A stretch of 64,000 nucleotides of DNA from the IMG/VR virus record IMGVR_UViG_3300025018_003789; one strand, 5' to 3'. A program made the translations under genes and the position numbers. The notes beneath the pieces are model-generated. The model searched no databases, was not told the DNA's origin, and worked only from the letters and a program-made list of their open reading frames with translations. Below, piece after piece: positions 1 to 64,000 of this stretch (position 1 is its first letter; each line of letters starts with the position of its first letter). This stretch comes from an uncultured virus (IMG/VR IMGVR_UViG_3300025018_003789). Its lineage: Duplodnaviria; Heunggongvirae; Uroviricota; Caudoviricetes.

Positions 1-2
1 GT

Positions 3-176
3 AATCCGAATGTGACTTTAGAGATTTTAGATATTATTTACGAGATGGCTAATCGTCATAAGTATCCTACTCCTGATTTGGACATAGCATTATTGGAAGC
101 GGTTGGGATATCAGCGAAGGTAGAGATATCTCCTGTGGTAAAGATTGGTTTGGTTCATGGTACAGATTACAACTGA
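3..176 (+). CDS. 3' end of hypothetical protein (partial, begins before window)
   Basis: Open frame from window start to TGA at 174-176, followed by a terminator-like hairpin. Confidence 0.5.
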   Translation, partial: NPNVTLEILDIIYEMANRHKYPTPDLDIALLEAVGISAKVEISPVVKIGLVHGTDYN

Positions 177-235
177 GGAGGTTTGATCGCCAACAGAAAG
201 TATTTTTTGGGTTATCTTTGACCCAACTCACACAT

Positions 236-279
236 AAATCACCTGCCTTCTATCCTCAAGTTGGTGGGTGATTTTTTTT
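236..279 (+). terminator. Intrinsic terminator-like hairpin
   Basis: AAATCACC...GGTGATTT stem followed by T-run. Confidence 0.5.
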
Positions 280-581
280 ATCTTTCATTATTCTATGGTT
301 GGATTCTATCTACTTATACATTTCTTATATATTTCCTGAGATAACTGGATCATAGGGTAGGGTATTCCTATGTTATTTTCCTTTTATCCTTCGATATACT
401 GTTGGGTATATCCGTCCCCACATTTAGTAGGCTTAGTTAATGTTCGGGTTAGCTCATCGGGTGCCAGCCAGCATAGAACAAATCCTGTATTATTGACAAA
501 ATAAATTGAAGTTAGCTCAAGGAAAAAGGGCATGGTTTAGCGTATATTATTTGTATGACCTTTTCATATAGGAGATAAGCA

Positions 582-1436
582 ATGTTTTTTACAGGTTCTT
601 ACAAATATAATTTTACATCAGAAAACAGTACAGAGAAGCAAAAGTTATTTGACGAGAGTGGATTGACAAAATCTGCTAGTGTCAATGGTATCAGGGATAC
701 GAATGAAGGGAAGACTTCTATATTTAATGCTAAAGAATTGAGAGCGAAAGGTGAGAAGTATTTAAAACAGAGAGGTGAGGAATTGAAATCAGCTAAACTA
801 GATCCAAAAGACAAGAAAGAGTTAAAGGATTACAACAAGCAATTATATCCAGAAGATTATGCTGAGGATATGGTTGCTGATTGTGATGATAAGAAAGACA
901 AGAAGAAAGATACAAAAAATATGAAGAATGATTCAAAGAAAAAAGCGATGAAGATTTCCCAAAGGGATTATACAGATAGTTTATTTGAGAGTCGTAATGA
1001 TTTAGGTGATGATTATGTAGATGATCCTGGTATGGGTTTCTTTGAGGATATGAGTGAGAAAGAGCCTGACGATCTTAAGAGGGATTATTTGAAAGGGGAT
1101 TTAGATTTAAACGATTTTATTGATAGGTTAGAGGAGTGGTTTGAATCAAAAGAGTCCTTAAATAGTTTTGTTGAAAGTGCTGTCCACGAGAAAATGAATA
1201 ATAATTCTTTTGATGGTATAGAAAATGATGAAGATTATGGTTATGAGGATAGACATTTAGGTTCTTCTAATAAAAAAAGAATTGCTAGTAAGGAAGAAGA
1301 TCCTTGTTGGGATGGTTATGAGATGGTAGGAAAGAAAAATAAGGATGGTAAAGAGGTTCCTAATTGTGTCAAGAAGAAATCTTTTAATTTAAGTTCTTTA
1401 TCTAAGAAGAAGAATCCTTATTACAAGGGTAAATAA
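582..1436 (+). CDS. Acidic/lysine-rich phage protein with PCWxGYxMVGxKxKxGKxVPNCV motif
   Basis: AGGAG RBS; C-terminal DPCWDGYEMVGKKNKDGKEVPNCV motif recurrent in large-phage hypothetical proteins. Confidence 0.7.
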   Translation: MFFTGSYKYNFTSENSTEKQKLFDESGLTKSASVNGIRDTNEGKTSIFNAKELRAKGEKYLKQRGEELKSAKLDPKDKKELKDYNKQLYPEDYAEDMVADCDDKKDKKKDTKNMKNDSKKKAMKISQRDYTDSLFESRNDLGDDYVDDPGMGFFEDMSEKEPDDLKRDYLKGDLDLNDFIDRLEEWFESKESLNSFVESAVHEKMNNNSFDGIENDEDYGYEDRHLGSSNKKRIASKEEDPCWDGYEMVGKKNKDGKEVPNCVKKKSFNLSSLSKKKNPYYKGK

Positions 1437-1438
1437 TT

Positions 1439-1537
1439 ATGGAAAAGAAGACTTGTTGTTCTATAAAGGATATAAAGAAGGCTAAGGTAAAACCTTTGAA
1501 GCCTATATTTAATTTAAAGAAAGTGAAGAAGAAGTAA
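1439..1537 (+). CDS. Small basic protein (32 aa)
   Basis: ATG 2 nt after previous stop; MEKKTCCS...IFNLKKVKKK. Confidence 0.45.
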   Translation: MEKKTCCSIKDIKKAKVKPLKPIFNLKKVKKK

Positions 1538-1630
1538 TTCATAAATTGGTGTATTGTATATCAATAAAAAAAAATACAAGAATCTCCTTTTTATCGTATC
1601 ATATTTAGATACTAGAAAGGAGATTTTCTT

Positions 1631-2746
1631 ATGTTATGGAAAGATGAAGAAATTCAATATTTAAGAGACAATTATAGTAAAGAAGAAAAAGATATTATTT
1701 GTAGAAATTTAAAACGTAATTGGCCAGCAATAATAAGAATGGCTAATTTACATGACTTAAAAAGACATGGAATATATAGTAAAGCAAAGATGGCATCAAA
1801 TCTTTTGTTAGAAACGCCTGAAGCGTATTATTGGGCTGGTTTTTTAATGGCTGATGCTCATATTTCAGAAAACCATATTGATTTAGCGATAAACACTTTA
1901 GATAAAGACCATCTTGAAAGTTATGCTGATTTCGTTGGTTATGTAAATAATTTAAAATTTAGAAAAACCAATAATGTATATCGTGTAGATTTTTCTGACC
2001 GTGGTATAGTTCCTTTGTTTAGAAAAAAATTTAATTTATCAAATAAAGGTGCAAAAACATATAATCCTCCTTCAATAAATATTAAAAATGATGATTTGTT
2101 TCTTGCATTTTTTTGTGGTTTTGTTGATGGCGATGGAAATATTCATCACAAAATTGACAATAAAAAAGGAGGAATCAGAGAATCTTGTAGTTTATTTATT
2201 CAATGTCATGGTAGTTGGAAAGATACTTTAGAATCTTGGTGCAAAAGAGTCTCTATGGTTTTAAAAAGAGAAGATTATATTAAAAAATGTAAAATAAGTA
2301 AAAGAAATCATGCTTATATCTACTTACAGGATATGAATTTTTTGATTTCTTTAAAAAATGAATTAATAAGAATTGAATTAGATACTATTTATTTAAAAAG
2401 AAAATGGGATAATATAGATTCAAATTATTCTAATAAACAATTTCGTTTGGCTGGCGAAAAAACAGAGAAGGTTTTATTAATGTTTAAAAATGGAGATACG
2501 AAACAAGATATAGCAAAAGAATTGGGAATTACAGAAATTCATGTTCGTCATATTTTAAAATCGAATGATATTAAATATGAACGTAGTAAATTTAAACAAA
2601 AAAAGTGGTCTGAGAAGGAAATCGACTTACTTAAAGAGAATTATGTAGGAAGTAAAGATAGAGAAATATGTGAATTGATTAATGATAGAAGTTATGAATC
2701 TATTGCAAAAAAAGCAAGTCAAATAGGATTGAGAAAATATGGATAA
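1631..2746 (+). CDS. LAGLIDADG homing endonuclease with Myb/HTH-like terminal repeats
   Basis: YWAGFLMADAH and FFCGFVDGDG motifs; WKDEEIQYLRDNY / WSEKEIDLLKENY repeats; AAGGAG RBS. Confidence 0.85.
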   Translation: MLWKDEEIQYLRDNYSKEEKDIICRNLKRNWPAIIRMANLHDLKRHGIYSKAKMASNLLLETPEAYYWAGFLMADAHISENHIDLAINTLDKDHLESYADFVGYVNNLKFRKTNNVYRVDFSDRGIVPLFRKKFNLSNKGAKTYNPPSINIKNDDLFLAFFCGFVDGDGNIHHKIDNKKGGIRESCSLFIQCHGSWKDTLESWCKRVSMVLKREDYIKKCKISKRNHAYIYLQDMNFLISLKNELIRIELDTIYLKRKWDNIDSNYSNKQFRLAGEKTEKVLLMFKNGDTKQDIAKELGITEIHVRHILKSNDIKYERSKFKQKKWSEKEIDLLKENYVGSKDREICELINDRSYESIAKKASQIGLRKYG

Positions 2747-3485
2747 TATAAGAATTCTGATACTCGCCCAACCGTTTTGTCCACTATTTGAGTTAGGGGA
2801 GCGTTTGGCTGATTTCCATAATATGGATTATTTTACAATTGAGCGTGATAACGATTACAAGAATATTGATTATTTCTCTGACAAGATTCCTGCTATTTAT
2901 TTAGATACAAATGATTTCATGACGGGTAGTGAGACTTCTCAGGGCCCACGTGATCCTATGTCCACGAGTAAGATGAAGGCATTGGACGAGATTTCTGTGC
3001 CTTCGCCTGAAGATCTTTTATCTGAGGACGAGCGTGTATCTTTAATGTCTCATGATAGGATGATAGTATCGAGTCAGGTATTGGACCCCTGGTTGGCTAC
3101 TGAGTGGGCTGATGTGGTGTTATATTTGAAGGTAAATGACAAGAAGGCTGCTGATTGGTTATCCAAGCGTCGTAAGTGTCCTTGTTGTGGTGCAGCGTAT
3201 CATTTAGAAGAGCGTCCAGTGAGTGCTGGGGACTTGTGTGATCGTTGTGGGACGACGATCATTATGTTAGAGAAGGATCGTCCAGAGAACGTTCGTAAGC
3301 AGTTCCAGGCGTGGAGAACTCAGGCTTACCGTATTGAGTTGTCATTTAGAGATTTGGGTAAGGATAAGTTTGCTACGATTGATGTAGATAAAGTGACGGG
3401 TTTTGATGAGATTGTAAAGTTAGCTGAGAGATTTTTAAAGAAGAAGATCAATCGTTCCCGTGTTGATTGGGGGTATAGTATATAA
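2739..3485 (+). CDS. Adenylate kinase-like protein (zinc LID domain, degenerate P-loop)
   Basis: RRKCPCCGAAYH...CDRCG..I...KDRPENVRK LID signature; N-terminal ILILAQPFCP where GxPGxGK is expected. Confidence 0.7.
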   Translation: MDNIRILILAQPFCPLFELGERLADFHNMDYFTIERDNDYKNIDYFSDKIPAIYLDTNDFMTGSETSQGPRDPMSTSKMKALDEISVPSPEDLLSEDERVSLMSHDRMIVSSQVLDPWLATEWADVVLYLKVNDKKAADWLSKRRKCPCCGAAYHLEERPVSAGDLCDRCGTTIIMLEKDRPENVRKQFQAWRTQAYRIELSFRDLGKDKFATIDVDKVTGFDEIVKLAERFLKKKINRSRVDWGYSI

Positions 3486-3967
3486 TGTATAATTTAGAAA
3501 AGAATAGTTTTATTAGTGTTGATCGTTTATGTTTCAAGGTAACATCTTGTTTTAATTTAAAGTTTGCTGATACTGATTTCCGTAAATACAAATTAGATCC
3601 AGTAGATGAATTAGAGATACCTGATGATTATGAGTATGGTAATTATTATGTAATTCAGAAGGGTGATACAGTTCTTCGTCCTAATTCTAAGAACAATACA
3701 TTTTATTTAGTGATTGCTATTTATAACAATAATGAAAATATAAATCGTTCATTTGTGGAAGTTCAAGAGTTGGACAATGGAAATCCTGTAGGTGAGACTT
3801 TAGAGATACCTCTTAGTCAGGCCAAGAATATGGAGTTTAGTAGTCTTGGTGAGTATATGAGGATTATTGAGGAAGAGAGAGTAAAGGAGGAGGCTTATCA
3901 GAGGCGTAAGACTGAGCAGCAGAAAAGGAATAAGGGAAAGTTTAAGAATCCGTTTTATTCTTTCTGA
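3485..3967 (+). CDS. Hypothetical protein
   Basis: 160-aa ORF, TAATG-coupled to upstream gene. Confidence 0.65.
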   Translation: MYNLEKNSFISVDRLCFKVTSCFNLKFADTDFRKYKLDPVDELEIPDDYEYGNYYVIQKGDTVLRPNSKNNTFYLVIAIYNNNENINRSFVEVQELDNGNPVGETLEIPLSQAKNMEFSSLGEYMRIIEEERVKEEAYQRRKTEQQKRNKGKFKNPFYSF

Positions 3968-4184
3968 TTTTCTTTAGAATATTTACAATTTTTTCAGTGG
4001 CTTCTTGAGAGAGTGTTCCTTCTTCTTCAAATTTATTATCTGAGTTTACAATAAGTATCATAGTGCTTACAGCTCCAGAGACATCTCTGAGTTTACTTAC
4101 TATTTCCATTAGATTTTCATTATCAAGAGCTTCAATGACTTCATTAATATCTTTGATGCTTGGGATATTAATTTTTTCCATCAT
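3942..4184 (-). CDS. Hypothetical protein
   Basis: 80-aa ORF, ATGA-coupled to upstream gene. Confidence 0.55.
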   Translation of the reverse strand: MMEKINIPSIKDINEVIEALDNENLMEIVSKLRDVSGAVSTMILIVNSDNKFEEEGTLSQEATEKIVNILKKIRKNKTDS

Positions 4185-4576
4185 TGTGATCCTTTAAAAT
4201 AGAATGTAACCAATCTTTTCCATTCGTTTTGGTATCTTTCAAGAATGAATACTTTATTTCCATTTTGGACTCTCATTCTAGGTGTATGAATTATTTTGCC
4301 TTCTCGAACAGTACTTCTTGTTTCTTTGGTGATTGATTCGGCTTGTTTTATTTCTTCTCGAATCAATCTATTTATATATTTTTTAGACCTTCTTTTTTTT
4401 AGAAGTCTTTCACAGATTCTATTTTGTGCGTGGTCTTCTATTACAAATTTTGTTACATTTTCTGCTGGACGATCTGGTAGTTTTCCTTGTGATGGTCTTC
4501 TACGTTGCATCTTCTTTGTAACCTTTTTTGACGAGTTCTTTGATTCTGATTGGATATGATATTCCAAGTGCGACAA
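4181..4576 (-). CDS. Hypothetical basic protein (start uncertain)
   Basis: ORF in minus-strand operon; DHAQNRICERL motif. Confidence 0.55.
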   Translation of the reverse strand: MSHLEYHIQSESKNSSKKVTKKMQRRRPSQGKLPDRPAENVTKFVIEDHAQNRICERLLKKRRSKKYINRLIREEIKQAESITKETRSTVREGKIIHTPRMRVQNGNKVFILERYQNEWKRLVTFYFKGSQ

Positions 4577-5204
4577 GTAGTGCCATAAGGATTGATGGAA
4601 GAAGTAGACTCATTTCTGTATCTACAGACAGGAGTGAGATGTAGATTGCTAGGAAGAAGAAGAGGGTGAAGTTAATACCAAACAATGTAGATTCGATAAT
4701 GATATAGGGAGTCCAGTAGGATTTCCCTATTCTTTTATGTAGTTTCATTGTTGTGTTCTTTTGCCAGGGTTTAGGATTTGCTGGATGTTTTTCTAGTGCT
4801 TGTTTTTTTCCTTCTTCCCATTCATACCATAGTTCATGTTTTTTTGGGTATGGGTTTTTTATGATCATACCCATTTCTTTTCCGTCTTGGAAAGCGCCAT
4901 CTAGGTTATCGTTGTAGTCTTGTTGATATTCTTTTTCCCATTTTTCCCATTTTTCTTTATTATGTTTGTAGATATTGTAGATAAGACCTACGACATTAGA
5001 AAGTATAAAAAGTATAGCGATGAAATGTATGATGGGGTCTTTGTAGGAGGTTAGATGTGGATAGAAGTAACCTGCGATCAAGATCATAACGATGTAATAG
5101 AATTCATCTTCATCTTCATCATCATGATCTGGTATTGCTGCGGCTTCAATTTCGAGTTGTTCGATCAGGTGTTGCAGTTCTTCTTTGTATTCTTTTTGTG
5201 TCAT
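4500..5204 (-). CDS. Multi-pass membrane protein
   Basis: Four hydrophobic segments. Confidence 0.6.
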   Translation of the reverse strand: MTQKEYKEELQHLIEQLEIEAAAIPDHDDEDEDEFYYIVMILIAGYFYPHLTSYKDPIIHFIAILFILSNVVGLIYNIYKHNKEKWEKWEKEYQQDYNDNLDGAFQDGKEMGMIIKNPYPKKHELWYEWEEGKKQALEKHPANPKPWQKNTTMKLHKRIGKSYWTPYIIIESTLFGINFTLFFFLAIYISLLSVDTEMSLLLPSILMALLVALGISYPIRIKELVKKGYKEDAT

Positions 5205-5367
5205 ACGACTGCATTTATTCCTGATTTGGCTGAGGATTTCTTCTTCTAAGTTCTATTCCTTTCAGACGATTGATTTTGTTGATTTTGCGGTCAGTGGTAT
5301 ATAAGTTCTAAAGAATCTGCGGTCAATCCCCAACCATACATGATGTCGTTTCATTAATCCTTTTCCT

Positions 5368-5604
5368 TCAAGATGTAGCAGCTAATTGGCTATTGGTGTA
5401 GGTATTGATGACTCTTTTGCCAGCCACCACGTCTCTTGCTTCTTTCAGGACTCTTTGTGACAGCATCCTGTTGATTTCATTTTGGTTAGGTAGGATGATG
5501 GTATGATTGACTTCTGGATGTTTTAGGACAAGATGTTTTTTCGACCTTTGTTTTTCGAATCCGAGTTTACGTAGTTCTTTGATCATGTCTTTTTTCTTCA
5601 TCAT
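5368..5604 (-). CDS. HicA-like mRNA interferase family protein
   Basis: KELRKLGFEKQRSKKHLVLKHP...TIILP...EI..ML.QRVLKEA; AAGGAG RBS; sigma70-like promoter upstream. Confidence 0.7.
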   Translation of the reverse strand: MMKKKDMIKELRKLGFEKQRSKKHLVLKHPEVNHTIILPNQNEINRMLSQRVLKEARDVVAGKRVINTYTNSQLAATS

Positions 5605-5715
5605 ATTGTAAATGCTCCTTGTATTTTGTATATTGCACACGGAAATACCTACACTGTCAAGACTTATTGGCCAAATTTCACTGTTCTTCCTTTTAGTTTT
5701 GGATTTGGATGAGAC

Positions 5716-5755
5716 AAAAAGAAAGAGGGGTAGTTTTTAGGCTACCCCTCTCTTT
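5716..5755. terminator. Intrinsic terminator (likely minus strand, possibly bidirectional)
   Basis: AGAGGGGTAG/CTACCCCTCT stem flanked by A- and T-runs. Confidence 0.7.
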
Positions 5756-6040
5756 GACCGTTTTTACGAGGACGGATGGTCGAGGTCATCGTTAGATGCC
5801 TACTGATTTTACGAACTCAACCCAATGGGAACTTCATGAGAGGATACAAAAGGGAAGGTGTTTTGGGCACAGCGTTTGACTAGCGAGGTCATTCAAAGTG
5901 CTTATCAGGATTGTAGGATCGCTACCCGACTTTCGCCGTTTTATCCTCACACGTTCCTTCGTCTTCATTTCGCTTCACCGTCCACGCCGTTCTAGGGACT
6001 CCACTACTTTGAAGATATATTTTGTATCCTCACATGAAGA
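5756..6040 (-). ncRNA. Candidate structured non-coding RNA
   Basis: Intergenic ~290 nt between two hairpins; 19/20 inverted repeat 5832-5851/6020-6039 and nested 8-bp IR 5892-5899/6006-6013. Confidence 0.3.
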
Positions 6041-6078
6041 GAGCGAGGGAGATAAACTCCCCCGCTCAATGGGTGATG

Positions 6079-6741
6079 TTACACGAGAGAGGGGCTAACG
6101 CCAATTTCGTTGGCGACAGTATTGATATGAGTCTTGGTAGCGACCCACTTATCAAGTTTTGCCTGACGTTCAGAGTCGAGGCGTCCACGTGCGGTGAAAC
6201 CGAGTACTTCACGACCCTTGACATTCAAAGCCTTGACGAGCTTGTCACGGTCGATTTCTTCTTGGGAGCGGCGCTTTGCTCCGGTCTTTGGTCCACGCTT
6301 CTTGGTTTCGCCAGTTGTGGCGGTGGCAGAAGCAGCGGCAAGTGCAGGTTTGGCGGACTTGCCATTGAGGGCGCTTTCAAGGGTCAGTTCACCACGATTG
6401 ATGGAGATGAGTTGATCGATGGAGAGAGCCTGAATGTCTTCACTTGTAATTGAGGGCTTAGAAGCCTCTTCGACATCGGCATCGGGGGCAAAGATGGCGT
6501 TGAAGAAGTTTTCACCAACGTTACCAAGTTTGCGATTGAGGGTGACAAGACTGTTGGTCTTGCCGTCGAAATTTGTATCAGCAGCCTCCCGCCGAGACTT
6601 ACCATTGACGTGAACGTCCTTGAGGTAGTTGAGGGTTTCATCATCTTCGATGATGTTTGCCTTGCGGAGGTTGTTGAGCAGCATGGTCGGGCTGGCGATG
6701 AGTGCGGCAGAGAGTGCAGCGAGGGTGAGTGACTTGTTCAT
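6079..6741 (-). CDS. Hypothetical protein, possibly DNA-binding (highly expressed codon style)
   Basis: AAGGAG RBS; 220 aa; KKRGPK/RGR basic motifs; followed by hairpin 6042-6068. Confidence 0.7.
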   Translation of the reverse strand: MNKSLTLAALSAALIASPTMLLNNLRKANIIEDDETLNYLKDVHVNGKSRREAADTNFDGKTNSLVTLNRKLGNVGENFFNAIFAPDADVEEASKPSITSEDIQALSIDQLISINRGELTLESALNGKSAKPALAAASATATTGETKKRGPKTGAKRRSQEEIDRDKLVKALNVKGREVLGFTARGRLDSERQAKLDKWVATKTHINTVANEIGVSPSLV

Positions 6742-6941
6742 AGTGTAGTTCTCCTTGTCCCTTTTCGGGAATGATTTGTTTCCTGCTACGACTTGTGGTC
6801 TATAGCTAGGAGGTAAGAGATTGCAAGAGAAAAGATCATCTGGTCACGATTTTTTTTTTCTCTGCTATTTCATTTTCTATCCATAACTGAAAAGCGTCAA
6901 TGTTTGAGTTAGCTCGGCATCCAATATGCCACGTCATTTCT

Positions 6942-7187
6942 TCAGTGGAATCTTGAATCCGACCAACTTCCCTTGAACTGGGTCCAGGGACGCCTTGTAT
7001 CCCAGAAGAAGAGAGTATAGACATTATCTTGATCGTCTTTGAAGATCCATTCCATTGGTGTGCTTACAAAGCGTTCCAAATGGTGGGGATTGCCAAAGGC
7101 TTGGACGATATCTTGATATGTCGTCTCAATCTCTCCTCGCACTGACGTATGATTGGTGTCAGCGTTCGGTTCTGGAATGAATTTCAA
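6942..7187 (-). CDS. Hypothetical phage protein
   Basis: GGAGG RBS; TSVRGEIETTY.DIV.AFG.P...EW motif seen in phage small proteins. Confidence 0.6.
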   Translation of the reverse strand: MKFIPEPNADTNHTSVRGEIETTYQDIVQAFGNPHHLERFVSTPMEWIFKDDQDNVYTLFFWDTRRPWTQFKGSWSDSRFH

Positions 7188-7264
7188 TTACTTGCCTCCT
7201 TTCTTTATTCGGATGGTTCGGATTGTGGTTGTTTTCTTTGCCATGCACTTTCCTTTCCTACTGA

Positions 7265-7915
7265 TTACATTTTGATTGTTTGTTCTTCAATTGTTTCAGT
7301 TAGCTCAGCAGAGTTTTCACTCGGGACTGATTTCTTTTTCTCAAACGGGTTATCTGTGGGATTGGGATTGAGTTTGTTATCAACCCATACAGTTCGTTTG
7401 ATCGTTCTGTCAGTATTCCCCAAGGGAACTTTGACGACAGCACGAATTCCTGTGAGACCATCTTTTGTGATAGTTGCCACACAGGTTGCGAATTCCTTAC
7501 ATGCCGGACATTGATAAGGACGAAGATTGACTTCGATTTCAGAGATTTCTCTGTTCTTGTGTTTCTTGCCGCAGTGCTTACATTTAAGTTCTACGGTCAT
7601 GTGCTTCATTTCTTGTTCAGTCTGGTTCGATTTGCGCCCCTTATTTTTTACATCAAATCGAAAGTTGTTCATTTCTTTAGACTTGACGTAATAATTGATT
7701 CGATTCCAGACTGTGGATGCTGATGTTCTGATGCTTTCTTTCGTTGGATCTTTTTGAGCGACAGCATCTGACATCACGTGAATTTGGTCACGTATTTGAT
7801 AACGGGTGTCACCTATTTTGAAGTTGGTTTCAATGAACTGCACAAAATCCACTCCAAACGTCGCTTGGATTTGCTGTTCTAGTTTGCACCCCCGTTGTTT
7901 TTTAGCTTTAGCCAT
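7265..7915 (-). CDS. Zinc-ribbon-containing hypothetical protein
   Basis: CKHC and CPAC pairs; start reassigned to MAKAKK after GGAG RBS. Confidence 0.65.
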   Translation of the reverse strand: MAKAKKQRGCKLEQQIQATFGVDFVQFIETNFKIGDTRYQIRDQIHVMSDAVAQKDPTKESIRTSASTVWNRINYYVKSKEMNNFRFDVKNKGRKSNQTEQEMKHMTVELKCKHCGKKHKNREISEIEVNLRPYQCPACKEFATCVATITKDGLTGIRAVVKVPLGNTDRTIKRTVWVDNKLNPNPTDNPFEKKKSVPSENSAELTETIEEQTIKM

Positions 7916-7989
7916 TGACTTCGCTCCACAGGATAGATAAGGATAGTGTCTACCCTTGTAGGCCACATGTCAAGGGTATTTTGGCCAAC

Positions 7990-8193
7990 CTATCCTCTTT
8001 TATGCGTTTCCGCAATCTCTTCTTCCCTGGTCATTTTTGGGAACTTTTCATCAATGAAACTATCAATTGTTTTTTCAATGCTTTCCTGACTTGCTGGCGT
8101 TCCCATACCACTCTCTATCTTGATTAAGTGGATTTCTTTACTTTTAAGATGGTGTATGAAATCCTGTAGTTCTTTTCTCAGTTCTTCTTTCAA
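7990..8193 (-). CDS. Hypothetical protein
   Basis: GGAGG RBS, TTG start. Confidence 0.55.
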   Translation of the reverse strand: MKEELRKELQDFIHHLKSKEIHLIKIESGMGTPASQESIEKTIDSFIDEKFPKMTREEEIAETHKRG

Positions 8194-8265
8194 CTTTCAA
8201 TCCTCCAAAAAAATACCCCTAAAGCCTTATGGCTAAAGGGGTTAGGTTTTATGTTGAGGTTTCAG

Positions 8266-8970
8266 TTATGGCATAGACATGTCGTAGTTTCCGCCTAGGG
8301 AAACACCACGTTTTTCATATCTATCCTTCTCTTGTTTTGAAGAGACTTTAGAGAAGGCTTCAAACTTGAAGACAACTTCTTCGAGTGGGAGATAGGGTAA
8401 TGACTTCATCAATTCCCTTAATTTATCGGGATCGATTGATGGGACATTGGGATGAAGTTCTGATCTCAATTCAATGACATTCTCAAAAGAGAAGGGATCT
8501 TTGATTCCGGTGGTATAAACCCATTGCTCATGGTCTTCTTTGAATTCTCGTTCAAACTGCTTAGAACGGAATTTTTCAGTCAGGAACATGATGATATACT
8601 TTTTGTATTCCTGATACTCCTCAATATTGAGAGGATTTTCTTCTACATCTTTCACCATTCTCACCATTTGTGGGTGAGTGGCGATGTGATACAAGAAGAA
8701 TGCCTTGAAAGTTTCGTCAATCATCTTTGACGTAATTTCGACAAAGGCATCAGATGATACAAATTGTATTTCGTTACCTTGTTTCTTTCCTTCTAGGTTA
8801 CTGAGGGTTGTTTTGTATTCATCAAGAACGTCAAGGATTTGTTCTCTGTCTTCAGGTGATAATGTATCATCATCAAGAAGTTCGTTAAGTTGTTTTATTT
8901 CATCACGAATGCTTTGTTGTTGAAGGTTGATTTTTTCATGGGCCATGTTTGTCTTTGATTCCTCACACAT
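8266..8970 (-). CDS. Hypothetical protein (coiled-coil N-terminus)
   Basis: 234-aa ORF coupled to upstream gene; hairpin 8215-8242 downstream. Confidence 0.65.
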   Translation of the reverse strand: MCEESKTNMAHEKINLQQQSIRDEIKQLNELLDDDTLSPEDREQILDVLDEYKTTLSNLEGKKQGNEIQFVSSDAFVEITSKMIDETFKAFFLYHIATHPQMVRMVKDVEENPLNIEEYQEYKKYIIMFLTEKFRSKQFEREFKEDHEQWVYTTGIKDPFSFENVIELRSELHPNVPSIDPDKLRELMKSLPYLPLEEVVFKFEAFSKVSSKQEKDRYEKRGVSLGGNYDMSMP

Positions 8971-9475
8971 CGAGTTTGAGACTAATCAGCAAGTGATCGT
9001 CTTTGTTACTAACAGGAGAGATAGATAAATCGTCTCCAAACTCGTCTTGCAGTTCCTTGATCTCCAATTTTATCTTTAATACTTTTTCAATTTCAGAAGC
9101 ATCGAAGACATCCTCATTGGCTTCGTCAGTTAGAACGGCATTGACGAACGAAAGAAAATCAGAGCGTTGTCTTCTGGATAATTTTCTCTCTTCTTCTTGA
9201 TCGTTTGGCTCCTTAGTGGATTGAGGAGATATAGGTGCGAGACTAATGTCATCTAATGACGGATGAGGATCACTGTCAACACCTTTTTTGACCTGTTCCA
9301 GAATATCTTGAGTTATCCCCATTCTTTCCAGTGTTTCACCCAAGACAATCATGGCCTCTGCTAGAAGATCAAGAGAAGAAATCTTGATCAGGCAAGGATT
9401 TTCCACATAAAGGATGCGAGTGCCGTCTCTATCAGTCCTTTTTTTGATGTCACCATAATTTATTGATTTATTCAT
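8963..9475 (-). CDS. Hypothetical protein
   Basis: 170-aa ORF with AAGGGA RBS. Confidence 0.65.
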   Translation of the reverse strand: MNKSINYGDIKKRTDRDGTRILYVENPCLIKISSLDLLAEAMIVLGETLERMGITQDILEQVKKGVDSDPHPSLDDISLAPISPQSTKEPNDQEEERKLSRRQRSDFLSFVNAVLTDEANEDVFDASEIEKVLKIKLEIKELQDEFGDDLSISPVSNKDDHLLISLKLDV

Positions 9476-9490
9476 ATTTATCCCTTACAT

Positions 9491-11320
9491 TTATTGCGGA
9501 AGAATTAAATTGGCCAACTTACTGAACATTGTAGTAACTAGGTCTTCTAGTTTTGTAATTACGATATAATCTTCATAGTATCTTTTTACTTCTGTGCTAT
9601 TGATAGCAAATCCAACTTGTTCAATACCAACGGAACGAATCATTTTGTTGGTCTTTACAAGTTCACGGTCTAGGATGGTTTCCCAGTTGAAATTTCCTTT
9701 CCCAAAGACTGTAGCGGCGGGTTGACCATCGGAGATTACAAGCTGTATTTTCCTGTCTGTCTTGCGCTGGAATAGAGACGCTGCTGCTTTGTAGATTGAT
9801 TCATGATCGATGTTTGCTCCACCAGCGGACCCAACCATTGAACCTAGTCTAAATTTCGCAGAATGATAAGGTTCATCGAATTTCTTGAAGTGATAATAAG
9901 CCATTGCTTCATAACCACCACGATTGAAACCTAAACTAATGGCTTGATCGTCTGTGATAACTGGGTCTTTAGCTGCTTTTGTTCGGAATCCTACGACTTC
10001 TAATTCCATCCCGACATCATTAAACATTTCAGACAAACCAATAGCAACCCTAGTGGCCAACTCTACTTCTCTTCCTATCATTGAACCAGAGAGATCCACA
10101 ACCAACTGAACTGAGATGCTTCGACTGATACCTTTCTTCTTTTTGTAGTAAATGTTTTGTGCGCCCATCGTTGCCTTGGCAAGTTTACGACGGTCAAGTT
10201 TTCCACGGCGTTGATTGCGATGAATAGTGGTTTTAGACTCAGCTACCATTCTTGAAACAATTTCATTCCGAATACGTTGCAGTGCCACATTGGACTCAGC
10301 ACTGATCATTTCAAACTTCATACGATTCTCTGGAGGCACAATTTCCTCATCTTTGGCCGTATAAGGGACATAAGGAATAAAGTCAGGAACTGGCTTGTCG
10401 TATTTTCTGTTTCTGAAAGGACTACTCTTTTCTTTCATTTTCTCAGACAAACCTTCACTGTCTTCGGGCTTCCAACCCTGAGACTTAGCGAGTTCTTCGA
10501 TTTCTTTATTGAGTTTGTCTGGAGAGAAGTCCTGTTCCTTCTGATCCTCTTGGAATTGATCGTTGGGACTAGCAGGCTGGCTACTCTTCTGGCCATTATC
10601 CTTTTGGCCACTTTCATCTTGGCCTTTACTTTCACTCTTCTCTTCCTTTTGTTGCTTTTCTTGCTTTTGTTCTTTCTCCTTCTGCCATGCGTTGTAGATG
10701 TCAACGGCGACATTGAGTGAAACAATAGAGCCTTCACGCTTCATTGAGAGGGACTTAGTAAAGCGACCATCATTAAGGATTTTCCATCCGATGTCATATA
10801 GTTTTTGTATTTCGGATGGGATGGGAAAACTTCCAAAGTTACAAAAATTATATTGGAGAGCCGCCATAACATATCCATAAGGATTCTTTTTGGCGTGATT
10901 GAGGTGTTCTTCATGAGTGTATTCTTGCATGACTTCCCAGTTACGAAAGTATTCAATAGCATAGTCTTCGCCAGTGTAGCGATAATGCTTGTTCTTTTCG
11001 ATACGGGCATCTTCCAACCGCTGGAACATAGTCATTTGAAGTTGATTGAGTTTTTTGGCTTCCTTCTTCATGATTTCAGAACTTGTGAGAAGGTGATGCT
11101 TGCGTTCGTGAGCATCGAATCCAAGAAGTTTCAGGTAGTTATGACGATCAACTTGAGTCATATCAATCGGAGGCATATAAATTGTATTGGTTTCAAACGA
11201 ATAAGCAGCGCCAGCATTGGGAGGGAGATCGCCAGTAAAGTCATAGCGTAATGTATCGTCACCATTGAATGCTGGTCCAACAAGGGATAGTGATTGAGCA
11301 AATCGTTGACCTGAAAGCAT
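9491..11320 (-). CDS. CobT-like VWA-domain protein with N-terminal HExxH motif
   Basis: RGKLDRRKL; VVDLSGSM MIDAS; LVISDGQP; HERKH...RLEDARIE; adjacent AAA ATPase. Confidence 0.85.
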   Translation of the reverse strand: MLSGQRFAQSLSLVGPAFNGDDTLRYDFTGDLPPNAGAAYSFETNTIYMPPIDMTQVDRHNYLKLLGFDAHERKHHLLTSSEIMKKEAKKLNQLQMTMFQRLEDARIEKNKHYRYTGEDYAIEYFRNWEVMQEYTHEEHLNHAKKNPYGYVMAALQYNFCNFGSFPIPSEIQKLYDIGWKILNDGRFTKSLSMKREGSIVSLNVAVDIYNAWQKEKEQKQEKQQKEEKSESKGQDESGQKDNGQKSSQPASPNDQFQEDQKEQDFSPDKLNKEIEELAKSQGWKPEDSEGLSEKMKEKSSPFRNRKYDKPVPDFIPYVPYTAKDEEIVPPENRMKFEMISAESNVALQRIRNEIVSRMVAESKTTIHRNQRRGKLDRRKLAKATMGAQNIYYKKKKGISRSISVQLVVDLSGSMIGREVELATRVAIGLSEMFNDVGMELEVVGFRTKAAKDPVITDDQAISLGFNRGGYEAMAYYHFKKFDEPYHSAKFRLGSMVGSAGGANIDHESIYKAAASLFQRKTDRKIQLVISDGQPAATVFGKGNFNWETILDRELVKTNKMIRSVGIEQVGFAINSTEVKRYYEDYIVITKLEDLVTTMFSKLANLILPQ

Positions 11321-11395
11321 TGTTGTTTTCCTTTCGTTGATATAATCACTATATTGTTGTACTATGTTTCGGTTAGCTCACTCATGACTTAGCCT

Positions 11396-12646
11396 CTAAG
11401 CAATCGCCTCAAAGTTAAGATCAATATAGAAACCTTTATCGATCCATTTCTTATAGTTTTGGGGAGCGTTTTTAACTTGTCTCCTATGTTCTTCAATCTT
11501 ATCAATATCGAAGTGAGGTCTCATGTCAATACCCAAAGCAAGATCAAGGGCTTGAAAGATCTCGGTGTGAAGACCTTCATCGAATTCAGTAACAACGTAA
11601 AGGTAGAATGCCATGTGCCATCCCAAGATGGGGAAGGCATCAGCGAATCGGTTGAGTGCTCTCAGTGTCAGGAACTCAGTATGCTTGTTTTTGAGTACAT
11701 CAAGAATCTTTCTGACAACGCCATTCTCCTTATAGAGTTCTTCAAGAACACCATTAGGAAGACGACCTTTGAACAGTTCTTTTTCGATTTCAAGGTTACG
11801 CTTGATGGGGACTTTAGGTCCGATACGGGAGAGCCAAGCCTTGTTGAGGGGAACTGCGCCTTGAAATGCACCAGTAGTGTCACCACGTCCCCAAGTGTTG
11901 CCTGAGAAGATCATACGGAAGTCAGGATGTTTAGCGACTTGACGAACACCATTTTGAGTGTTAATGACAAGGACGCCACCTTCTTCCGTAATCATATTGA
12001 AGGCACGAATAGCCTCATCGCTGGAACGGTCAACTTCATCACAAATAACCATCCAACCTTCCATCATTGCTTCAACCAAAGGTCCGGGAACAAAGACAGT
12101 TTGGGAAATACCATTGACCTCAAGGTTTCTGTCATAACCGATCATAAAGTCAGCATCAGGCACGACATCCATTGAGACACGATAAGGCTGTTGATTCCTT
12201 GTAAGGGCAATTTCTTCGCTCATACGGGACTTACCAACGGCAGGATCGCCTTTCAGGTAAGGGTAATGCCCAAGGTCAACAGCGGCACGAACAATAGCGA
12301 ATTCTTTTGGCGCAATGTAAGGGGTAGTAAAACTGGTTTGAGAACTTTGTTTGATGCCGATGGGTTTGCCACTACCACGACGCTTAGGAACTACGACTGT
12401 GAAGTGATCAGGAACCATGAATTCAATTTCATCACCAAAGAGAGTGATATGAACATCAAGGTCATTGAGTTTGGAGCGGAGAGCCATTTTGAAACGATTC
12501 TCAATTGACTCTCCTTTGTCGAGAGATACGAAGGGGATCATATCATCAATCAAGAAGGTAACTTTATTGCTCTTGGTTTCTTGAGCCTTCTTCTTGACCA
12601 CTTCAACAATCTTTTGAATTTCTTCTGATGTGACAGGTGATGGCAT
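11396..12646 (-). CDS. CobS/MoxR-like AAA+ ATPase
   Basis: Walker A GDPAVGKS; PGPLVEAM; Walker B VICDEVD; HPDFRMIFSGNT. Confidence 0.9.
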   Translation of the reverse strand: MPSPVTSEEIQKIVEVVKKKAQETKSNKVTFLIDDMIPFVSLDKGESIENRFKMALRSKLNDLDVHITLFGDEIEFMVPDHFTVVVPKRRGSGKPIGIKQSSQTSFTTPYIAPKEFAIVRAAVDLGHYPYLKGDPAVGKSRMSEEIALTRNQQPYRVSMDVVPDADFMIGYDRNLEVNGISQTVFVPGPLVEAMMEGWMVICDEVDRSSDEAIRAFNMITEEGGVLVINTQNGVRQVAKHPDFRMIFSGNTWGRGDTTGAFQGAVPLNKAWLSRIGPKVPIKRNLEIEKELFKGRLPNGVLEELYKENGVVRKILDVLKNKHTEFLTLRALNRFADAFPILGWHMAFYLYVVTEFDEGLHTEIFQALDLALGIDMRPHFDIDKIEEHRRQVKNAPQNYKKWIDKGFYIDLNFEAIA

Positions 12647-12707
12647 TGAATTCTCCTTCGTAAGTTGTATATTTTGTAGAGCAGGTTTTTGTTTAGGTTA
12701 TCTCAGT

Positions 12708-13082
12708 TTACTTCAGTTTCTTCTTGATGTAGTTGCCAACACGAATAATGCCATCAACCCGAGTGTGAACAATGAAACGTTTCACTCTGAAGTTGAGAAG
12801 GTAAGCCCATGCTGGGGCAATGGTGAACAGGAAGAACGATAGCAGTTTGAATAGCGCAAGAACACCAGAGACCGCAGCGGTTGTGTCTTCACCAGGTGAG
12901 GTATCTGCTCCACCGATCAACATGACCCAAAGAACACCACCACCAATCATCAAGGCGATGATGATGAATATTTCAAGTCCTGAGAGTGGTGCAATTCCTT
13001 GCTTGGCGTTGCGTTTTACATCTTGAGAGATAAACTTACCTGCCTCATTGGCTAAGTCTTTTCCTTCTTTTTTCCAATCCAT
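12708..13082 (-). CDS. Membrane protein
   Basis: AAGGAG RBS; two hydrophobic segments. Confidence 0.65.
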   Translation of the reverse strand: MDWKKEGKDLANEAGKFISQDVKRNAKQGIAPLSGLEIFIIIALMIGGGVLWVMLIGGADTSPGEDTTAAVSGVLALFKLLSFFLFTIAPAWAYLLNFRVKRFIVHTRVDGIIRVGNYIKKKLK

Positions 13083-13094
13083 GTTGGTTTCTCC

Positions 13095-13418
13095 TTATAG
13101 AGTTTGGTCGATGATGAAATCTAGGATGAAACTAAGTTCTCCTGATTTGATGCAGTGTTTGATAGCAGACTTGAAGTCTTTCTCCTTTCGGGTTTGTTCT
13201 TGTCTGAATTCAGCCTCCCCAATGTTTGGGTTAGCTCCGTTGTAAGTTCCAATGACAATCAAGCCATCTTGTTGGACTCGAATGAACTTACCACTATATC
13301 CTCCGATATGAGCAAGTAAAGCCTTTCCGTTCAATCCGTTATGGATGGGGTCAACAATCCATTTGAATTCACAGGATTCAGTCCATTTCTTCCAGTCTTT
13401 GTATTCGCTATCGTTCAT
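13095..13418 (-). CDS. Hypothetical protein
   Basis: ATGA-coupled, GAGGAG RBS. Confidence 0.65.
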   Translation of the reverse strand: MNDSEYKDWKKWTESCEFKWIVDPIHNGLNGKALLAHIGGYSGKFIRVQQDGLIVIGTYNGANPNIGEAEFRQEQTRKEKDFKSAIKHCIKSGELSFILDFIIDQTL

Positions 13419-13642
13419 TGAGAAATCTCCTCATAAAGAGACGATTCTTCGGCTAGGAGTTTACAACGCTTTTCAAGGAGAAGAATGATTTCATCCTTGG
13501 CGTTGATCATCATACCATTGTAAACATCGTTTTCAAGGACACTTTCCTTGTCTTCGATGTCGGATTCCTTTTCCTTGGCGAGAGTAAGTGCTTCTTCGTT
13601 TTCTTCCAATTCTTTTGCGATTGTTTCAAGGCGTTCTGTCAT
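13415..13642 (-). CDS. Small acidic coiled-coil protein
   Basis: AAGGAG RBS. Confidence 0.6.
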   Translation of the reverse strand: MTERLETIAKELEENEEALTLAKEKESDIEDKESVLENDVYNGMMINAKDEIILLLEKRCKLLAEESSLYEEISQ

Positions 13643-13653
13643 GTTGATTCTCC

Positions 13654-14304
13654 TTAGAATGGGAACTTATGATTGTTAGGGCATTCGATGATGCCACGGT
13701 TAGCTCGGCTTCTGAATGAGAAGGTTTCGTTACACTGTGGACAGGTCACTTCTCTATCCACTGTACCGATAACTTGAGGTTCAAAGGTTTCACCAAAGAC
13801 ATTTTTAATCTCAGATTTGATTTGATCAAGCAGAAACAAGGGCACTGAGATTGTGCAGTCATTGAAGGCATATATTTTGTATAACTTGAGAACGTCTTCA
13901 AGAACTGCGTCAACGTCACTGTTGTCTATCTCAGCCCTTAGAATCCAGCGTTGAATAAACCGTGCAAAAACTTTTCTCTCTTCAACGTAATCGTTTCTCT
14001 CTTTTTGAGTAGAAAATCGCATACCTGGACTTGATGCCATAGTCACAGCATTGTGTTTAGGTATTCTGAAGACAACTGTAACGAATTGACAATTGATGTT
14101 TGATTTCTCATAGAAGTAAATTGAGTTATACCAATGACCTCTGTTGTCACGAAAGGGAAGAACATAAGAACCACAAAGGCCGGACAGGAAAAGTTCATCA
14201 TAATCCTTGGTTATATCAATGCCAGCCAACTGGTTACGATTTTCACCTTGGACTTCAATGAAACCATTCATCCTTATTTTCTTCATAATATCAGATGCTT
14301 TCAT
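13654..14304 (-). CDS. Hypothetical protein with C-terminal zinc ribbon
   Basis: CPQC...CPNNH. Confidence 0.65.
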   Translation of the reverse strand: MKASDIMKKIRMNGFIEVQGENRNQLAGIDITKDYDELFLSGLCGSYVLPFRDNRGHWYNSIYFYEKSNINCQFVTVVFRIPKHNAVTMASSPGMRFSTQKERNDYVEERKVFARFIQRWILRAEIDNSDVDAVLEDVLKLYKIYAFNDCTISVPLFLLDQIKSEIKNVFGETFEPQVIGTVDREVTCPQCNETFSFRSRANRGIIECPNNHKFPF

Positions 14305-14777
14305 TATTCAATCCCTTCTAAGATGATTGCATTGTCATCTTGATAAATAATAGATGTCATTTCGTCAAGGTTTTCAATACCTTTACTTTTATGAATGATA
14401 TGATCTCTTGGGATGATTGAAAGGGGAGGACGAAATACAAAAGATACATTCTTCTCGCCAACAAACTCTTCGCCCTTTTCAACAAAGATTGAGATTGGAT
14501 CGTTCTTCTGAAGCAATCCTGCCATCAAAGGAATCTCATTGAGAATTGTAAGGAAGATAAAGAATTGCTGTTCGTTCTCTTCTTCTGGAATACCATAGAA
14601 GAGAGAAGAGATAGTATGAATGTAACCATCGAAGAAGAAGAGGTGAGTTGTTTGCTCACCAGTTTGTGCAATGATATGAATAAAGGCAACTACATCGCCG
14701 TGCATTGCCTTGAGAACCATCACATTGCTGTGAGTCGCAAAGGGGTCATTCGTGTCATTTTTTAGTTGCGATAACAT
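14304..14777 (-). CDS. Hypothetical protein
   Basis: Follows class I module and AAGGAG RBS. Confidence 0.65.
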   Translation of the reverse strand: MLSQLKNDTNDPFATHSNVMVLKAMHGDVVAFIHIIAQTGEQTTHLFFFDGYIHTISSLFYGIPEEENEQQFFIFLTILNEIPLMAGLLQKNDPISIFVEKGEEFVGEKNVSFVFRPPLSIIPRDHIIHKSKGIENLDEMTSIIYQDDNAIILEGIE

Positions 14778-14815
14778 CTGTTTCTCCTTGTTGATATATT
14801 TTGTAAGAGAGAGAC

Positions 14816-15217
14816 CTATGTTTTGGTTAGCTCAGGGTATTCATCCAGAACCTCTTGAGGGATAAGGAGTTTCAATTCATAGGCACGTCTTACAAATCTT
14901 TCATGGGTGTCTGGTTTGATATGGGATAATCTCCTACCATCACCTGGTCCAAAGTTGTTTGACTTTTGACGGTCATAGCTCATGACCTTCCATTCATTAG
15001 ACATGTGAGTTGCATCTGGATCGTGGAGGTCATGGATGTAACACTTAGCCTCTCTCTTATTTGAAAAGAGTTTGTCTAAGCAGTGTAGATCAATTTCCCA
15101 TCCGAGTCGTTCTCTCGGTGTGAGTTTTTCTGGATTGCCTTTACCTAGCACAACTTTTTCAACGAATATTCCTTTTGTAGGAAAATCCTTTTTGAGTAGT
15201 TGGTAAGGTAACTTCAT
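14816..15217 (-). CDS. Hypothetical protein
   Basis: HERFVRRA...IPQEVLDEYPEL C-terminal motif; ends inside class I module. Confidence 0.65.
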   Translation of the reverse strand: MKLPYQLLKKDFPTKGIFVEKVVLGKGNPEKLTPRERLGWEIDLHCLDKLFSNKREAKCYIHDLHDPDATHMSNEWKVMSYDRQKSNNFGPGDGRRLSHIKPDTHERFVRRAYELKLLIPQEVLDEYPELTKT

Positions 15218-15489
15218 TTCTTTACATTCCCTTCTTCATCAAAGGTGATTGCTCTCTTTCCAAAGAGACGGCCAAGCAGTGTTGGAAGAACTGTGATTTC
15301 TTGAGAGGGAATCCAAACAGTCTCTTCATTCTCTTTGGTCACTTTGACCATTTCACCGTTCTCTTGAATGGCAAAGATGGTGTATTTGAGAGGCGTGAGT
15401 TTGAAAAAGCCTTTATCCTTTTTGGTTCCTTCACCAACGATAACGGCGTTTTGTCCTTTGTATTTACATTTTCTACCAATGAAAGACAT
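15214..15489 (-). CDS. Hypothetical protein
   Basis: Start reassigned to MSFIG after AAGGAG. Confidence 0.6.
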   Translation of the reverse strand: MSFIGRKCKYKGQNAVIVGEGTKKDKGFFKLTPLKYTIFAIQENGEMVKVTKENEETVWIPSQEITVLPTLLGRLFGKRAITFDEEGNVKK

Positions 15490-15527
15490 TTGATGTGACT
15501 CCTTATATTTTGTAAGTGATGTAGACG

Positions 15528-15558
15528 AAGAAAAGCGGGAGGGCAAAAGCCCTCCCGC
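15528..15558 (-). terminator. Intrinsic terminator
   Basis: GCGGGAGGGC-TTTT-GCCCTCCCGC perfect stem then TTTTCTT on minus strand. Confidence 0.85.
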
Positions 15559-15595
15559 CAATCAGTTAGTTAGATGTTCACCGTTCGACCAACGC

Positions 15596-16903
15596 TTACT
15601 TGTCGTTCTTAGCGTTGATTTCTTCGTAGGCGGCTTCGATTTCCTTGGCGAATGCCTTGTGGGCTTCGAGGAAGTTATCGATGGTGTCCTTGAGACCTGA
15701 ATACTTACGATGCTCTTTCAGGTTGGCAGTGAGATCGCCGGAGACGTATTCGGCAATGCCGTTGATTTTGCCCATCGGACGAATCTTGCGACCAGCGGCA
15801 CCGGAACCATCGCCCTGAGACTTCACATCCTTGGCAGTGATCTTTTCACCGTTTTCGATGCGAGCAGCGATTTCCTTCTGCTTGGACTTAGGCATTTTTT
15901 CGTCAACCATCTGCTTGAGGACGTTGAAGTTGGTGTTGCCGACTTCAAACTGCTTGAGCATATCAGCAGAGGCTTCACGACGCACCTTGCGCATCAAGCT
16001 GACAGTAGGTTGATAGGTGTTGGGGTCTTGACCCAGAGCGATACACACATCAGCGTCAGTCATATTGGCGTTGTCTTCCTTGAGATGGTAAACTGCTTCC
16101 ATCTTTTCGTAAGGAGTCAGGGTGCGGAAGTTGCCAGCGTCATTGCTGCTAATCATCACGCCACGGGCGTTTTCGATTGAACCGCTGAAGGGCTTGACAG
16201 GAACCTTGAGGAACTTCTCAGGTTCATCAGCAATGGAGTAGCCGACGATGGAGGTACGGGTGGCACCGTTCAGGATACCGATTTGACCGTCAACAGCATA
16301 GACGAGAATCGGATCGTGTTCGTTCAACTTGGCGTTGGCACGAATGTTCGTGAACAGTTCGATAAACTTGGGATCACCGAAGTAACGAAGGTCTTCAGGC
16401 TTGCCTTCGGAGGCGACGTTACGAACTTCCATGTTGTAATACCAGTCAGTCTTGGGGTGACGAAGACCAGCGGCTTTGTGGGCATGGAAATTGACAGGAC
16501 CGCCGACAGTAAAGCCAAGCAGAACTTCAGGAGAGACCATAACAGTTTCGTTGGGGTGAGCCGCCATGTAAGCGACAGTTGCTTCACGGGCAGCATCAAC
16601 GTTGTCGAATTCCTGATCGTTCAGATAGAACGTATCACGGACGAAAGCGGGTTCTTCTTCGGCTTCCGGTTCATCGGAGGCTTCAGGTTCAGGCGCTTCT
16701 TCGACTTCATTGGTGACGGGCGGGTTTGCTTCGGATTCAGGCTCAGGCTTTGCCTTTGCCTTTTCCTTTGCCTTTGCAGGTACAGAGACAGAGGACGTGC
16801 CATCGGCTTCGTCAACGGGCGTCTCAGGCGTTTCGGGTGCTTCGGCAACGGCGGTTGCGGATGCAGTTTCTTCAACTTCGGGTGTGGTCGTTTCTTCGGA
16901 CAT
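15596..16903 (-). CDS. ParB/Srx-like domain protein with acidic disordered N-terminus
   Basis: PILVY....ILNGATR; LTPYEKMEAVYHL...DADVCIALG HTH-like region. Confidence 0.65.
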   Translation of the reverse strand: MSEETTTPEVEETASATAVAEAPETPETPVDEADGTSSVSVPAKAKEKAKAKPEPESEANPPVTNEVEEAPEPEASDEPEAEEEPAFVRDTFYLNDQEFDNVDAAREATVAYMAAHPNETVMVSPEVLLGFTVGGPVNFHAHKAAGLRHPKTDWYYNMEVRNVASEGKPEDLRYFGDPKFIELFTNIRANAKLNEHDPILVYAVDGQIGILNGATRTSIVGYSIADEPEKFLKVPVKPFSGSIENARGVMISSNDAGNFRTLTPYEKMEAVYHLKEDNANMTDADVCIALGQDPNTYQPTVSLMRKVRREASADMLKQFEVGNTNFNVLKQMVDEKMPKSKQKEIAARIENGEKITAKDVKSQGDGSGAAGRKIRPMGKINGIAEYVSGDLTANLKEHRKYSGLKDTIDNFLEAHKAFAKEIEAAYEEINAKNDK

Positions 16904-17100
16904 AGTGTTTGTTCTCCTTGAGAGTAATTTGTGTCGTCCTTGTTACATTTTGTAGGTTGAGGGGTGAATGTTTCGGTTAGCTCAGCGTTCGATGTTCTTC
17001 ATAAGCGAAACCTCCTTTGCGTCAAGTGAAAAAGGCCAGACAGTCATAATTTTTGTATCAACTGCCTTTCCATTGAGAAATCATTGAGGGCGGAACCAAG

Positions 17101-17433
17101 TCAAGACAAAACGATAAGGCAGTAACCGGGGTCTTCTGGTTTCTCCTCATCGTTGACATCTTGGCTGGCACGAAGGGCGTCTTTGACAGGTTGAGGCAAG
17201 TCAGACGATCCATAGATGGCATCGAAAATCTTATCCTCTCCTGCTGGTAAGAGAGCAAAAATGCCCTCATTGTCTTCTTTATGCGGGAAAGAAGGCATTT
17301 CCTGAAGACACTCTTCAACAGATGTCCTATCCTCATCAGTAAGTTCTTCAGAGGTGATTTGAACTTCAAGCAATCGCCGTTCAGTAACGACGATTGGAGT
17401 GTCAGGGTTGATGAATCGTTTGTGAGTTTTCAT
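17101..17433 (-). CDS. Hypothetical protein
   Basis: ATGA-coupled, AAGGAG RBS. Confidence 0.6.
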   Translation of the reverse strand: MKTHKRFINPDTPIVVTERRLLEVQITSEELTDEDRTSVEECLQEMPSFPHKEDNEGIFALLPAGEDKIFDAIYGSSDLPQPVKDALRASQDVNDEEKPEDPGYCLIVLS

Positions 17434-18602
17434 AGAACAGTTGTCTCCTTCTTAGAATTGAGTTTCGTTTTGTCACGGCGTTTCCGTGCTTCATCCGCTT
17501 TGGCTTTGATTGAATCAAAGTTCAAGAGAGTCTTCATTGACTTCTCTTTTGCCTTGGAACCGGAACCAAAAAGGGAAGAGTGAAGTTTGACTTCTTCTTC
17601 AGAGCGGCGAACCTCGCCAGTGCTCTTGTCACGGCGTTGAACCGTCCGGCTATGATGATCGGAATACTCACACATTGCGATGAAAGCACCGAATTCGGTT
17701 TCTCGAACGCTTGGAGTTATATCATTCCAAACTTCCTTGATGCCAAGGATTTTCTTCTCATCACCGGAACGAATACGAGTGCCGTCTTTCGTTTCCCGTT
17801 CTCCCTTCTCAGGATAAAGGAATTCGAGAACTTCTTCAAACTTCTTCATTGTCATCGTAGTTGATGACATATCCTTGAGGGTTTCTGAGAGGCTATCAAA
17901 GAATTTCAGGGCGGCAACATAAACTTCACCACCTAATTTGATACGTTCGTTAGCGTTCTTGGTGTGTCGAATATCAATCTTACTCTTGACATTATCTTTT
18001 GTAAGTGATGCCAGAGAGATTTTCCGACCGTGAAGGTAAGGGACGAAGTTGGCAGACCAAACATAAGTCCCATCATGTGACCAAGTAAGGACAATATACA
18101 TGGTGATTTCTTCACCAGCAATTTCCAATTTACCTGGGAGTTTGATTGTTGCATAACACTGTTGACCTTCAAGGAACCATCCGCCAGAGAAGAGTTCAAG
18201 TTTACGATCCTTGGCGAGTTCGTCAAAGATAGCCATTGCATCCACGTTCTGAATGGTATGGTATGCAGTGCCAACAGTTCCCATCGGGGCAAGAGTGTCC
18301 ATACGGATAACGCCACGATTATCAGTGAATTTGATTTGATCGAAGCGAGGATCACGAGAGGTATGGTCATTTTTACTGGGAGCAGATAGTCCAGTTGTGA
18401 CACTCCTTACATGGGTTAGACAAACTTGCCAGTCCAAACCATAAGCCTTAGCGGCATCGGTAGCAGAGTGACAAACTTGGGTCTTACCATGACCAAAGAA
18501 GTCTTGCTTCTTCCAACCACTTCCGGCTTGGCGAAGGGCTGTCCTTTTCAAGGTCTTGTTGACCTGAACAGGAACACTTTTGAATTTCCTTGGCATTTTC
18601 AT
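17430..18602 (-). CDS. DUF932/DUF945 family protein
   Basis: GLDWQV; GTVGTAYHTIQN; TWSHDGT; IRHTKN; EYSDH; SLFGSGSKAK motifs. Confidence 0.85.
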   Translation of the reverse strand: MKMPRKFKSVPVQVNKTLKRTALRQAGSGWKKQDFFGHGKTQVCHSATDAAKAYGLDWQVCLTHVRSVTTGLSAPSKNDHTSRDPRFDQIKFTDNRGVIRMDTLAPMGTVGTAYHTIQNVDAMAIFDELAKDRKLELFSGGWFLEGQQCYATIKLPGKLEIAGEEITMYIVLTWSHDGTYVWSANFVPYLHGRKISLASLTKDNVKSKIDIRHTKNANERIKLGGEVYVAALKFFDSLSETLKDMSSTTMTMKKFEEVLEFLYPEKGERETKDGTRIRSGDEKKILGIKEVWNDITPSVRETEFGAFIAMCEYSDHHSRTVQRRDKSTGEVRRSEEEVKLHSSLFGSGSKAKEKSMKTLLNFDSIKAKADEARKRRDKTKLNSKKETTVL

Positions 18603-18660
18603 TTCTCCTTGTTGATATAATTTGTAACAAGCAGTTACTTGTTTTGGTTAGCTCAGATGA

Positions 18661-19137
18661 TTATACTATAATCACCGGATGGTTTGGGTCAAGAACATCA
18701 TTGTTGCCATCAATGTTATTCTCTGTAGACCCTGTGGTGATGGCGAAATGAGCGGGATAAAATTCATCAATTCCTTGAAGAAAGACTGTGATATTCATGT
18801 TCAACTGCTCTTCCGACAACCCTTCCATCTTTTCTTTCAAGTCCCGATAGGTGGACACACCTTCAAAGATGTCCATTCCCATTCCCATTTTCATATCCAT
18901 ATCCTCATTGGCATCATCTTCCATGTCAGCAATAGCATCCTCAATTTCTTGATTAGAGAATGCACTGACATAAGGACCACCAATTTTGGGAACGTTAAGG
19001 CGAGCGATTGAATTGGTATTGTCTTCGTTATAGACAGTTGCAGCTCTCACTACACGAAAGTCGTCATTATCGAATGGACCTTCAATTTCAGGTTCAGTTC
19101 CACCCCACATGATTTGGAGGTAAAGTTTTGTCTTCAT
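18661..19137 (-). CDS. Hypothetical protein
   Basis: Start reassigned to MKTKLY downstream of class I module. Confidence 0.65.
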   Translation of the reverse strand: MKTKLYLQIMWGGTEPEIEGPFDNDDFRVVRAATVYNEDNTNSIARLNVPKIGGPYVSAFSNQEIEDAIADMEDDANEDMDMKMGMGMDIFEGVSTYRDLKEKMEGLSEEQLNMNITVFLQGIDEFYPAHFAITTGSTENNIDGNNDVLDPNHPVIIV

Positions 19138-19206
19138 GGCGTTTCTCCTTGTTGATATAGTTTGTAAGTGAAGGGTGAATGTTTTGGTTAGCTCAGACAT
19201 CTTAGA

Positions 19207-19557
19207 TCATGAAAAACGCCCCTTACATGAGGGGCAGACAATAACTGGGTTTCCTCTGGTATAGACTTCCTCTTTACAGAATGGACAGTCTCTTACCTTG
19301 AGGATTTCATCGATAGCCAGCCAAGTTATTTCGATGATACTTTTTATTACTTTCTTTTCTTTGAAGGCTTCTACTTCAGACGGGTTTTGAATCAGTACGG
19401 ATTCTGTTTTGAAGTTGTTGTACGTGACGATGATGTTTGCTTTGCTAAGATTCAATGAATCTAGTTTTTCTCGGCAACCAAATGAATGACAAATTACAGT
19501 AGAAGAAGGGCGCTTGATGACTGCTGAGAACTCTGTCTCAGATAACTTCACCATCAA
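19207..19557 (-). CDS. Zinc-ribbon hypothetical protein
   Basis: CPFC...CPSC. Confidence 0.6.
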   Translation of the reverse strand: MMVKLSETEFSAVIKRPSSTVICHSFGCREKLDSLNLSKANIIVTYNNFKTESVLIQNPSEVEAFKEKKVIKSIIEITWLAIDEILKVRDCPFCKEEVYTRGNPVIVCPSCKGRFS

Positions 19558-19808
19558 TAATTATGCTCGCACGATTCATTTCTACAGTAGTCTTTGTCAT
19601 CAAGAGTATATTCATGGCAGTCGGGACAAACCTTGACTTCAGTTCCATCTTCCTTGGTCACATACTCACGTTCCAAATGATCAAGACCTTCAACTTCGAC
19701 AGCCTCTGTTTCGATATGACCACTTGGATAGAGAATCCCTTCAGTGTTCACTTCAACTTCTCCGTCCAATACTGAAGTGAATGTAATTTTTTCAACTTGC
19801 TGGTTCAT
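19554..19808 (-). CDS. Zinc-ribbon hypothetical protein
   Basis: CPDC...CRNESC. Confidence 0.6.
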   Translation of the reverse strand: MNQQVEKITFTSVLDGEVEVNTEGILYPSGHIETEAVEVEGLDHLEREYVTKEDGTEVKVCPDCHEYTLDDKDYCRNESCEHNY

Positions 19809-20244
19809 AGGTGTATCCTTTTACTTTGGTTGTTGGAATGTCGTACAGTATTCCATTGTGTCTTCCTTGAAATGGGACAGCAGATTCCATTACGAGATCA
19901 GACACTTTACTAGAAGTCGTATGGATTATCAATTGACCCGTTTTCATCTTACGGAATTTCTTTTTGATTTCTTTGACAAGCAGAGAGGGGTTGTAATGTT
20001 CACGAACCTTGTCTCTCCACTCATTGTTTATGGCAGGTGTTGACTCTAAGTATCCAAGAGGACAACTGACTTCATCGTCAAAGTTTTCTTCTGAGATTTT
20101 GTCATAAGTCCAAGAGTCACCCTTTTGAAGTTTATACAAAAAAAGAGATGAGCCGTCTTGAGAGACAGCCCATACATTATTTGCCCTTAGACAAAGACGA
20201 GAAGATGATTCTCTTATTTTTTGTATAACTTCTACTTTGGTCAC
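19792..20244 (-). CDS. DUF6927-like protein
   Basis: W.Y..ISE...SCPLGYLE...WRDKVR pattern. Confidence 0.55.
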   Translation of the reverse strand: MTKVEVIQKIRESSSRLCLRANNVWAVSQDGSSLFLYKLQKGDSWTYDKISEENFDDEVSCPLGYLESTPAINNEWRDKVREHYNPSLLVKEIKKKFRKMKTGQLIIHTTSSKVSDLVMESAVPFQGRHNGILYDIPTTKVKGYTYEPAS

Positions 20245-20717
20245 TTCGGTTCAAACCAAAGGGTAACGAACAGATAAATCTGATCGCCATCTTTAGTGCC
20301 GTTACCGTTTTCATGACCACAGATAGAGAAGGCTACCTTCTTCTGCTTGAACCCATTAGCATCCTTGAGGAGTTCACTGGCAAGGTAATCAACTCGATTC
20401 TTATTTGGGTGATAAAAAGCGAGTGGGTGAATACGCATCACACGGCTGATACGCCAATCACTTGGGTAAGAGTTATAGATGCGTTCAAGATCGCTTTGAG
20501 ATACGCAACGCTTGAGGTTATCATACTGGGCAAGACCCATACGGGCGAGGGTAAGATCAGCAGTTGGAACTACCTTCTCGGCAATTTCGTGGGGCTGAAC
20601 AGGATCGTCAATGTCAAATAGACTGACACTTGCTTGTGCAGCCATCTGCTTGATAAGATCAAATCTTGCCTCGGTGGGCGAAATCTGCTGCATTGGAATT
20701 GGACATGCGTTTGTCAT
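20241..20717 (-). CDS. Hypothetical protein
   Basis: Class I module plus AAGGAG RBS. Confidence 0.65.
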   Translation of the reverse strand: MTNACPIPMQQISPTEARFDLIKQMAAQASVSLFDIDDPVQPHEIAEKVVPTADLTLARMGLAQYDNLKRCVSQSDLERIYNSYPSDWRISRVMRIHPLAFYHPNKNRVDYLASELLKDANGFKQKKVAFSICGHENGNGTKDGDQIYLFVTLWFEPK

Positions 20718-20773
20718 AGGTGTTGCTCCTTGATTGAATTTATTGTTCGTAGGTTTGTGGTCAGGTGTTTCGG

Positions 20774-21271
20774 TTAGCTCTCATCTTCACCGAACAATTC
20801 TTTCATAACTTGGTCAGGGTTACGTTTTTCAAAACCATCTTCTGTCCTTCTCTTTTTGATTTCTTTTTCCACCTTGTCCTTTTGTTCCTTAGCCTTCTTT
20901 GTAATCTCATTAAAGAGGGATTGAAGGGGATTTTTGATGGCTTCCATTTTTTCTTCGGCTTTCTTTCTCTCTTCACGGTCTTCACGAAACGACATCTTTG
21001 CTTCGTTTATGACGTGCTTGAGCAATGCCTTACGAACATAATGGCAATTGAGATAGCGAAGGGGCGGAATGTTCTCGAAACGCCACTTATTATAATCTTC
21101 TGCATGAGGACATTCTTCCTCAGTTACAAAAACTATAATTGGAGTTTCAAGTTCTGTTGCAGCTGTATATTCTCCATCAGTTGGTCCACGGTTTACAATA
21201 AATATGGGGTCTGATTCGAGAATGTTGATTTCTTCTTCTTGTTCTTTATCAGTATTGTTCATCAGTTTCAC
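20774..21271 (-). CDS. Hypothetical protein
   Basis: Class II promoter upstream; stop TAA lies in GAGCTAAC. Confidence 0.6.
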   Translation of the reverse strand: MKLMNNTDKEQEEEINILESDPIFIVNRGPTDGEYTAATELETPIIVFVTEEECPHAEDYNKWRFENIPPLRYLNCHYVRKALLKHVINEAKMSFREDREERKKAEEKMEAIKNPLQSLFNEITKKAKEQKDKVEKEIKKRRTEDGFEKRNPDQVMKELFGEDES

Positions 21272-21330
21272 CTTTTGAGTCTGTATTTCTTCTATCCTGA
21301 ATGATTGTGCATTGCAAGTGAAAAGGCCAG

Positions 21331-21359
21331 AAAAGGGGGAGAGAATCCCTCCCCCAAAA
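21331..21359 (-). terminator. Intrinsic terminator
   Basis: GGGGGAG..CTCCCCC stem followed by T-run on minus strand. Confidence 0.65.
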
Positions 21360-21361
21360 GG

Positions 21362-21741
21362 TTAGGCTTCGACCAATTCCTCCTCGGTATTCTCAGAGGG
21401 GACTCCAGAGTCCACCGTGAGTTCATCGCCGTCAACAGCAAAGACGATGAGGCTTTCACGACGATTGTCCTTGGAATCATTGAAAGGAATGGAGAGCGTT
21501 AGAATTCCCGTTTCCTTGTCAATCACCGTCTTCTTGGGATTGGCGGTAAAGACACGACTTGGAGTGGCGTCAGGCTTACGATGTCCACCACGTTTTCCAA
21601 CGGGGCGAGTTACGATCTTGACCTTACGAATACCATTTTGATCGTTGTAAGGGACTTCGTAATCGGCAGTATCATCACCATTGTCCTTGATCTTCTTGGC
21701 GACGAATTCCTTACCAGGGTGGTATCCTTTGTCCTTGCCAT
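21362..21741 (-). CDS. Hypothetical protein with 1-nt frameshift near start (not in ORF track)
   Basis: AAGGAG-ATG at 21741; adding one A after ATG GCA gives a 126-aa open frame (KDKGYHPGKEF...EELVEA). Confidence 0.6.
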
Positions 21742-21770
21742 AGTGTGGCTCCTTTTCTTTGGAAGATGGG

Positions 21771-22142
21771 TTATTGTCCCAGAAGGGATGTTTCGGTTAG
21801 CTCGACGAAAGAGAAAGGGTGGAACATTCCTACCTTATGGTAAATGATTTCCTTGGCTTCATCCGTAGCGTTTTGACGAACCAAATCATCAAAGGTTGAT
21901 CCGTCTTCAAGTTTTTCGTCACGAAGGATTTCCAGAAAGAACCAAGGAGTCCTGTTGGCTTCGGCTTTTGCCATTGCCCGATTGACAACCTTCTCCTCTT
22001 CTGATTCATGAGGAAACATTGGAAAGCCATCGGAAAGGGCATGGTAGATTTCATTCTTTGCCAAGTTAATGGCGTTTTCCTGTTGCTCTTTTGTGAGTTC
22101 ATCAAACGTGAGTAACTCATCAATGATTTCTTGCTTGTTCAT
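21771..22142 (-). CDS. Hypothetical protein
   Basis: AAGGAG RBS; LLTFDELTKEQQENAI motif. Confidence 0.65.
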   Translation of the reverse strand: MNKQEIIDELLTFDELTKEQQENAINLAKNEIYHALSDGFPMFPHESEEEKVVNRAMAKAEANRTPWFFLEILRDEKLEDGSTFDDLVRQNATDEAKEIIYHKVGMFHPFSFVELTETSLLGQ

Positions 22143-22154
22143 TTGAATTTCTCC

Positions 22155-22589
22155 TTACTTCAAAATGTATTTGAGTTGCATGAAACGCTCACCAAGATCG
22201 AGAACGTTTCTGATGTTTTTCCAGAAAGAAAGCATTTCTTCTTCCGACATTGTTTCAAAATGCTTCTCGGAATAGTCAACGAAATTGGGAGCACCAATAT
22301 TGGGATTGGTGATGCGATCAATAGAGTCATTGCAATGGTCAACTACAATAACCTTGTCCTGATCACGATTGGTGAAACCAATGCAACCACAGCAGAAACG
22401 ACCAAAGCGAAGGTCTTGAACGCTTGAGGTTCGTTTGGATTCTTTCCGAATGAAAAGATGGGAGTGAGGTTCATACTCATCATGCAAATCATTGACCGCC
22501 TGATCTGCTTCGGCGATAGTGAGGCATTGAACTGACTTGATGACTTGCTTACTGAGGTTGTCATAAACTTCAACTACAATCATTTTCAT
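22155..22589 (-). CDS. Hypothetical protein
   Basis: Class I module plus RBS. Confidence 0.65.
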   Translation of the reverse strand: MKMIVVEVYDNLSKQVIKSVQCLTIAEADQAVNDLHDEYEPHSHLFIRKESKRTSSVQDLRFGRFCCGCIGFTNRDQDKVIVVDHCNDSIDRITNPNIGAPNFVDYSEKHFETMSEEEMLSFWKNIRNVLDLGERFMQLKYILK

Positions 22590-22639
22590 TTCTCCTTGTT
22601 GGTATAATTTGTAAGTGGTGGTGGCTTGTTTCGGTTAGC

Positions 22640-23185
22640 TCAGTGTTCGTGTTCACCTTCTTTGCCACAAACAGAGCAAGTGCCTTGTCCGCTGAAAACA
22701 GAACACAATAATTCACATCCTTCTTGGCGCTCGTCGAACATGAGTTGCATCATAATGTCTGCTTGATATTCATCGTCGCCGGGATAATTTCCGTTGATGT
22801 CGGGAACAACGAATTGAATCATGCGGAGGTCATCACGAGGATAGCCAAATGCTTGAGCGAACCAGTCCTGATAGTTTGAGGAATCTACTTCTACTACCTT
22901 GACCTTATATCCAAGGGCAAGGATGCCATCGTAAAGTTGACCAGCCTCAAAACGAAAACCATTCTTGATTTTCTCAACGGCAATGGAAATGATCTTATGG
23001 GCAGATTCTTGATTGATCGTTATGCAAGACATTGCGATTTCAGGAGCATCGTACTCGTCAACCAATCCAACGGTATAGTAGTGGATGCTGGGAACGCCAG
23101 TGGCAATCCACCCAGACTCCTTGATTCTTTCGTTGAGTATTTCGTGTGCAAACTTTTTCATATTGGTGTGCTTTGTGCCAGCCAA
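22640..23185 (-). CDS. DUF4262 family protein
   Basis: YYTVGL....PEIAM; QFVVPD.NG.YP pattern. Confidence 0.7.
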   Translation of the reverse strand: MAGTKHTNMKKFAHEILNERIKESGWIATGVPSIHYYTVGLVDEYDAPEIAMSCITINQESAHKIISIAVEKIKNGFRFEAGQLYDGILALGYKVKVVEVDSSNYQDWFAQAFGYPRDDLRMIQFVVPDINGNYPGDDEYQADIMMQLMFDERQEGCELLCSVFSGQGTCSVCGKEGEHEH

Positions 23186-23195
23186 GTAGTGTTGT

Positions 23196-23621
23196 TTATC
23201 GTTCAGATGGAAGCATCAGAACTGGGAGAACGGTTTCCTTGCCATTGACTCCAGCGACACCAGGTTCAGCATAAAAATTGAACCCTTCATCATCAAGAGG
23301 GAAGTCAGTGTAAGGGATTTTCTGAGTAATAACGGGATCATCCGTATCACGAGAGCAGATGAGGATAGCGGAGTGTTCACCCTCACCTTCAGGGTCTTTC
23401 TTAAGTTCCCAGAGTTGAAACTCACGAAGCATTGGGTCTTTCTTTACTTCAGGTTGATGTGAGGCAATAGCGTCAATGAGCCAAAAGCAATTGGCTCTTT
23501 CACGGAGCCAGCAAACGCCAGAGGTAAGGAAAAGGTTTTTCATCAAACCATGAAGGACATAGCCTTCGGTTCCGTAATGATTCCTTGCTTCTTGCTTGAG
23601 TAGTTCAGCGGTCAATTCCAT
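23196..23621 (-). CDS. DUF6876 family protein
   Basis: LTSGV.WL.E.A.CFWLIDAIAS; FQLWEL; Q.IPYTDFPL; LMLPSE. Confidence 0.75.
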   Translation of the reverse strand: MELTAELLKQEARNHYGTEGYVLHGLMKNLFLTSGVCWLRERANCFWLIDAIASHQPEVKKDPMLREFQLWELKKDPEGEGEHSAILICSRDTDDPVITQKIPYTDFPLDDEGFNFYAEPGVAGVNGKETVLPVLMLPSER

Positions 23622-23624
23622 TTG

Positions 23625-23999
23625 TCATTCTCCTTGTTGATATATTTTGTAAGTGATGGAAGATTCAGTTTCATCGGGTAAGTGAATTCCTTCACCCTCT
23701 TTCATTGCTAAAGTTTTGAGGACAAAGGAAGCATCTTTCTTGGTTTTCCATCCAAGAGGAACACGGGCGTTGCGCATAGGAGCCTTTGCCCGAGGATGCT
23801 CTACACGAGAGCGGATGCGAGTGATAACGGTAGCGGAAACTCCATCAGCCTTAGCAACAATGTGCCATCCGGGATTGATAGAATCACCAGAGACATAAGC
23901 CTCACGATAAATCCTCCCTTTCCCGTCTTTATGAGGAGTTTCAAGGGTAACAATGTTCCCTGAATCTTTTGCTTCACGATATGAGATTAAACGGGCCAT
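23625..23999 (-). CDS. Hypothetical protein
   Basis: ORF in operon with AAGGA RBS. Confidence 0.55.
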   Translation of the reverse strand: MARLISYREAKDSGNIVTLETPHKDGKGRIYREAYVSGDSINPGWHIVAKADGVSATVITRIRSRVEHPRAKAPMRNARVPLGWKTKKDASFVLKTLAMKEGEGIHLPDETESSITYKIYQQGE

Positions 24000-24181
24000 T
24001 GTTCGATCCTTTCAAGTGTTACAATGTTACTACCTTTATCGTCGAAAAGGTGGGCTTTTTTGTGATTGTGATCCCAATCGATGATCAGTTTAGCAATCCA
24101 CGGGGAAGCATACTGAAGCCCCCAATTTCCATTGGAAAGAATGCGTTCAATATTTCGTCTGTTGTTGATTGTGATTAGCAT
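23987..24181 (-). CDS. Hypothetical protein
   Basis: Hairpin-RBS leader upstream. Confidence 0.6.
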   Translation of the reverse strand: MLITINNRRNIERILSNGNWGLQYASPWIAKLIIDWDHNHKKAHLFDDKGSNIVTLERIEQWPV

Positions 24182-24241
24182 GTTAGAACCCTTTCGTTCT
24201 GTGGAATAATTGTAAAGAGGCTAGACTATGTTTCGCCTAGC

Positions 24242-24541
24242 TCAGGCAGGATTCAATTCCTCAACAAATCCCATTTCCTTTATCTGATCCTTTATATCGG
24301 GTGTAATCCCGATATTGTAAGCGGCATCAGCAAAGGCGAGAGATAAGGTTTCACCCTTACCCATAACTCCACCAGTAAATTCCTCAAAGACAACGAAATC
24401 ACTTTCCTTATGTTGATGACCATGAAGTGTAATATCAGAAACATAATGAGTTTCTAACACTTCAACTTCTTCTTTACGCCAAATAGGTCCTGGACCAAGA
24501 GTCATAAAGGTATGGATGTTGATTCGCATGTTCTTTTTCAT
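24242..24541 (-). CDS. Hypothetical protein
   Basis: AAGGAG RBS; stop TGA overlaps class I motif. Confidence 0.6.
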   Translation of the reverse strand: MKKNMRINIHTFMTLGPGPIWRKEEVEVLETHYVSDITLHGHQHKESDFVVFEEFTGGVMGKGETLSLAFADAAYNIGITPDIKDQIKEMGFVEELNPA

Positions 24542-24553
24542 GGTACGATCTCC

Positions 24554-25033
24554 TTAAAATACTGAGTTGCAACGGTAATATTCAATTGCGTTATCAATAG
24601 CGCATTGCATAAGTTCTTCTTTTGTGTCGCCGTCATGATCCTCATTGTTATAGGTTGTAACACCATAAGAATCAAAGTTATAAGGATTTTTTTCGGGGTC
24701 AAAGGAGTAGCAATGATAGTAGGAAACGAGACAATCGACACAAGCATCACCTTCCATCATAAGATTGTCAATTTCTTCTGCAATTTCTTCTGCAATGTCA
24801 TCGGGAACGTCATCAATTGCATAGTCACAGACATGACCAAGGAAGTGACATTCAAAGGAAGGGGTCAACTCGCAACAATGAACATGCACGTTGTTATCGT
24901 AAGCATAGGCACTGTAAATTGCGGAGATAAAGGGGCGAAGTTTTTCAGGGATACTCCAATCATCCATGTTATTCTTAATACGGACATAACGGACATCTGA
25001 AGTGTATTCAATTCGATTGAGTTGTTCTGGCAT
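24554..25033 (-). CDS. Acidic hypothetical protein
   Basis: Class I module plus hairpin RBS; HCCELTPS motif. Confidence 0.7.
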   Translation of the reverse strand: MPEQLNRIEYTSDVRYVRIKNNMDDWSIPEKLRPFISAIYSAYAYDNNVHVHCCELTPSFECHFLGHVCDYAIDDVPDDIAEEIAEEIDNLMMEGDACVDCLVSYYHCYSFDPEKNPYNFDSYGVTTYNNEDHDGDTKEELMQCAIDNAIEYYRCNSVF

Positions 25034-25095
25034 GATAAGAACCCTTTCGTTCTCTTGGAATAACCTTACATTTTGTATCTTATGTTTCGGTTAGC

Positions 25096-25331
25096 TCAGT
25101 CTTTATCTTCTTCCAAATCATATCCTTCAAAGCGGCATTCCTCACCATCACAAAGGAATTCGACCATAACACATGTTCCTCTGGTATTTTTTTCCATTCC
25201 AAAACCACCACGGACTTTCACACGTCGGTATTTGGCATCTTGGAATTCTGGTTTCAAAAGAGAAGCCTTTACTCTCAGTATCTCACCATCTTTCAATTCT
25301 CTTCCAAGTCTCTTCCAAGTGCATTCGCCAT
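25096..25331 (-). pseudogene. Small gene frameshifted by 11-nt tandem duplication
   Basis: TCTCTTCCAAG twice at 25298-25319; removing one copy gives MANALGRELKDGE... 74 aa. Confidence 0.55.
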
Positions 25332-25657
25332 CAAACTGTCTCCTTTGGTAAACTGTCAGCCTTACGCTGCCATGCTTCATCGGTCGGTTCATCAATCATA
25401 CCTAACCGATGGTAAATTTCAAGGTAGTAGTCTCTTGCTCCACGACAAAGGCGAGTATGTTCCTGATCTATCTTCTCATCAGGTCCACCACCTTTTGAAC
25501 CGTGACAGAGTTGCTGAGACTTGAGCAACGTCCTTTGGATCACTGTGTTAGCAAGGCCGGAATCTTGCCAATGACCTCTTTCATTCTTCTTGAAAGGACA
25601 GGTCGCACAACAAGCCTTTTGAGGTTTGAGTCCATCAATAGACTTCATGCCAGCCAC
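25331..25657 (-). CDS. Cys/His-rich hypothetical protein
   Basis: CATCPFKK...LCH...LCRGA. Confidence 0.65.
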   Translation of the reverse strand: MAGMKSIDGLKPQKACCATCPFKKNERGHWQDSGLANTVIQRTLLKSQQLCHGSKGGGPDEKIDQEHTRLCRGARDYYLEIYHRLGMIDEPTDEAWQRKADSLPKETV

Positions 25658-25846
25658 CTAATTGCCTTCCTTTAGTTTCTTGACGTAGCGTTCCAGTGCT
25701 TCAATCACTGCTGGTTCAAGATAGATTGTATTCCCATCAGTCTTCAGTACAATTTGATATCCATCAAAGTCAGCATAGACACCATCGCCGAGATAAGATT
25801 TGTAATCAGGTCTGTAATCAGGTCTGGGTTCAGATTCCTGCGGCAT
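25658..25846 (-). CDS. Conserved small phage protein
   Basis: YLGDGVYADFDGYQIVL..NTIYLEP motif; AAGGAGG RBS. Confidence 0.7.
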   Translation of the reverse strand: MPQESEPRPDYRPDYKSYLGDGVYADFDGYQIVLKTDGNTIYLEPAVIEALERYVKKLKEGN

Positions 25847-25868
25847 CTTCTACCTCCTTGAGAATCAT

Positions 25869-26027
25869 TTAAATGTGTTTGTTGCGATCACTGCGCTTGT
25901 CTGCACGAATGGCACTGCGAGTAGTTGGACGTGAACGGTTTCCACGCTTAGGAATTTCATCCTCCCAGCGTTTGGTCATGTGTCCATTTTTCCCCACAGA
26001 GGAACGCTTCTTAGATTTCCTTGCCAT
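25869..26027 (-). CDS. Small basic protein
   Basis: AAGGAG RBS, Arg/Lys-rich. Confidence 0.5.
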   Translation of the reverse strand: MARKSKKRSSVGKNGHMTKRWEDEIPKRGNRSRPTTRSAIRADKRSDRNKHI

Positions 26028-26087
26028 GACATTTCTCCTTACAAAAAGTAAGTGAGGGAGACACCGTGTTGACATCTCCCTTAATTG

Positions 26088-27197
26088 TTAGGCGTCAACC
26101 GTTTTGCTGTCGCCTTGCTTCTCTTCTACGTTAGTGCTTGGGACATCAGCACCGAGTTCGTAACAACGCCACTGAGGAGTTGTTGGCAATTCCTCGAAAC
26201 TATACTCACCAGACTTGAGTTTTTCAATAGCGTCAGGAGAGAAGTCATAGTCAGAGTCATCAGAGAATTTGACAGTGAAGTTGACACTGCCATATTCAAA
26301 CGAATTGCCGTTGGCTTCCTCGATCTCGCCATACATACGAGCGATGAACAAGTCCTCAACAAGACTCAATTCCGTTTCACGGATCAAGTCATACAGTTCG
26401 TTGATCTCCTTGGTAAGCACCATATACTCAGCCTCTTCTTTGTAAACATCGGCTAGAGTAGAGGGAATGGGACTCTTCCCATTGGCAGGAATCGCAAAGT
26501 CACCAATCAAAGAGACCTGCTTGTTCTCTTGAACGATTCGTTCCTTGGGAATAGGATTGCCATCCTTGTCCACCATCTTATCGGTAGTTCCCTGAAGGCG
26601 ACGAAGTTCATACTTGATACCGTTTTCGGTAAAGTTATGATTGGAAGTGGTATCAAGAATCTGACGACCCTTTGAACGACGGTTCGAGAGATACTTCTTG
26701 CGCTTTTCAAGTTCAGTCAACTTCTGCTTGCGCTCGACAAAGAGTTTGATCCCTTTGCTGTCCTGTGGAGCAGCAGCCCAAAAGCGACGGTTACGAAGGT
26801 CAACAGTCACCCACTTGCCGCCAACATAGGCTTCGATTTCGTCAATCAAAAGATCAACAGGGAAGCGGAAGAAGATGAAGGTTCGCCAGTCAAATCGTTC
26901 AAAGGGAAGTTTACGACCATCGTCGACAACCTGAGTATGTCCCTTGGAAATGACACGAGTTGCCTTGTCGAGAAGTCGGAACAAACCATGATGGCTGGTT
27001 TTGGAAGTGTCAAAGCCAAACATCTGAGAGGTAGCCTTGGCATCCTTCTTGACAGCAGTAGTCAAGACGTTGACTTCGCCTGAAGTCTCAAAGATTTCGG
27101 CACGACGCTTGAAGCGAACGTGTTGAGCCTTGCGAGCGATTTCCTTGAGGACTTCAGAAACCGGAGTGAGGGAGTTGATTTCAAGTTTGTTTGTCAT
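26088..27197 (-). CDS. Hypothetical protein (369 aa)
   Basis: Class I module; biased codon usage; hairpin 26056-26081 downstream. Confidence 0.75.
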   Translation of the reverse strand: MTNKLEINSLTPVSEVLKEIARKAQHVRFKRRAEIFETSGEVNVLTTAVKKDAKATSQMFGFDTSKTSHHGLFRLLDKATRVISKGHTQVVDDGRKLPFERFDWRTFIFFRFPVDLLIDEIEAYVGGKWVTVDLRNRRFWAAAPQDSKGIKLFVERKQKLTELEKRKKYLSNRRSKGRQILDTTSNHNFTENGIKYELRRLQGTTDKMVDKDGNPIPKERIVQENKQVSLIGDFAIPANGKSPIPSTLADVYKEEAEYMVLTKEINELYDLIRETELSLVEDLFIARMYGEIEEANGNSFEYGSVNFTVKFSDDSDYDFSPDAIEKLKSGEYSFEELPTTPQWRCYELGADVPSTNVEEKQGDSKTVDA

Positions 27198-27253
27198 AAT
27201 GAGAAACCTTTCGTTCTGTGGAATAATTGTAGGTGATTCGTGTGTTGTTTCAG

Positions 27254-27577
27254 TTAGCTCGCCATTGCCATTGATTCCTGAACCTGATCAATCAGGTCAA
27301 GAGCAACGTCTTTCAATTCTTCATTGGTTGAGAAGTGAGCGATTGAGGAGGCTCCCCAATAACCACGATGGTCTTGATCATAGTCGGAAATTCCTGTCCG
27401 TAAACACCATGACCCGTCTTCATAGACTTGAAGGCGAACGTCACCTGAATAGGTGAGTTCTTCTGGATACTCTCCGTCAACCTTGGGATTTTCTTCACCA
27501 AAGTTTGCCTTGAGATAGTTTCTCTCTTTACGGAGATCGTTGAAAACTTGCGTCTTGCTTGGCGTCTTTACTTTCAT
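27254..27577 (-). CDS. Hypothetical phage protein
   Basis: DVRLQV..DGSW....G.SDYDQDHRGYWGASS motif; stop within class I motif. Confidence 0.7.
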   Translation of the reverse strand: MKVKTPSKTQVFNDLRKERNYLKANFGEENPKVDGEYPEELTYSGDVRLQVYEDGSWCLRTGISDYDQDHRGYWGASSIAHFSTNEELKDVALDLIDQVQESMAMAS

Positions 27578-27633
27578 GTCAGAACCCTTTCGCTCTGTTG
27601 GAATAACCTTACATTTCTTGTCCTACGTTTTCG

Positions 27634-27813
27634 TTAGCTCATGAATTCCTGAGCCTTACTCTTGGGAATGATGTGAGTTTGTCCCTTGTAAAAACCTTCT
27701 GTCGTTATGACGATTGTATATTTTGTATCTGACTCATCAACAACATCCCCTTGAAGGATAAGGGATTCTGGAATGTCAACCAAGTCCTTCTGATTCCATC
27801 TGACTTTTTTCAT
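27634..27813 (-). CDS. Small hypothetical protein
   Basis: GAAAGG RBS; stop within class I motif. Confidence 0.55.
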   Translation of the reverse strand: MKKVRWNQKDLVDIPESLILQGDVVDESDTKYTIVITTEGFYKGQTHIIPKSKAQEFMS

Positions 27814-27878
27814 AGTATCACAACCTTTCTGGATGTCAAGGGAATTGGCCATTTCATAGAAACTAAACAGTGGTAAAA

Positions 27879-28172
27879 TCATCTTGGGTCAACCAGAAGT
27901 TCACAACGGTCAACCTCTACGAAACCGGAGGAAGCCTTTTCCTTGGATTCAGAGATGATCCCAGCATCCACAAGGGCAGACAGGACGCCAGTGTTTTCGG
28001 AATAGTCCTTGATGAAAACTTCACCTTCTCCCAATTCGTCATCAGGGAGGTTGACGGTAGCCGTTGCATAAGGGCAACCAAATTCATCCATCAAGCGGAT
28101 GGCTGTACGACCATTGGGATACTTCCCAAAAACTACGTTGAGGTTTTCACCACGAAACTTGACTTTTTTCAT
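27879..28172 (-). CDS. DUF4313-like protein
   Basis: Y.NGRTAI.L...G.PYATATVNLP...FIKDYSEN.G...L..AGII. Confidence 0.65.
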   Translation of the reverse strand: MKKVKFRGENLNVVFGKYPNGRTAIRLMDEFGCPYATATVNLPDDELGEGEVFIKDYSENTGVLSALVDAGIISESKEKASSGFVEVDRCELLVDPR

Positions 28173-28228
28173 AACATGAACCCTTTCGTTCCGTGTGATA
28201 AGACTATTGGAGAGAGGTTGTGTTTCGA

Positions 28229-28576
28229 TTAGCTCAGGGAAATTCCTACGATAATATGATCGTAATCGTAACTTCCATCCCTTCCACAAGTGGGATCGAA
28301 GGGATAACGAATCACAATCCCAGAGAAAAAGGAATCAGTCTGATACCCTTGCCACTTTCGCCAAGGATGCTCATCAGGCAACGTTGAAGTAGTCATGAAC
28401 TCATGGACATCATAAATCTGTCCCTTGTAACGGAAGAAATCTGTGCCACGTTCATCAGGAACTTTGATGTAATCCAATCCTTCCCGCTCCTTGTCAGTCA
28501 ATTCATGCCACATAAGGAGTTCACGGGGAACGTTGTTTGTTTTGATTGTGATACCTTCATAAGCGGTGTCAGCCAT
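28229..28576 (-). CDS. Hypothetical phage protein
   Basis: IKTNNVPR; FFRYKGQIYD..EF; W.GYQTDSFFSG. Confidence 0.7.
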   Translation of the reverse strand: MADTAYEGITIKTNNVPRELLMWHELTDKEREGLDYIKVPDERGTDFFRYKGQIYDVHEFMTTSTLPDEHPWRKWQGYQTDSFFSGIVIRYPFDPTCGRDGSYDYDHIIVGISLS

Positions 28577-28637
28577 TTTGAAACCCTTTCGTTTCATTGG
28601 AATAACTATACAATTTGTATCTTATGTAAGCGTTAGC

Positions 28638-29212
28638 TCAGCCAATACCGAGGGCTTTATTCAATCGGGGACTGATCCAATTGTGCAGGGTTGAGAACGC
28701 TCGCTTTTCTGCTTCATCCTGTGCCGCATGAATATCCTTATGAGTGGCGAAACATTCCTCGATCAATTCACCGGAGGAGAAAGAGCGAATGGTTGCCTGA
28801 TGATCACCCTCAGAGTTTTTGACTGTTCTCAGGGTCAAGATAGGATCATGAAAGCCATTAGGAACAAGGTAACGGTCGGAAACACCATCTTGCTCAACAG
28901 ACCAGTCACCGAGATTGTTCCACTGTTCCTTTACGTCGTCAATGCCATCGATCCCCTTATGGGACACAATAACGTTGATCTTATTCTCATTGATGTATTT
29001 AATGGACAGATGGGTAGACACTGCCAAGCGGATGTTGTAAGGAATGTTGTGATCGGAAAGAAGATCAATAGCACAAGCGCAAGGAGGGGAAACATAGGTG
29101 TTCCCATTCATTTGGATGGTGATGACAGGATAACCAGTCTTGTGCTTATATGTTTGAGAACAATAATCCCATTCAATGCGCCTTCAAACTTTACGTCAAT
29201 GATTTCAACCAT
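28638..29212 (-). CDS. Hypothetical protein with 1-nt frameshift near 29181
   Basis: RBS hairpin and ATG at 29212; one added base joins MVEIIDVKFEG to RIEWDYCSQ... and ORF 28638-29111. Confidence 0.55.
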
Positions 29213-29290
29213 GATAAGGCTCCTTTGCCTGATATGATTTGTAAGAAGAGGAAAGGTGAGTCAGTTAGCTCACCCTCCGATGCCAGCCAG

Positions 29291-29854
29291 TTAATCACTT
29301 AGAATAAGAGGCATACCCATCTTGCTGATTTCAAGAGCAAGCATCAGTTCAGCAGCCTGTTCAGATTCATGTTCATCCTTGGCACGAACGTTCAAGAGAC
29401 GATAGAATTGACCATCAGGATGGAGAAGGTTGAAGGCAAAGTCTTTCACGCCACGGGATTCCTGTCCAAGAAAACGAAGGCGAGTTTGCATTGCTTCGAT
29501 TCGTCCTTCATCAAGACGGAGAGCATAGCGAGGGACTTCACTGTGAACAAAGTCACGCTTTCCACCCCAACTTGAGAAACCCATAGGCTTACAAAGAGTA
29601 ATCGTTTCGGAACCGGGATCATAAATGAAATCCCCAACGCTCATGGAACGAACCTTGAATCCTTGACGATGCCATTCTTCGGCATGAGCAGGATTATTCC
29701 CAGCACGATCAAAGATTTCATTGTCGGAAACCCAATCGTCGAATTGAGCGACAGCCTTGTAATCATGACCCTCAATGAGGTTGCCCTTTTGAGCAGCATT
29801 GTGAGCCGTAAAGAAGTCAACTTCATAGGGATTGAATTGGAAGAGAAAACGCAT
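29291..29854 (-). CDS. YodL-like domain protein
   Basis: EIF...N...RSMSVGD.I...C.PMGF signature. Confidence 0.6.
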   Translation of the reverse strand: MRFLFQFNPYEVDFFTAHNAAQKGNLIEGHDYKAVAQFDDWVSDNEIFDRAGNNPAHAEEWHRQGFKVRSMSVGDFIYDPGSETITLCKPMGFSSWGGKRDFVHSEVPRYALRLDEGRIEAMQTRLRFLGQESRGVKDFAFNLLHPDGQFYRLLNVRAKDEHESEQAAELMLALEISKMGMPLILSD

Positions 29855-29905
29855 TGTCAGAACCCTTTCGTTCTTGAGATAATACTACTTGTTTATTCGG
29901 TTGAT

Positions 29906-30172
29906 TCAGTTAGCTCTGGGAGGACGGGTTAGGATGTCAACAATGTCTTCCTCTTCCCCTTTGTCCCTGAGATACTGTCGATGTTCTTCTGTGTTCTTTT
30001 CAAAGTCAGCAAACAAAGGATTCTCTTTGTCACCATCCCATTTACTTATTTCAATAGCACACTCACGACAATAGTAAGCGTCCATTGCTTGGTTGTAATA
30101 CAGTGCTGGAGGGCGCTGGCAGGCACTACGGTTGCACGATTCCCCTTTCTTACCTTTGTCTTCTTTATTCAT
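29906..30172 (-). CDS. Cys-rich hypothetical phage protein
   Basis: KG..G.SCNRSACQ.PPA.YYN....YYC.ECA..I. Confidence 0.7.
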   Translation of the reverse strand: MNKEDKGKKGESCNRSACQRPPALYYNQAMDAYYCRECAIEISKWDGDKENPLFADFEKNTEEHRQYLRDKGEEEDIVDILTRPPRAN

Positions 30173-30337
30173 AAGCCTTTTGCCCTTTCACTAGAGTAAC
30201 AACAAGATCACCTTTATGATACTGGTTAGAATGTCCAAGGCATTCCTTTGCTGCACCAATGCCATCAAGACCAAAGATGTCCTTGCCGACAAGTTTATTG
30301 CCGACAAAGACGTTGAAGTAAAGAGGTTGTGGCATGA

Positions 30338-30793
30338 TTAGCCTTCCTTGTAAAGATGCTCATTGATGAGAAAGAAACGGATGGCAGACTTGATTGAAAT
30401 GTTTTCAGTCTCTCGCCATTCACCATTGAATTGAAATTCAACAGTCAAAGCGTGGAAATTGAATTCACCATTGTCGAAAACCTGCGATGGATTTAAGGTG
30501 TAACGGTATTGATGGGTTGCAGGTTTGCCGTCTCGCCAAAGAGTATGTTCAACCAATCCAGAATCAATACGCTTGACGGGAGGAATGGCAATCACTTGAC
30601 CGTTCTTCTGTTCGGTAGGCTTCCATCCACACTCACGAGTTGACTTATGACGGACAAGAGACATTTCTCTATCGAATTGAGCAAGAGTGACCTTACGACC
30701 TGTTGAGATCATACGTCCCTCTTTGCCCTTCTTTGCCCACGTTGCGTGAAGAGCACCGTCACCTGATGAATAGATATTGAGTTGTTCTGGCAT
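30338..30793 (-). CDS. Hypothetical protein
   Basis: Class I module plus hairpin RBS; shares MPEQLN start with 24554-25033. Confidence 0.7.
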   Translation of the reverse strand: MPEQLNIYSSGDGALHATWAKKGKEGRMISTGRKVTLAQFDREMSLVRHKSTRECGWKPTEQKNGQVIAIPPVKRIDSGLVEHTLWRDGKPATHQYRYTLNPSQVFDNGEFNFHALTVEFQFNGEWRETENISIKSAIRFFLINEHLYKEG

Positions 30794-30831
30794 GATAAGA
30801 ACCCTTTCGTTCTTGGTATAATGTTACACCT

Positions 30832-31071
30832 TCACGGTGTTGTTTGCGTTAGCTCAAGAGGTTTGATTGGTTCGTTTTTGTAGAAGTGAAGGTCAGTCCA
30901 AAACTTATCAGTCATCACCAAAGGACGGCAACCCCTTTTGTCCTCTGGTAACAGCGCTTCAAACTCCTCAGCAGTAAAAAGGACAACATCCATAAACCTT
31001 GCAGGTCTTCCGTATTTTCCACGGATACGGATGTAAGTGTGTCCTTCAACCTGTGCTTCAATCTTTTCCAT
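30832..31071 (-). CDS. Hypothetical protein
   Basis: GAGG RBS; ends inside class I module. Confidence 0.55.
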   Translation of the reverse strand: MEKIEAQVEGHTYIRIRGKYGRPARFMDVVLFTAEEFEALLPEDKRGCRPLVMTDKFWTDLHFYKNEPIKPLELTQTTP

Positions 31072-31108
31072 TTCATACCTCGATTGTATAGTGATGGCTG
31101 GCATTGTG

Positions 31109-31748
31109 TCAAGAGGACGGTGTGAAGTTCTCCGATCCCATTTCATAAATAAGACCATCATCCCCAACATACCAGTCGACACTTCCCAGGCTCTTGGCAG
31201 CATCAGTGATGGCATCAGAAACCTTGTCGTCATAGCCACGATCCCAATACCCAGCGCCATGACCATTGCGTGTCAACCACAAGTCATGTCCGTTCTGTGC
31301 ATCAGACGCTTCGGTGGCTTCAAGTTCCTTGGCGAATGACTCACGGAAACCACTCAATTCCTCACGCAACCAAGCCAAGGTTGAAGGTTGAAGGTACAAG
31401 GTCATAAGGTCCATGAGTTTCGTCACTGTCAAAATCCCCATCTTCTGAGAAGTCAGAGAGTAACCAAATAGCGCATTCGATATAACCATTTTCAAATTCA
31501 TCAGGGACAAACTCAAGATACAATTTGTAATTCTTGAGTCGTTTGATGATGCTTTCGAGTTCAGCCTTTTCCTCACCTTTGAAGTCGAAAAGGTTGAATT
31601 CAAGGATGGCAATGGCTTCGTCGACCTGTTCAGGAGTTGAGTCCTGTCCAGCGACAAGGTTAGAACCGACGCCATAAACAGCATCCATTCCATTGTGCCA
31701 GTTGTGAAGAAGTAACCCAAGTGGAAGGTAAACGTTTGATTCAGGCAT
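31109..31748 (-). pseudogene. Phage protein with HDxWLTRNGHGAGxWDRG motif, frameshifted by 7-nt duplication
   Basis: AAGGTTG twice at 31377-31390; removing one copy fuses the two overlapping ORFs into 210 aa. Confidence 0.65.
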
Positions 31749-32103
31749 TGATCGCTACTCCTGTTCCAGAAATTGTGCCCTTCATGGTCTTGAAGGTTGT
31801 TCCGTTGATCAAGGCAAGACGAAAGAGAGTCTTCTTGAGAAGGCTTTTCTTGTCATCCTTAGAGTGAAGTTTGTAAATGGTATAAGCCTCACTCAGTTGA
31901 ACAACACGGTCGCCAACCTTGACTTCAGAGAGACGCTTGTCGAGTCCGCTAGGGACATACTCCGAACGGTGAAAGCCCATAGGCTTTGATTGAGAAGTAG
32001 GATCAGGCGCTTGGTTATACCATGAAGGCTCAGGCGTATCAACAACCCGACCATCCTCCATTTTCATTGAACCAGACCAGAAGTTTTTCTTGAATTTTGC
32101 CAT
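31741..32103 (-). CDS. Hypothetical protein
   Basis: Class I module plus hairpin RBS. Confidence 0.65.
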   Translation of the reverse strand: MAKFKKNFWSGSMKMEDGRVVDTPEPSWYNQAPDPTSQSKPMGFHRSEYVPSGLDKRLSEVKVGDRVVQLSEAYTIYKLHSKDDKKSLLKKTLFRLALINGTTFKTMKGTISGTGVAINA

Positions 32104-32168
32104 GATAAGAACCCTTTCGTTCTTTGTTGTCTTGCTGATAAGACTAGAGGATCAACCCCTTGTTTCGG

Positions 32169-32453
32169 TTAGCTCGGATAGTAAGGGGTTATCAATTTCT
32201 TCAAGGCTGTAAAGATATTATCATCGTTGGCGTAGGCGTAGACTTTCCTTGTCCACTCATCCCTAAAACTTCTGGGAAGGGCATAGAAAACATCAAAGCA
32301 AAAACGCTTGAAAGGAATCTTGACTCTCGGATATTCAGTAAAAGTTTTCTTGCAATTCTTGGCAACCTCTTTGAATTTCTCTTCTCCCATCGAAGAGACA
32401 AACTTTTGAAACTCATCGGAAAGTTGTTTGAAGTCGTTATTTGTAATTTTCAT
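32169..32453 (-). CDS. Hypothetical phage protein
   Basis: RF.FD.F....VYAYANDDNI.TALKK motif; stop within class I motif. Confidence 0.7.
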   Translation of the reverse strand: MKITNNDFKQLSDEFQKFVSSMGEEKFKEVAKNCKKTFTEYPRVKIPFKRFCFDVFYALPRSFRDEWTRKVYAYANDDNIFTALKKLITPYYPS

Positions 32454-32500
32454 TGTAGAACCCTTTCGTTCTTTGTTGTCTTGCTGATAAGGTTAGAGTG

Positions 32501-32728
32501 TTACTTCTTTGTTTCAGTTAGCTCAACCGATTCGTCTACCCAGACTTCCATGTCAGAGGCTCCAACACGCCAGATGTTTTCACCGTCTGAATATTCGTGG
32601 TAATCACCCTCGGGATTGTAACCTTCGTGGCCGATCCCTTCCCGTGTTCCATTGTAAGGGCTTTTGTCTCCGTTCTGGACAGAGATGTCAGTTTGAAATT
32701 CTTTTGGTGCTGGAATGAATATCGGCAT
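32501..32728 (-). CDS. Small hypothetical protein
   Basis: Class I module plus AAGGAG RBS. Confidence 0.6.
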   Translation of the reverse strand: MPIFIPAPKEFQTDISVQNGDKSPYNGTREGIGHEGYNPEGDYHEYSDGENIWRVGASDMEVWVDESVELTETKK

Positions 32729-32767
32729 TGTGTTTCTCCTTGTTGGTATAGTCTTAAAGGTTGTATG

Positions 32768-33220
32768 TTATGTTACGGCTAGCTCGGCTCCCCACATTTC
32801 AGGTAACTTTTCCTTTGCACAAAAGCGACGATATTGTGAACGAAGATAAGCCTTGTCTTGCTCTGTATCTTCTAAGGGGCGATGAAAAGGGAAGTCCTTT
32901 AAGTGTTCAGTGTGAAGACTATCATGGAAAGGGCGAGAGGTAACAAGTCTACAGAAAAAAGAGAATGGGACAGGTCCATTTTCCCCGTAATGCCAGCCAT
33001 CACTACTCGCATTCCAGAGTCGCAACAACAATTCAAACCGTCTCCGATCCTCACAGCATACAACACTGGTTCCACGATTGCCTTCATAACGCCAAGTGTA
33101 ATAAAACCCCTTGTAATCCATGCACTGTGCTACTCGGGCATTTCGAGTGTAGTTGATTCGTTCACCGTTGAAGTACTCGGTGAGGTGAGTTGTGTTATCA
33201 TCTTCGGGAAAGTAACTCAT
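32768..33220 (-). CDS. Hypothetical protein
   Basis: ATGA-coupled; ends inside class I module. Confidence 0.6.
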   Translation of the reverse strand: MSYFPEDDNTTHLTEYFNGERINYTRNARVAQCMDYKGFYYTWRYEGNRGTSVVCCEDRRRFELLLRLWNASSDGWHYGENGPVPFSFFCRLVTSRPFHDSLHTEHLKDFPFHRPLEDTEQDKAYLRSQYRRFCAKEKLPEMWGAELAVT

Positions 33221-33462
33221 AAGACGCACCTGAAATTTCCATCATGGATCGAACGATCTTCAGCGTTCTTCCAATCATAATATTTTTTGTATTGTTCAAG
33301 ATGTTCAGCGGTCAAGACGTTACCGCCATTGATAACGGTATCAGTCTCAGGATCAAGGACAGTAATTGCCTTGAATTCATTGTAAGACTTGACCCGCACC
33401 TTGTAACCCAAGGCTTTGATTTCTTTCTTGACTTCAGAGAGTGTCATTTCCTTCTTCATCAT
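33217..33462 (-). CDS. Hypothetical protein
   Basis: Class I module plus hairpin RBS. Confidence 0.65.
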   Translation of the reverse strand: MMKKEMTLSEVKKEIKALGYKVRVKSYNEFKAITVLDPETDTVINGGNVLTAEHLEQYKKYYDWKNAEDRSIHDGNFRCVL

Positions 33463-33605
33463 AGAACCCTTTCGTTCTTGGTGTATCTTGTAAGTGATGA
33501 GGCAATGTTTTGGTTAGCTCCTGATAAATACCTAATCAATTTAGATACTTATCAGGAACGGGGAACAATAAATGCTCCCCCATTCCCTTGGCCGACGAGG
33601 AAAAG

Positions 33606-33770
33606 TTATTTCACAATGGCGTTGATAGCGTCGACACCCATCGGTTGAAGAATGCCAAAACAAAAGTAGAAAATAGCGGCAGTCCAAAGGATACCGACGA
33701 TCAAACCCAAAGCGTGAACGTGAAACGGTGTCTTTGGCGTTTCATAGTGGTGACGACGAAAAAGTGGCAT
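33606..33770 (-). CDS. Small membrane protein (54 aa, not in ORF track)
   Basis: AAGGAG RBS; MPLFRRHH...ALGLIVGILWTAAIFYFCFGIL... Confidence 0.55.
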   Translation of the reverse strand: MPLFRRHHYETPKTPFHVHALGLIVGILWTAAIFYFCFGILQPMGVDAINAIVK

Positions 33771-34296
33771 GTTGATGCTCCTTGGAAAAATGGTGACTCA
33801 GAATGTGACAGTGTGACGAACACCGTCAAGAAAAAAATGGGGGAAAACTCGAAAAGGAGAAATCCCCCCGCAACCCTGTCTTATTTATAGTCGCCTGTTG
33901 CCCACGACTCAGGTAACGAAATAATCTTAGTCATAGTATACCCTTTTGGGCGGTGCTTTGTTTCTAACCATTCAACTTCTCCTTGTCGGTATAACCTTAT
34001 GGTGAAGGGTATTTGTTTCGGTTAGCTCGCAGCAGACTTCACTTTATCAATGACAGTCCTTGCCACACAGCGGTTTTTGTTCCTCCTTCCAAGTCATATC
34101 GTTTATATCCAAACTCCTTATCGTGGTCGGGAACACTGCGCTTCTTGAACAAAGCCACAAGGACGTTGCCCAATACTTCAAGTTGTTCCTCGGTCAAGTT
34201 ATCAAGTGCTTCCATGATGTTTCTCCTTGTTGGTATAGTCTAAAGAGTGAGGGGTGATGTCACAGTTATCTCAACACCAACCCCCGTCCCAGCCAC

Positions 34297-34644
34297 TTAG
34301 TCACTTTCGACAGGATCAGGCTTTACAGTGTGGCAACCCCACGGGCATCAATACGCTTCCCAACCGCCATTTGAAGAGGTTGCAATCTCACAAGCAAAGT
34401 CAAAGATTGCGTCAGCTAAAACGTCTTCTGCCATTTCACTTGCCATTTGAAGACCTTCTTCATACTTCTCTGAATTCAATTCAGGTTCAGAGGAGTGGTC
34501 AACTTCTCCTGTCTCTTCATCGGTGATTGGTTCAGCGGCATAATTCTCTGCCCAACAAATTTCTAACCACTCACGATCCTTTGCATGAATCTGATTGCGG
34601 ATATTGTTGATGCCTTCGTTTGAGTAAGACCAAGACCAAGCCAT
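34297..34644 (-). CDS. Hypothetical phage protein; in-frame TGA at 34348-34350 precedes CPWGCHTV tail
   Basis: MAWSWSYSNEG start after hairpin RBS; NGGWEAY*CPWGCHTV continues to TAA at 34297. Confidence 0.55.
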
Positions 34645-34865
34645 GATAAGAACCCTTTCGTTCTGAAGATAATCTTACAAGTTGTATCTCATGTAAGCGT
34701 TAGCTCAACCCTCAATCACCACGTCGATGCATTTCTGCATGTTGTCCTCGACAGTCCCAAGGTTCAGCCATTTACCCACAAAATAAGCACGGATAGATTC
34801 ATCCGTGCCATTGATCGAGGTTGAGTAGTTATATTTTGGATCAGCAAATTTTACGTGCGCCACTC

Positions 34866-35162
34866 TCATTGGCTTGGCTCACGATTGACAAATTCACGGA
34901 TAGCCTTCTGAGTGTGCTTGATACCCAAAGCCTTGCACGTCGCCTTGAATGCTCTCCCGTCATGGGAAAAGGAATTCGTTTCGATTGCTTTACGCATCGA
35001 TTGACCAACTTCAGGGACGGTTTTCTTCTTGAGAAGTGATTTCCCAAGATTTCCGTGAGTAACTTCGTCCTTGTGTGCCCAAGGATATTCATCGGGAAAC
35101 GTATCAACTGCAATCTGCAATTGCTTTTCATATTCAGCCATAAAGGCATCAAGGTTTTTCAT
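34866..35162 (-). CDS. Hypothetical phage protein
   Basis: AFKATCKALGIKHTQKAI motif; hairpin RBS. Confidence 0.7.
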   Translation of the reverse strand: MKNLDAFMAEYEKQLQIAVDTFPDEYPWAHKDEVTHGNLGKSLLKKKTVPEVGQSMRKAIETNSFSHDGRAFKATCKALGIKHTQKAIREFVNREPSQ

Positions 35163-35221
35163 TGTAAGACCCTTTCGTCTTGAAGATAATGTTATACTAG
35201 CACTGTGTTGTCTTGGTTAGC

Positions 35222-35491
35222 TCAGATGTCGAGTCCTCCAGACTGAGTGAGAATGACACGATGACCAACGCAACGAATGCTTGGAAAGTGGGCAAAGGCA
35301 GCACCGGGGACACCTAATCCCTCTGGACGAACACCAGCAAGCAAATGAAATTCATTGATAAGATCACGGGCATCCTCACGAAGTTTGGCAGAGGTTTCAT
35401 TGTCAATAGTGAAATAGGCACGGAGTGACCAAGACTCATTGTCGCCTTCCACTTGCCTTGCTACCATATTGATTGCTTGCGTTGCGTTCAT
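35222..35491 (-). CDS. Hypothetical phage protein
   Basis: GVPGAAF...QSGGLDI; stop TGA overlaps class I motif. Confidence 0.7.
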   Translation of the reverse strand: MNATQAINMVARQVEGDNESWSLRAYFTIDNETSAKLREDARDLINEFHLLAGVRPEGLGVPGAAFAHFPSIRCVGHRVILTQSGGLDI

Positions 35492-35675
35492 CGTAGAACC
35501 CTTTCGTCCTTGGTATAATCTTACAAGTTGTATCTTGTGTTTCAGTTAGCTCGGTGAACAAGACACTGTGTAATCAAAACCTTTTTTGTTTTGTTTTTTG
35601 GGTTTTTTCCCACCTCCCTTAGAAACAAGGTGGCTGGCACCGCCCTGTCTTAGCAGCGATGCCAAACCAAACCCG

Positions 35676-36707
35676 TTAGGCTGTGACCTCCTTGGGAAGG
35701 AAGGAAAACTTCTCCCTGTCCTTAACTTCGTAAGGGAGACGAGTGTCGATGATCATGTTGCCTCGACGTTGTGCCGCTTGAGCAGCGTTGCGCAAGATGC
35801 TGATGTCAGACTTGATGCGCTTGAGCCACGTTGCGACGTAAACCGCCGAGTTCTTCTCATCGTCCTGCCCTGCGTTGTCGAAACCGAGACGGGCAAGGAC
35901 AAAGACCTTGGTCAACTCTGCTTTCAACTCTTCCTCACTGTAAGAATCGCTACGCATCGATCCCGTTGATACCTCACCAAGCATGTCACCGATTTGATGA
36001 CTCAATTCATGAATCCAAGTTCCGTAGTAAGAAACTGAATCCACGAACCCTGAAAGGGAAGGCATACGGATGTCTTTTGAAACCAAGTTGTAGCGAGGGA
36101 TGCAATCCTCATGACCGAAGTCTTGCGGGAAGGCACGGATCAAGGTTTCAAGTTCCTCAATCGAAGGGTTTTCACGCTTCTCAGGTTCAGCAAGAGCGGG
36201 AATGACACCGATTTCCTCAAGGTTCGTGTCCAAAACGTTGATGACCATGCCAGAGGCGAAGTGAGAGAACAACTGCTTTTTGTTATCCTCACTCTGAGGC
36301 AAGGACGCATTGAAAGCAGGGTTGTCCTTGAACACAGGACGGAAAACAGAAACCATCTTGGCACCCTTTTTGATGGACGCCGATTTGTGGCACTTATACT
36401 TGCCATTGAAGATCGCACTGCGAGCAACAAACCGATGATCAAACCGCTCCGATTTGTTCCTTCGCTGCGCTGCCATCGCTGCCATCATGAGGATCAAGTT
36501 GTTCACAGCGCCCTTATAGGGTCGACCAAGCGGGAAAGGATTCCCTGCGTGATCCTTTTTGGCAAGAACGTTTACGAACCTCTCATACATTGAGACAAAG
36601 TAAGGGCTTTGCCACGGGAGGATATTTTCGGCGAGGACAAACTCCTCGACCATTGAGACAGCCTTTTCTAAGGCTTTGTCGATGCTTTCGTTTGCGTTGT
36701 AACTCAT
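35676..36707 (-). CDS. ardC: ArdC-like ssDNA-binding/zincin-like antirestriction protein
   Basis: LPWQSP; RPYKG.N..IL; IKKGAK; I.MP....F....YY.T..HELSH; YSEEELKAEL; SA.Y..WL...AA.AAQ. Confidence 0.8.
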   Translation of the reverse strand: MSYNANESIDKALEKAVSMVEEFVLAENILPWQSPYFVSMYERFVNVLAKKDHAGNPFPLGRPYKGAVNNLILMMAAMAAQRRNKSERFDHRFVARSAIFNGKYKCHKSASIKKGAKMVSVFRPVFKDNPAFNASLPQSEDNKKQLFSHFASGMVINVLDTNLEEIGVIPALAEPEKRENPSIEELETLIRAFPQDFGHEDCIPRYNLVSKDIRMPSLSGFVDSVSYYGTWIHELSHQIGDMLGEVSTGSMRSDSYSEEELKAELTKVFVLARLGFDNAGQDDEKNSAVYVATWLKRIKSDISILRNAAQAAQRRGNMIIDTRLPYEVKDREKFSFLPKEVTA

Positions 36708-36899
36708 TGTGCTTTCCTCACTGCGCTTGTAGCGCAATCAAATTTGTGTGCAGCGTCTTTCTCTTGCTGACAATAGTAAGGAGGACAGCCCTTTGTTTTG
36801 GCTAGCTCGCTAAACAACATACAAAATGTAAGTCTGCTATGTGGAGGCAACTAGCATACAAACACAGGTTGTCGTTATCTCAGTGACTGAGACACAGAT

Positions 36900-37376
36900 T
36901 CACAAAAACCACGGCGGGGAATTGGGTTTGGGTTTCCCACCTCCCTTAGTAACAAGGTGGTTGGCATCCCCTCCCTGAGAAGGGGACACCGAAAACTTTT
37001 TCATTCCGCTAGGCTCTGCTTTTCGCTCACCGAGTAGGGCACGGAATTGTCTGACCTGAGCAATTGAACCCTCGAAATCAGGCTCATCTTCAAAGATGTT
37101 ACAAAGACCGTCAAGGTTTACGTCGATGAAAACCCTAACGACTTCTTGAGCATCATCAGACATCACGGGAAACATTTTGATGATGTGTTCTGGTTCAGTG
37201 GTCCAGAACAGGTTGGCAATCGTGTCCCACTGCTCACGGGACATCTGGTGGCGCAATACAAAATCGAATGCACTTTCATCATTTCCCACACAAAGGGAAT
37301 CATCGATCATCTGCTTTGCCAAAGGCAGAAGCCTATTGTATCTTTCATGGATTGGAGGCATTACAAAGTCAGACAT
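36900..37376 (-). CDS. Hypothetical protein
   Basis: AAGGAG RBS. Confidence 0.6.
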   Translation of the reverse strand: MSDFVMPPIHERYNRLLPLAKQMIDDSLCVGNDESAFDFVLRHQMSREQWDTIANLFWTTEPEHIIKMFPVMSDDAQEVVRVFIDVNLDGLCNIFEDEPDFEGSIAQVRQFRALLGERKAEPSGMKKFSVSPSQGGDANHLVTKGGGKPKPNSPPWFL

Positions 37377-37403
37377 GAAGAACTCCTTGGATTGTTTATA
37401 AAT

Positions 37404-37424
37404 TGCCTCCCCCGAAGGGGAGGC
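37404..37424 (-). terminator. GC-rich hairpin with TTCG loop
   Basis: GCCTCCCC-TTCG-GGGGAGGC on minus strand directly after a stop codon. Confidence 0.6.
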
Positions 37425-37433
37425 GCTTGATGA

Positions 37434-37814
37434 TTAGACCGGCTCCATTCCGGCAATTGCCCGACTATGGTTTTTATCCTCACGGCGAACCGCTGCCTTG
37501 CCCTCGGTGGCACGTCGCTGGCGGTCGAGCAACTGACCACGCTTGCGATATGTCCGCATCACCTTGCCGGACTTCTGGCGGATCACTTCCCGCCCATTGA
37601 AAGCCGTTTCAGGCATGACCTCACGAGGGGAGAGGCGAGAGGTATCGCCGTCGCACTCTTGCAATCTCTTGATTGCCATAGCCCGCTTGGCACCATTGTT
37701 GAGTTCCTTGGCGGTTGAACCCTTGGCGGGTTTCGTGAAGGAAATTTTCGCCAAACGGAAAAGAATTTCGTTTGTAAACTTGCTAGGTGAGCATGGAACG
37801 CCGTTGATATACAT
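37434..37814 (-). CDS. Basic hypothetical protein
   Basis: Start reassigned to MYINGV after hairpin RBS. Confidence 0.65.
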   Translation of the reverse strand: MYINGVPCSPSKFTNEILFRLAKISFTKPAKGSTAKELNNGAKRAMAIKRLQECDGDTSRLSPREVMPETAFNGREVIRQKSGKVMRTYRKRGQLLDRQRRATEGKAAVRREDKNHSRAIAGMEPV

Positions 37815-38125
37815 GGTAGAACCCTTTCGTTCTGTGATGTGGTTTGTATCAGCGTCTTTCTCTCTTGCTGATAATCTTATAGGAACCACCCTATGTTTTG
37901 GCTAGCTCGCTGCCTCCTCGAAAGATAAGATATTCCTTGGTCGATGTCGACGCTTTCCTTCGTTCAAACGACGAACTTTTGAGGGCGAATTGGTACGACG
38001 CTTGCGGATTGTCTCGAACGTGGAAAGATCATTTGACTTGACTTTCATATCTAGGCTCCTTTACCCATTGAGATGATCTTACAAAATGTAAGTCGTGTTT
38101 TGGTTAGCTCGTTGTGTTGTATATG

Positions 38126-38152
38126 AAAAAGCCTCCCCCGAAGGGAAGGCTT
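38126..38152 (-). terminator. Intrinsic terminator
   Basis: AAGCCTTCCC-TTCG-GGGGAGGCTT then T-run on minus strand. Confidence 0.75.
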
Positions 38153-38156
38153 GGAA

Positions 38157-38327
38157 TTACTTGGCGATTGCTTTGGTCTGATGCTTACGGATAAAATTGA
38201 GAGCAGGATCGCTCATTGAGGCAAGAAGCATGAATGCTTCAAGTTCGTTGGAACGTGCTTTACACCAAGCCTTGACTTCAGACTTTGCTACGTTGGATAG
38301 ATTTTGGAAGGCAGTAAGTTCAGCCAT
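38157..38327 (-). CDS. Small hypothetical protein, first gene of the minus-strand tract
   Basis: Class I module, hairpin RBS, own terminator. Confidence 0.65.
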   Translation of the reverse strand: MAELTAFQNLSNVAKSEVKAWCKARSNELEAFMLLASMSDPALNFIRKHQTKAIAK

Positions 38328-38638
38328 GATAGAACCCTTTCGTTCTTTAGTTTGTATCAGCGTTTGTCTCTCTTGCTGATAAGTATAAGACAACACACAC
38401 ATGTTTCGGCTAGCTCGGTATCCTATGCCAGCCACCACAGGGGGAGGGGGGGGTCAGGATGCGAATATAGGTTGCATGTTCTAGTTAGCTCGCATGTTAA
38501 ATAAGCACAGGCTTATAGGGGGGGGGGTTACCTTTTGGAGCCATACTCCCCCCCTCTGGGACTCCTAGATTTGAAAATTTGACGATACGAATTTTTGAAA
38601 ATAAAAAGTGGCCCCGTAAATAAAACTCGTATATTTTA

Positions 38639-39301
38639 ATGGGAGAAATTATTATAAAAATATGTTCTAAATGTAAAATAGAAAAAGAAGAAAGATTTTT
38701 CACTACAGATAAGTGCAGAAAAGATGGTCTTTGCCCTCAATGCAATGAATGTAGAAAAATTCACAAAAAGCGTAGCCGAGAAAGAAAGAAAGAAAAGATA
38801 AAAAGTTATGCAAAAGAATATTATAAAGAAAACCAAGAACATTTAAAAGCATACAGCAAAGAATATGGCAGAGATTATTATGAGAAGAACAAAGAAAAGT
38901 GCATTAGATATCAAATGGAATGGAGAAAGAAAAATAAAGAAAAACATAATTATTATAAATGTGGAACACCACAAAGAAGGATTAGAACTAATTTATCTAA
39001 AATATTTCAAAAATCAATCAATAAGGATGGGAATTCAACTTCTCAAATAACTGAGAATTATTTGGGATATAAATTAAAAGAATTATATAATCATTTAGAA
39101 TCTCTTTTTGAGGATGGTATGAGTTGGAACAATTATGGAGTAGGCAAAGGAAAGTGGTGTATAGATCATATCATTCCACAGTCTAGTTTTTCTTATTCTT
39201 CATACAATGATGAAGACTTTAAAAAATGTTGGTCACTTTCTAATTTACAACCTATGTGGTTTGATGAAAATTCTGCAAAGGGAAACAGAGGGGGGGGGTA
39301 G
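38639..39301 (+). CDS. HNH endonuclease with N-terminal zinc finger
   Basis: CSKC...CPQCNEC; GMSWNNYG..W.IDHIIP.SSF; CW.L.NLQPMW..EN..KGN. Confidence 0.85.
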   Translation: MGEIIIKICSKCKIEKEERFFTTDKCRKDGLCPQCNECRKIHKKRSRERKKEKIKSYAKEYYKENQEHLKAYSKEYGRDYYEKNKEKCIRYQMEWRKKNKEKHNYYKCGTPQRRIRTNLSKIFQKSINKDGNSTSQITENYLGYKLKELYNHLESLFEDGMSWNNYGVGKGKWCIDHIIPQSSFSYSSYNDEDFKKCWSLSNLQPMWFDENSAKGNRGGG

Positions 39302-39549
39302 GTAAATAGGGTTCCTTGGCAAAAAAAGGATACCCTTTTCAGAGTAGTGTACCGTTTTGTCAAAAAATATAATATGGGGTAAATTAGGGGGTGGGGGTGC
39401 TTTTAGGGATGTTAGGGATATGGGGGATTCCTTATCGGGGTAATATATTATACTTTTCTCGTTGTACAACGTTCTCATATAATTTATTTTTTATACAGGG
39501 GAAATGAGAGGGGGGGGGTAGGTAAATAGGGTTCCTTGGCAAAAAAAGG
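39287..39549 (+). repeat. 43-bp G-rich direct repeat, two copies 220 nt apart
   Basis: AGAGGGGGGGGGTAGGTAAATAGGGTTCCTTGGCAAAAAAAGG at 39287-39329 and 39507-39549. Confidence 0.9.
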
Positions 39550-39626
39550 TTCCCTTTTCGGAGTATATCGTAATGTTTTTCAATCAAGACAAAGGTGATT
39601 AATATTTTCTTTGAGTAAATAGTATT

Positions 39627-40049
39627 TCATTTTACTTTCAGGGGTGTAAAATATGTCTTATCGGTATTTAATTTATCATTTAAGGTGGCAGATTTCGGCA
39701 TTAGTTGATTGACCATGCCTAAGTTAGAAAATATATAAGGTGTATTGAACAGGTATTTGTAGAACTCAGGATAGTAAGTGGAACACTTATAATTTTCAAG
39801 GTTAAGCCAAACACCTGGGAACCACTTTTTCTCTCTAAGTATCTTTCTGCCAATTTGGAGTGAGCCATAAAAGACAACGCATTCCTTGTCTGAGTCAGGA
39901 TATACGTTAGGGACACCTTTGAAATAATCAATGGTATCAATTACTTTATAATTCATCCCTAAGCGAGAAACAGCATCTTTCAAGCGGGAGGTTTCTTCTT
40001 CATCAACAGGGAAGTCTTCAAAAACCCATTTTACATCTTGTAAGTTCAC
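39627..40049 (-). pseudogene. N-terminal fragment of R2K-type ATP-grasp protein (apparently truncated)
   Basis: VVFYGSLQ; PGVW...ENYKCSTYYP...LFN..YIF; lacks the FIRP/EWRF core. Confidence 0.5.
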
Positions 40050-40110
40050 AGTAATTCATTTGACCAGAGGGATATAACTGGATTTACTGTATTACTTTAG
40101 ATGGGCACTG

Positions 40111-40386
40111 TCAATCTTCTAGGCCAAAAACCATATCTTCAATGATTTGGTCGTGCTTTCTCTTTTGTTTGGCACGTTCAGCCTTTGTTTTGCCTTTGGG
40201 TTTTGATTTGTAATTTTGAGAAGCAGTTTTGTTCGGAATGTCATCCCAAGCATTTGGTAGATGGGACTTATTCCTTTTAGATCTTACTTTGACGCCTTGT
40301 TCTTCAGCATCTTCCACATGCCTCATTTCCTGAGTGGTCTGTGGTCTTCTATAGTAACTCATATACTCTTCATTCTTTCTGGACAT
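40111..40386 (-). CDS. Hypothetical phage protein
   Basis: YRRPQTTQE.R...R.KR....LPNAWDD motif. Confidence 0.7.
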   Translation of the reverse strand: MSRKNEEYMSYYRRPQTTQEMRHVEDAEEQGVKVRSKRNKSHLPNAWDDIPNKTASQNYKSKPKGKTKAERAKQKRKHDQIIEDMVFGLED

Positions 40387-40476
40387 AAATTGATTTCTCC
40401 ATAGGATATATTCATTATACCCCTCATTACATAACTACGATAAAATTTATTAGGCCGATTATCTGGAATTTATATT

Positions 40477-40773
40477 TCAATCTCTTCCTATTAAAGATGC
40501 TCTTCCTATTAAAGATGCTCTCTCTATATCAGAGAGATAATACCAAGTTTTAGGTTCTACTTCAGGGCAATCACAAACATTTTGAAAACCATCATATTTT
40601 AATTGATAGTAAACAGATAGTTTATTTTGCATTGGATAATTATTTCCGTACATTTCTTTATTGTTAATTGATTTATTTATCAAAAGAGAAAAGGTTAGTA
40701 TAGTAGCACATATAAGTGTGACAACAAAAACAGGTGGTGCGTATTTGTTGAAAAGATAATTCATTGTACCCAC
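40477..40773 (-). CDS. Hypothetical membrane protein
   Basis: N-terminal hydrophobic helix; 18-nt tandem duplication at C-terminus. Confidence 0.5.
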   Translation of the reverse strand: MGTMNYLFNKYAPPVFVVTLICATILTFSLLINKSINNKEMYGNNYPMQNKLSVYYQLKYDGFQNVCDCPEVEPKTWYYLSDIERASLIGRASLIGRD

Positions 40774-40914
40774 TCCATAAAATCTTCTTCATTAATTCCT
40801 ATTTTGGACAATTCTTCTTTGGCGCTCCGGTAAGGATCTCGCTCCAAAGACTCTTCAGGCTCTTCAACATTAGAGATAAGTTCTATTTCATTGTTCGATT
40901 CTGCATCTTTCATT

Positions 40915-41373
40915 TTAATCACCTTCTGTTGGTTCGTTAGAGTATTGACTGTGCTTCCCTTTCATCTTCATACTAAACTTATGTAGGTCTGTAAAGAATT
41001 CTTCGGTTGGCTTGCTTACATGGTAGGCAAATATTCCACCAAAGTAAACACAGTAATGCTGTCTTTTTACACCTATGACAACCGTTAAGACCGAGGTCAT
41101 AGCAGCTCCGCCTATACCGCCATGCCCTAAAGCAGTAGAACCCCAAGTTTGTGGGAAGGCATAAATGTCAAAACTATCATTAGTAGAAGGTCTTCTCTTT
41201 TTCCTAATCTTTCCTCCCTTTTTGATTTCTTCTATTTGTTTGTTGAAGGAAACACTTTTGGACTCTCTATGTAAGGAAGAGTAATCATAGTCATCGTACT
41301 CAATGTCTGGAAGGTCAGTGTGAATGGCAGAGTAAAATGCGTCTGTATATTCTGTAATAAATCCTGCTCTCAT
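40915..41373 (-). CDS. Conserved hypothetical phage protein
   Basis: FPQTWGSTALG.GGIGG.AMT...TVV...VYFGG.FAY motif. Confidence 0.75.
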   Translation of the reverse strand: MRAGFITEYTDAFYSAIHTDLPDIEYDDYDYSSLHRESKSVSFNKQIEEIKKGGKIRKKRRPSTNDSFDIYAFPQTWGSTALGHGGIGGAAMTSVLTVVIGVKRQHYCVYFGGIFAYHVSKPTEEFFTDLHKFSMKMKGKHSQYSNEPTEGD

Positions 41374-42241
41374 TGTTTTGTTATCCTGTTTTGTTAATAT
41401 AGTAGTCTTTAATTGTTTTGATAGGAAACTCTATTTCCATTTCATTAAGTATCTTTTGTCTGATTAGTTTCATTTTAACTTCGTCCCACTCTTGATTGAG
41501 TTCGAGAAAATCCATTTGTGGGTAATCTCTGTTTTCAAATTCTATTCTTCCAATAAAACAATTATTGCAATCAATATCTATATACTTGAATGAAATACCT
41601 TCACGTCCTTCATAATACCCAAAATTATCATAAAGATACTCACTTACAATGTCTGATTCTGAGTATTCATCAAAGTTCTCAAAATTATCTTCTTTATATT
41701 TTTTGTAAGATTATAACAAGTTCTTCGAATCGGTCTGAACACAGAATAACTCCCGTGCCTTTGATGTAAGAGTTTCTTGTTCCCATTTCTCGCCCTTTCA
41801 TTAAGTGTCCACACCCTACAAAATAGAGTCCTACCTGTCAATCTTAATGGCCATGTATTAAAAGTGAAAAAGTGCCTGTACCCGTTAGCTTCGCCATTAA
41901 AGCACTGACTTTCCTTAAGAGTCAATGATAAAATTCTAAAATTTTTATGGTCTAGAAATTAATCCGAATCACCACAATAAAGGAAACCTAAGTGACCTTG
42001 AAATTATAGAAGGAGTCCTTGACTTACAATTCTAGTCTAAGTAGTTTAAAATCAGTCTTTTATTGCGCATAAAAAGGTTGGCTTTCGAAACAAAAAACAG
42101 AGTCTTTTGACACTGTAATAGGTAGAGGTTGCTTTTTTTTTATGAATCTGGCCTTTTCACATTGACTTTATTTCTGGGTTTGTGGACTGTCTCATCACTG
42201 GCGCAGAAACTAGCCAGAATTCACTCTAAAATAGGTTCGCC

Positions 42242-43256
42242 ATGAATCGCAGCAAAAACCACAGCAAAAATGCACCAACAATCCCTTTCAACAACGAAGA
42301 AGAAGGGTTAAATTCTAGCCCAAAAATTTCTCCTCATGAAATCAAGGAATGTAATGAGGTAGAGAATGAAGTTTTGGGATTTGAAATTAAGTCTCAAAAG
42401 AAATATGACGAGAAGAAAATTGACCTTGTTCAGGCTGAAATTTCTCCTGAATTGGCTGCTTCTTGGCTCAAGAATCGGAACAAGCAAAACCGTAAGGCAA
42501 GTCCAGGTCATATTCAAAATCTTAGTTTTGAAATGAAAAATGGGAATTGGGTTGACTACGTTGCCCTTATCGCCATTGATTATCTTGGCTTCTTGGCAAA
42601 CGGTCAACACACTCTCAGTGCTATCGTCAACTCAGGACGTTCACAAAAAGTGATTCTCGCCATCTACGTTGATTCTGAGTATATTAAGTTCGCTGATATC
42701 GGTAGAAAGCGAAACCCTTTCGAATCAAATGAAATCGCCAATCGAGACGAAATGTGGATGAATAGTAACAACTTTGGAAGCCTTGCCGCCCCATTGGTTA
42801 CTGGTGGATTCACAAAGAAAAGAATTGGCAAGACTCAAACCCCAACCCCTTCTCAGAAACTTGAAGCCAGAGGCTATCTTGCGTTCTGTTGTGGTTAGAG
42901 CCTACTATAGTGTTGATCATGACGTTCTCGAAAATTTTTGCAACATCATGATTCTCGGCAAACCTAAAGAAGGCACCAAAATCGACCTTCCTTATGATCG
43001 TGTTGTTGCTTTCCGTGACTTTTACAATCTGCGATCAAAGCAAAGTTATGTCTATGAAGACAAGAACAAACAAAAGGTTTCGAGAGAGCCTGGACGTGGA
43101 TATTCTGGTATTTCTATGCTACACAGAAATATCGAAATGATTATCGAGGAATACGTCAAGGGCGAATCCAACAAATCCCGCAATTTTGGGGGCAAAACAA
43201 TCATAAATCAGCCAACCAACATTTATCTTCTTCCTAACGAAAAGGTTGATGCATAA
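42242..43256 (+). CDS. ParB-like (NGQH) domain protein, split by frameshift near 42860
   Basis: ISPELA..WL..N..NR...EMKNGNW...G.L.NGQH.L.AIV.SG...DIGRKR; two overlapping ORFs. Confidence 0.6.
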
Positions 43257-44014
43257 TGGGGTTGGTCAAGGAACTACGACCCTTTGAAACACAGATGCGG
43301 GACATTTTGTTCCGCATCTGTGCCTTCGAACCTAAATTTTACAACCAGCAGGAAAAAAGACTTCTAAAATCTGATCGTTATGAGAGTGTATTATGTGAAG
43401 GATTGAAGAGTCTAGGTTTTGAGGTTGAAAAATTTAGTGGCAAAGACTATGACATTACTGTTAATGGTCATAAAATCTCAATCAAGAAGCAGAACCGAAT
43501 ATTTTCAAGGAACATACATTTAGGAAAGGTCTTTAAGCCAGTAGGGATGAAGGCAGTTCGGAATCTGAAATACGGCGAAAGTCCTGTTATCCTTAGAAAC
43601 AATCTGATGTCTGTAGATCGAGTGAAAAGGTTTGAATTACACAACTTTGAATCAGAGTATTTAATGATGATAGATTGTGTAACTTTAAGTGCTTTTGACG
43701 TTCTAGTCGACCATTCTATGTTAGGTATTGTTAAGATGAATAAAATACCTAAAGATTGGATTTCACCCTACGACAATGGACAAATTGGCTTGAGATTCTA
43801 CGAAAATCAAAAATTGGAAATGCAAATTCATGGATCTTTCGATTCTAAAATTGCAGAAATAGAAAGAGAAAGAAATTCTATTTTTTGTAATGAGATTCTA
43901 GAAAAGATGCACATGGAAACGGCAAAACCAAAAGGAAAAATTTCATTAATAGTGCCAAAAAAGAAAACAGCGAGATTACAAAAAAACATAAAATGGCCTA
44001 TATTCGTTGACTAG
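43256..44014 (+). CDS. Putative PD-(D/E)xK nuclease-like protein
   Basis: YE......DYDI.VNG.KISIK pattern. Confidence 0.45.
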   Translation: MGLVKELRPFETQMRDILFRICAFEPKFYNQQEKRLLKSDRYESVLCEGLKSLGFEVEKFSGKDYDITVNGHKISIKKQNRIFSRNIHLGKVFKPVGMKAVRNLKYGESPVILRNNLMSVDRVKRFELHNFESEYLMMIDCVTLSAFDVLVDHSMLGIVKMNKIPKDWISPYDNGQIGLRFYENQKLEMQIHGSFDSKIAEIERERNSIFCNEILEKMHMETAKPKGKISLIVPKKKTARLQKNIKWPIFVD

Positions 44015-44069
44015 AAAATGAATACACCCCTTATATAAGGGGTGTATTCTTATTATAGGAGAAAAAAAA

Positions 44070-44723
44070 ATGGATAAAAATCAAAAGTCTTTAATTTCTT
44101 TAAGGTATTGGCTTCAGGGTGCTAGTTATTCAAAGGCTTCTGCTGCTCTTGAACTTATGCTGTCTATCCAGAAGGAGATACGTAAGGATGGAGTTACACC
44201 AGAATACATTCATCCTATTCGAGTTACAAACTTCGCCCGAACACTTTATGGTAATCTTCTTTATCCTGAAGATACTATGATAGCTTTACTTCTTCATGAT
44301 GTTCCTGAAGATTACGATTTCTCTTTTGATGAACTAGAAAAGAAATTTGGATCTCGTGCAGTAAATGCAATTCGTCTTCTTACAAAAAAATATAGAGGTG
44401 CGAGAACTCCTGACGAACAATACTTTAAGTCAATGATTCACGATCCTATTGCCAGTATTGGTAAGGCTTGTGATAGAATTGATAATCAGGGTGATATGAT
44501 TAATGTCTTTACTCTTTCAGGACAAGAGCATTATGTTAATGAAACTGAGCAATTTATTATTCCAATGCTCAAAGAAGCACGAAGAGAGCATCCAGAACAA
44601 GAACCTGCTTATGAGAACTTAAAATATGTTCTTAAAAGTCAAATAGGTTTAATTAGAGCTATTCGTCGTGCCGAGAGTGGAGAGAAGCAATACTCCACTC
44701 CCAAAACGAAAAAGACTGATTAG
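44070..44723 (+). CDS. HD-domain hydrolase, small alarmone (ppGpp) hydrolase-like
   Basis: RKDG.TP.Y.HP..V; ALLHDV.ED; FG..V...LTK; K..DR.DN. Confidence 0.8.
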   Translation: MDKNQKSLISLRYWLQGASYSKASAALELMLSIQKEIRKDGVTPEYIHPIRVTNFARTLYGNLLYPEDTMIALLLHDVPEDYDFSFDELEKKFGSRAVNAIRLLTKKYRGARTPDEQYFKSMIHDPIASIGKACDRIDNQGDMINVFTLSGQEHYVNETEQFIIPMLKEARREHPEQEPAYENLKYVLKSQIGLIRAIRRAESGEKQYSTPKTKKTD

Positions 44724-45046
44724 TCTTTATTTTTTACATATTCTAGACAAACTTTTTCGATTGTATCTAAAAGTTTTTCTACGTCTTCTGGATCGGGAGC
44801 CAATTCTTTAACTTTGTTTAAAAGTTTGTCTCCCTCTTCCCCTTGCAAGAGAACTCTATATCTTGTTTTTTCAAAATCTTCATCTATAATAGATGCCTTT
44901 ACTCCTGCTGGTAAAACAGAGGTTGTAAAGAAGACTCCTGACTGTCGATCCATATATCTGATGTCAACATCACCTGCTTGCGATTCTCTTACAAAGAAAT
45001 TGTTTCTTGTCTTTGCTGATTCTTCAACTTTTTTTAAGTAGCTCAT
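44720..45046 (-). CDS. Hypothetical protein
   Basis: AAGGAGG RBS before MSYLKK. Confidence 0.6.
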   Translation of the reverse strand: MSYLKKVEESAKTRNNFFVRESQAGDVDIRYMDRQSGVFFTTSVLPAGVKASIIDEDFEKTRYRVLLQGEEGDKLLNKVKELAPDPEDVEKLLDTIEKVCLEYVKNKD

Positions 45047-45166
45047 AAAAGCCTCCTTTATACTTTTGTATAACAATACGAGTATTATTGCAAATATAGA
45101 TAATTTTTGGCCAATATGAATTAAGTCGTATGTCCTTGGAAACAAACCAAAGGATATATAAAAAAT

Positions 45167-45523
45167 ATGCAAATTATAATCACTGACTTAGAGGGAAAAA
45201 AACTTGAATTTGAATCAAAAAGAGTTCAGGTCACGAACGTAAGAGATTACTCTGGTAATCCGAGCGAAGAAATAGAAAGGTGTGAAATTAAAATTGTAAA
45301 CTGTACGTGTAGTTACAATGATGCTGTAGATTTTATTGGTGAAATCTATAGAGCAAAAGAAGGGTTTACTCTCGAAATGATCCGAGAGCATGACCCAAAC
45401 AGTTCAGTTTTAATTGAGAATATTAAGCCTTCTGGTTATGTTCAATCAAGCGATGATTCTTTAGGTGTCATAGCTTTTGAGAAGGCTGTTTTTTCAAATC
45501 ACGTTTCAGTGAATTTTAATTAA
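45167..45523 (+). CDS. Hypothetical protein
   Basis: 118-aa ORF with AAGGA RBS. Confidence 0.55.
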   Translation: MQIIITDLEGKKLEFESKRVQVTNVRDYSGNPSEEIERCEIKIVNCTCSYNDAVDFIGEIYRAKEGFTLEMIREHDPNSSVLIENIKPSGYVQSSDDSLGVIAFEKAVFSNHVSVNFN

Positions 45524-45803
45524 TTTCTTGACCATCAAACAAATCTAATTGGATGGAGTCATCGTTATTGCTGGTGACTTCATCTTTTTCTATTGGTGCA
45601 AAATTATCTTCAAAATATTTTTTTGCAACCAACCATTGATCTTCGTGGTTTTTTGGATTTCTTGCAATCATGTCACCCTCTTTGGGGCTTCCATTTTGTT
45701 TGTCTGCTTCTGAGATAGAAACTTTACTTGAAAGATTTTCTCCCAATTCATACGTTCTAAGCTCTGCAACTTCTTTGCGACGGTACTTTTTAAATTCACT
45801 CAT
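45516..45803 (-). CDS. Conserved hypothetical phage protein
   Basis: GSPK.GDMIARNPKNH.DQWLVA..YF.DNF; C-terminal QLDLF. Confidence 0.75.
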   Translation of the reverse strand: MSEFKKYRRKEVAELRTYELGENLSSKVSISEADKQNGSPKEGDMIARNPKNHEDQWLVAKKYFEDNFAPIEKDEVTSNNDDSIQLDLFDGQEIN

Positions 45804-45815
45804 TTTGATTTCCTT

Positions 45816-46526
45816 TTATTCAAATATATTTTTACTAATTGTTTTCTTACGAGAAGATCTTCTTGTTTGTCCGTTCAACATCGGGACTAATACTTTTTCA
45901 TAATATTCTGGATTTTGTTCAATAAGGACATATCCTCTATCGTTCAGTTTTGCAGCCAAACCAATCATTCCAGAACCAGCAAATGGATCTAATACGGTTC
46001 CGCCTTCAATGACGAAGTTTTTTATTAGTTCTTCACATTGATCTAGTGGACGAGGACAGGGATGTCCCTTTTCTATGGCATTTGTATTTAAAATGTTCTT
46101 GTAGGTTGCGGCCACAAAATAGTTTACTGATCTTGTTTGACTTTCAGGAACAAGTGCTTTTGCTCCTTCTTTATATTTTATAACAATGGGATCATAAGCC
46201 AAATTAATGGGTGTGGGTCTGAGTTGAACGAAGTTCTTAGCAGAAATGTAAATCGTGATATCCTCTCCAAACCAATCCCAAAAATAACGCATGTACTTAT
46301 ACGTTTGCCATACTGCAATAAATCCTCCAGGCTTGACTTTTCTGTAGGCTTTTTCATATATTGGTCCGAACCAATCCCAATAATCTTGTGGTGTTTTATT
46401 TTTTTCTTTTCCATCATCATATAAAAATCCTATTCCGAAGGGTGGATCAGTGACTAACGCATCAATTGATTCATCTTCGATATCATCTAACATCGTTTCA
46501 CATGGTCCTAAAATGGTTTTCTTCAT
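45816..46526 (-). CDS. DNA methyltransferase (N4-C/N6-A, beta class)
   Basis: VTDPPF catalytic motif then HPCPRP and VLDPFAGSG SAM-binding motif. Confidence 0.9.
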   Translation of the reverse strand: MKKTILGPCETMLDDIEDESIDALVTDPPFGIGFLYDDGKEKNKTPQDYWDWFGPIYEKAYRKVKPGGFIAVWQTYKYMRYFWDWFGEDITIYISAKNFVQLRPTPINLAYDPIVIKYKEGAKALVPESQTRSVNYFVAATYKNILNTNAIEKGHPCPRPLDQCEELIKNFVIEGGTVLDPFAGSGMIGLAAKLNDRGYVLIEQNPEYYEKVLVPMLNGQTRRSSRKKTISKNIFE

Positions 46527-46577
46527 CGGTTTCTCCCGTATAATCTTCAAGTAAATACGACACAAGAAAGGCCAAAT

Positions 46578-46802
46578 ATGGACTGGAATGATCTAAACGA
46601 AGAAGAAAAAAAACGCATGAAAAAATTCCTCCAAACCATCAGGAATCTTATTGCCGAAAAAATATCTGGTCGTTATCTATTAGAAACAGACAAAGAGTAT
46701 AATGACAGAATGGATGCAGAGTTCGAAAGGGATTTTAGCCACAAGTCTCCAGATTATTTTTTAAACCATCCAAATGAGGAGGAGAAAAAAGAAGATTTAT
46801 AG
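46578..46802 (+). CDS. Small hypothetical protein
   Basis: GAAAGG RBS. Confidence 0.5.
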   Translation: MDWNDLNEEEKKRMKKFLQTIRNLIAEKISGRYLLETDKEYNDRMDAEFERDFSHKSPDYFLNHPNEEEKKEDL

Positions 46803-46850
46803 AATAGATTTAAATAAGAATTAGAAACTTTCCATAAAGGGAGACATTAA

Positions 46851-47486
46851 ATGAAGAGAATATTTTTTATGACCACATTCCTTCTAGCAACTATATTTTT
46901 TGTAGGATGTGGCGGTAATTACACTGGAATGTATGTTGCCTCAACTAACAAATCTTTTATTTCAAATATAAGAGATTCCGAATTTGACAGACTATCAAAA
47001 GAACTTATTCAAAATAGAGTTGCCTTTGAAGAAGATTTAGATAATTTCTACATAAGAACTCTATATCTGGCTGAAAAAGAAGGAAATTTAGATACTGATG
47101 GTATTATCTACTTAAACCAAAAAGAAGCAGAGTTAAGAGAGCAAATGGATGCTGTTGAAAAACAATCTATTGACAATATAGATGCATACATTAGATCTTT
47201 TGATGAACAAATTGAGAAGAATGACAAATATATTGTTTCTATTCTCGACAGTGATAAGTTAATGGCAGAGAGAATAACTCAGTTGTCCATTCAATTAAAT
47301 GAGAAGATCTCAGTTTTACAGGAAGATGCTGCGAAACGTAGAGAAATTCAATTTATGAGAGCACAAGCCAAGATTAGAGAGGCTGACAATGAATCTGCTA
47401 GAATTAAATTAGAAGAAGAGATGTTTTTTGCGGAGTTTGAAGAAGTAGAAACGCCAGAACCAGTTACACCCGAGGGAGGATTGTAA
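46851..47486 (+). CDS. Lipoprotein with coiled-coil
   Basis: Signal peptide with lipobox FVGC; GGGAG RBS. Confidence 0.7.
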   Translation: MKRIFFMTTFLLATIFFVGCGGNYTGMYVASTNKSFISNIRDSEFDRLSKELIQNRVAFEEDLDNFYIRTLYLAEKEGNLDTDGIIYLNQKEAELREQMDAVEKQSIDNIDAYIRSFDEQIEKNDKYIVSILDSDKLMAERITQLSIQLNEKISVLQEDAAKRREIQFMRAQAKIREADNESARIKLEEEMFFAEFEEVETPEPVTPEGGL

Positions 47487-47487
47487 A

Positions 47488-47838
47488 ATGGATAAAGAAG
47501 AACTTAATAAGTATATTGATAAGGTAAAGAGTACTGACATCGCTGAATTAAGCGAAGAAGAAAGAGTTTCTTTAATTGAAGAGGGACTTTCAAAACTTCC
47601 AAAAAAGGAAGTTCAAGAGGCTCCTAAAAGATCTATGAGAGACATTGTAGATGAACAAGCAACCTTCGTAAGAATTAAAGGTGTGGATGTTCCTGCTCCA
47701 ATCAGAGGGATTGCTGACAATGATTTAGAGTTGATTGACAATATGATAGAGACTCGAAAAGCAACTGAAGAAGCCACCTACAGTGCTATTGGGACTGTAG
47801 TCTCATTACTTGTTACGGCAGCAATGTTTGTTAAATAA
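47488..47838 (+). CDS. Protein with C-terminal membrane anchor
   Basis: GGAGG RBS; hydrophobic C-terminus; terminator-like hairpin 47870-47899 follows. Confidence 0.65.
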   Translation: MDKEELNKYIDKVKSTDIAELSEEERVSLIEEGLSKLPKKEVQEAPKRSMRDIVDEQATFVRIKGVDVPAPIRGIADNDLELIDNMIETRKATEEATYSAIGTVVSLLVTAAMFVK

Positions 47839-47947
47839 TATTAAATCGTAAGTAATTGGATGGAGAACGACCCTTTCTTTTCGAGAGGGTTTTTCTTTTG
47901 TCGTTTAGAATTATATTACATGGTTTTTTATTTATGGAGTAATAAAG

Positions 47948-48445
47948 ATGAATCATGATGAATTGGTAAAAAGAGCCGAAAAATGGCTTAAAAACAGTAA
48001 AAAATGTGGCGTTGTCATGATTGAGTGGTATGGTGGCCCAAGGGAGACACCTGACGCCATTGGATGGTATGGTAGAGAAGAAGGTATTTTAATTGAATGT
48101 AAGTCTTCTTATGAAGATTTTAAGGCAGATTCAAGGAAATACTTTAGAAAAACTCCTGGGAGGGGAATGGGAAAGTTTCGATATTATATGGCTCCTCCAG
48201 GAATTATACCTTTAGATGAATTGCCTCCTAAGTGGGGACTCTTAGAAGTTCACGAAAAGATGGTGAAGAATGTAAAGAAGGCTCAGGAATTTGAATTAGG
48301 AATTGCTTCTCTTAAGAATGAAAGAAAGATAATGATTAATGCGTTAAGGGCTGTAATTTGTTCGACACAAAAAGATTTGTCTCAATTTAGAATTTGTAAT
48401 GATCCTAATTATGAGGGAAAGAGAAGAAAAAAGAAAAGGAGATAA
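47948..48445 (+). CDS. MmcB-like PD-(D/E)xK family protein
   Basis: E.PDAIGW...LIECK.S..DF.AD..K.FR...GMG..RYY..P.G.I...ELP..WGLL. Confidence 0.7.
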   Translation: MNHDELVKRAEKWLKNSKKCGVVMIEWYGGPRETPDAIGWYGREEGILIECKSSYEDFKADSRKYFRKTPGRGMGKFRYYMAPPGIIPLDELPPKWGLLEVHEKMVKNVKKAQEFELGIASLKNERKIMINALRAVICSTQKDLSQFRICNDPNYEGKRRKKKRR

Positions 48446-48448
48446 GAT

Positions 48449-48778
48449 ATGAATTATAGACAATGGCTAAATTCGATAAAAAAAGGCGCTCCTTGTTCAG
48501 TTAAAATTAATGGAAATGTAATTCTAAAGAAAACTATAGTTTCTAGAACTTCCCACTTTAGAAAAAGCACTGTTGGACTTTATAGAAAACATATAGAAGT
48601 AAATGGAATGTGGTTCGATGGTTATACTGGGATTTATTTGGACGGTAAAGGTAGGGAATTTCAAATAATTCCTCTAGTAGAAAATCAAAGGAAAAAAGAC
48701 AAAGAATTGAAAATAATAAGTTATATTAAATCTCTTTTGAAAGGAAAGAAATATGAAAAAAATAGCAATGACAAGTAA
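48449..48778 (+). CDS. Hypothetical protein
   Basis: AGGAG RBS. Confidence 0.55.
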   Translation: MNYRQWLNSIKKGAPCSVKINGNVILKKTIVSRTSHFRKSTVGLYRKHIEVNGMWFDGYTGIYLDGKGREFQIIPLVENQRKKDKELKIISYIKSLLKGKKYEKNSNDK

Positions 48779-49142
48779 TGAGATTAATTTAAGAGTTGCC
48801 GACATGAAGGAGTCTCCTAATACAGATCCTATTACCATTTCTACTGAAAACGGCGATTTTGAACTCTTTATAGATTCTTATAGAGACATGTATACTGTTG
48901 AGTGTAAAGATCCAGAAGGTAATTATTGGTCTTTGGATGATGTTTTTGGAACAACTGATATTTCTGAAGCTAGTCGTAGATTGAAAGAAGAGGCAGAGAG
49001 TCTATCTGTCAATCAAAAACTCAGTGGTAGTTGGAATTTAGAGGCTACCAGAGAAGAACTTGAGCGTTCAGAAGAAGAGAGAAAGAAGATTGTTACAGAT
49101 AACTATTCAGGGAATGAAACAGCGGACGATTTTCCATTCTAA
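48753..49142 (+). CDS. Acidic hypothetical protein
   Basis: GAAAGGA RBS; C-terminal DDFPF. Confidence 0.6.
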   Translation: MKKIAMTSNEINLRVADMKESPNTDPITISTENGDFELFIDSYRDMYTVECKDPEGNYWSLDDVFGTTDISEASRRLKEEAESLSVNQKLSGSWNLEATREELERSEEERKKIVTDNYSGNETADDFPF

Positions 49143-49154
49143 GGAAAAATATAA

Positions 49155-51044
49155 ATGAATTATTCAGAATCAGCAAATGGATTGGGTATAAACTTTAGAG
49201 TAGAAGTTGATCCTTTAGTTAAACCTGTCTTTGTCCCATTTGAATTTTTAAGCTATGATGATTTTGGAGAACCTATTTTTCCAAATAGTCATAAGGCCAA
49301 GATGGAAGATGAGATCTTTAAGAGAGAGGAGCAAGCCGCCGAAATAAGAAAAAAAAGAAAGGAACAACAAGAAAAAGAAAGGCTTGACCTCCAGAAAAAA
49401 GAAACTCCCCCGCCCCAAGATGAACAAATTGATATGTTTGGTGATTCTATAAAAGAGTCACCAACTTCACCATACACACCTGGTGGAAAGATAGCTAGTT
49501 CTAAAAAAGATAAGATTCCAGGTGGATTGGCAGATAAAAAGTCTCCTTCCGATTTCAATCAAAAGGATTTGAAAAGGGGAATTAAAGTTGAATTAGAGCA
49601 CACTAGCGATAGAGACATTGCTCAGGAAATCGCAATGGATCACTTGACGGAAGATTCCAAGTATTATCAAAAACTTGAAAAGATGGAAAAACGTCAATCC
49701 TCTCGTTATTGGTATAGAACTTCTTCTTTCAAGAAAAGGTTGTCTCAGTGTGTTGATATGTGTGAAAGTAAATTTGAAAATGAGAAAGATAATAAAATAA
49801 GAGTAAAGGTAGAAAAGAAAGATTCAAAAGATAAAGATTTAGATAAAGAAATTGTAGTTATAGTCGAAGGACCAAAGTCTATTTCAGAAAACATCATTAC
49901 TGAAATGGAAGCAAAAGAATTGAAGGGTTGTCTAAATACAGTTCTTTCTAAAAATAATTTCTGGTATAAAATTTCTCAGAGAAGTTTCGATTTTGAAACA
50001 CAGAAATCATGGGAAATAAATGATCCATTTAAAGACGATGAAGAGTATTATGTTTATCATGGATTTGCCGATACTGCTGATGCTTGGAACACCTTAAAAA
50101 AAGGTTTATCTGGTTCAGAAAAAGTTCCTAGAAAATATTCCTATGAATCTCAAAACAATCCGATGGGTCTTTTTGTTACTTTGAATAGAAAGACTGCTCA
50201 AGAATTTTCTTCTACTCATGGAGAGTCTGTGATATTTGAGTTGTTGGTTTCTGGTAAAGACTTAGAGTCTCCTGTTTGGCCAAGCGGTTCCTATACTGTT
50301 CAGGGTCAAATGGCTGAATATTGGAAAGGCGATACCTTCGAAGAACAGATGCAAGATAGAGAAAATTCTAGAATGGAAAATGTAGAAAGACAGAAAAAGG
50401 AATTAGAAGAAAGAAAAATAGATCTAGAAAGAAGAATAGAGAGAGACAGGGCTTCCTTGGAAGAGTGGAATTCTATAGAGAACATTCCAGAAGAAAGTCT
50501 ATCCAGTATAGAGAGGACAAAAGATTGGCTAAACAGTAGTGAAAAGGAACTCGCACATATAAACGCTTTATTGTCTAGCGATAGAATAGATCTAGCAAAG
50601 TCTCTTGTTGGTGGTGAGCAACAAGCTTTATTTGTTGGAGATATAGATCCTTCAGATGTGAAATCCGTTTGGGTTAGAGTTGAAAATAAAGAAAAGGGAT
50701 ATATGCTAACTACAGATCCTTTTGTTCAAATGTCTCCAGAAGATTTTATGAATAAATTTGAAGAAAAAACAAATGAAAGAACCAATGATTTAGAATCTAA
50801 AGCGTTCTCTCCTAAAGAAGATTTCGATCCAGATATATTCTGGGAAAGAGTTCCAAAATATGTTCACAGAGATAAACAGCGTAGTATAAATGTTTTTTCT
50901 GAACATCCTGAATATTACAGAATGTACTTTTGGCCTAGACAAATACCTGCTGCAAAAGAATATTTTGAAAGAAATAGAAGCGTAGATAAGAATGCCTATT
51001 CGAACCATTGGTATAAATGGTCTAACGAGAATCAATATGTTTGA
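49155..51044 (+). CDS. Multidomain protein: DUF5661-like plus ADP-ribosyltransferase-like domain
   Basis: GIKVELEHT...A.EIAMDHL.ED..YY.KL; YVYHG...GL...GLFVT...A..F...VIFE...EQQAL. Confidence 0.7.
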   Translation: MNYSESANGLGINFRVEVDPLVKPVFVPFEFLSYDDFGEPIFPNSHKAKMEDEIFKREEQAAEIRKKRKEQQEKERLDLQKKETPPPQDEQIDMFGDSIKESPTSPYTPGGKIASSKKDKIPGGLADKKSPSDFNQKDLKRGIKVELEHTSDRDIAQEIAMDHLTEDSKYYQKLEKMEKRQSSRYWYRTSSFKKRLSQCVDMCESKFENEKDNKIRVKVEKKDSKDKDLDKEIVVIVEGPKSISENIITEMEAKELKGCLNTVLSKNNFWYKISQRSFDFETQKSWEINDPFKDDEEYYVYHGFADTADAWNTLKKGLSGSEKVPRKYSYESQNNPMGLFVTLNRKTAQEFSSTHGESVIFELLVSGKDLESPVWPSGSYTVQGQMAEYWKGDTFEEQMQDRENSRMENVERQKKELEERKIDLERRIERDRASLEEWNSIENIPEESLSSIERTKDWLNSSEKELAHINALLSSDRIDLAKSLVGGEQQALFVGDIDPSDVKSVWVRVENKEKGYMLTTDPFVQMSPEDFMNKFEEKTNERTNDLESKAFSPKEDFDPDIFWERVPKYVHRDKQRSINVFSEHPEYYRMYFWPRQIPAAKEYFERNRSVDKNAYSNHWYKWSNENQYV

Positions 51045-52317
51045 CTTCTTTCAAGGGAATTCCATCAAATCATCAAAAGATATTGAGGTTAAGTATAGAG
51101 ATACAGTAGATTCTTTTTTGTGGGAAGATGACGACAATGTTTATCTTGAGAGAATTTCTGTAAATGAACGTGGACAAGGAACTGGAACTCAATTCATGAA
51201 TGAGTTGATTGAGTATGCCAATCGTTCAAATAAAAATATAATATTAGAGCCTGATGAAGATTTGGGTGGAGACTTGGAACGTCTTAAAGAATTTTACTCT
51301 AGATTTGGTTTTTCAGAAGATGGAGATAAAATGAGATATGATTTTAAAGAAGATGTATCTACGGCAAATGACAATAGTTGGTATAAGATTTCAAATCTAT
51401 CTAAAGTCTCTGGTGATGAAGGTTTGTCCTTTCTGTTGAATGAACCTAACTCCGATCCTAAACTTTTAGGCTATACAGGTAGAGAGAATTCTTCAGAGAG
51501 TAAAGATGGGACCGAAAAATATTTGGGTGAATTTGGATCGATCAGATATGTTTTAAGGGACAATGATGGAAATATCATAGCTTCTGCTCAAGGTGTTATT
51601 CCTCCTGATAGACCTGCTCAAATGTCAAACATTTATGTTCATCCATATCACAGAAGAAAGGGGTTGGCTGAGAAATTAGTCTCTATTTTTGAATCTGACA
51701 ATGAAGGTGGGACCCATTCTCAACATATTAACGATGATATGCAATCCGTATTAGACAAAATGAATCAAGAGAAATCTGAAAAACAACCTTTAGTTTCAAA
51801 TAAAAATGACTGGTACAAGATGTCTTCATTACCAGACGATCTATATTATGAAGATGGTGAAGAATATGGATTTGAGGCTGAAGAGTTATCTAAGAAATAT
51901 TTCAATACATTACGTTGAACAGAGTGTAAACTTGCAGTCTTAAATGAGAAAAGAGAAGTTGTTGCCGCCTTATTTACTGATGAAACAAATAGTGAAAGTT
52001 TTTCTTTTGATATTGTTGTTAGACCAGATTATCAAAACAGAGGCATTGGAAAAGAACTTGTAGAAGAGGCAATTAGCGAATTCAATTACCTAAAAGATGT
52101 TTACGGTGATGATTACTATATAGATGTTCATGTTATAAATCCTGTAATGCGTGATATTCTTGAAAAGAACTATGGTTTTTCTGTAGATAAAGAATTTAAC
52201 GAAGAAAATCTGACTATGCGTTATCAGAAAAACAAGAAAGGTGAAGTTAAGTTGGCCAAAACACTTGACAGAAACTTCAATTTGAAGAGTATTGTGAACA
52301 GAAAGGTAACGATTGCG
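51037..52317 (+). CDS. Three tandem GNAT acetyltransferase domains (single in-frame TGA at 51916-51918)
   Basis: ERGQGTGTQFM; VHPYHRRKGLA; VRPDYQNRGIGKEL acetyl-CoA motifs; frame continuous with the CCA ORF. Confidence 0.7.
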
Positions 52318-54099
52318 ATGTTTGATGGAAGTAAAGAATTTTGGAAAAAGGTGGCTTCTTCTGAAGAGAAGGATGCAGAAGGATCTGTATATAATCTAGA
52401 CATTCAAATCGAATTACCGGAAACCTTACAAAAAATATTTTCTTGGTTTGAATCTGAGGGGTTGAGCGCACTCATTGTTGGTGGTGCTGTTCGTGATAGG
52501 TTTATTGGTAAGGAACCAAAAGATATAGACATAGAGGTTCATGGAACAAACTATGAAAAACTATCAAAAACTCTTTCTCAGTTTGGAAGAGTCGATGTGG
52601 TTGGCAAGTCTTTTGGTATCATTAAGATAACAGATTCAGAAGGTAATGATTACGACTTCTCCATTCCAAGAAGAGAATCTAAAACTGGTGTTGGTCATCG
52701 TGGATTCAATGTTGAATTCGACGAAAGCATTACGCCAAAAGAAGCTGCTGCTCGTCGTGACTTCACCATAAATGCTCTTGCCTACGATCCAATAAAGAAA
52801 CAAGTGCATGATTACTTTGGTGGTGTTGAAGATATAAAAAATAAAGTATTAAAAGCAACAAGTCCCGCTTTTGCAGAAGATCCCTTGAGAGTGTTGAGAG
52901 GAATGCAATTTGCTGGTAGATTTGGCTTTAGTCTTGATCCTGAAACTGCTGACATTAGTCGAGATTTAATGGAAGAGTATTCACATCTTGCCAGAGAAAG
53001 AGTGTCTGGTGAATGGATGAAGATGTTTACCAAGAGTAATCACCCAGGAAAGTCTTTAGAGTATCTTGTTGCAAGTGGATGGATAAATTTATATCCAGAG
53101 ATTGATGCTTTTATAAACAATGATGTTCAAGAAGATCTTCTTCAAGAAATGAATTATGTCGAATATCCTCAACTGAAAGGTAAAGAGATAAAACAGGAAC
53201 CAGAATGGCACCCTGAAGGTGGTGTTATGATTCATACAATTTATGTTCTTGAGGCTGCTGCTAAAATCGCAGATGAACAGGGATTATCTGGTGATGATCG
53301 TGCTGTTATTTTGATGGCTGGGCTTTGCCACGATTTAGGGAAGGCAACTCACACTGCAATAGAAGATAAGAATGGTGTTCCTAGAGTGACTTCAAAGGGA
53401 CATGAAGCTGCTAGTGTTCCTTTGTCTGAAAAATTCCTTCAGTCAATTGGAATAAAGAATGATCTTATTAAGAGAGTTCTTCCTTTGGTTGGAAATCACA
53501 TGCAGCACATATCCTATGATAGTGGTAGTAAGAAAGGTAATGTGAGACAAATAGCTGAACGTCTTTTTCCTGCCACAATAAAAGAACTTGAATTGATGAT
53601 ACGTTCAGATATGGGTGGAAGACCACCTTTGCCTGGAGGTCTTCCTGAACTTGCTGAAAAAATGATCGAAGATGCAAAGGGCGAAGGAGTTTTCGAAGGC
53701 AAAGTTACAGATTTAATCATGGGTAGAGACATTATTGATCTAGTTCCTTCTGGACAAAGAATGCTCATCGGAGAAGCCTTGAAGTTAGTTCGTCAAAAAC
53801 AACTAGAGGGAAGTGTGAAAGATTCCGAAGGCGCTCTGATTGTTGCTGAGAATTATATAAAAAGTAAACTTCTACTAATCAATGGATCGGACGTTATGTC
53901 TGCAAGTGGACTGGGTGGAGGACCATACATTAAAGGCGTTTTGGATGCTGCATGGGAAGAGCAAAAGGGCGGGACTTTCTCTAATAGAGAAGGTGCTTTG
54001 GAGTGGTTGTCTCAACAATTCGATCCAAAAGAAGAATCTAAAGACGAAGAGAATTTAGATGAAAATGATCCTTGGTACAGAGTGAATAAAGGGGATTAA
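52147..54099 (+). CDS. cca: CCA tRNA nucleotidyltransferase with HD domain
   Basis: VGGAVRD; KDIDIEV; RRDFTINA; EDPLRVLRGMQF; ERV; WHPEG.V..HT; LCHDLGK; likely own start at 52318. Confidence 0.92.
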   Translation: MRDILEKNYGFSVDKEFNEENLTMRYQKNKKGEVKLAKTLDRNFNLKSIVNRKVTIAMFDGSKEFWKKVASSEEKDAEGSVYNLDIQIELPETLQKIFSWFESEGLSALIVGGAVRDRFIGKEPKDIDIEVHGTNYEKLSKTLSQFGRVDVVGKSFGIIKITDSEGNDYDFSIPRRESKTGVGHRGFNVEFDESITPKEAAARRDFTINALAYDPIKKQVHDYFGGVEDIKNKVLKATSPAFAEDPLRVLRGMQFAGRFGFSLDPETADISRDLMEEYSHLARERVSGEWMKMFTKSNHPGKSLEYLVASGWINLYPEIDAFINNDVQEDLLQEMNYVEYPQLKGKEIKQEPEWHPEGGVMIHTIYVLEAAAKIADEQGLSGDDRAVILMAGLCHDLGKATHTAIEDKNGVPRVTSKGHEAASVPLSEKFLQSIGIKNDLIKRVLPLVGNHMQHISYDSGSKKGNVRQIAERLFPATIKELELMIRSDMGGRPPLPGGLPELAEKMIEDAKGEGVFEGKVTDLIMGRDIIDLVPSGQRMLIGEALKLVRQKQLEGSVKDSEGALIVAENYIKSKLLLINGSDVMSASGLGGGPYIKGVLDAAWEEQKGGTFSNREGALEWLSQQFDPKEESKDEENLDENDPWYRVNKGD

Positions 54100-54183
54100 A
54101 AGCGTCCTTCCTTGTGGCCATAATACGTTGACATAAGGTCTTGTTAGGCGTATTTTCTTAAAAAGTCCATTAGGAAAAATGAC

Positions 54184-54846
54184 ATGCCAGCCTGTAAACT
54201 AGAAACTATATACAAAAATTTCATAGACGAGGAAAGTCCTTGTCGAAATTTTATCACGCCTTTCAAACTTGATTCGTTTTACAACGCTCCTAACTCTCTT
54301 GTCGATGAAACTTCCAATTTAAAACCTAAAGGGCTTTGGTATGCTCAAGGTTCATCATGGTTTGATTGGTGTAAGTCTGAAAGTTTTTCCGACTTTAGTG
54401 ATTGTCTTTATATTTATGAGATAATTCCAAATTATGAAAAAGTCCTTCGGATCTCTTCAGAAAATGAATTTGATTACTTTGAAGAAAAGTATTTGAAAAA
54501 AGATTATATTTTTTCAATGATGGATAAAATAGATTGGACATTGGTGTCAAAAGAATATTCTGGCATTGAAATAATTCCTTATCTTTGGCGAAAAAGATAT
54601 GATCATTTTTGGTATCATGGATGGGATATTTCATCTGGCTGCATTTGGAATGCAACTGGAATCAAAGAAGTTAAACTGATTTTCGAAAAATCAAAAAAAC
54701 TCTGGTTAAATAGAGGAGATAAAAACGAACCAATTAATATTGGAGATGGAATTCCTGAATCAGAGTATGGTGAACTCCGTTACAAAATAAATGAAATGAA
54801 AGAAAAAGAACACGGTCGAAGTAGACTCTTTAAGTACATGGCCTAA
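54184..54846 (+). CDS. Conserved hypothetical protein of large viruses
   Basis: KPKGLWY...W..WC; IDW..V...Y.GIEI; WY.GWD..SGCIWN. Confidence 0.7.
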   Translation: MPACKLETIYKNFIDEESPCRNFITPFKLDSFYNAPNSLVDETSNLKPKGLWYAQGSSWFDWCKSESFSDFSDCLYIYEIIPNYEKVLRISSENEFDYFEEKYLKKDYIFSMMDKIDWTLVSKEYSGIEIIPYLWRKRYDHFWYHGWDISSGCIWNATGIKEVKLIFEKSKKLWLNRGDKNEPINIGDGIPESEYGELRYKINEMKEKEHGRSRLFKYMA

Positions 54847-54931
54847 TAGAATCAAGTAATATTTCACCGTATCTTGGGTGGAAATGGTATTAGAATAATT
54901 GTACCAAAATATAAATTGAATGGATATATAT

Positions 54932-56638
54932 ATGGCTTCTTACATATTTGTAACTGGTGGTGTAGTTAGCGGTCTAGGTAAAGGAATCGCCGCAGCATCC
55001 TTGGGTGCATTATTGTCCGACAAAGGCTATCGTGTTTCGTTACAAAAATTAGATCCGTATTTAAATATTGATGCAGGAACTATGAATCCCTATCAACACG
55101 GGGAAGTTTTTGTGACTGAGGACGGTGCAGAAACCGATCTTGATCTAGGGCATTATGAAAGATTTTTAGATGAAAATACAAATATATTGTCAAATGTAAC
55201 AACTGGACAAATTTATAAATCTGTTTTAGAGAGAGAAAGAGACGGTTCTTTCCAAGGAGATACAATACAAATTGTACCTCACGTTACAAAAGAAATTCAA
55301 AACAAAATATTATCGCTTCAAAGCAAAACAGATGCAGATATTATTATCTGTGAAATCGGAGGGACTGTCGGAGATCTTGAGAGTGCTCCTTTCCTAGAAG
55401 CTATTCGTCAAATGCCAATGATTGTTGGTAAAGAAAACTGTTGCTACATTCACCTCACATACGTTCCCTTTCTCGCTCATTCAGGTGAGATAAAAACAAA
55501 ACCCACTCAGCATTCTGTTAGAGATCTTAGAAATCTAGGTATTTCCGCAGACATCATCATCTGTAGGACTGCCGCAGAAGTTATTTTGTCCGAAGATATT
55601 AAAAACAAAATATCTATGTTCTGTGGCATAGAAGAAAAAAACGTAATTCAGGCAAAAGACTGTAAAACTATTTATGAAGTTCCTTTGAATTTGATAGGTT
55701 TAGATAAATCGGTTTTGGAAATATTGGGTTGGCCCAAAACAGCCAGTGTAAAAAGTGGGATATATTCTTCAATTCAAATAAGTCAATCTGGATGGACTTG
55801 GACTGGCTATAAAATGTATTTTGATAAACCTCCTGAAAAAGAAGTTACAATTGGAATCGCTGGAAAATACGTTTCCTGTCAAGATGCTTACAAGTCAATT
55901 GACGAATCATTAGTTCATGCTGGAAAAAGATGTGATGTAAAAGTAAATGTTGTAAAAATAGATACAGAAAAAGATTCAGATTTACTTGGAAAAATACACG
56001 ATGGAGATTACTTTGGTTTAGATGGAATTATAGTTCCAGGAGGATTTGGTGGGAGAGGAGTTAAAGGTAAATTGACTATTGCAAGATCATGCATAAAAAA
56101 TAATTTTCCTTATTTAGGAATTTGTTATGGTATGCATGTACTTGTTATTGAATTTGCAAAAATGGCCATAAAGGGATCTAGACACGGTGAAATAAATACT
56201 GTTGAACTTGATTCCGAATGTAAATATCCGGTAATTTCACTCATGGAAAATCAAAAAAATGTATCTTTTGGCGGAACAATGAGATTGGGATCTTATGATT
56301 GTGATTTGATCGAGGGCACACTAACGAAAGATCTTTATAATCGAAAAGACGAAGAAGATTCAAATGAAAGAAAAGAGATTGTAACAATAAGTGAAAGACA
56401 TCGACATAGATACGAAGTGAATTCGGAATTTATTCCAAACTTAGAAGAAATTGGAGTAAAAATCTCTGGAATTAATAAGAAATCTGGACTTGTTGAAATT
56501 GTTGAATATCCTAAAAATGACTTTTGTATTGCATGTCAATTTCATCCAGAATTTAAATCTAGACCGATAAATCCTCATCCTTTATTTGTCGGCTTAGTAG
56601 AATCTGCTATAGCGAGAAAATATAAAAATGACTCATAA
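54932..56638 (+). CDS. pyrG: CTP synthase
   Basis: IFVTGGVVSGLGKG; KLDPYLN; GEIKTKPTQHSV; GICYG; ERHRHRYE; QFHPEF.SRP. Confidence 0.97.
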   Translation: MASYIFVTGGVVSGLGKGIAAASLGALLSDKGYRVSLQKLDPYLNIDAGTMNPYQHGEVFVTEDGAETDLDLGHYERFLDENTNILSNVTTGQIYKSVLERERDGSFQGDTIQIVPHVTKEIQNKILSLQSKTDADIIICEIGGTVGDLESAPFLEAIRQMPMIVGKENCCYIHLTYVPFLAHSGEIKTKPTQHSVRDLRNLGISADIIICRTAAEVILSEDIKNKISMFCGIEEKNVIQAKDCKTIYEVPLNLIGLDKSVLEILGWPKTASVKSGIYSSIQISQSGWTWTGYKMYFDKPPEKEVTIGIAGKYVSCQDAYKSIDESLVHAGKRCDVKVNVVKIDTEKDSDLLGKIHDGDYFGLDGIIVPGGFGGRGVKGKLTIARSCIKNNFPYLGICYGMHVLVIEFAKMAIKGSRHGEINTVELDSECKYPVISLMENQKNVSFGGTMRLGSYDCDLIEGTLTKDLYNRKDEEDSNERKEIVTISERHRHRYEVNSEFIPNLEEIGVKISGINKKSGLVEIVEYPKNDFCIACQFHPEFKSRPINPHPLFVGLVESAIARKYKNDS

Positions 56639-57184
56639 TTTAGATTTAGATGGTTTTTTTGAAAAGAAAAAAGAAATTGAAGATAAGGAAAACTCGGGTT
56701 CTTTTAGACATCACACTTTAAATGAATCCACCAAAGTTGATTGGTTGACTCCACCAGAAATAATTAAAGACTTAGGTCCATTCGATACAGATCCCTGCAC
56801 TCCAATAGAAAGACCTTGGGACACTGCAAAAATACATTACAATATAACAAATAATGGACTTCTTCAGGAATGATCTGGAAGAGTTTGGATGAATCCACCT
56901 TACGGTAATCGAACAAAACAGTGGATGAAGAAAATGGCTGAACATGATAATGGAATAGCCTTAATCTTCGCAAGAACCGAAACAAGAATATTTTTTCCTT
57001 ACATTTGGGATTATGCTGATTCTATTTTTTTGTGAAGGGTCGTCTTAATTTCTATCACATAGATGGAACTAGAGGAGATGCCAATTCCGGTGCTCCTTCT
57101 GTTTTAATTGCATATGGTAAAGAAAATACAAAAAGACTAGAACAAATAAAATGTCTTGAGGGAAAGTTGGTTTATTTGAAATGA
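56628..57184 (+). pseudogene. Phage N6-adenine methyltransferase (Dam-like), with in-frame TGA and 1-nt frameshift
   Basis: WLTPP; FDTDPC; GLLQE*SGRVWMNPPYG; GIALIFARTET; frameshift in T-run ~57025 before KGRLNF...SGAPSVLIAYG. Confidence 0.8.
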
Positions 57185-57570
57185 TAACAAAACTTAGTAA
57201 TAAAATTCAATCTGATATAAGAGAATTTCTAGACGATATGGATTTCAAAGATATTGTAAATTCTGCTATCTTAGAAGAAGTTGAAATTAGAGACCCTAGT
57301 GATCAAAGATTTGTAGATAAGATTGTAGATGCAATTGCAGATAAAGTTGTTGAATCTTTAGATGCAGAAACTATTGCTGATCATATTTCAGATGAATTGA
57401 AAAAACATATTCTTCAGTATAATCCTACAATAGGGGTTGATGGAAATCTTGCTTGTAATTCTTGCTATAGAGAACATGGAAATTGGAAGACTTCGCAAGG
57501 TGGCCAATTAGAACATGCGAACCTGTGTAAAAATGGCGTAGCAATAATAGTGTTAGACGATCTAAATTAA
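57181..57570 (+). CDS. Hypothetical protein
   Basis: ATGA-coupled 129-aa ORF. Confidence 0.55.
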   Translation: MITKLSNKIQSDIREFLDDMDFKDIVNSAILEEVEIRDPSDQRFVDKIVDAIADKVVESLDAETIADHISDELKKHILQYNPTIGVDGNLACNSCYREHGNWKTSQGGQLEHANLCKNGVAIIVLDDLN

Positions 57571-57585
57571 AGGAGACCAATAGAA

Positions 57586-58405
57586 ATGGCTAAAAGATCA
57601 CCGTGAAATAATGGAGAATATGCAATTCTTCACGTAGCAATGTCTGAAATGGATGTTGGGGTGTTTTCAACAGTTGGCTGAAAATCTACAAAAAACTATA
57701 AATAATTACAAAATTCGATAACCAAGAATCAGTAATAATAAAAGTTTTTTATAGAAAAATAGAAAGAAGATACCGTAAGTTCTACGGAAATTAAAGTCTG
57801 TGGAGAGAATGTAAGTCAAATAATATCAATTTATTAATATTATTTGCTATCTTGATGAAGCAGAAAGTGAACAGAGAATCTTTTGTAGATTTTTGTAAGT
57901 TTCACAGAACGGTTATGTTGATGGGGATTATGAAGGTACAATTCGTAATTTCGGAAAGAACATAGCAACTATCGCAGAAAAAATCAACAGAACACCAAGA
58001 GCTATTTGTGATAAAATGGCAGAGCGTTATTCAGAAAGAGAAATTAGATCTTTCGAGAATGTTTATGAAGGTGAAGAATCAGCATCAGAGCGTGTCTTCA
58101 GCACTCTTCATCGTTCTGTAGAGCACAAGTTGTATAAGTTGTATCAAAGTAGCGAAGATAAGAGTTTGAATCGTGCCTTTTCGAAGAGAATTGATTCTAC
58201 TGTTTCTCCGATGAAAAACATTAATAGTTTCATCGAAAAGGAAGTTAACCGTAAGACCACAACTAAACTTCCAAAAGAAACTGTTTCTCAAATCAAGAGT
58301 TCGTGGGAAATTTCAAGAACACCAAAGATTTCTTCCGTAACTTCTCGTGTTTTAACTTCAGTTGCTCAACATTCAACCTCTCTAAGTGCATATAGAAAAA
58401 GATAA
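57586..58405 (+). pseudogene. Myb/HTH-like protein gene interrupted by a 253-bp element (also in-frame TGA at 57604)
   Basis: AAGGAG RBS; MAKRSP*NNGEYAILH..MDVG | YVDG...IATIAEKINRTPRAI...; removing 57660-57912 restores frame. Confidence 0.65.
57660..57912 (+). mobile_element. Non-autonomous miniature IS607-like element retaining the tnpB 3'/omegaRNA region
   Basis: Ends match those of 59390-60655 (CAGTT..AAAATCTACAAAAAACTA; TTTTGTAGATT..AACGG); internal ACCGTAAGTTCTACGG..CTGTGGAGA..GTAAG..GAAGCAG; GG at both junctions. Confidence 0.75.
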
Positions 58406-58431
58406 AATCTTTTTAAATTGCTATTGATGCG

Positions 58432-58461
58432 AAGGGAGCTATTTTATTATAGCTCCCTTTT
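58432..58461 (+). terminator. Intrinsic terminator
   Basis: AAGGGAGCTAT/ATAGCTCCCTT stem plus T-run. Confidence 0.75.
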
Positions 58462-58490
58462 GTTTAATTTGATGAATCGAGGTAAGGCAT

Positions 58491-59006
58491 TTGGATAAAA
58501 TCAAGTCTAATGGACAAAAAGAATTCAATAAAAAAAGATATGATAAACACAATTCTGAATCTAAAAGAAAATTCAAACTTCTTTCGGATCTATTAAGGAC
58601 GGAATACCGAGACTGCGAAGAAAATTTCAAGTATGATGGGTTGTGGAAGCCTAAAGACAAATTCATAAAAATAGAATTTGAAGATAGAAGAGAAAAGAAT
58701 TTTGATGGTCTGAGGGATGGAGATTATCCATACAGTAATGGATATAGTATTTTAGAGAGAAAACTTAAAGACGATAAAAATAAATCATCTCTTTTTGTTA
58801 TTACAAAACAAGGCTGTGATACTGAATTTGGTTTCATTAACTTTGCCCTCGCTAGAAAATTATACAAAGAACATAAACTAGAATCTGAAGCCTTTCAAGC
58901 CAGAGATACAGACAAGCCTGAGAAAAGATTCTTATTTCCAATTGATTTATGCACTTTCATAAAAGTAAACTTCAAAACAGGAAAGATAGTTAAGAATGGA
59001 AAGTAA
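58491..59006 (+). CDS. Putative PD-(D/E)xK nuclease-like protein
   Basis: GAGG RBS, TTG start; KYD......IEFE.R pattern. Confidence 0.45.
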   Translation: MDKIKSNGQKEFNKKRYDKHNSESKRKFKLLSDLLRTEYRDCEENFKYDGLWKPKDKFIKIEFEDRREKNFDGLRDGDYPYSNGYSILERKLKDDKNKSSLFVITKQGCDTEFGFINFALARKLYKEHKLESEAFQARDTDKPEKRFLFPIDLCTFIKVNFKTGKIVKNGK

Positions 59007-59307
59007 TGTTTTGGCCAAAACCCTTGACAAGGTTGAATTGCCGTTGCACTATTCCCCAGAGTTTGGACATTATACATATTATGAAAATGTCCTATACTAC
59101 TACAAGACAGGAAGAAAGTTGCCCAAAAAGGGAATTCGCTGTATGCGAGAAAACTGTCTTCCAAATAGAAAGAAAAAGGTTAAGAGAATTTCCGTCATCT
59201 TCGATGGGGAAAATCTTCTTTTAATAGATTCTGAAGTAAAGAATACAAGACTGACACGTGGTAAGTTTCGGGGCTTGTCGCATGAGGAGGTTTTAAATGG
59301 AGGTTGA
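58996..59307 (+). CDS. Hypothetical protein (start uncertain)
   Basis: 103-aa ORF overlapping a class II promoter. Confidence 0.4.
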   Translation: MESNVLAKTLDKVELPLHYSPEFGHYTYYENVLYYYKTGRKLPKKGIRCMRENCLPNRKKKVKRISVIFDGENLLLIDSEVKNTRLTRGKFRGLSHEEVLNGG

Positions 59308-59482
59308 TTATGAACTTGAAGTCGTCCTATATGCTTGTGCATCCATCAATCTTAGATGTGAGTCTTTAGAATATGAATTCCATCTAGGGTAATGACCGTT
59401 GACTAAAAATCTACAAAAAACTACAAAAAAGTGAAAAAATATGGAAGAAAAACAAAAGGTCAAAATCGTATAAGAATAAATT

Positions 59483-59617
59483 ATGAAAATAAAAGGTTAC
59501 AAAGTTGAACTGAAACTCAACAATAAGCAAAGAACTATGCTCCTGCAACATGCAGGAGCAGCCAGATTCACTTATAATTGGGGACTTTCAAAACGAATTG
59601 ACCTAAGAATTTTGTGA
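59483..59617 (+). pseudogene. tnpB: tnpB N-terminal fragment
   Basis: MKIKGYKVELKLNNKQRTMLLQHAGAARFTYNWGL = HTH_OrfB_IS605-type start. Confidence 0.85.
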
Positions 59618-59626
59618 ATAAATAAT

Positions 59627-60361
59627 ATGGGAAGACTTTGCAGTATGGAAAATAAAGTTTACATATATGGTCTAAAATGTCCCGAAAAAAGGATTATTAG
59701 ATATATTGGGAAAAGTAAGAAACCTAAATCAAGATATTCATCACATTTAAGTCACACAAAAGCAAAAAGGTATGATAATATTCATTTATACCGATGGATT
59801 GCGAAGCTTTTAAGAGATGACTTAAAACCCGAATTGATTATATTGGATAGTTGCAGTGATGAAGATTGGAAGAAAAAAGAAAAGGAATGGATTGCTAAAA
59901 TAGGATTGAAAAATTTGCTTAATATGAATGAGGGTGGTATTGAACCACCAGATAATACGGGTTTTAAATGGACTGATGAACAAAAAGCGAATCATCCATC
60001 ACATAAGAGAAAAGGCAAACCTCAATGGATCAATATTCCACATCCGATGACGGGAAAAATTGGGAAAGATAATCCTAATTATGGGCAAAAGCGTTCTAAA
60101 GAATTTTGTGAGTTAATGCGAAAACAAAGGTTAGAAAACAATGGAATGAAAGGCGTAAAGCTTTCAAAAGAGAGAGTCGAGCAGATAAAAAAACGTGTTA
60201 GAAAACCAGTAGCAATGATTGATGGTAATGGAAATATATTAAAAGAGTATAAATCACAAAAAGAAGCAACAATTGAATTGGGTTTAACTCAAGGTGCGGT
60301 GGCAAGAGTGTGTAGTGGAGAATATAAACAAACAAAAGGATATAAATTTAAATACTTATAA
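59627..60361 (+). CDS. GIY-YIG homing endonuclease with NUMOD-type DNA-binding repeats
   Basis: VYIYGL..P...IRYIGKS..P..R...H; E.EWI...LLN..EGG; GKDNPNYGQKRS; KEYKS..EA..LG....V..VC.G...KGYKFKY. Confidence 0.88.
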   Translation: MGRLCSMENKVYIYGLKCPEKRIIRYIGKSKKPKSRYSSHLSHTKAKRYDNIHLYRWIAKLLRDDLKPELIILDSCSDEDWKKKEKEWIAKIGLKNLLNMNEGGIEPPDNTGFKWTDEQKANHPSHKRKGKPQWINIPHPMTGKIGKDNPNYGQKRSKEFCELMRKQRLENNGMKGVKLSKERVEQIKKRVRKPVAMIDGNGNILKEYKSQKEATIELGLTQGAVARVCSGEYKQTKGYKFKYL

Positions 60362-60365
60362 AAAT

Positions 60366-60551
60366 TCCAGTAAGACCTGTTCTAATTGTGGTGCTATTAA
60401 AAGAGATTTGAGTTTAGGTGATCGTCAATATAATTGTGAGGTGTGTGACTTTAGCATTGACAGGGACGAGAATGCAGCTATAGTCTTGATGAAAGCCGCA
60501 AGTTCTGCGGTGTTAGCCTGTGGAGATATTGTAAGCCCTCAAAGCGCTTAG
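60366..60551 (+). pseudogene. tnpB: tnpB C-terminal fragment (zinc ribbon, RuvC-III)
   Basis: SSKTCSNCG...LSL.DR.Y.C..C...DRD.NAA....ACG. Confidence 0.88.
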
Positions 60552-60988
60552 TGCGCTTTGCGGCTGTATCGTTGAAGCAGGAATTAGATTGAGAATTTGG
60601 TGTTATCCGAAGGATTGAACTTCGTTACCAGATTTTTGTAGATTCTAAGGAACGGTATGGCGTGCTAGAAGACATGTATGATAAATTAAGAGTTCGAGAA
60701 GACGTTGAAACACTGACCCTCTCTTTTCCAGAAAGATTTTTAAACATAACAGAGAGAAGAATTCTACTAAAAAAAATAAGTCATTTTTGTCCAAATGTAA
60801 AAAAAGTAACAATTAAAACTCACTGCCCGATGGTAGTTCAGCAATGTCCAAATGGTTCAGTGTCGGTTTTCAATCAAGGTCCGAAAGATTCTGGAGATAT
60901 CCATAAAAGGCACTATCCCACAGAAGAACAACTTAATTATTTTGACGTAAAAAAACTAAATGTAATTTAAAAGAAAAGAGAAAGTCAA

Positions 60989-63900
60989 ATGGAACAGGTT
61001 ACCGACAAAGTTTACCGCTGGGGTGATCACGATGAGACTGCTATTCAGCAAATCATGAAGTGTACTTATGATGGACGTGCTGTTGCAGGTGCATTGATGG
61101 CTGATGGTCACATGGGCTATTCTATGCCTATCGGAGGCGTTGTAGGTTACAAGAACCTTGTATCTCCTTCTGGCGTTGGATTCGATATCGCATGTATTGC
61201 TGAAGGGACAGAAATAACTACTGGTTCTGGAGAGATTATAAAGATTGAAGACATTACAAAAGACCATAAGGGTCTTACGATGAAACTGTCTGGTTCTCTT
61301 GTAGAAACCAATATTACCGGAATTAAAAGCAAAGAAGTTGAAGAGATTTTGGAAATAGAATTAGAAAATGGAGATGTTTTACGTTTGACAGAAGACCATC
61401 TTCTCCTTACTCAAGAACATGGATGTGAGTCTTGGTGGGAGGCAGGGAAGTTATCAATAGGAGACAAAATAATTGTGTCCCCTTATAAAGGAGTGCAAGG
61501 GGCTTCTACAAAACACCCTGTTTTCATGAGGCTTCTTGGGTATCTGATGGGAGACGGCCACCTTCCATCAAATGGTTGTAGATCGTCCTTCTATTCTTCC
61601 ATAGATGAAGATGCTGATTTAATTAAAAAAGACATAGAAATATATTCTGATTATATTCATCAACAATTCGAAATCCAAAAATCTCAATCTGCAAATCCAG
61701 AATCTATCTCATCAATTGACCCCGTTAACGTTAGAATTTTCCGAAGAGACAGAAAAACTATTACCGGAAAAGATACAAGGGAAAATTGTGTTTATTTTTC
61801 ATCGGAGTGGATCAGAAGGGAATTTGAACTTTATGGATGTCCTTCTGGAAAGAAAAATTTTGATATATCAAGACTTCATGAAGTCTTTTCTGATCTTTCA
61901 TTAGTAGATAAGGCCAATTTTATTAATGGACTTTTGGGAGCAGAAGCAGGTTGCCCAAAAATTGGGAAAAATAATGTCTTCAATCCTTGGATTAAGATGG
62001 GCGGTATAAATGGGAAAGATTTATTGGAATTTATTTCTTCTCTACTCGATGAATTTGGCTTTGAATCGCACATTACTCTTTCTACAGAAGAAGAGGATGG
62101 GAAAGGGGCTACATATGTTCTCCAAATCGTTGGAGGAATGGACGAATTTGAAAGGTTTTACAGAACCTTTAAGTTTTTCTATTCTGGTTACAAGGAAATA
62201 GAAAAGGCAAAAGTTCTTTCTTATATTTGGAACAAAAAACAAATAATTAATAAGAAAATCGCCGCCAGAGAACTTTGCAGGGTTCTTAGATCGCAAGGTC
62301 ATAAAGTTCATTTTTTACATGAAGAAGCCTCTCGAATTCTTGGGTACGAAGTCAATAAACGTTTTGCCCTTAGATCAATTTACGAAGATTGTGATTCTCC
62401 AAGAATCAGCACAGAACAGCCCGTTATCGATACTATTAATGAATGTGTTTTTGTCAAAATTGTATCAATAAATAAAATTAAAGAAAAAACTAAAGTCTAT
62501 GACATTGGTATTGCTCACGAAGATCATAATTTTATTGCTAATGGAATTATTGTGCATAACTGCGGAAATAAAGCAGTTCGTTTAAATGTCAAAGGTAAAG
62601 ACATCAAAAAAGACATCAAAAAAGACATTAAAAAAATTATGGATCAAGTCTTCAAGACCATTTCTTTTGGTGTTGGACGAAACAATAACGAAAAGGTTGA
62701 GCACTCTCTCTTTGAAGATGAAACATGGAAGTTGCCATGCATTAAAGAAATTGCTCGTGGTAAAAATCCTATTGCATTGAAAGATTTAGCCGCTAACCAA
62801 TTAGGAACTGTTGGCTCTGGGAATCACTACGTCGATTTATTTGTAGACGAAAATGATGATGTTTGGATTGGTGTCCACTTTGGTTCTCGTGGATTGGGTC
62901 ACAAAACGGCAACATATTTTTTAAATAAAGCCGGAGGAAAAGATGATATAAATGCTTATCCCACTTTAATTGAGGCTGATAGTGAATTAGGCATCGATTA
63001 TATTGCTTGTATGAATTTGGCTGGACGATATGCATATGCTGGTAGAGACTGGGTTTGTGATCGTGTGGCTAAAATTCTTCATGCAAAAATTGTAGAAGAA
63101 ATCCATAACCATCATAATTTTTGCATTCCTGCGACAGAAAAAATTCCAACTCCTTTGGGATGGAAAACAATTGATAAATTAGAAATAGGTGAAACAGTTT
63201 ATGGCTTCGATAAAGATTTTGGTTTGTATGAAACAAAAATAAAAAACAAATGGAATAATGGAAAAAAAGAAATCTATACAATAGGAACCAAAAATAGAAA
63301 AATAAGATGTTCTGGTGATCATCCTATATTAGTTATAGAAATTCAAGAAAAACCACATCCAGAAAGAAAATGGCATAAAAAAAATACTGGAAATTATTTA
63401 TGGAAAAAAGCAAGTGAATTAAAAATTAAAGATATAGTTGTATGCGCTGAAAGTTACTATCCTAGTTCGGAGTTAAATGATTTTGGTTTACATAAAGCTA
63501 GACTTTTGGGAGCTTTTATTGGAGATGGTTGGGTTCGACAAGATCCCACTATAAGTGGATATTCTATTGGATTGGCTATTGGTGGTAAGGAAGAAAAGGT
63601 AACAGAAGAATACTTAAATATTCTTAAAAAAGTATTTCCTGAAGCCGATTGGAAAAATAATAAAAAGGTGCTTTTGGGCTAACGGCATCATGTAAATTTA
63701 TATATGAAAAGCTAAAAAAATGGAATATTCATCAAAAATCAAAAAAAAGAAGATTCCCAAGTTATGTTTTCAATTTAAGCCATGAAGAAAAAATACATTT
63801 TTTATCTGGATATGTTGATGCTGATGGGCACGTCCATAAGGAAGATGGCAAAAAAAATCATGGAAGAACTAAAATTTGCTCTACAAACAAATTGCTTGTA

Positions 63901-64000
63901 GAAGATTTGAGGGAACTGTGTATTGGAATCGGAATGTGTCCAACAAATATATCAAAACAGATTTGTAGTTCTAATTTTTTGGAAGAATATATTGCATTTT
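60989..64000 (+). CDS. rtcB: RtcB RNA ligase with two inteins (partial; apparent frameshifts after ~63665)
   Basis: LMADGH.GYSMPIGGV; GVGFDIA|CGN; QLGTVGSGNHY; VHFGSRGLGH; HNHHNF. Confidence 0.93.
61193..62560 (+). mobile_element. Intein 1 (456 aa) with LAGLIDADG endonuclease
   Basis: CIAEGT start; LTEDH block B; LLGYLMGDG, FINGLLGAEA; VYDI...HNFIANGIIVHN|C end. Confidence 0.92.
63122..64000 (+). mobile_element. Intein 2 (partial) with LAGLIDADG endonuclease
   Basis: CIPATEKI.T..G; CSGDHP block B; LLGAFIGDG; FLSGYVDADG in shifted frame. Confidence 0.85.

Follow-up and report, generated by a model that had tools for sequence, protein, structure and literature searches.

Introduction

TnpB nucleases are RNA-guided and usually regarded as selfish proteins guarding their own transposon, and tnpB is the ancestor of Cas12. 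The non-autonomous miniature derivatives of IS200/IS605-type elements go by the name PATE. Imperfect AT-rich terminal inverted repeats are a feature of the IS607 family (PMC4227781), and in IStrons a group I intron is combined with an IS605 or IS607 element (PMC4227781, bioRxiv 10.1101/2023.11.20.567912). Free-standing GIY-YIG homing endonucleases of phages include I-TevI and the T4 Seg proteins, and intronless homing is described in PMC13565253. Homing endonuclease genes also adjoin the Arc (RHH) clade of IS605 elements, an adjacency left unexplained in the accessible portion of the preprint reporting it (bioRxiv 10.64898/2026.09.24.754181). Within the literature searched, the scope of which stopped at subscription journals and preprint supplements, no description of a homing endonuclease gene within tnpB was found. 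Here we describe such an arrangement in a tailed phage, in a window that is the whole 64,000-nt stretch of DNA analysed.

The chimeric element

The element lacks tnpA and sits precisely and in frame (1266 nt being 3 x 422) in a conserved phage gene. In order it consists of a left end, the start of tnpB, a GIY-YIG gene, the tail of tnpB, an omegaRNA region and a right end, as laid out below together with a miniature sibling upstream.

57662..57912, + strand: miniature sibling element without an ORF, made of left end, omegaRNA and right end
59297..59389, + strand: 5' fragment of the interrupted phage gene, 31 codons, aligning with the N-termini of intact 130-150-aa homologues
59390..60655, + strand: whole chimeric IS607-type element, 1266 nt
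59390..59482, + strand: non-coding left end that includes the inverted-repeat arm 59403-59422; the LE core is also found in the mini-element at 57668
59483..59617, + strand: tnpB 5' remnant, 44 codons, homologous with TnpB up to and including codon 42 (nt 59605); Pfam HTH_OrfB_IS605, E 5e-14
59613..60362, + strand: homing-endonuclease cassette, a 32-nt leader plus the GIY-YIG ORF
59627..60361, + strand: GIY-YIG endonuclease ORF, 244 aa; the start used in relatives is the second ATG at 59645, giving 238 aa
60366..60551, + strand: tnpB 3' remnant, zinc ribbon and RuvC-III motif to the native stop; Cas12f1-like_TNB
60495..60655, + strand: omegaRNA scaffold region with a RAGATH-18-like core at 60517-60583, its putative 5' limit taken from the part kept in the mini-element
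60630..60655, + strand: right end, with the inverted-repeat arm 60630-60649 and the terminus ...GGAACGG
60656..60970, + strand: 3' fragment of the interrupted phage gene, colinear with intact homologues

A preliminary description had listed these parts of the chimera in the same order, within a few bases of these positions. The limits were set by colinearity of the host gene, by an intact sibling (L056), homology with which ends at ...GGAACGG(TA), and by contigs of run X1 that branch into other flanks at 60656/60657, the exact cut being free to slide inside the common GGTA. The two 20-nt repeat arms are 85% complementary, and the left flank ends in GGG here, in GGGG at the mini-element and in GGG at a relative, L064. 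That relative, like other tail-related loci, has a serine recombinase upstream of TnpB (Pfam Resolvase, E 1.4e-18 in L064) and terminates in ...GGAACGG. The imperfect repeats, the GGG flank and such relatives all agree with the IS607-like assignment proposed at the outset. In the window itself tblastn (including the L064 TnpA as query at E<=10) found neither a serine recombinase nor a Y1 transposase, as already noted for the recombinase in the preliminary description, and the element is therefore a non-autonomous derivative.

A chimeric assembly had been allowed for, and the element is not one: independent contigs of four runs, X1-X4, span the left end, the junction of tnpB start and GIY gene and that of GIY gene and tail, with 0 mismatches. 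Run X1 is possibly the source sample, and a single campaign may have produced all four. In X1 the chimeric body has a depth of 16.8 against 16 for the phage, and so there is no sign of spread of this copy. Intact siblings co-occur with it, since one X1 contig exits the right end into the flank of L056. The omegaRNA and right-end part of the mini-element reaches a depth of 107-149 against about 16 for the phage.

The 5' fragment of the interrupted gene starts (59297) in overlap with the stop of the upstream ORF. For the 3' fragment 69 homologues were found at E<=1e-3, the match beginning in most of them at their residue ~30-42, and its first ~16-20 nt (from 60656) would be the omegaRNA guide. 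A search with the host-gene fragment matched no other viral contig, which leaves no empty-site locus at the DNA level, and no empty-site joint or conversion intermediate was seen in the contigs of runs X1-X4, contigs being assemblies that drop rare variants. Among phage GenBank records blastn gave only a 98-nt match of the tail, to ISCaje3 of a Campylobacter phage; the phage itself has no close relative, the GIY protein has only distant matches there, and no viral relatives were found with the tail as sole query.

The endonuclease

DNA homology places the edges of the cassette at 59613 (against L159) or 59645 (against L160) and at 60362 (against L001). The encoded protein, for which 50 homologues were found, scores 26.9 bits with Pfam GIY-YIG (cut-off 22.6), matches I-HmuI_NUMOD-like at E 2.8e-9 and NUMOD3 weakly. 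Across 27 family members Y8, Y20, G22, R30, H34, E79 and N93 are invariant and correspond to residues of I-TevI; no GIY, YIG, Arg, His, Glu or Asn residue that is invariant in the family is missing from the protein. In the AF2 model (pLDDT 78.8) Foldseek relates the catalytic domain to I-TevI (1ln0, TM 0.78, rmsd 2.6 A) and the DNA-binding tail to I-HmuI (E 3e-5), the latter also by a PDB sequence match (1u3e, E 4.7e-7). From sequence and model the enzyme is predicted to have an I-TevI-like head, a NUMOD linker and an I-HmuI-like helix-turn-helix tail, so that the conserved catalytic residues and separate DNA-binding domain expected of GIY-YIG homing endonucleases are both present. It looks active, the catalytic residues being complete and the predicted folds matching I-TevI and I-HmuI.

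The tnpB remnants and the omegaRNA region

The 5' remnant is 85.7% identical with residues 1-42 of an intact 380-aa TnpB (P0002). The tail frame (60366-60548; Pfam Cas12f1-like_TNB, E 2.6e-11) is 82% identical with its residues 320-380, 80-87% identical with P0001-P0003 and 85% with intact L056, DNA homology with which begins at 60366, 4 nt past the GIY stop, and reaches to the right end. What is left of TnpB is then residues 1-42 and 320-380 in P0002 numbering, with only the cassette in between: some 277 core codons have been replaced by 750 nt encoding the endonuclease. The OrfB_IS605 core (P0002 residues 171-282) is absent, no complete RuvC-I/II/III catalytic domain is found, and the tail is out of frame, its sole start being a GTG 66 nt within the GIY gene. 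The loss of the TnpB core to a GIY-YIG gene, with ends and omegaRNA region retained, is as the preliminary description had it.

The CCTGTGGAG..GAAGCAGGAA pattern of the omegaRNA region is present a single time in the window and was absent from all 100 shuffled versions. RAGATH-18 (RF03064) aligns over its full length (1-71) at 60517-60583 but with 26.6 bits against a gathering threshold of 44.9 (E 0.062 when 4 kb were searched), and was not reported in the whole-window Rfam search at E<=5; in L001 and L056 Rfam gave nothing at E<=1. Comparing just three sequences (chimera, mini-element and L056), 11 of the 46 predicted pairs stay paired through two-sided changes. The exact 22-nt omegaRNA string has 0 matches in viral contigs. 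A branching contig sets the right end of the mini-element at 57912, and the left limit, after GGGG, is drawn by analogy; as this element has no ORF but retains the omegaRNA, no sequence upstream of ~60495 is required for the latter.

Recurrence at one position in tnpB

Nor is the arrangement the one-off that had been considered, for it recurs across loci and proteins, and in every close relative with DNA context the endonuclease gene adjoins a tnpB tail, no more than a few codons from the (P)SSKxC motif. The type-1 scans covered 33 locus rows and the type-2 scan 80 loci. For type 1 the tail touches the GIY gene in all six contigs matching across the DNA-binding domain at >=37% identity (L136, L137, L159, L160, L001=L138 and L139), against 0/9 distant full-length matches (26-29% identity) and 0/17 matches confined to the N-terminal domain. 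For type 2 it directly follows the gene in L165 and in L166 (=L167), L163 being the L139 contig. L164, a copy 94% identical with L165, has lost its tail, and no TnpB match was found at 75 of the 80 loci. As a control, the GIY gene was found at 0/80 metagenome tnpB-tail loci, and the association is therefore no general property of tnpB neighbourhoods.

The junctions read NSSKTC in the chimera, RSSKTC in L136, NSPKTC in L159, KTC in L160, EPSSKMC in L165 and L166 and ASSKLC in P0046, with a deeper junction in P0033 only. In-frame fusions of GIY protein and TnpB tail number 2 among the 50 homologues and 7/120 among the matches listed, a share that is biased because they were found through carrying the Pfam tail domain; the nine are L166, P0033, P0046, P0123, P0131, P0132, P0133, P0136 and P0138, and some of their clusters comprise 11-30 members. 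In L136 and L159 the ATG of the tail ORF overlaps the GIY stop codon. We also weighed a programmed frameshift that would lead consistently into the tail, but discarded it, as the frame offsets differ: that of the chimera is unlike those of L136, L159 and L160, and between L165 and L166 one base creates a stop.

The left junctions all differ, lying at tnpB codon 42 in the chimera, at a Dam methylase fragment in L159 and at the left-end hairpin in L164/L165, while L160 has on its left a Y1 tnpA and a 45-aa RHH gene, followed by the GIY gene in the tnpB slot. L159 has no left end, the tail of L160 stops short of any omegaRNA, and in L001 and L139 the tail is inverted and lies upstream of the GIY gene. 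A full-length P0002 tblastn over the type-1 and type-2 loci found no tnpB core directly upstream of a GIY gene; L193 has a complete TnpB, 630 nt distant. What is conserved beside the endonuclease gene is the opening stretch of the tnpB tail, ~50 codons, and not the ends or the omegaRNA.

Separate histories of endonuclease and tail

Co-divergence of endonuclease and tail was examined and rejected, the identities being uncoupled. L166 and P0123 share 98% of the endonuclease (231/236) and 49% of the tail (35/72), P0132 and P0136 93% and 58%, whereas L166 and P0132 share 53% of the endonuclease and 83% of the tail; the chimera has 75% endonuclease identity with L159 and L160, and tail identities of 46% and 43%. 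The L166 tail is identical at 72/73 positions with residues 316-388 of an intact 388-aa TnpB (P0154), 38/120 among the matches listed are TnpBs matching that tail only (78-100% identity), and some tails are 99-100% identical with intact TnpBs. By these comparisons the tails are derived from the local tnpB. L136 and L137 differ at 1/705 nt of the endonuclease gene and at 9 positions within a 22-nt patch at the start of the tail, where L137 resembles L159, and the patch reads as a recombination scar at the junction. Such uncoupled histories look like the signature of a homing endonuclease targeting tnpB itself.

A probable homing endonuclease of tnpB and other readings

We consider it probable that an IS607-family TnpB-only element inserted first and that a GIY-YIG gene homing to zinc-ribbon-coding DNA then invaded its tnpB. 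The structure of the element and its recurrence are shown, as are the constant junction, the separate histories and the intactness of the catalytic motifs; from these we infer a cleavage specificity, a repair route and a present mobility as follows. The TnpB-only element would have landed after GGG within the small conserved phage gene, and a free-standing homing-endonuclease gene would later have entered its tnpB. The homing site would be the conserved DNA in which the zinc ribbon of TnpB begins, coding for (P)SSKxCSxCG: the C-terminal domain may bind this DNA in an intact tnpB and the catalytic head cut nearby, with the break repaired from a copy already carrying the endonuclease gene. Matching sequence flanking it towards the tail, and also at the left end where there is any, would then set the gene directly 5' of the tail. 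With the RuvC-I/II core lost TnpB would be dead, while with both ends and the omegaRNA kept a transposase in trans could still move the crippled element, and so the endonuclease gene would have two routes of spread, by homing to further copies of tnpB and by being transposed as cargo.

Several points go against homing. In its simple form it predicts alleles that retain the core upstream of the endonuclease gene, and none was found; as the left junction differs per locus, loss of the core can be explained only by supposing something further, be it illegitimate joining or the repair of a gap from a donor without the core. The lack of empty-site alleles and conversion intermediates among the contigs of the four runs, and the phage-level depth of the chimeric body in X1, also weigh against it. 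The inverted upstream tails of L001 and L139 are not predicted by one-step homing, and the frequent in-frame fusions among type-2 relatives could mean that the protein uses the tail. A wider claim, that this GIY-YIG family is a dedicated hyperparasite of tnpB which reads zinc-ribbon DNA, disables TnpB of IS605 and IS607 elements, rides on the transposon, whose ends and omegaRNA stay intact, and in some lineages reads into the tail as a C-terminal extension, seems to us slightly better than an even bet.

The preliminary description had seen a nuclease swap, in which the endonuclease takes over or parasitises the homing role of TnpB and travels as cargo. Parasitism and travel as cargo are supported, and at least one IS605-type version, L164/L165, present at two unrelated sites with both hairpin ends, fits the latter. 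Cutting of the empty donor site by the GIY-YIG protein in the service of retention, possibly with the retained omegaRNA, is improbable. It could draw on those same two sites, on the intact ends and omegaRNA of the chimera with compensatory RNA changes among the three sequences, on the place of the L160 gene exactly in the tnpB slot behind an RHH gene and on the homing endonuclease genes that the Arc preprint notes beside IS605 arc genes. Yet a protein-specified endonuclease is unable to follow its element to new insertion sites, as argued in section 6.3 of PMC13565253. The zinc-ribbon codons are what is conserved beside the gene, and L159 does without a left end, L160 without an omegaRNA and L164 without the tail; the omegaRNA of the mini-element is independent of anything further upstream; and the separate histories fit invasion and not a stable partnership. 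The possibility that the endonuclease now makes functional use of the zinc-ribbon tail, as an in-frame DNA-binding module or a coupled small protein forming one unit with the gene, is just as doubtful. The nine fusions, some in clusters of 11-30 members, and the overlapping ATGs of L136 and L159 speak for it, whereas the frame relation varies among loci with DNA (a stop in L165, a truncated tail in L160, a deleted one in L164), the share of fusions carries the bias of the Pfam search, tails nearly identical with intact TnpBs indicate recent capture and not a co-evolved domain, and in the chimera the tail is out of frame with a start only inside the GIY gene.

The precise in-frame insertion also suits an intron, either an IStron or a phage group I intron bearing a GIY-YIG gene, which would be spliced out of the phage mRNA and leave the interruption harmless; IS607-family IStrons do exist, in phages included, and relatives of the endonuclease carry the annotation 'group I intron endonuclease' in one source. 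Group I splicing as judged here wants a U closing the 5' exon and a G closing the insert, and no register gives the two together. Rfam has no group I match at E<=1 in 58000-62000 or at E<=5 in the whole window, and only 93 nt lie between the left end and the tnpB start where a ribozyme core takes 200-500 nt (PMC4227781), so that we regard an intron as very unlikely. Least likely of all, and hardly credible, is chance debris, meaning an unrelated endonuclease gene in a decaying tnpB or an artefact of assembly: a single copy in the window at phage-level depth speaks for it, but the same junction in >10 distinct loci or proteins, the mismatch-free contigs of four runs and the uncoupled histories contradict it.

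Significance and comparison with known systems

A second, protein-guided selfish nuclease that repeatedly occupies one conserved spot in tnpB and destroys the gene would be a parasite of a parasite, a further level of conflict among mobile elements, and suggests a process by which tnpB is inactivated and transposase-less derivatives originate. It may also explain the homing endonuclease genes beside IS605 Arc genes. Homing into tnpB predicts a natural protein recognising a ~20-40-bp sequence common to many tnpB genes, which could serve as a tool for detecting or removing tnpB elements and as a model for homing endonucleases colonising multi-copy targets.

Like IS607 TnpB/omegaRNA elements (IS607, the CboIStron lineage, ISXfa1) the chimera has AT-rich imperfect repeats, is inserted after GG(G), has an omegaRNA overlapping the 3' end of tnpB and has relatives with serine recombinase and TnpB. 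Unlike them it has no tnpA, its TnpB is cut to 42 N-terminal and 61 C-terminal residues with RuvC-I/II gone, and it carries a gene for a protein-guided endonuclease. Miniature IS200/IS605-type (MITE-like) derivatives find their counterpart in the mini-element, which keeps ends and omegaRNA only; the chimera shares with them the want of a transposase, so needing one in trans, and differs in bearing a new intact gene. With Arc (RHH) IS605 elements, as far as the accessible part of the preprint describes them, the order Y1 tnpA, 45-aa RHH gene, GIY gene in L160 is alike, while the chimera has no RHH gene.

Free-standing phage GIY-YIG endonucleases offer the likeness of an I-TevI-like catalytic domain tethered to a separate DNA-binding domain, of a compact cassette in a phage and of mosaic patches beside the gene that resemble co-conversion. 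They differ in that the likely target here is a transposon nuclease gene and not a conserved phage or host gene, that the DNA-binding tail is of I-HmuI type, and that every allele with the endonuclease has lost most of the target gene and is no simple insertion next to or inside it. IStrons, finally, are also two selfish elements fused within genes, phage genes included, and involve the same IS families; here a homing endonuclease gene takes the place of the ribozyme, no intron being detected, and TnpB is destroyed where in IStrons it coexists.

Anatomy of the element and the lost tnpB core

All the parts that the preliminary description had named for the element at window 59390-60655, namely left end, tnpB N-terminus, a 244-aa GIY-YIG/NUMOD ORF, a tnpB tail (the zinc-ribbon/RuvC-III remnant), an omegaRNA pattern and right end, are present and in that order.

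Features of the element and its left flank (window coordinates)
59297-59389: left phage-gene ORF, 31 codons
Between the 31-codon and 44-codon ORFs: left end, non-coding, 93 nt
59403-59422, pairing with 60630-60649: terminal inverted repeat, 20 nt, 85% complementary
59483-59617: tnpB start ORF, 44 codons, Pfam HTH_OrfB_IS605 (E 5e-14)
59627-60361: endonuclease ORF, 244 codons, GIY-YIG (26.9 bits, cut-off 22.6) and I-HmuI_NUMOD-like (E 2.8e-9)
Four bases after the endonuclease ORF, in a different frame, stop at 60551: tail, Cas12f1-like_TNB zinc ribbon (E 2.6e-11)
60517-60583: RAGATH-18-like omegaRNA core, full-length but sub-threshold match (26.6 vs 44.9 bits)

In the window the omegaRNA pattern is found a single time, as against 0 of 100 shuffles. 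A 22-nt stretch at 60602-60623, in the omegaRNA/right-end region, lengthens a predicted stem and is missing in a metagenome sibling (L056) and in the ORF-less mini-element upstream.

A tail search recovered intact 380-aa TnpBs (P0002 and P0003, 80-82% identical to the tail), and tblastn of P0002 against the window placed residues 1-42 at 59483-59605 (86% identity) and residues 320-380 at 60366-60548 (82%), with no match in between. Some 277 tnpB codons, including the OrfB_IS605 core (P0002 residues 171-282), are missing, and a 750-nt cassette stands there instead. The sibling L056 retains the tnpB core (P0002 residues 287-380, 87% identity) and its tail is 85% identical to that of the window; its DNA alignment to the window starts exactly at 60366 and ends ...GGAACGG(TA) at 60655-60657, followed by an unlike flank, and so fixes both the right edge of the cassette and the right end of the transposon. 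By its sequence, that flank may be where a thymidylate-kinase-type P-loop gene begins, and L056 also carries, 2.3 kb downstream of the sibling element, a second, distant TnpB (2635-3717, 39% identity to P0002).

Insertion site and assembly

The right-hand ORF (60662-60970) has 69 homologues at E<=1e-3, and in most of these, proteins of about 130-150 aa, the match starts at residue ~30-42; in the alignment the 31-aa left fragment fills their N-terminal residues and the right fragment resumes in the next column. To judge from these colinear fragments and the element length of 1266 nt (3 x 422), a conserved small phage gene is interrupted precisely by the element. A reading of the insertion as a spliced-out intron was rejected because an Rfam search of the window gave no group I intron match, and the gene is accordingly read as disrupted. 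The adjoining large ORF (60989-63682 and beyond), by its translation apparently an RtcB RNA ligase interrupted by at least two intein-like inserts bearing endonuclease-like motifs, again points to an abundance of selfish elements in this part of the phage.

Contigs of four aquifer-metagenome runs (X1-X4, of which X1 may be the source sample) were compared over window 57000-61500. In X1 one contig covers 57885-59527 and another 59498-60656, both at a depth of ~16-17, the latter including the tnpB start, GIY gene, tail and right end. In X2-X4 there are low-depth contigs with 0 mismatches over the left end (59343-59494 and 59208-59425), over the tnpB-start/GIY junction (59468-59825) and over the GIY/tail junction (60199-60468). 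With its junctions crossed by contigs from four runs, the chimeric assembly considered in the preliminary description can be set aside. Contig breaks coincide with repeats, and at 60656/60657 other contigs branch into different flanks, one being that of L056. No empty allele was seen, as no X1-X4 contig skips the element.

A search of the window found a second copy of the left-end core at 57668, within the mini-element (~57662-57912), which has no ORF and aligns with the left end plus the omegaRNA/right-end part of both the main element and L056. The three omegaRNA regions have a consensus fold of 46 pairs, 11 still paired despite changes on both sides, and the mini-element shows that the putative omegaRNA would require nothing upstream of about 60495. 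Because the omegaRNA/right-end part of the mini-element has an X1 depth of 107-149 vs ~16 for the phage (~7-9-fold) and a contig branches off at 57912, the element family, including the mini form, is multi-copy in the X1 community.

Recurrence of the gene-tail junction

The arrangement is not a one-off, and every close relative with DNA context has a tnpB tail immediately after the endonuclease gene.

Endonuclease gene and tail in close relatives (locus coordinates)
L136: gene 33-737, tail 740-913
L137: gene 3001-3705, tail 3708 onward
L159: gene 3001-3708, tail 3711 onward
L160: gene 551-1264, tail 1264 onward

Over 33 locus rows the tail is present in 6/6 contigs whose match runs through the DNA-binding domain at >=37% identity, in 0/9 distant full-length matches and in 0/17 matches confined to the N-terminal domain. 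Of 80 loci with a second type of catalytic head, 75 have no TnpB match. The tail directly follows the gene in L165 and in L166 (the same as L167); in L164, a copy 94% identical to L165, the tail has been lost and the RNA/right-end part kept; and L163 is the contig of L139. In L139 and L001, also of the second type, the tail is inverted and lies just upstream of the gene. As a reverse control, a GIY gene was found in 0/80 metagenome tnpB-tail loci. In-frame GIY-tail fusions occur in 2/50 homologues and, in another protein search, in 7/120 of the matches listed. Throughout, the junction lies within a few codons of a (P)SSKxC motif, the sole exception being the protein P0033, where it is deeper. 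In L193 (223-2516) a complete TnpB is followed 630 nt downstream by a second-head-type GIY-YIG gene, which may be a coincidence or a case of an endonuclease gene sitting next to the gene it targets.

Uncoupled histories of endonuclease and tail

The histories of endonuclease and tail are, by their pairwise identities, uncoupled in both directions.

Identity of endonuclease and tail in pairs of loci or proteins
L166 and P0123: endonuclease 98% (231/236), tail 49% (35/72)
P0132 and P0136: endonuclease 93%, tail 58%
L166 and P0132: endonuclease 53%, tail 83%
Window and L159: endonuclease 75%, tail 46%
Window and L160: endonuclease 75%, tail 43%

The tails are copies of local, intact tnpB genes: that of L166 is identical at 72/73 positions to residues 316-388 of P0154, a 388-aa TnpB, and among the 120 matches listed 38 are TnpBs matching only the L166-type tail (78-100% identity). 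L166 and P0123 have the first eight tail codons in common and diverge after them. The endonuclease genes of L136 and L137 have 1 difference in 705 nt, and at the tail start there are 9 differences inside a 22-nt patch where L137 resembles L159. Taken together, the uncoupled identities, copied tails, shared codons and 22-nt patch are the traces of an invader that entered different tnpB lineages repeatedly and site-specifically, recombining at the junction itself. The lineages invaded are IS607-type in the window and IS605-type elsewhere (Y1 tnpA fragments beside L137, L157 and L160).

Several side observations belong here. In P0155 (219 aa), which belongs to the TnpBs of the L166-tail type, an internal deletion joins the N-terminal third directly to the last ~100 residues, and core deletions therefore also arise without an endonuclease gene. 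In L157/L158 (2263-3105) a Y1 tnpA (128 aa) adjoins the 36 codons left of a decayed gene of this endonuclease family, apparently a late phase in the life history of the invader. Just 5' of the cassette in L159 (2672-2821) lies the N-terminal part (49 aa) of a D12-class adenine methyltransferase (Pfam E 9.4e-10), the remainder being absent.

Transposon family and probable mobility as cargo

In L064 a Pfam Resolvase protein lies directly upstream of a TnpB with 52% identity to P0002, the terminus is ...GGAACGG as in the window element and the left flank is GGG; serine recombinases are found upstream of TnpB in many further tail-related loci. Group B IStrons and IS607 elements are described, in the available text of PMC4227781, as inserting after GG with imperfect AT-rich inverted repeats, and for C. 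botulinum IStrons a TGGG motif is predicted beside the transposon (available part of bioRxiv 10.1101/2023.11.20.567912). The window has no serine recombinase, as had been noted before, nor a Y1 transposase, and with its IS607 relatives and features the element is therefore a non-autonomous IS607 derivative.

L164 and L165 share 94% identity over 820 nt but lie in unrelated flanks; their left boundary is at a hairpin of the form CCCACG..CGTGGG, with a matching hairpin on the right side, ending GTCAG; a TCAG terminus is reported for IS605-type IStrons in the available text of PMC4227781. An IS605-type chimera is thus present, with both ends, in two sites or more, as would be expected if it transposes whole. 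For the window chimera there is no sign of further copies in X1, its depth being equal to that of the phage.

The endonuclease and a proposed mechanism

For the window endonuclease 50 homologues were found at E<=1e-3, some 30 with 55-85% identity. Across 27 aligned members the GIY, YIG, Arg, His, Glu and Asn positions do not vary, and the window protein has them all. Its AlphaFold model (pLDDT 78.8) matches the I-TevI catalytic domain (1ln0; TM 0.78 on target, rmsd 2.6 A) and the I-HmuI DNA-binding region (1u3e, E 3e-5), the latter also by sequence (E 4.7e-7). Relatives begin at the second ATG (59645); the window shares the short leader 5' of it with L159, and several database proteins mirror it in a peptide that extends upstream. 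Catalytic heads are swapped on the common DNA-binding domain, as seen in P0046, which opens with 17 residues of the window-type head and goes on with the second type, and also in L001, L139, L165 and L166.

By analogy with I-TevI-type enzymes, which bind their insertion site and cleave some two turns upstream of it, the DNA-binding domain would recognise, in an intact tnpB, the codons for the zinc ribbon, and the head tethered to it would cut nearby. The break would be repaired from an endonuclease-bearing copy, the tail giving homology on one side and, if donor and recipient were of the same IS family, the left end and tnpB start on the other, so leaving a cassette instead of the tnpB core. 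Entry into a new family would require an illegitimate left joint, which would explain the differing left junctions. This whole scheme of binding, cut, repair and left joint is what we infer from the analogy. It fits poorly with the two inverted-tail loci, with the finding of no allele that keeps the tnpB core upstream of the endonuclease gene, and with the in-frame fusions common in the second head type, by which the tail may sometimes be put to use.

The preliminary description had proposed a nuclease swap, the endonuclease taking over or parasitising the homing role of TnpB. That interpretation is supported in part: parasitism and cargo find support in L164/L165, in two sites with both ends, and in the uncoupled histories. 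A functional take-over of that homing role is not supported, and the argument of a review (available text of PMC13565253) that classical homing endonucleases are ill-suited to restoring a transposon after excision speaks against it.

In the literature that we searched there was no account of a family of homing endonucleases residing in tnpB; the finding is one of broad recurrence and carries a clear, testable prediction. The 2.3-kb contig L160 (1-2254) is a nest of selfish genes. Its Y1 tnpA and its tnpB tail are both truncated, its RHH gene (45 aa) overlaps the start of the GIY gene, and it also carries a 189-aa ORF of HNH-like appearance, for which Pfam returned no HNH domain, together with the end of a second tnpB. 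Homing endonuclease genes beside IS605 arc genes are noted, unexplained, in the available text of the Arc preprint (10.64898/2026.09.24.754181), and L160, with its Y1 tnpA, RHH gene, GIY gene and tail, is one such instance.
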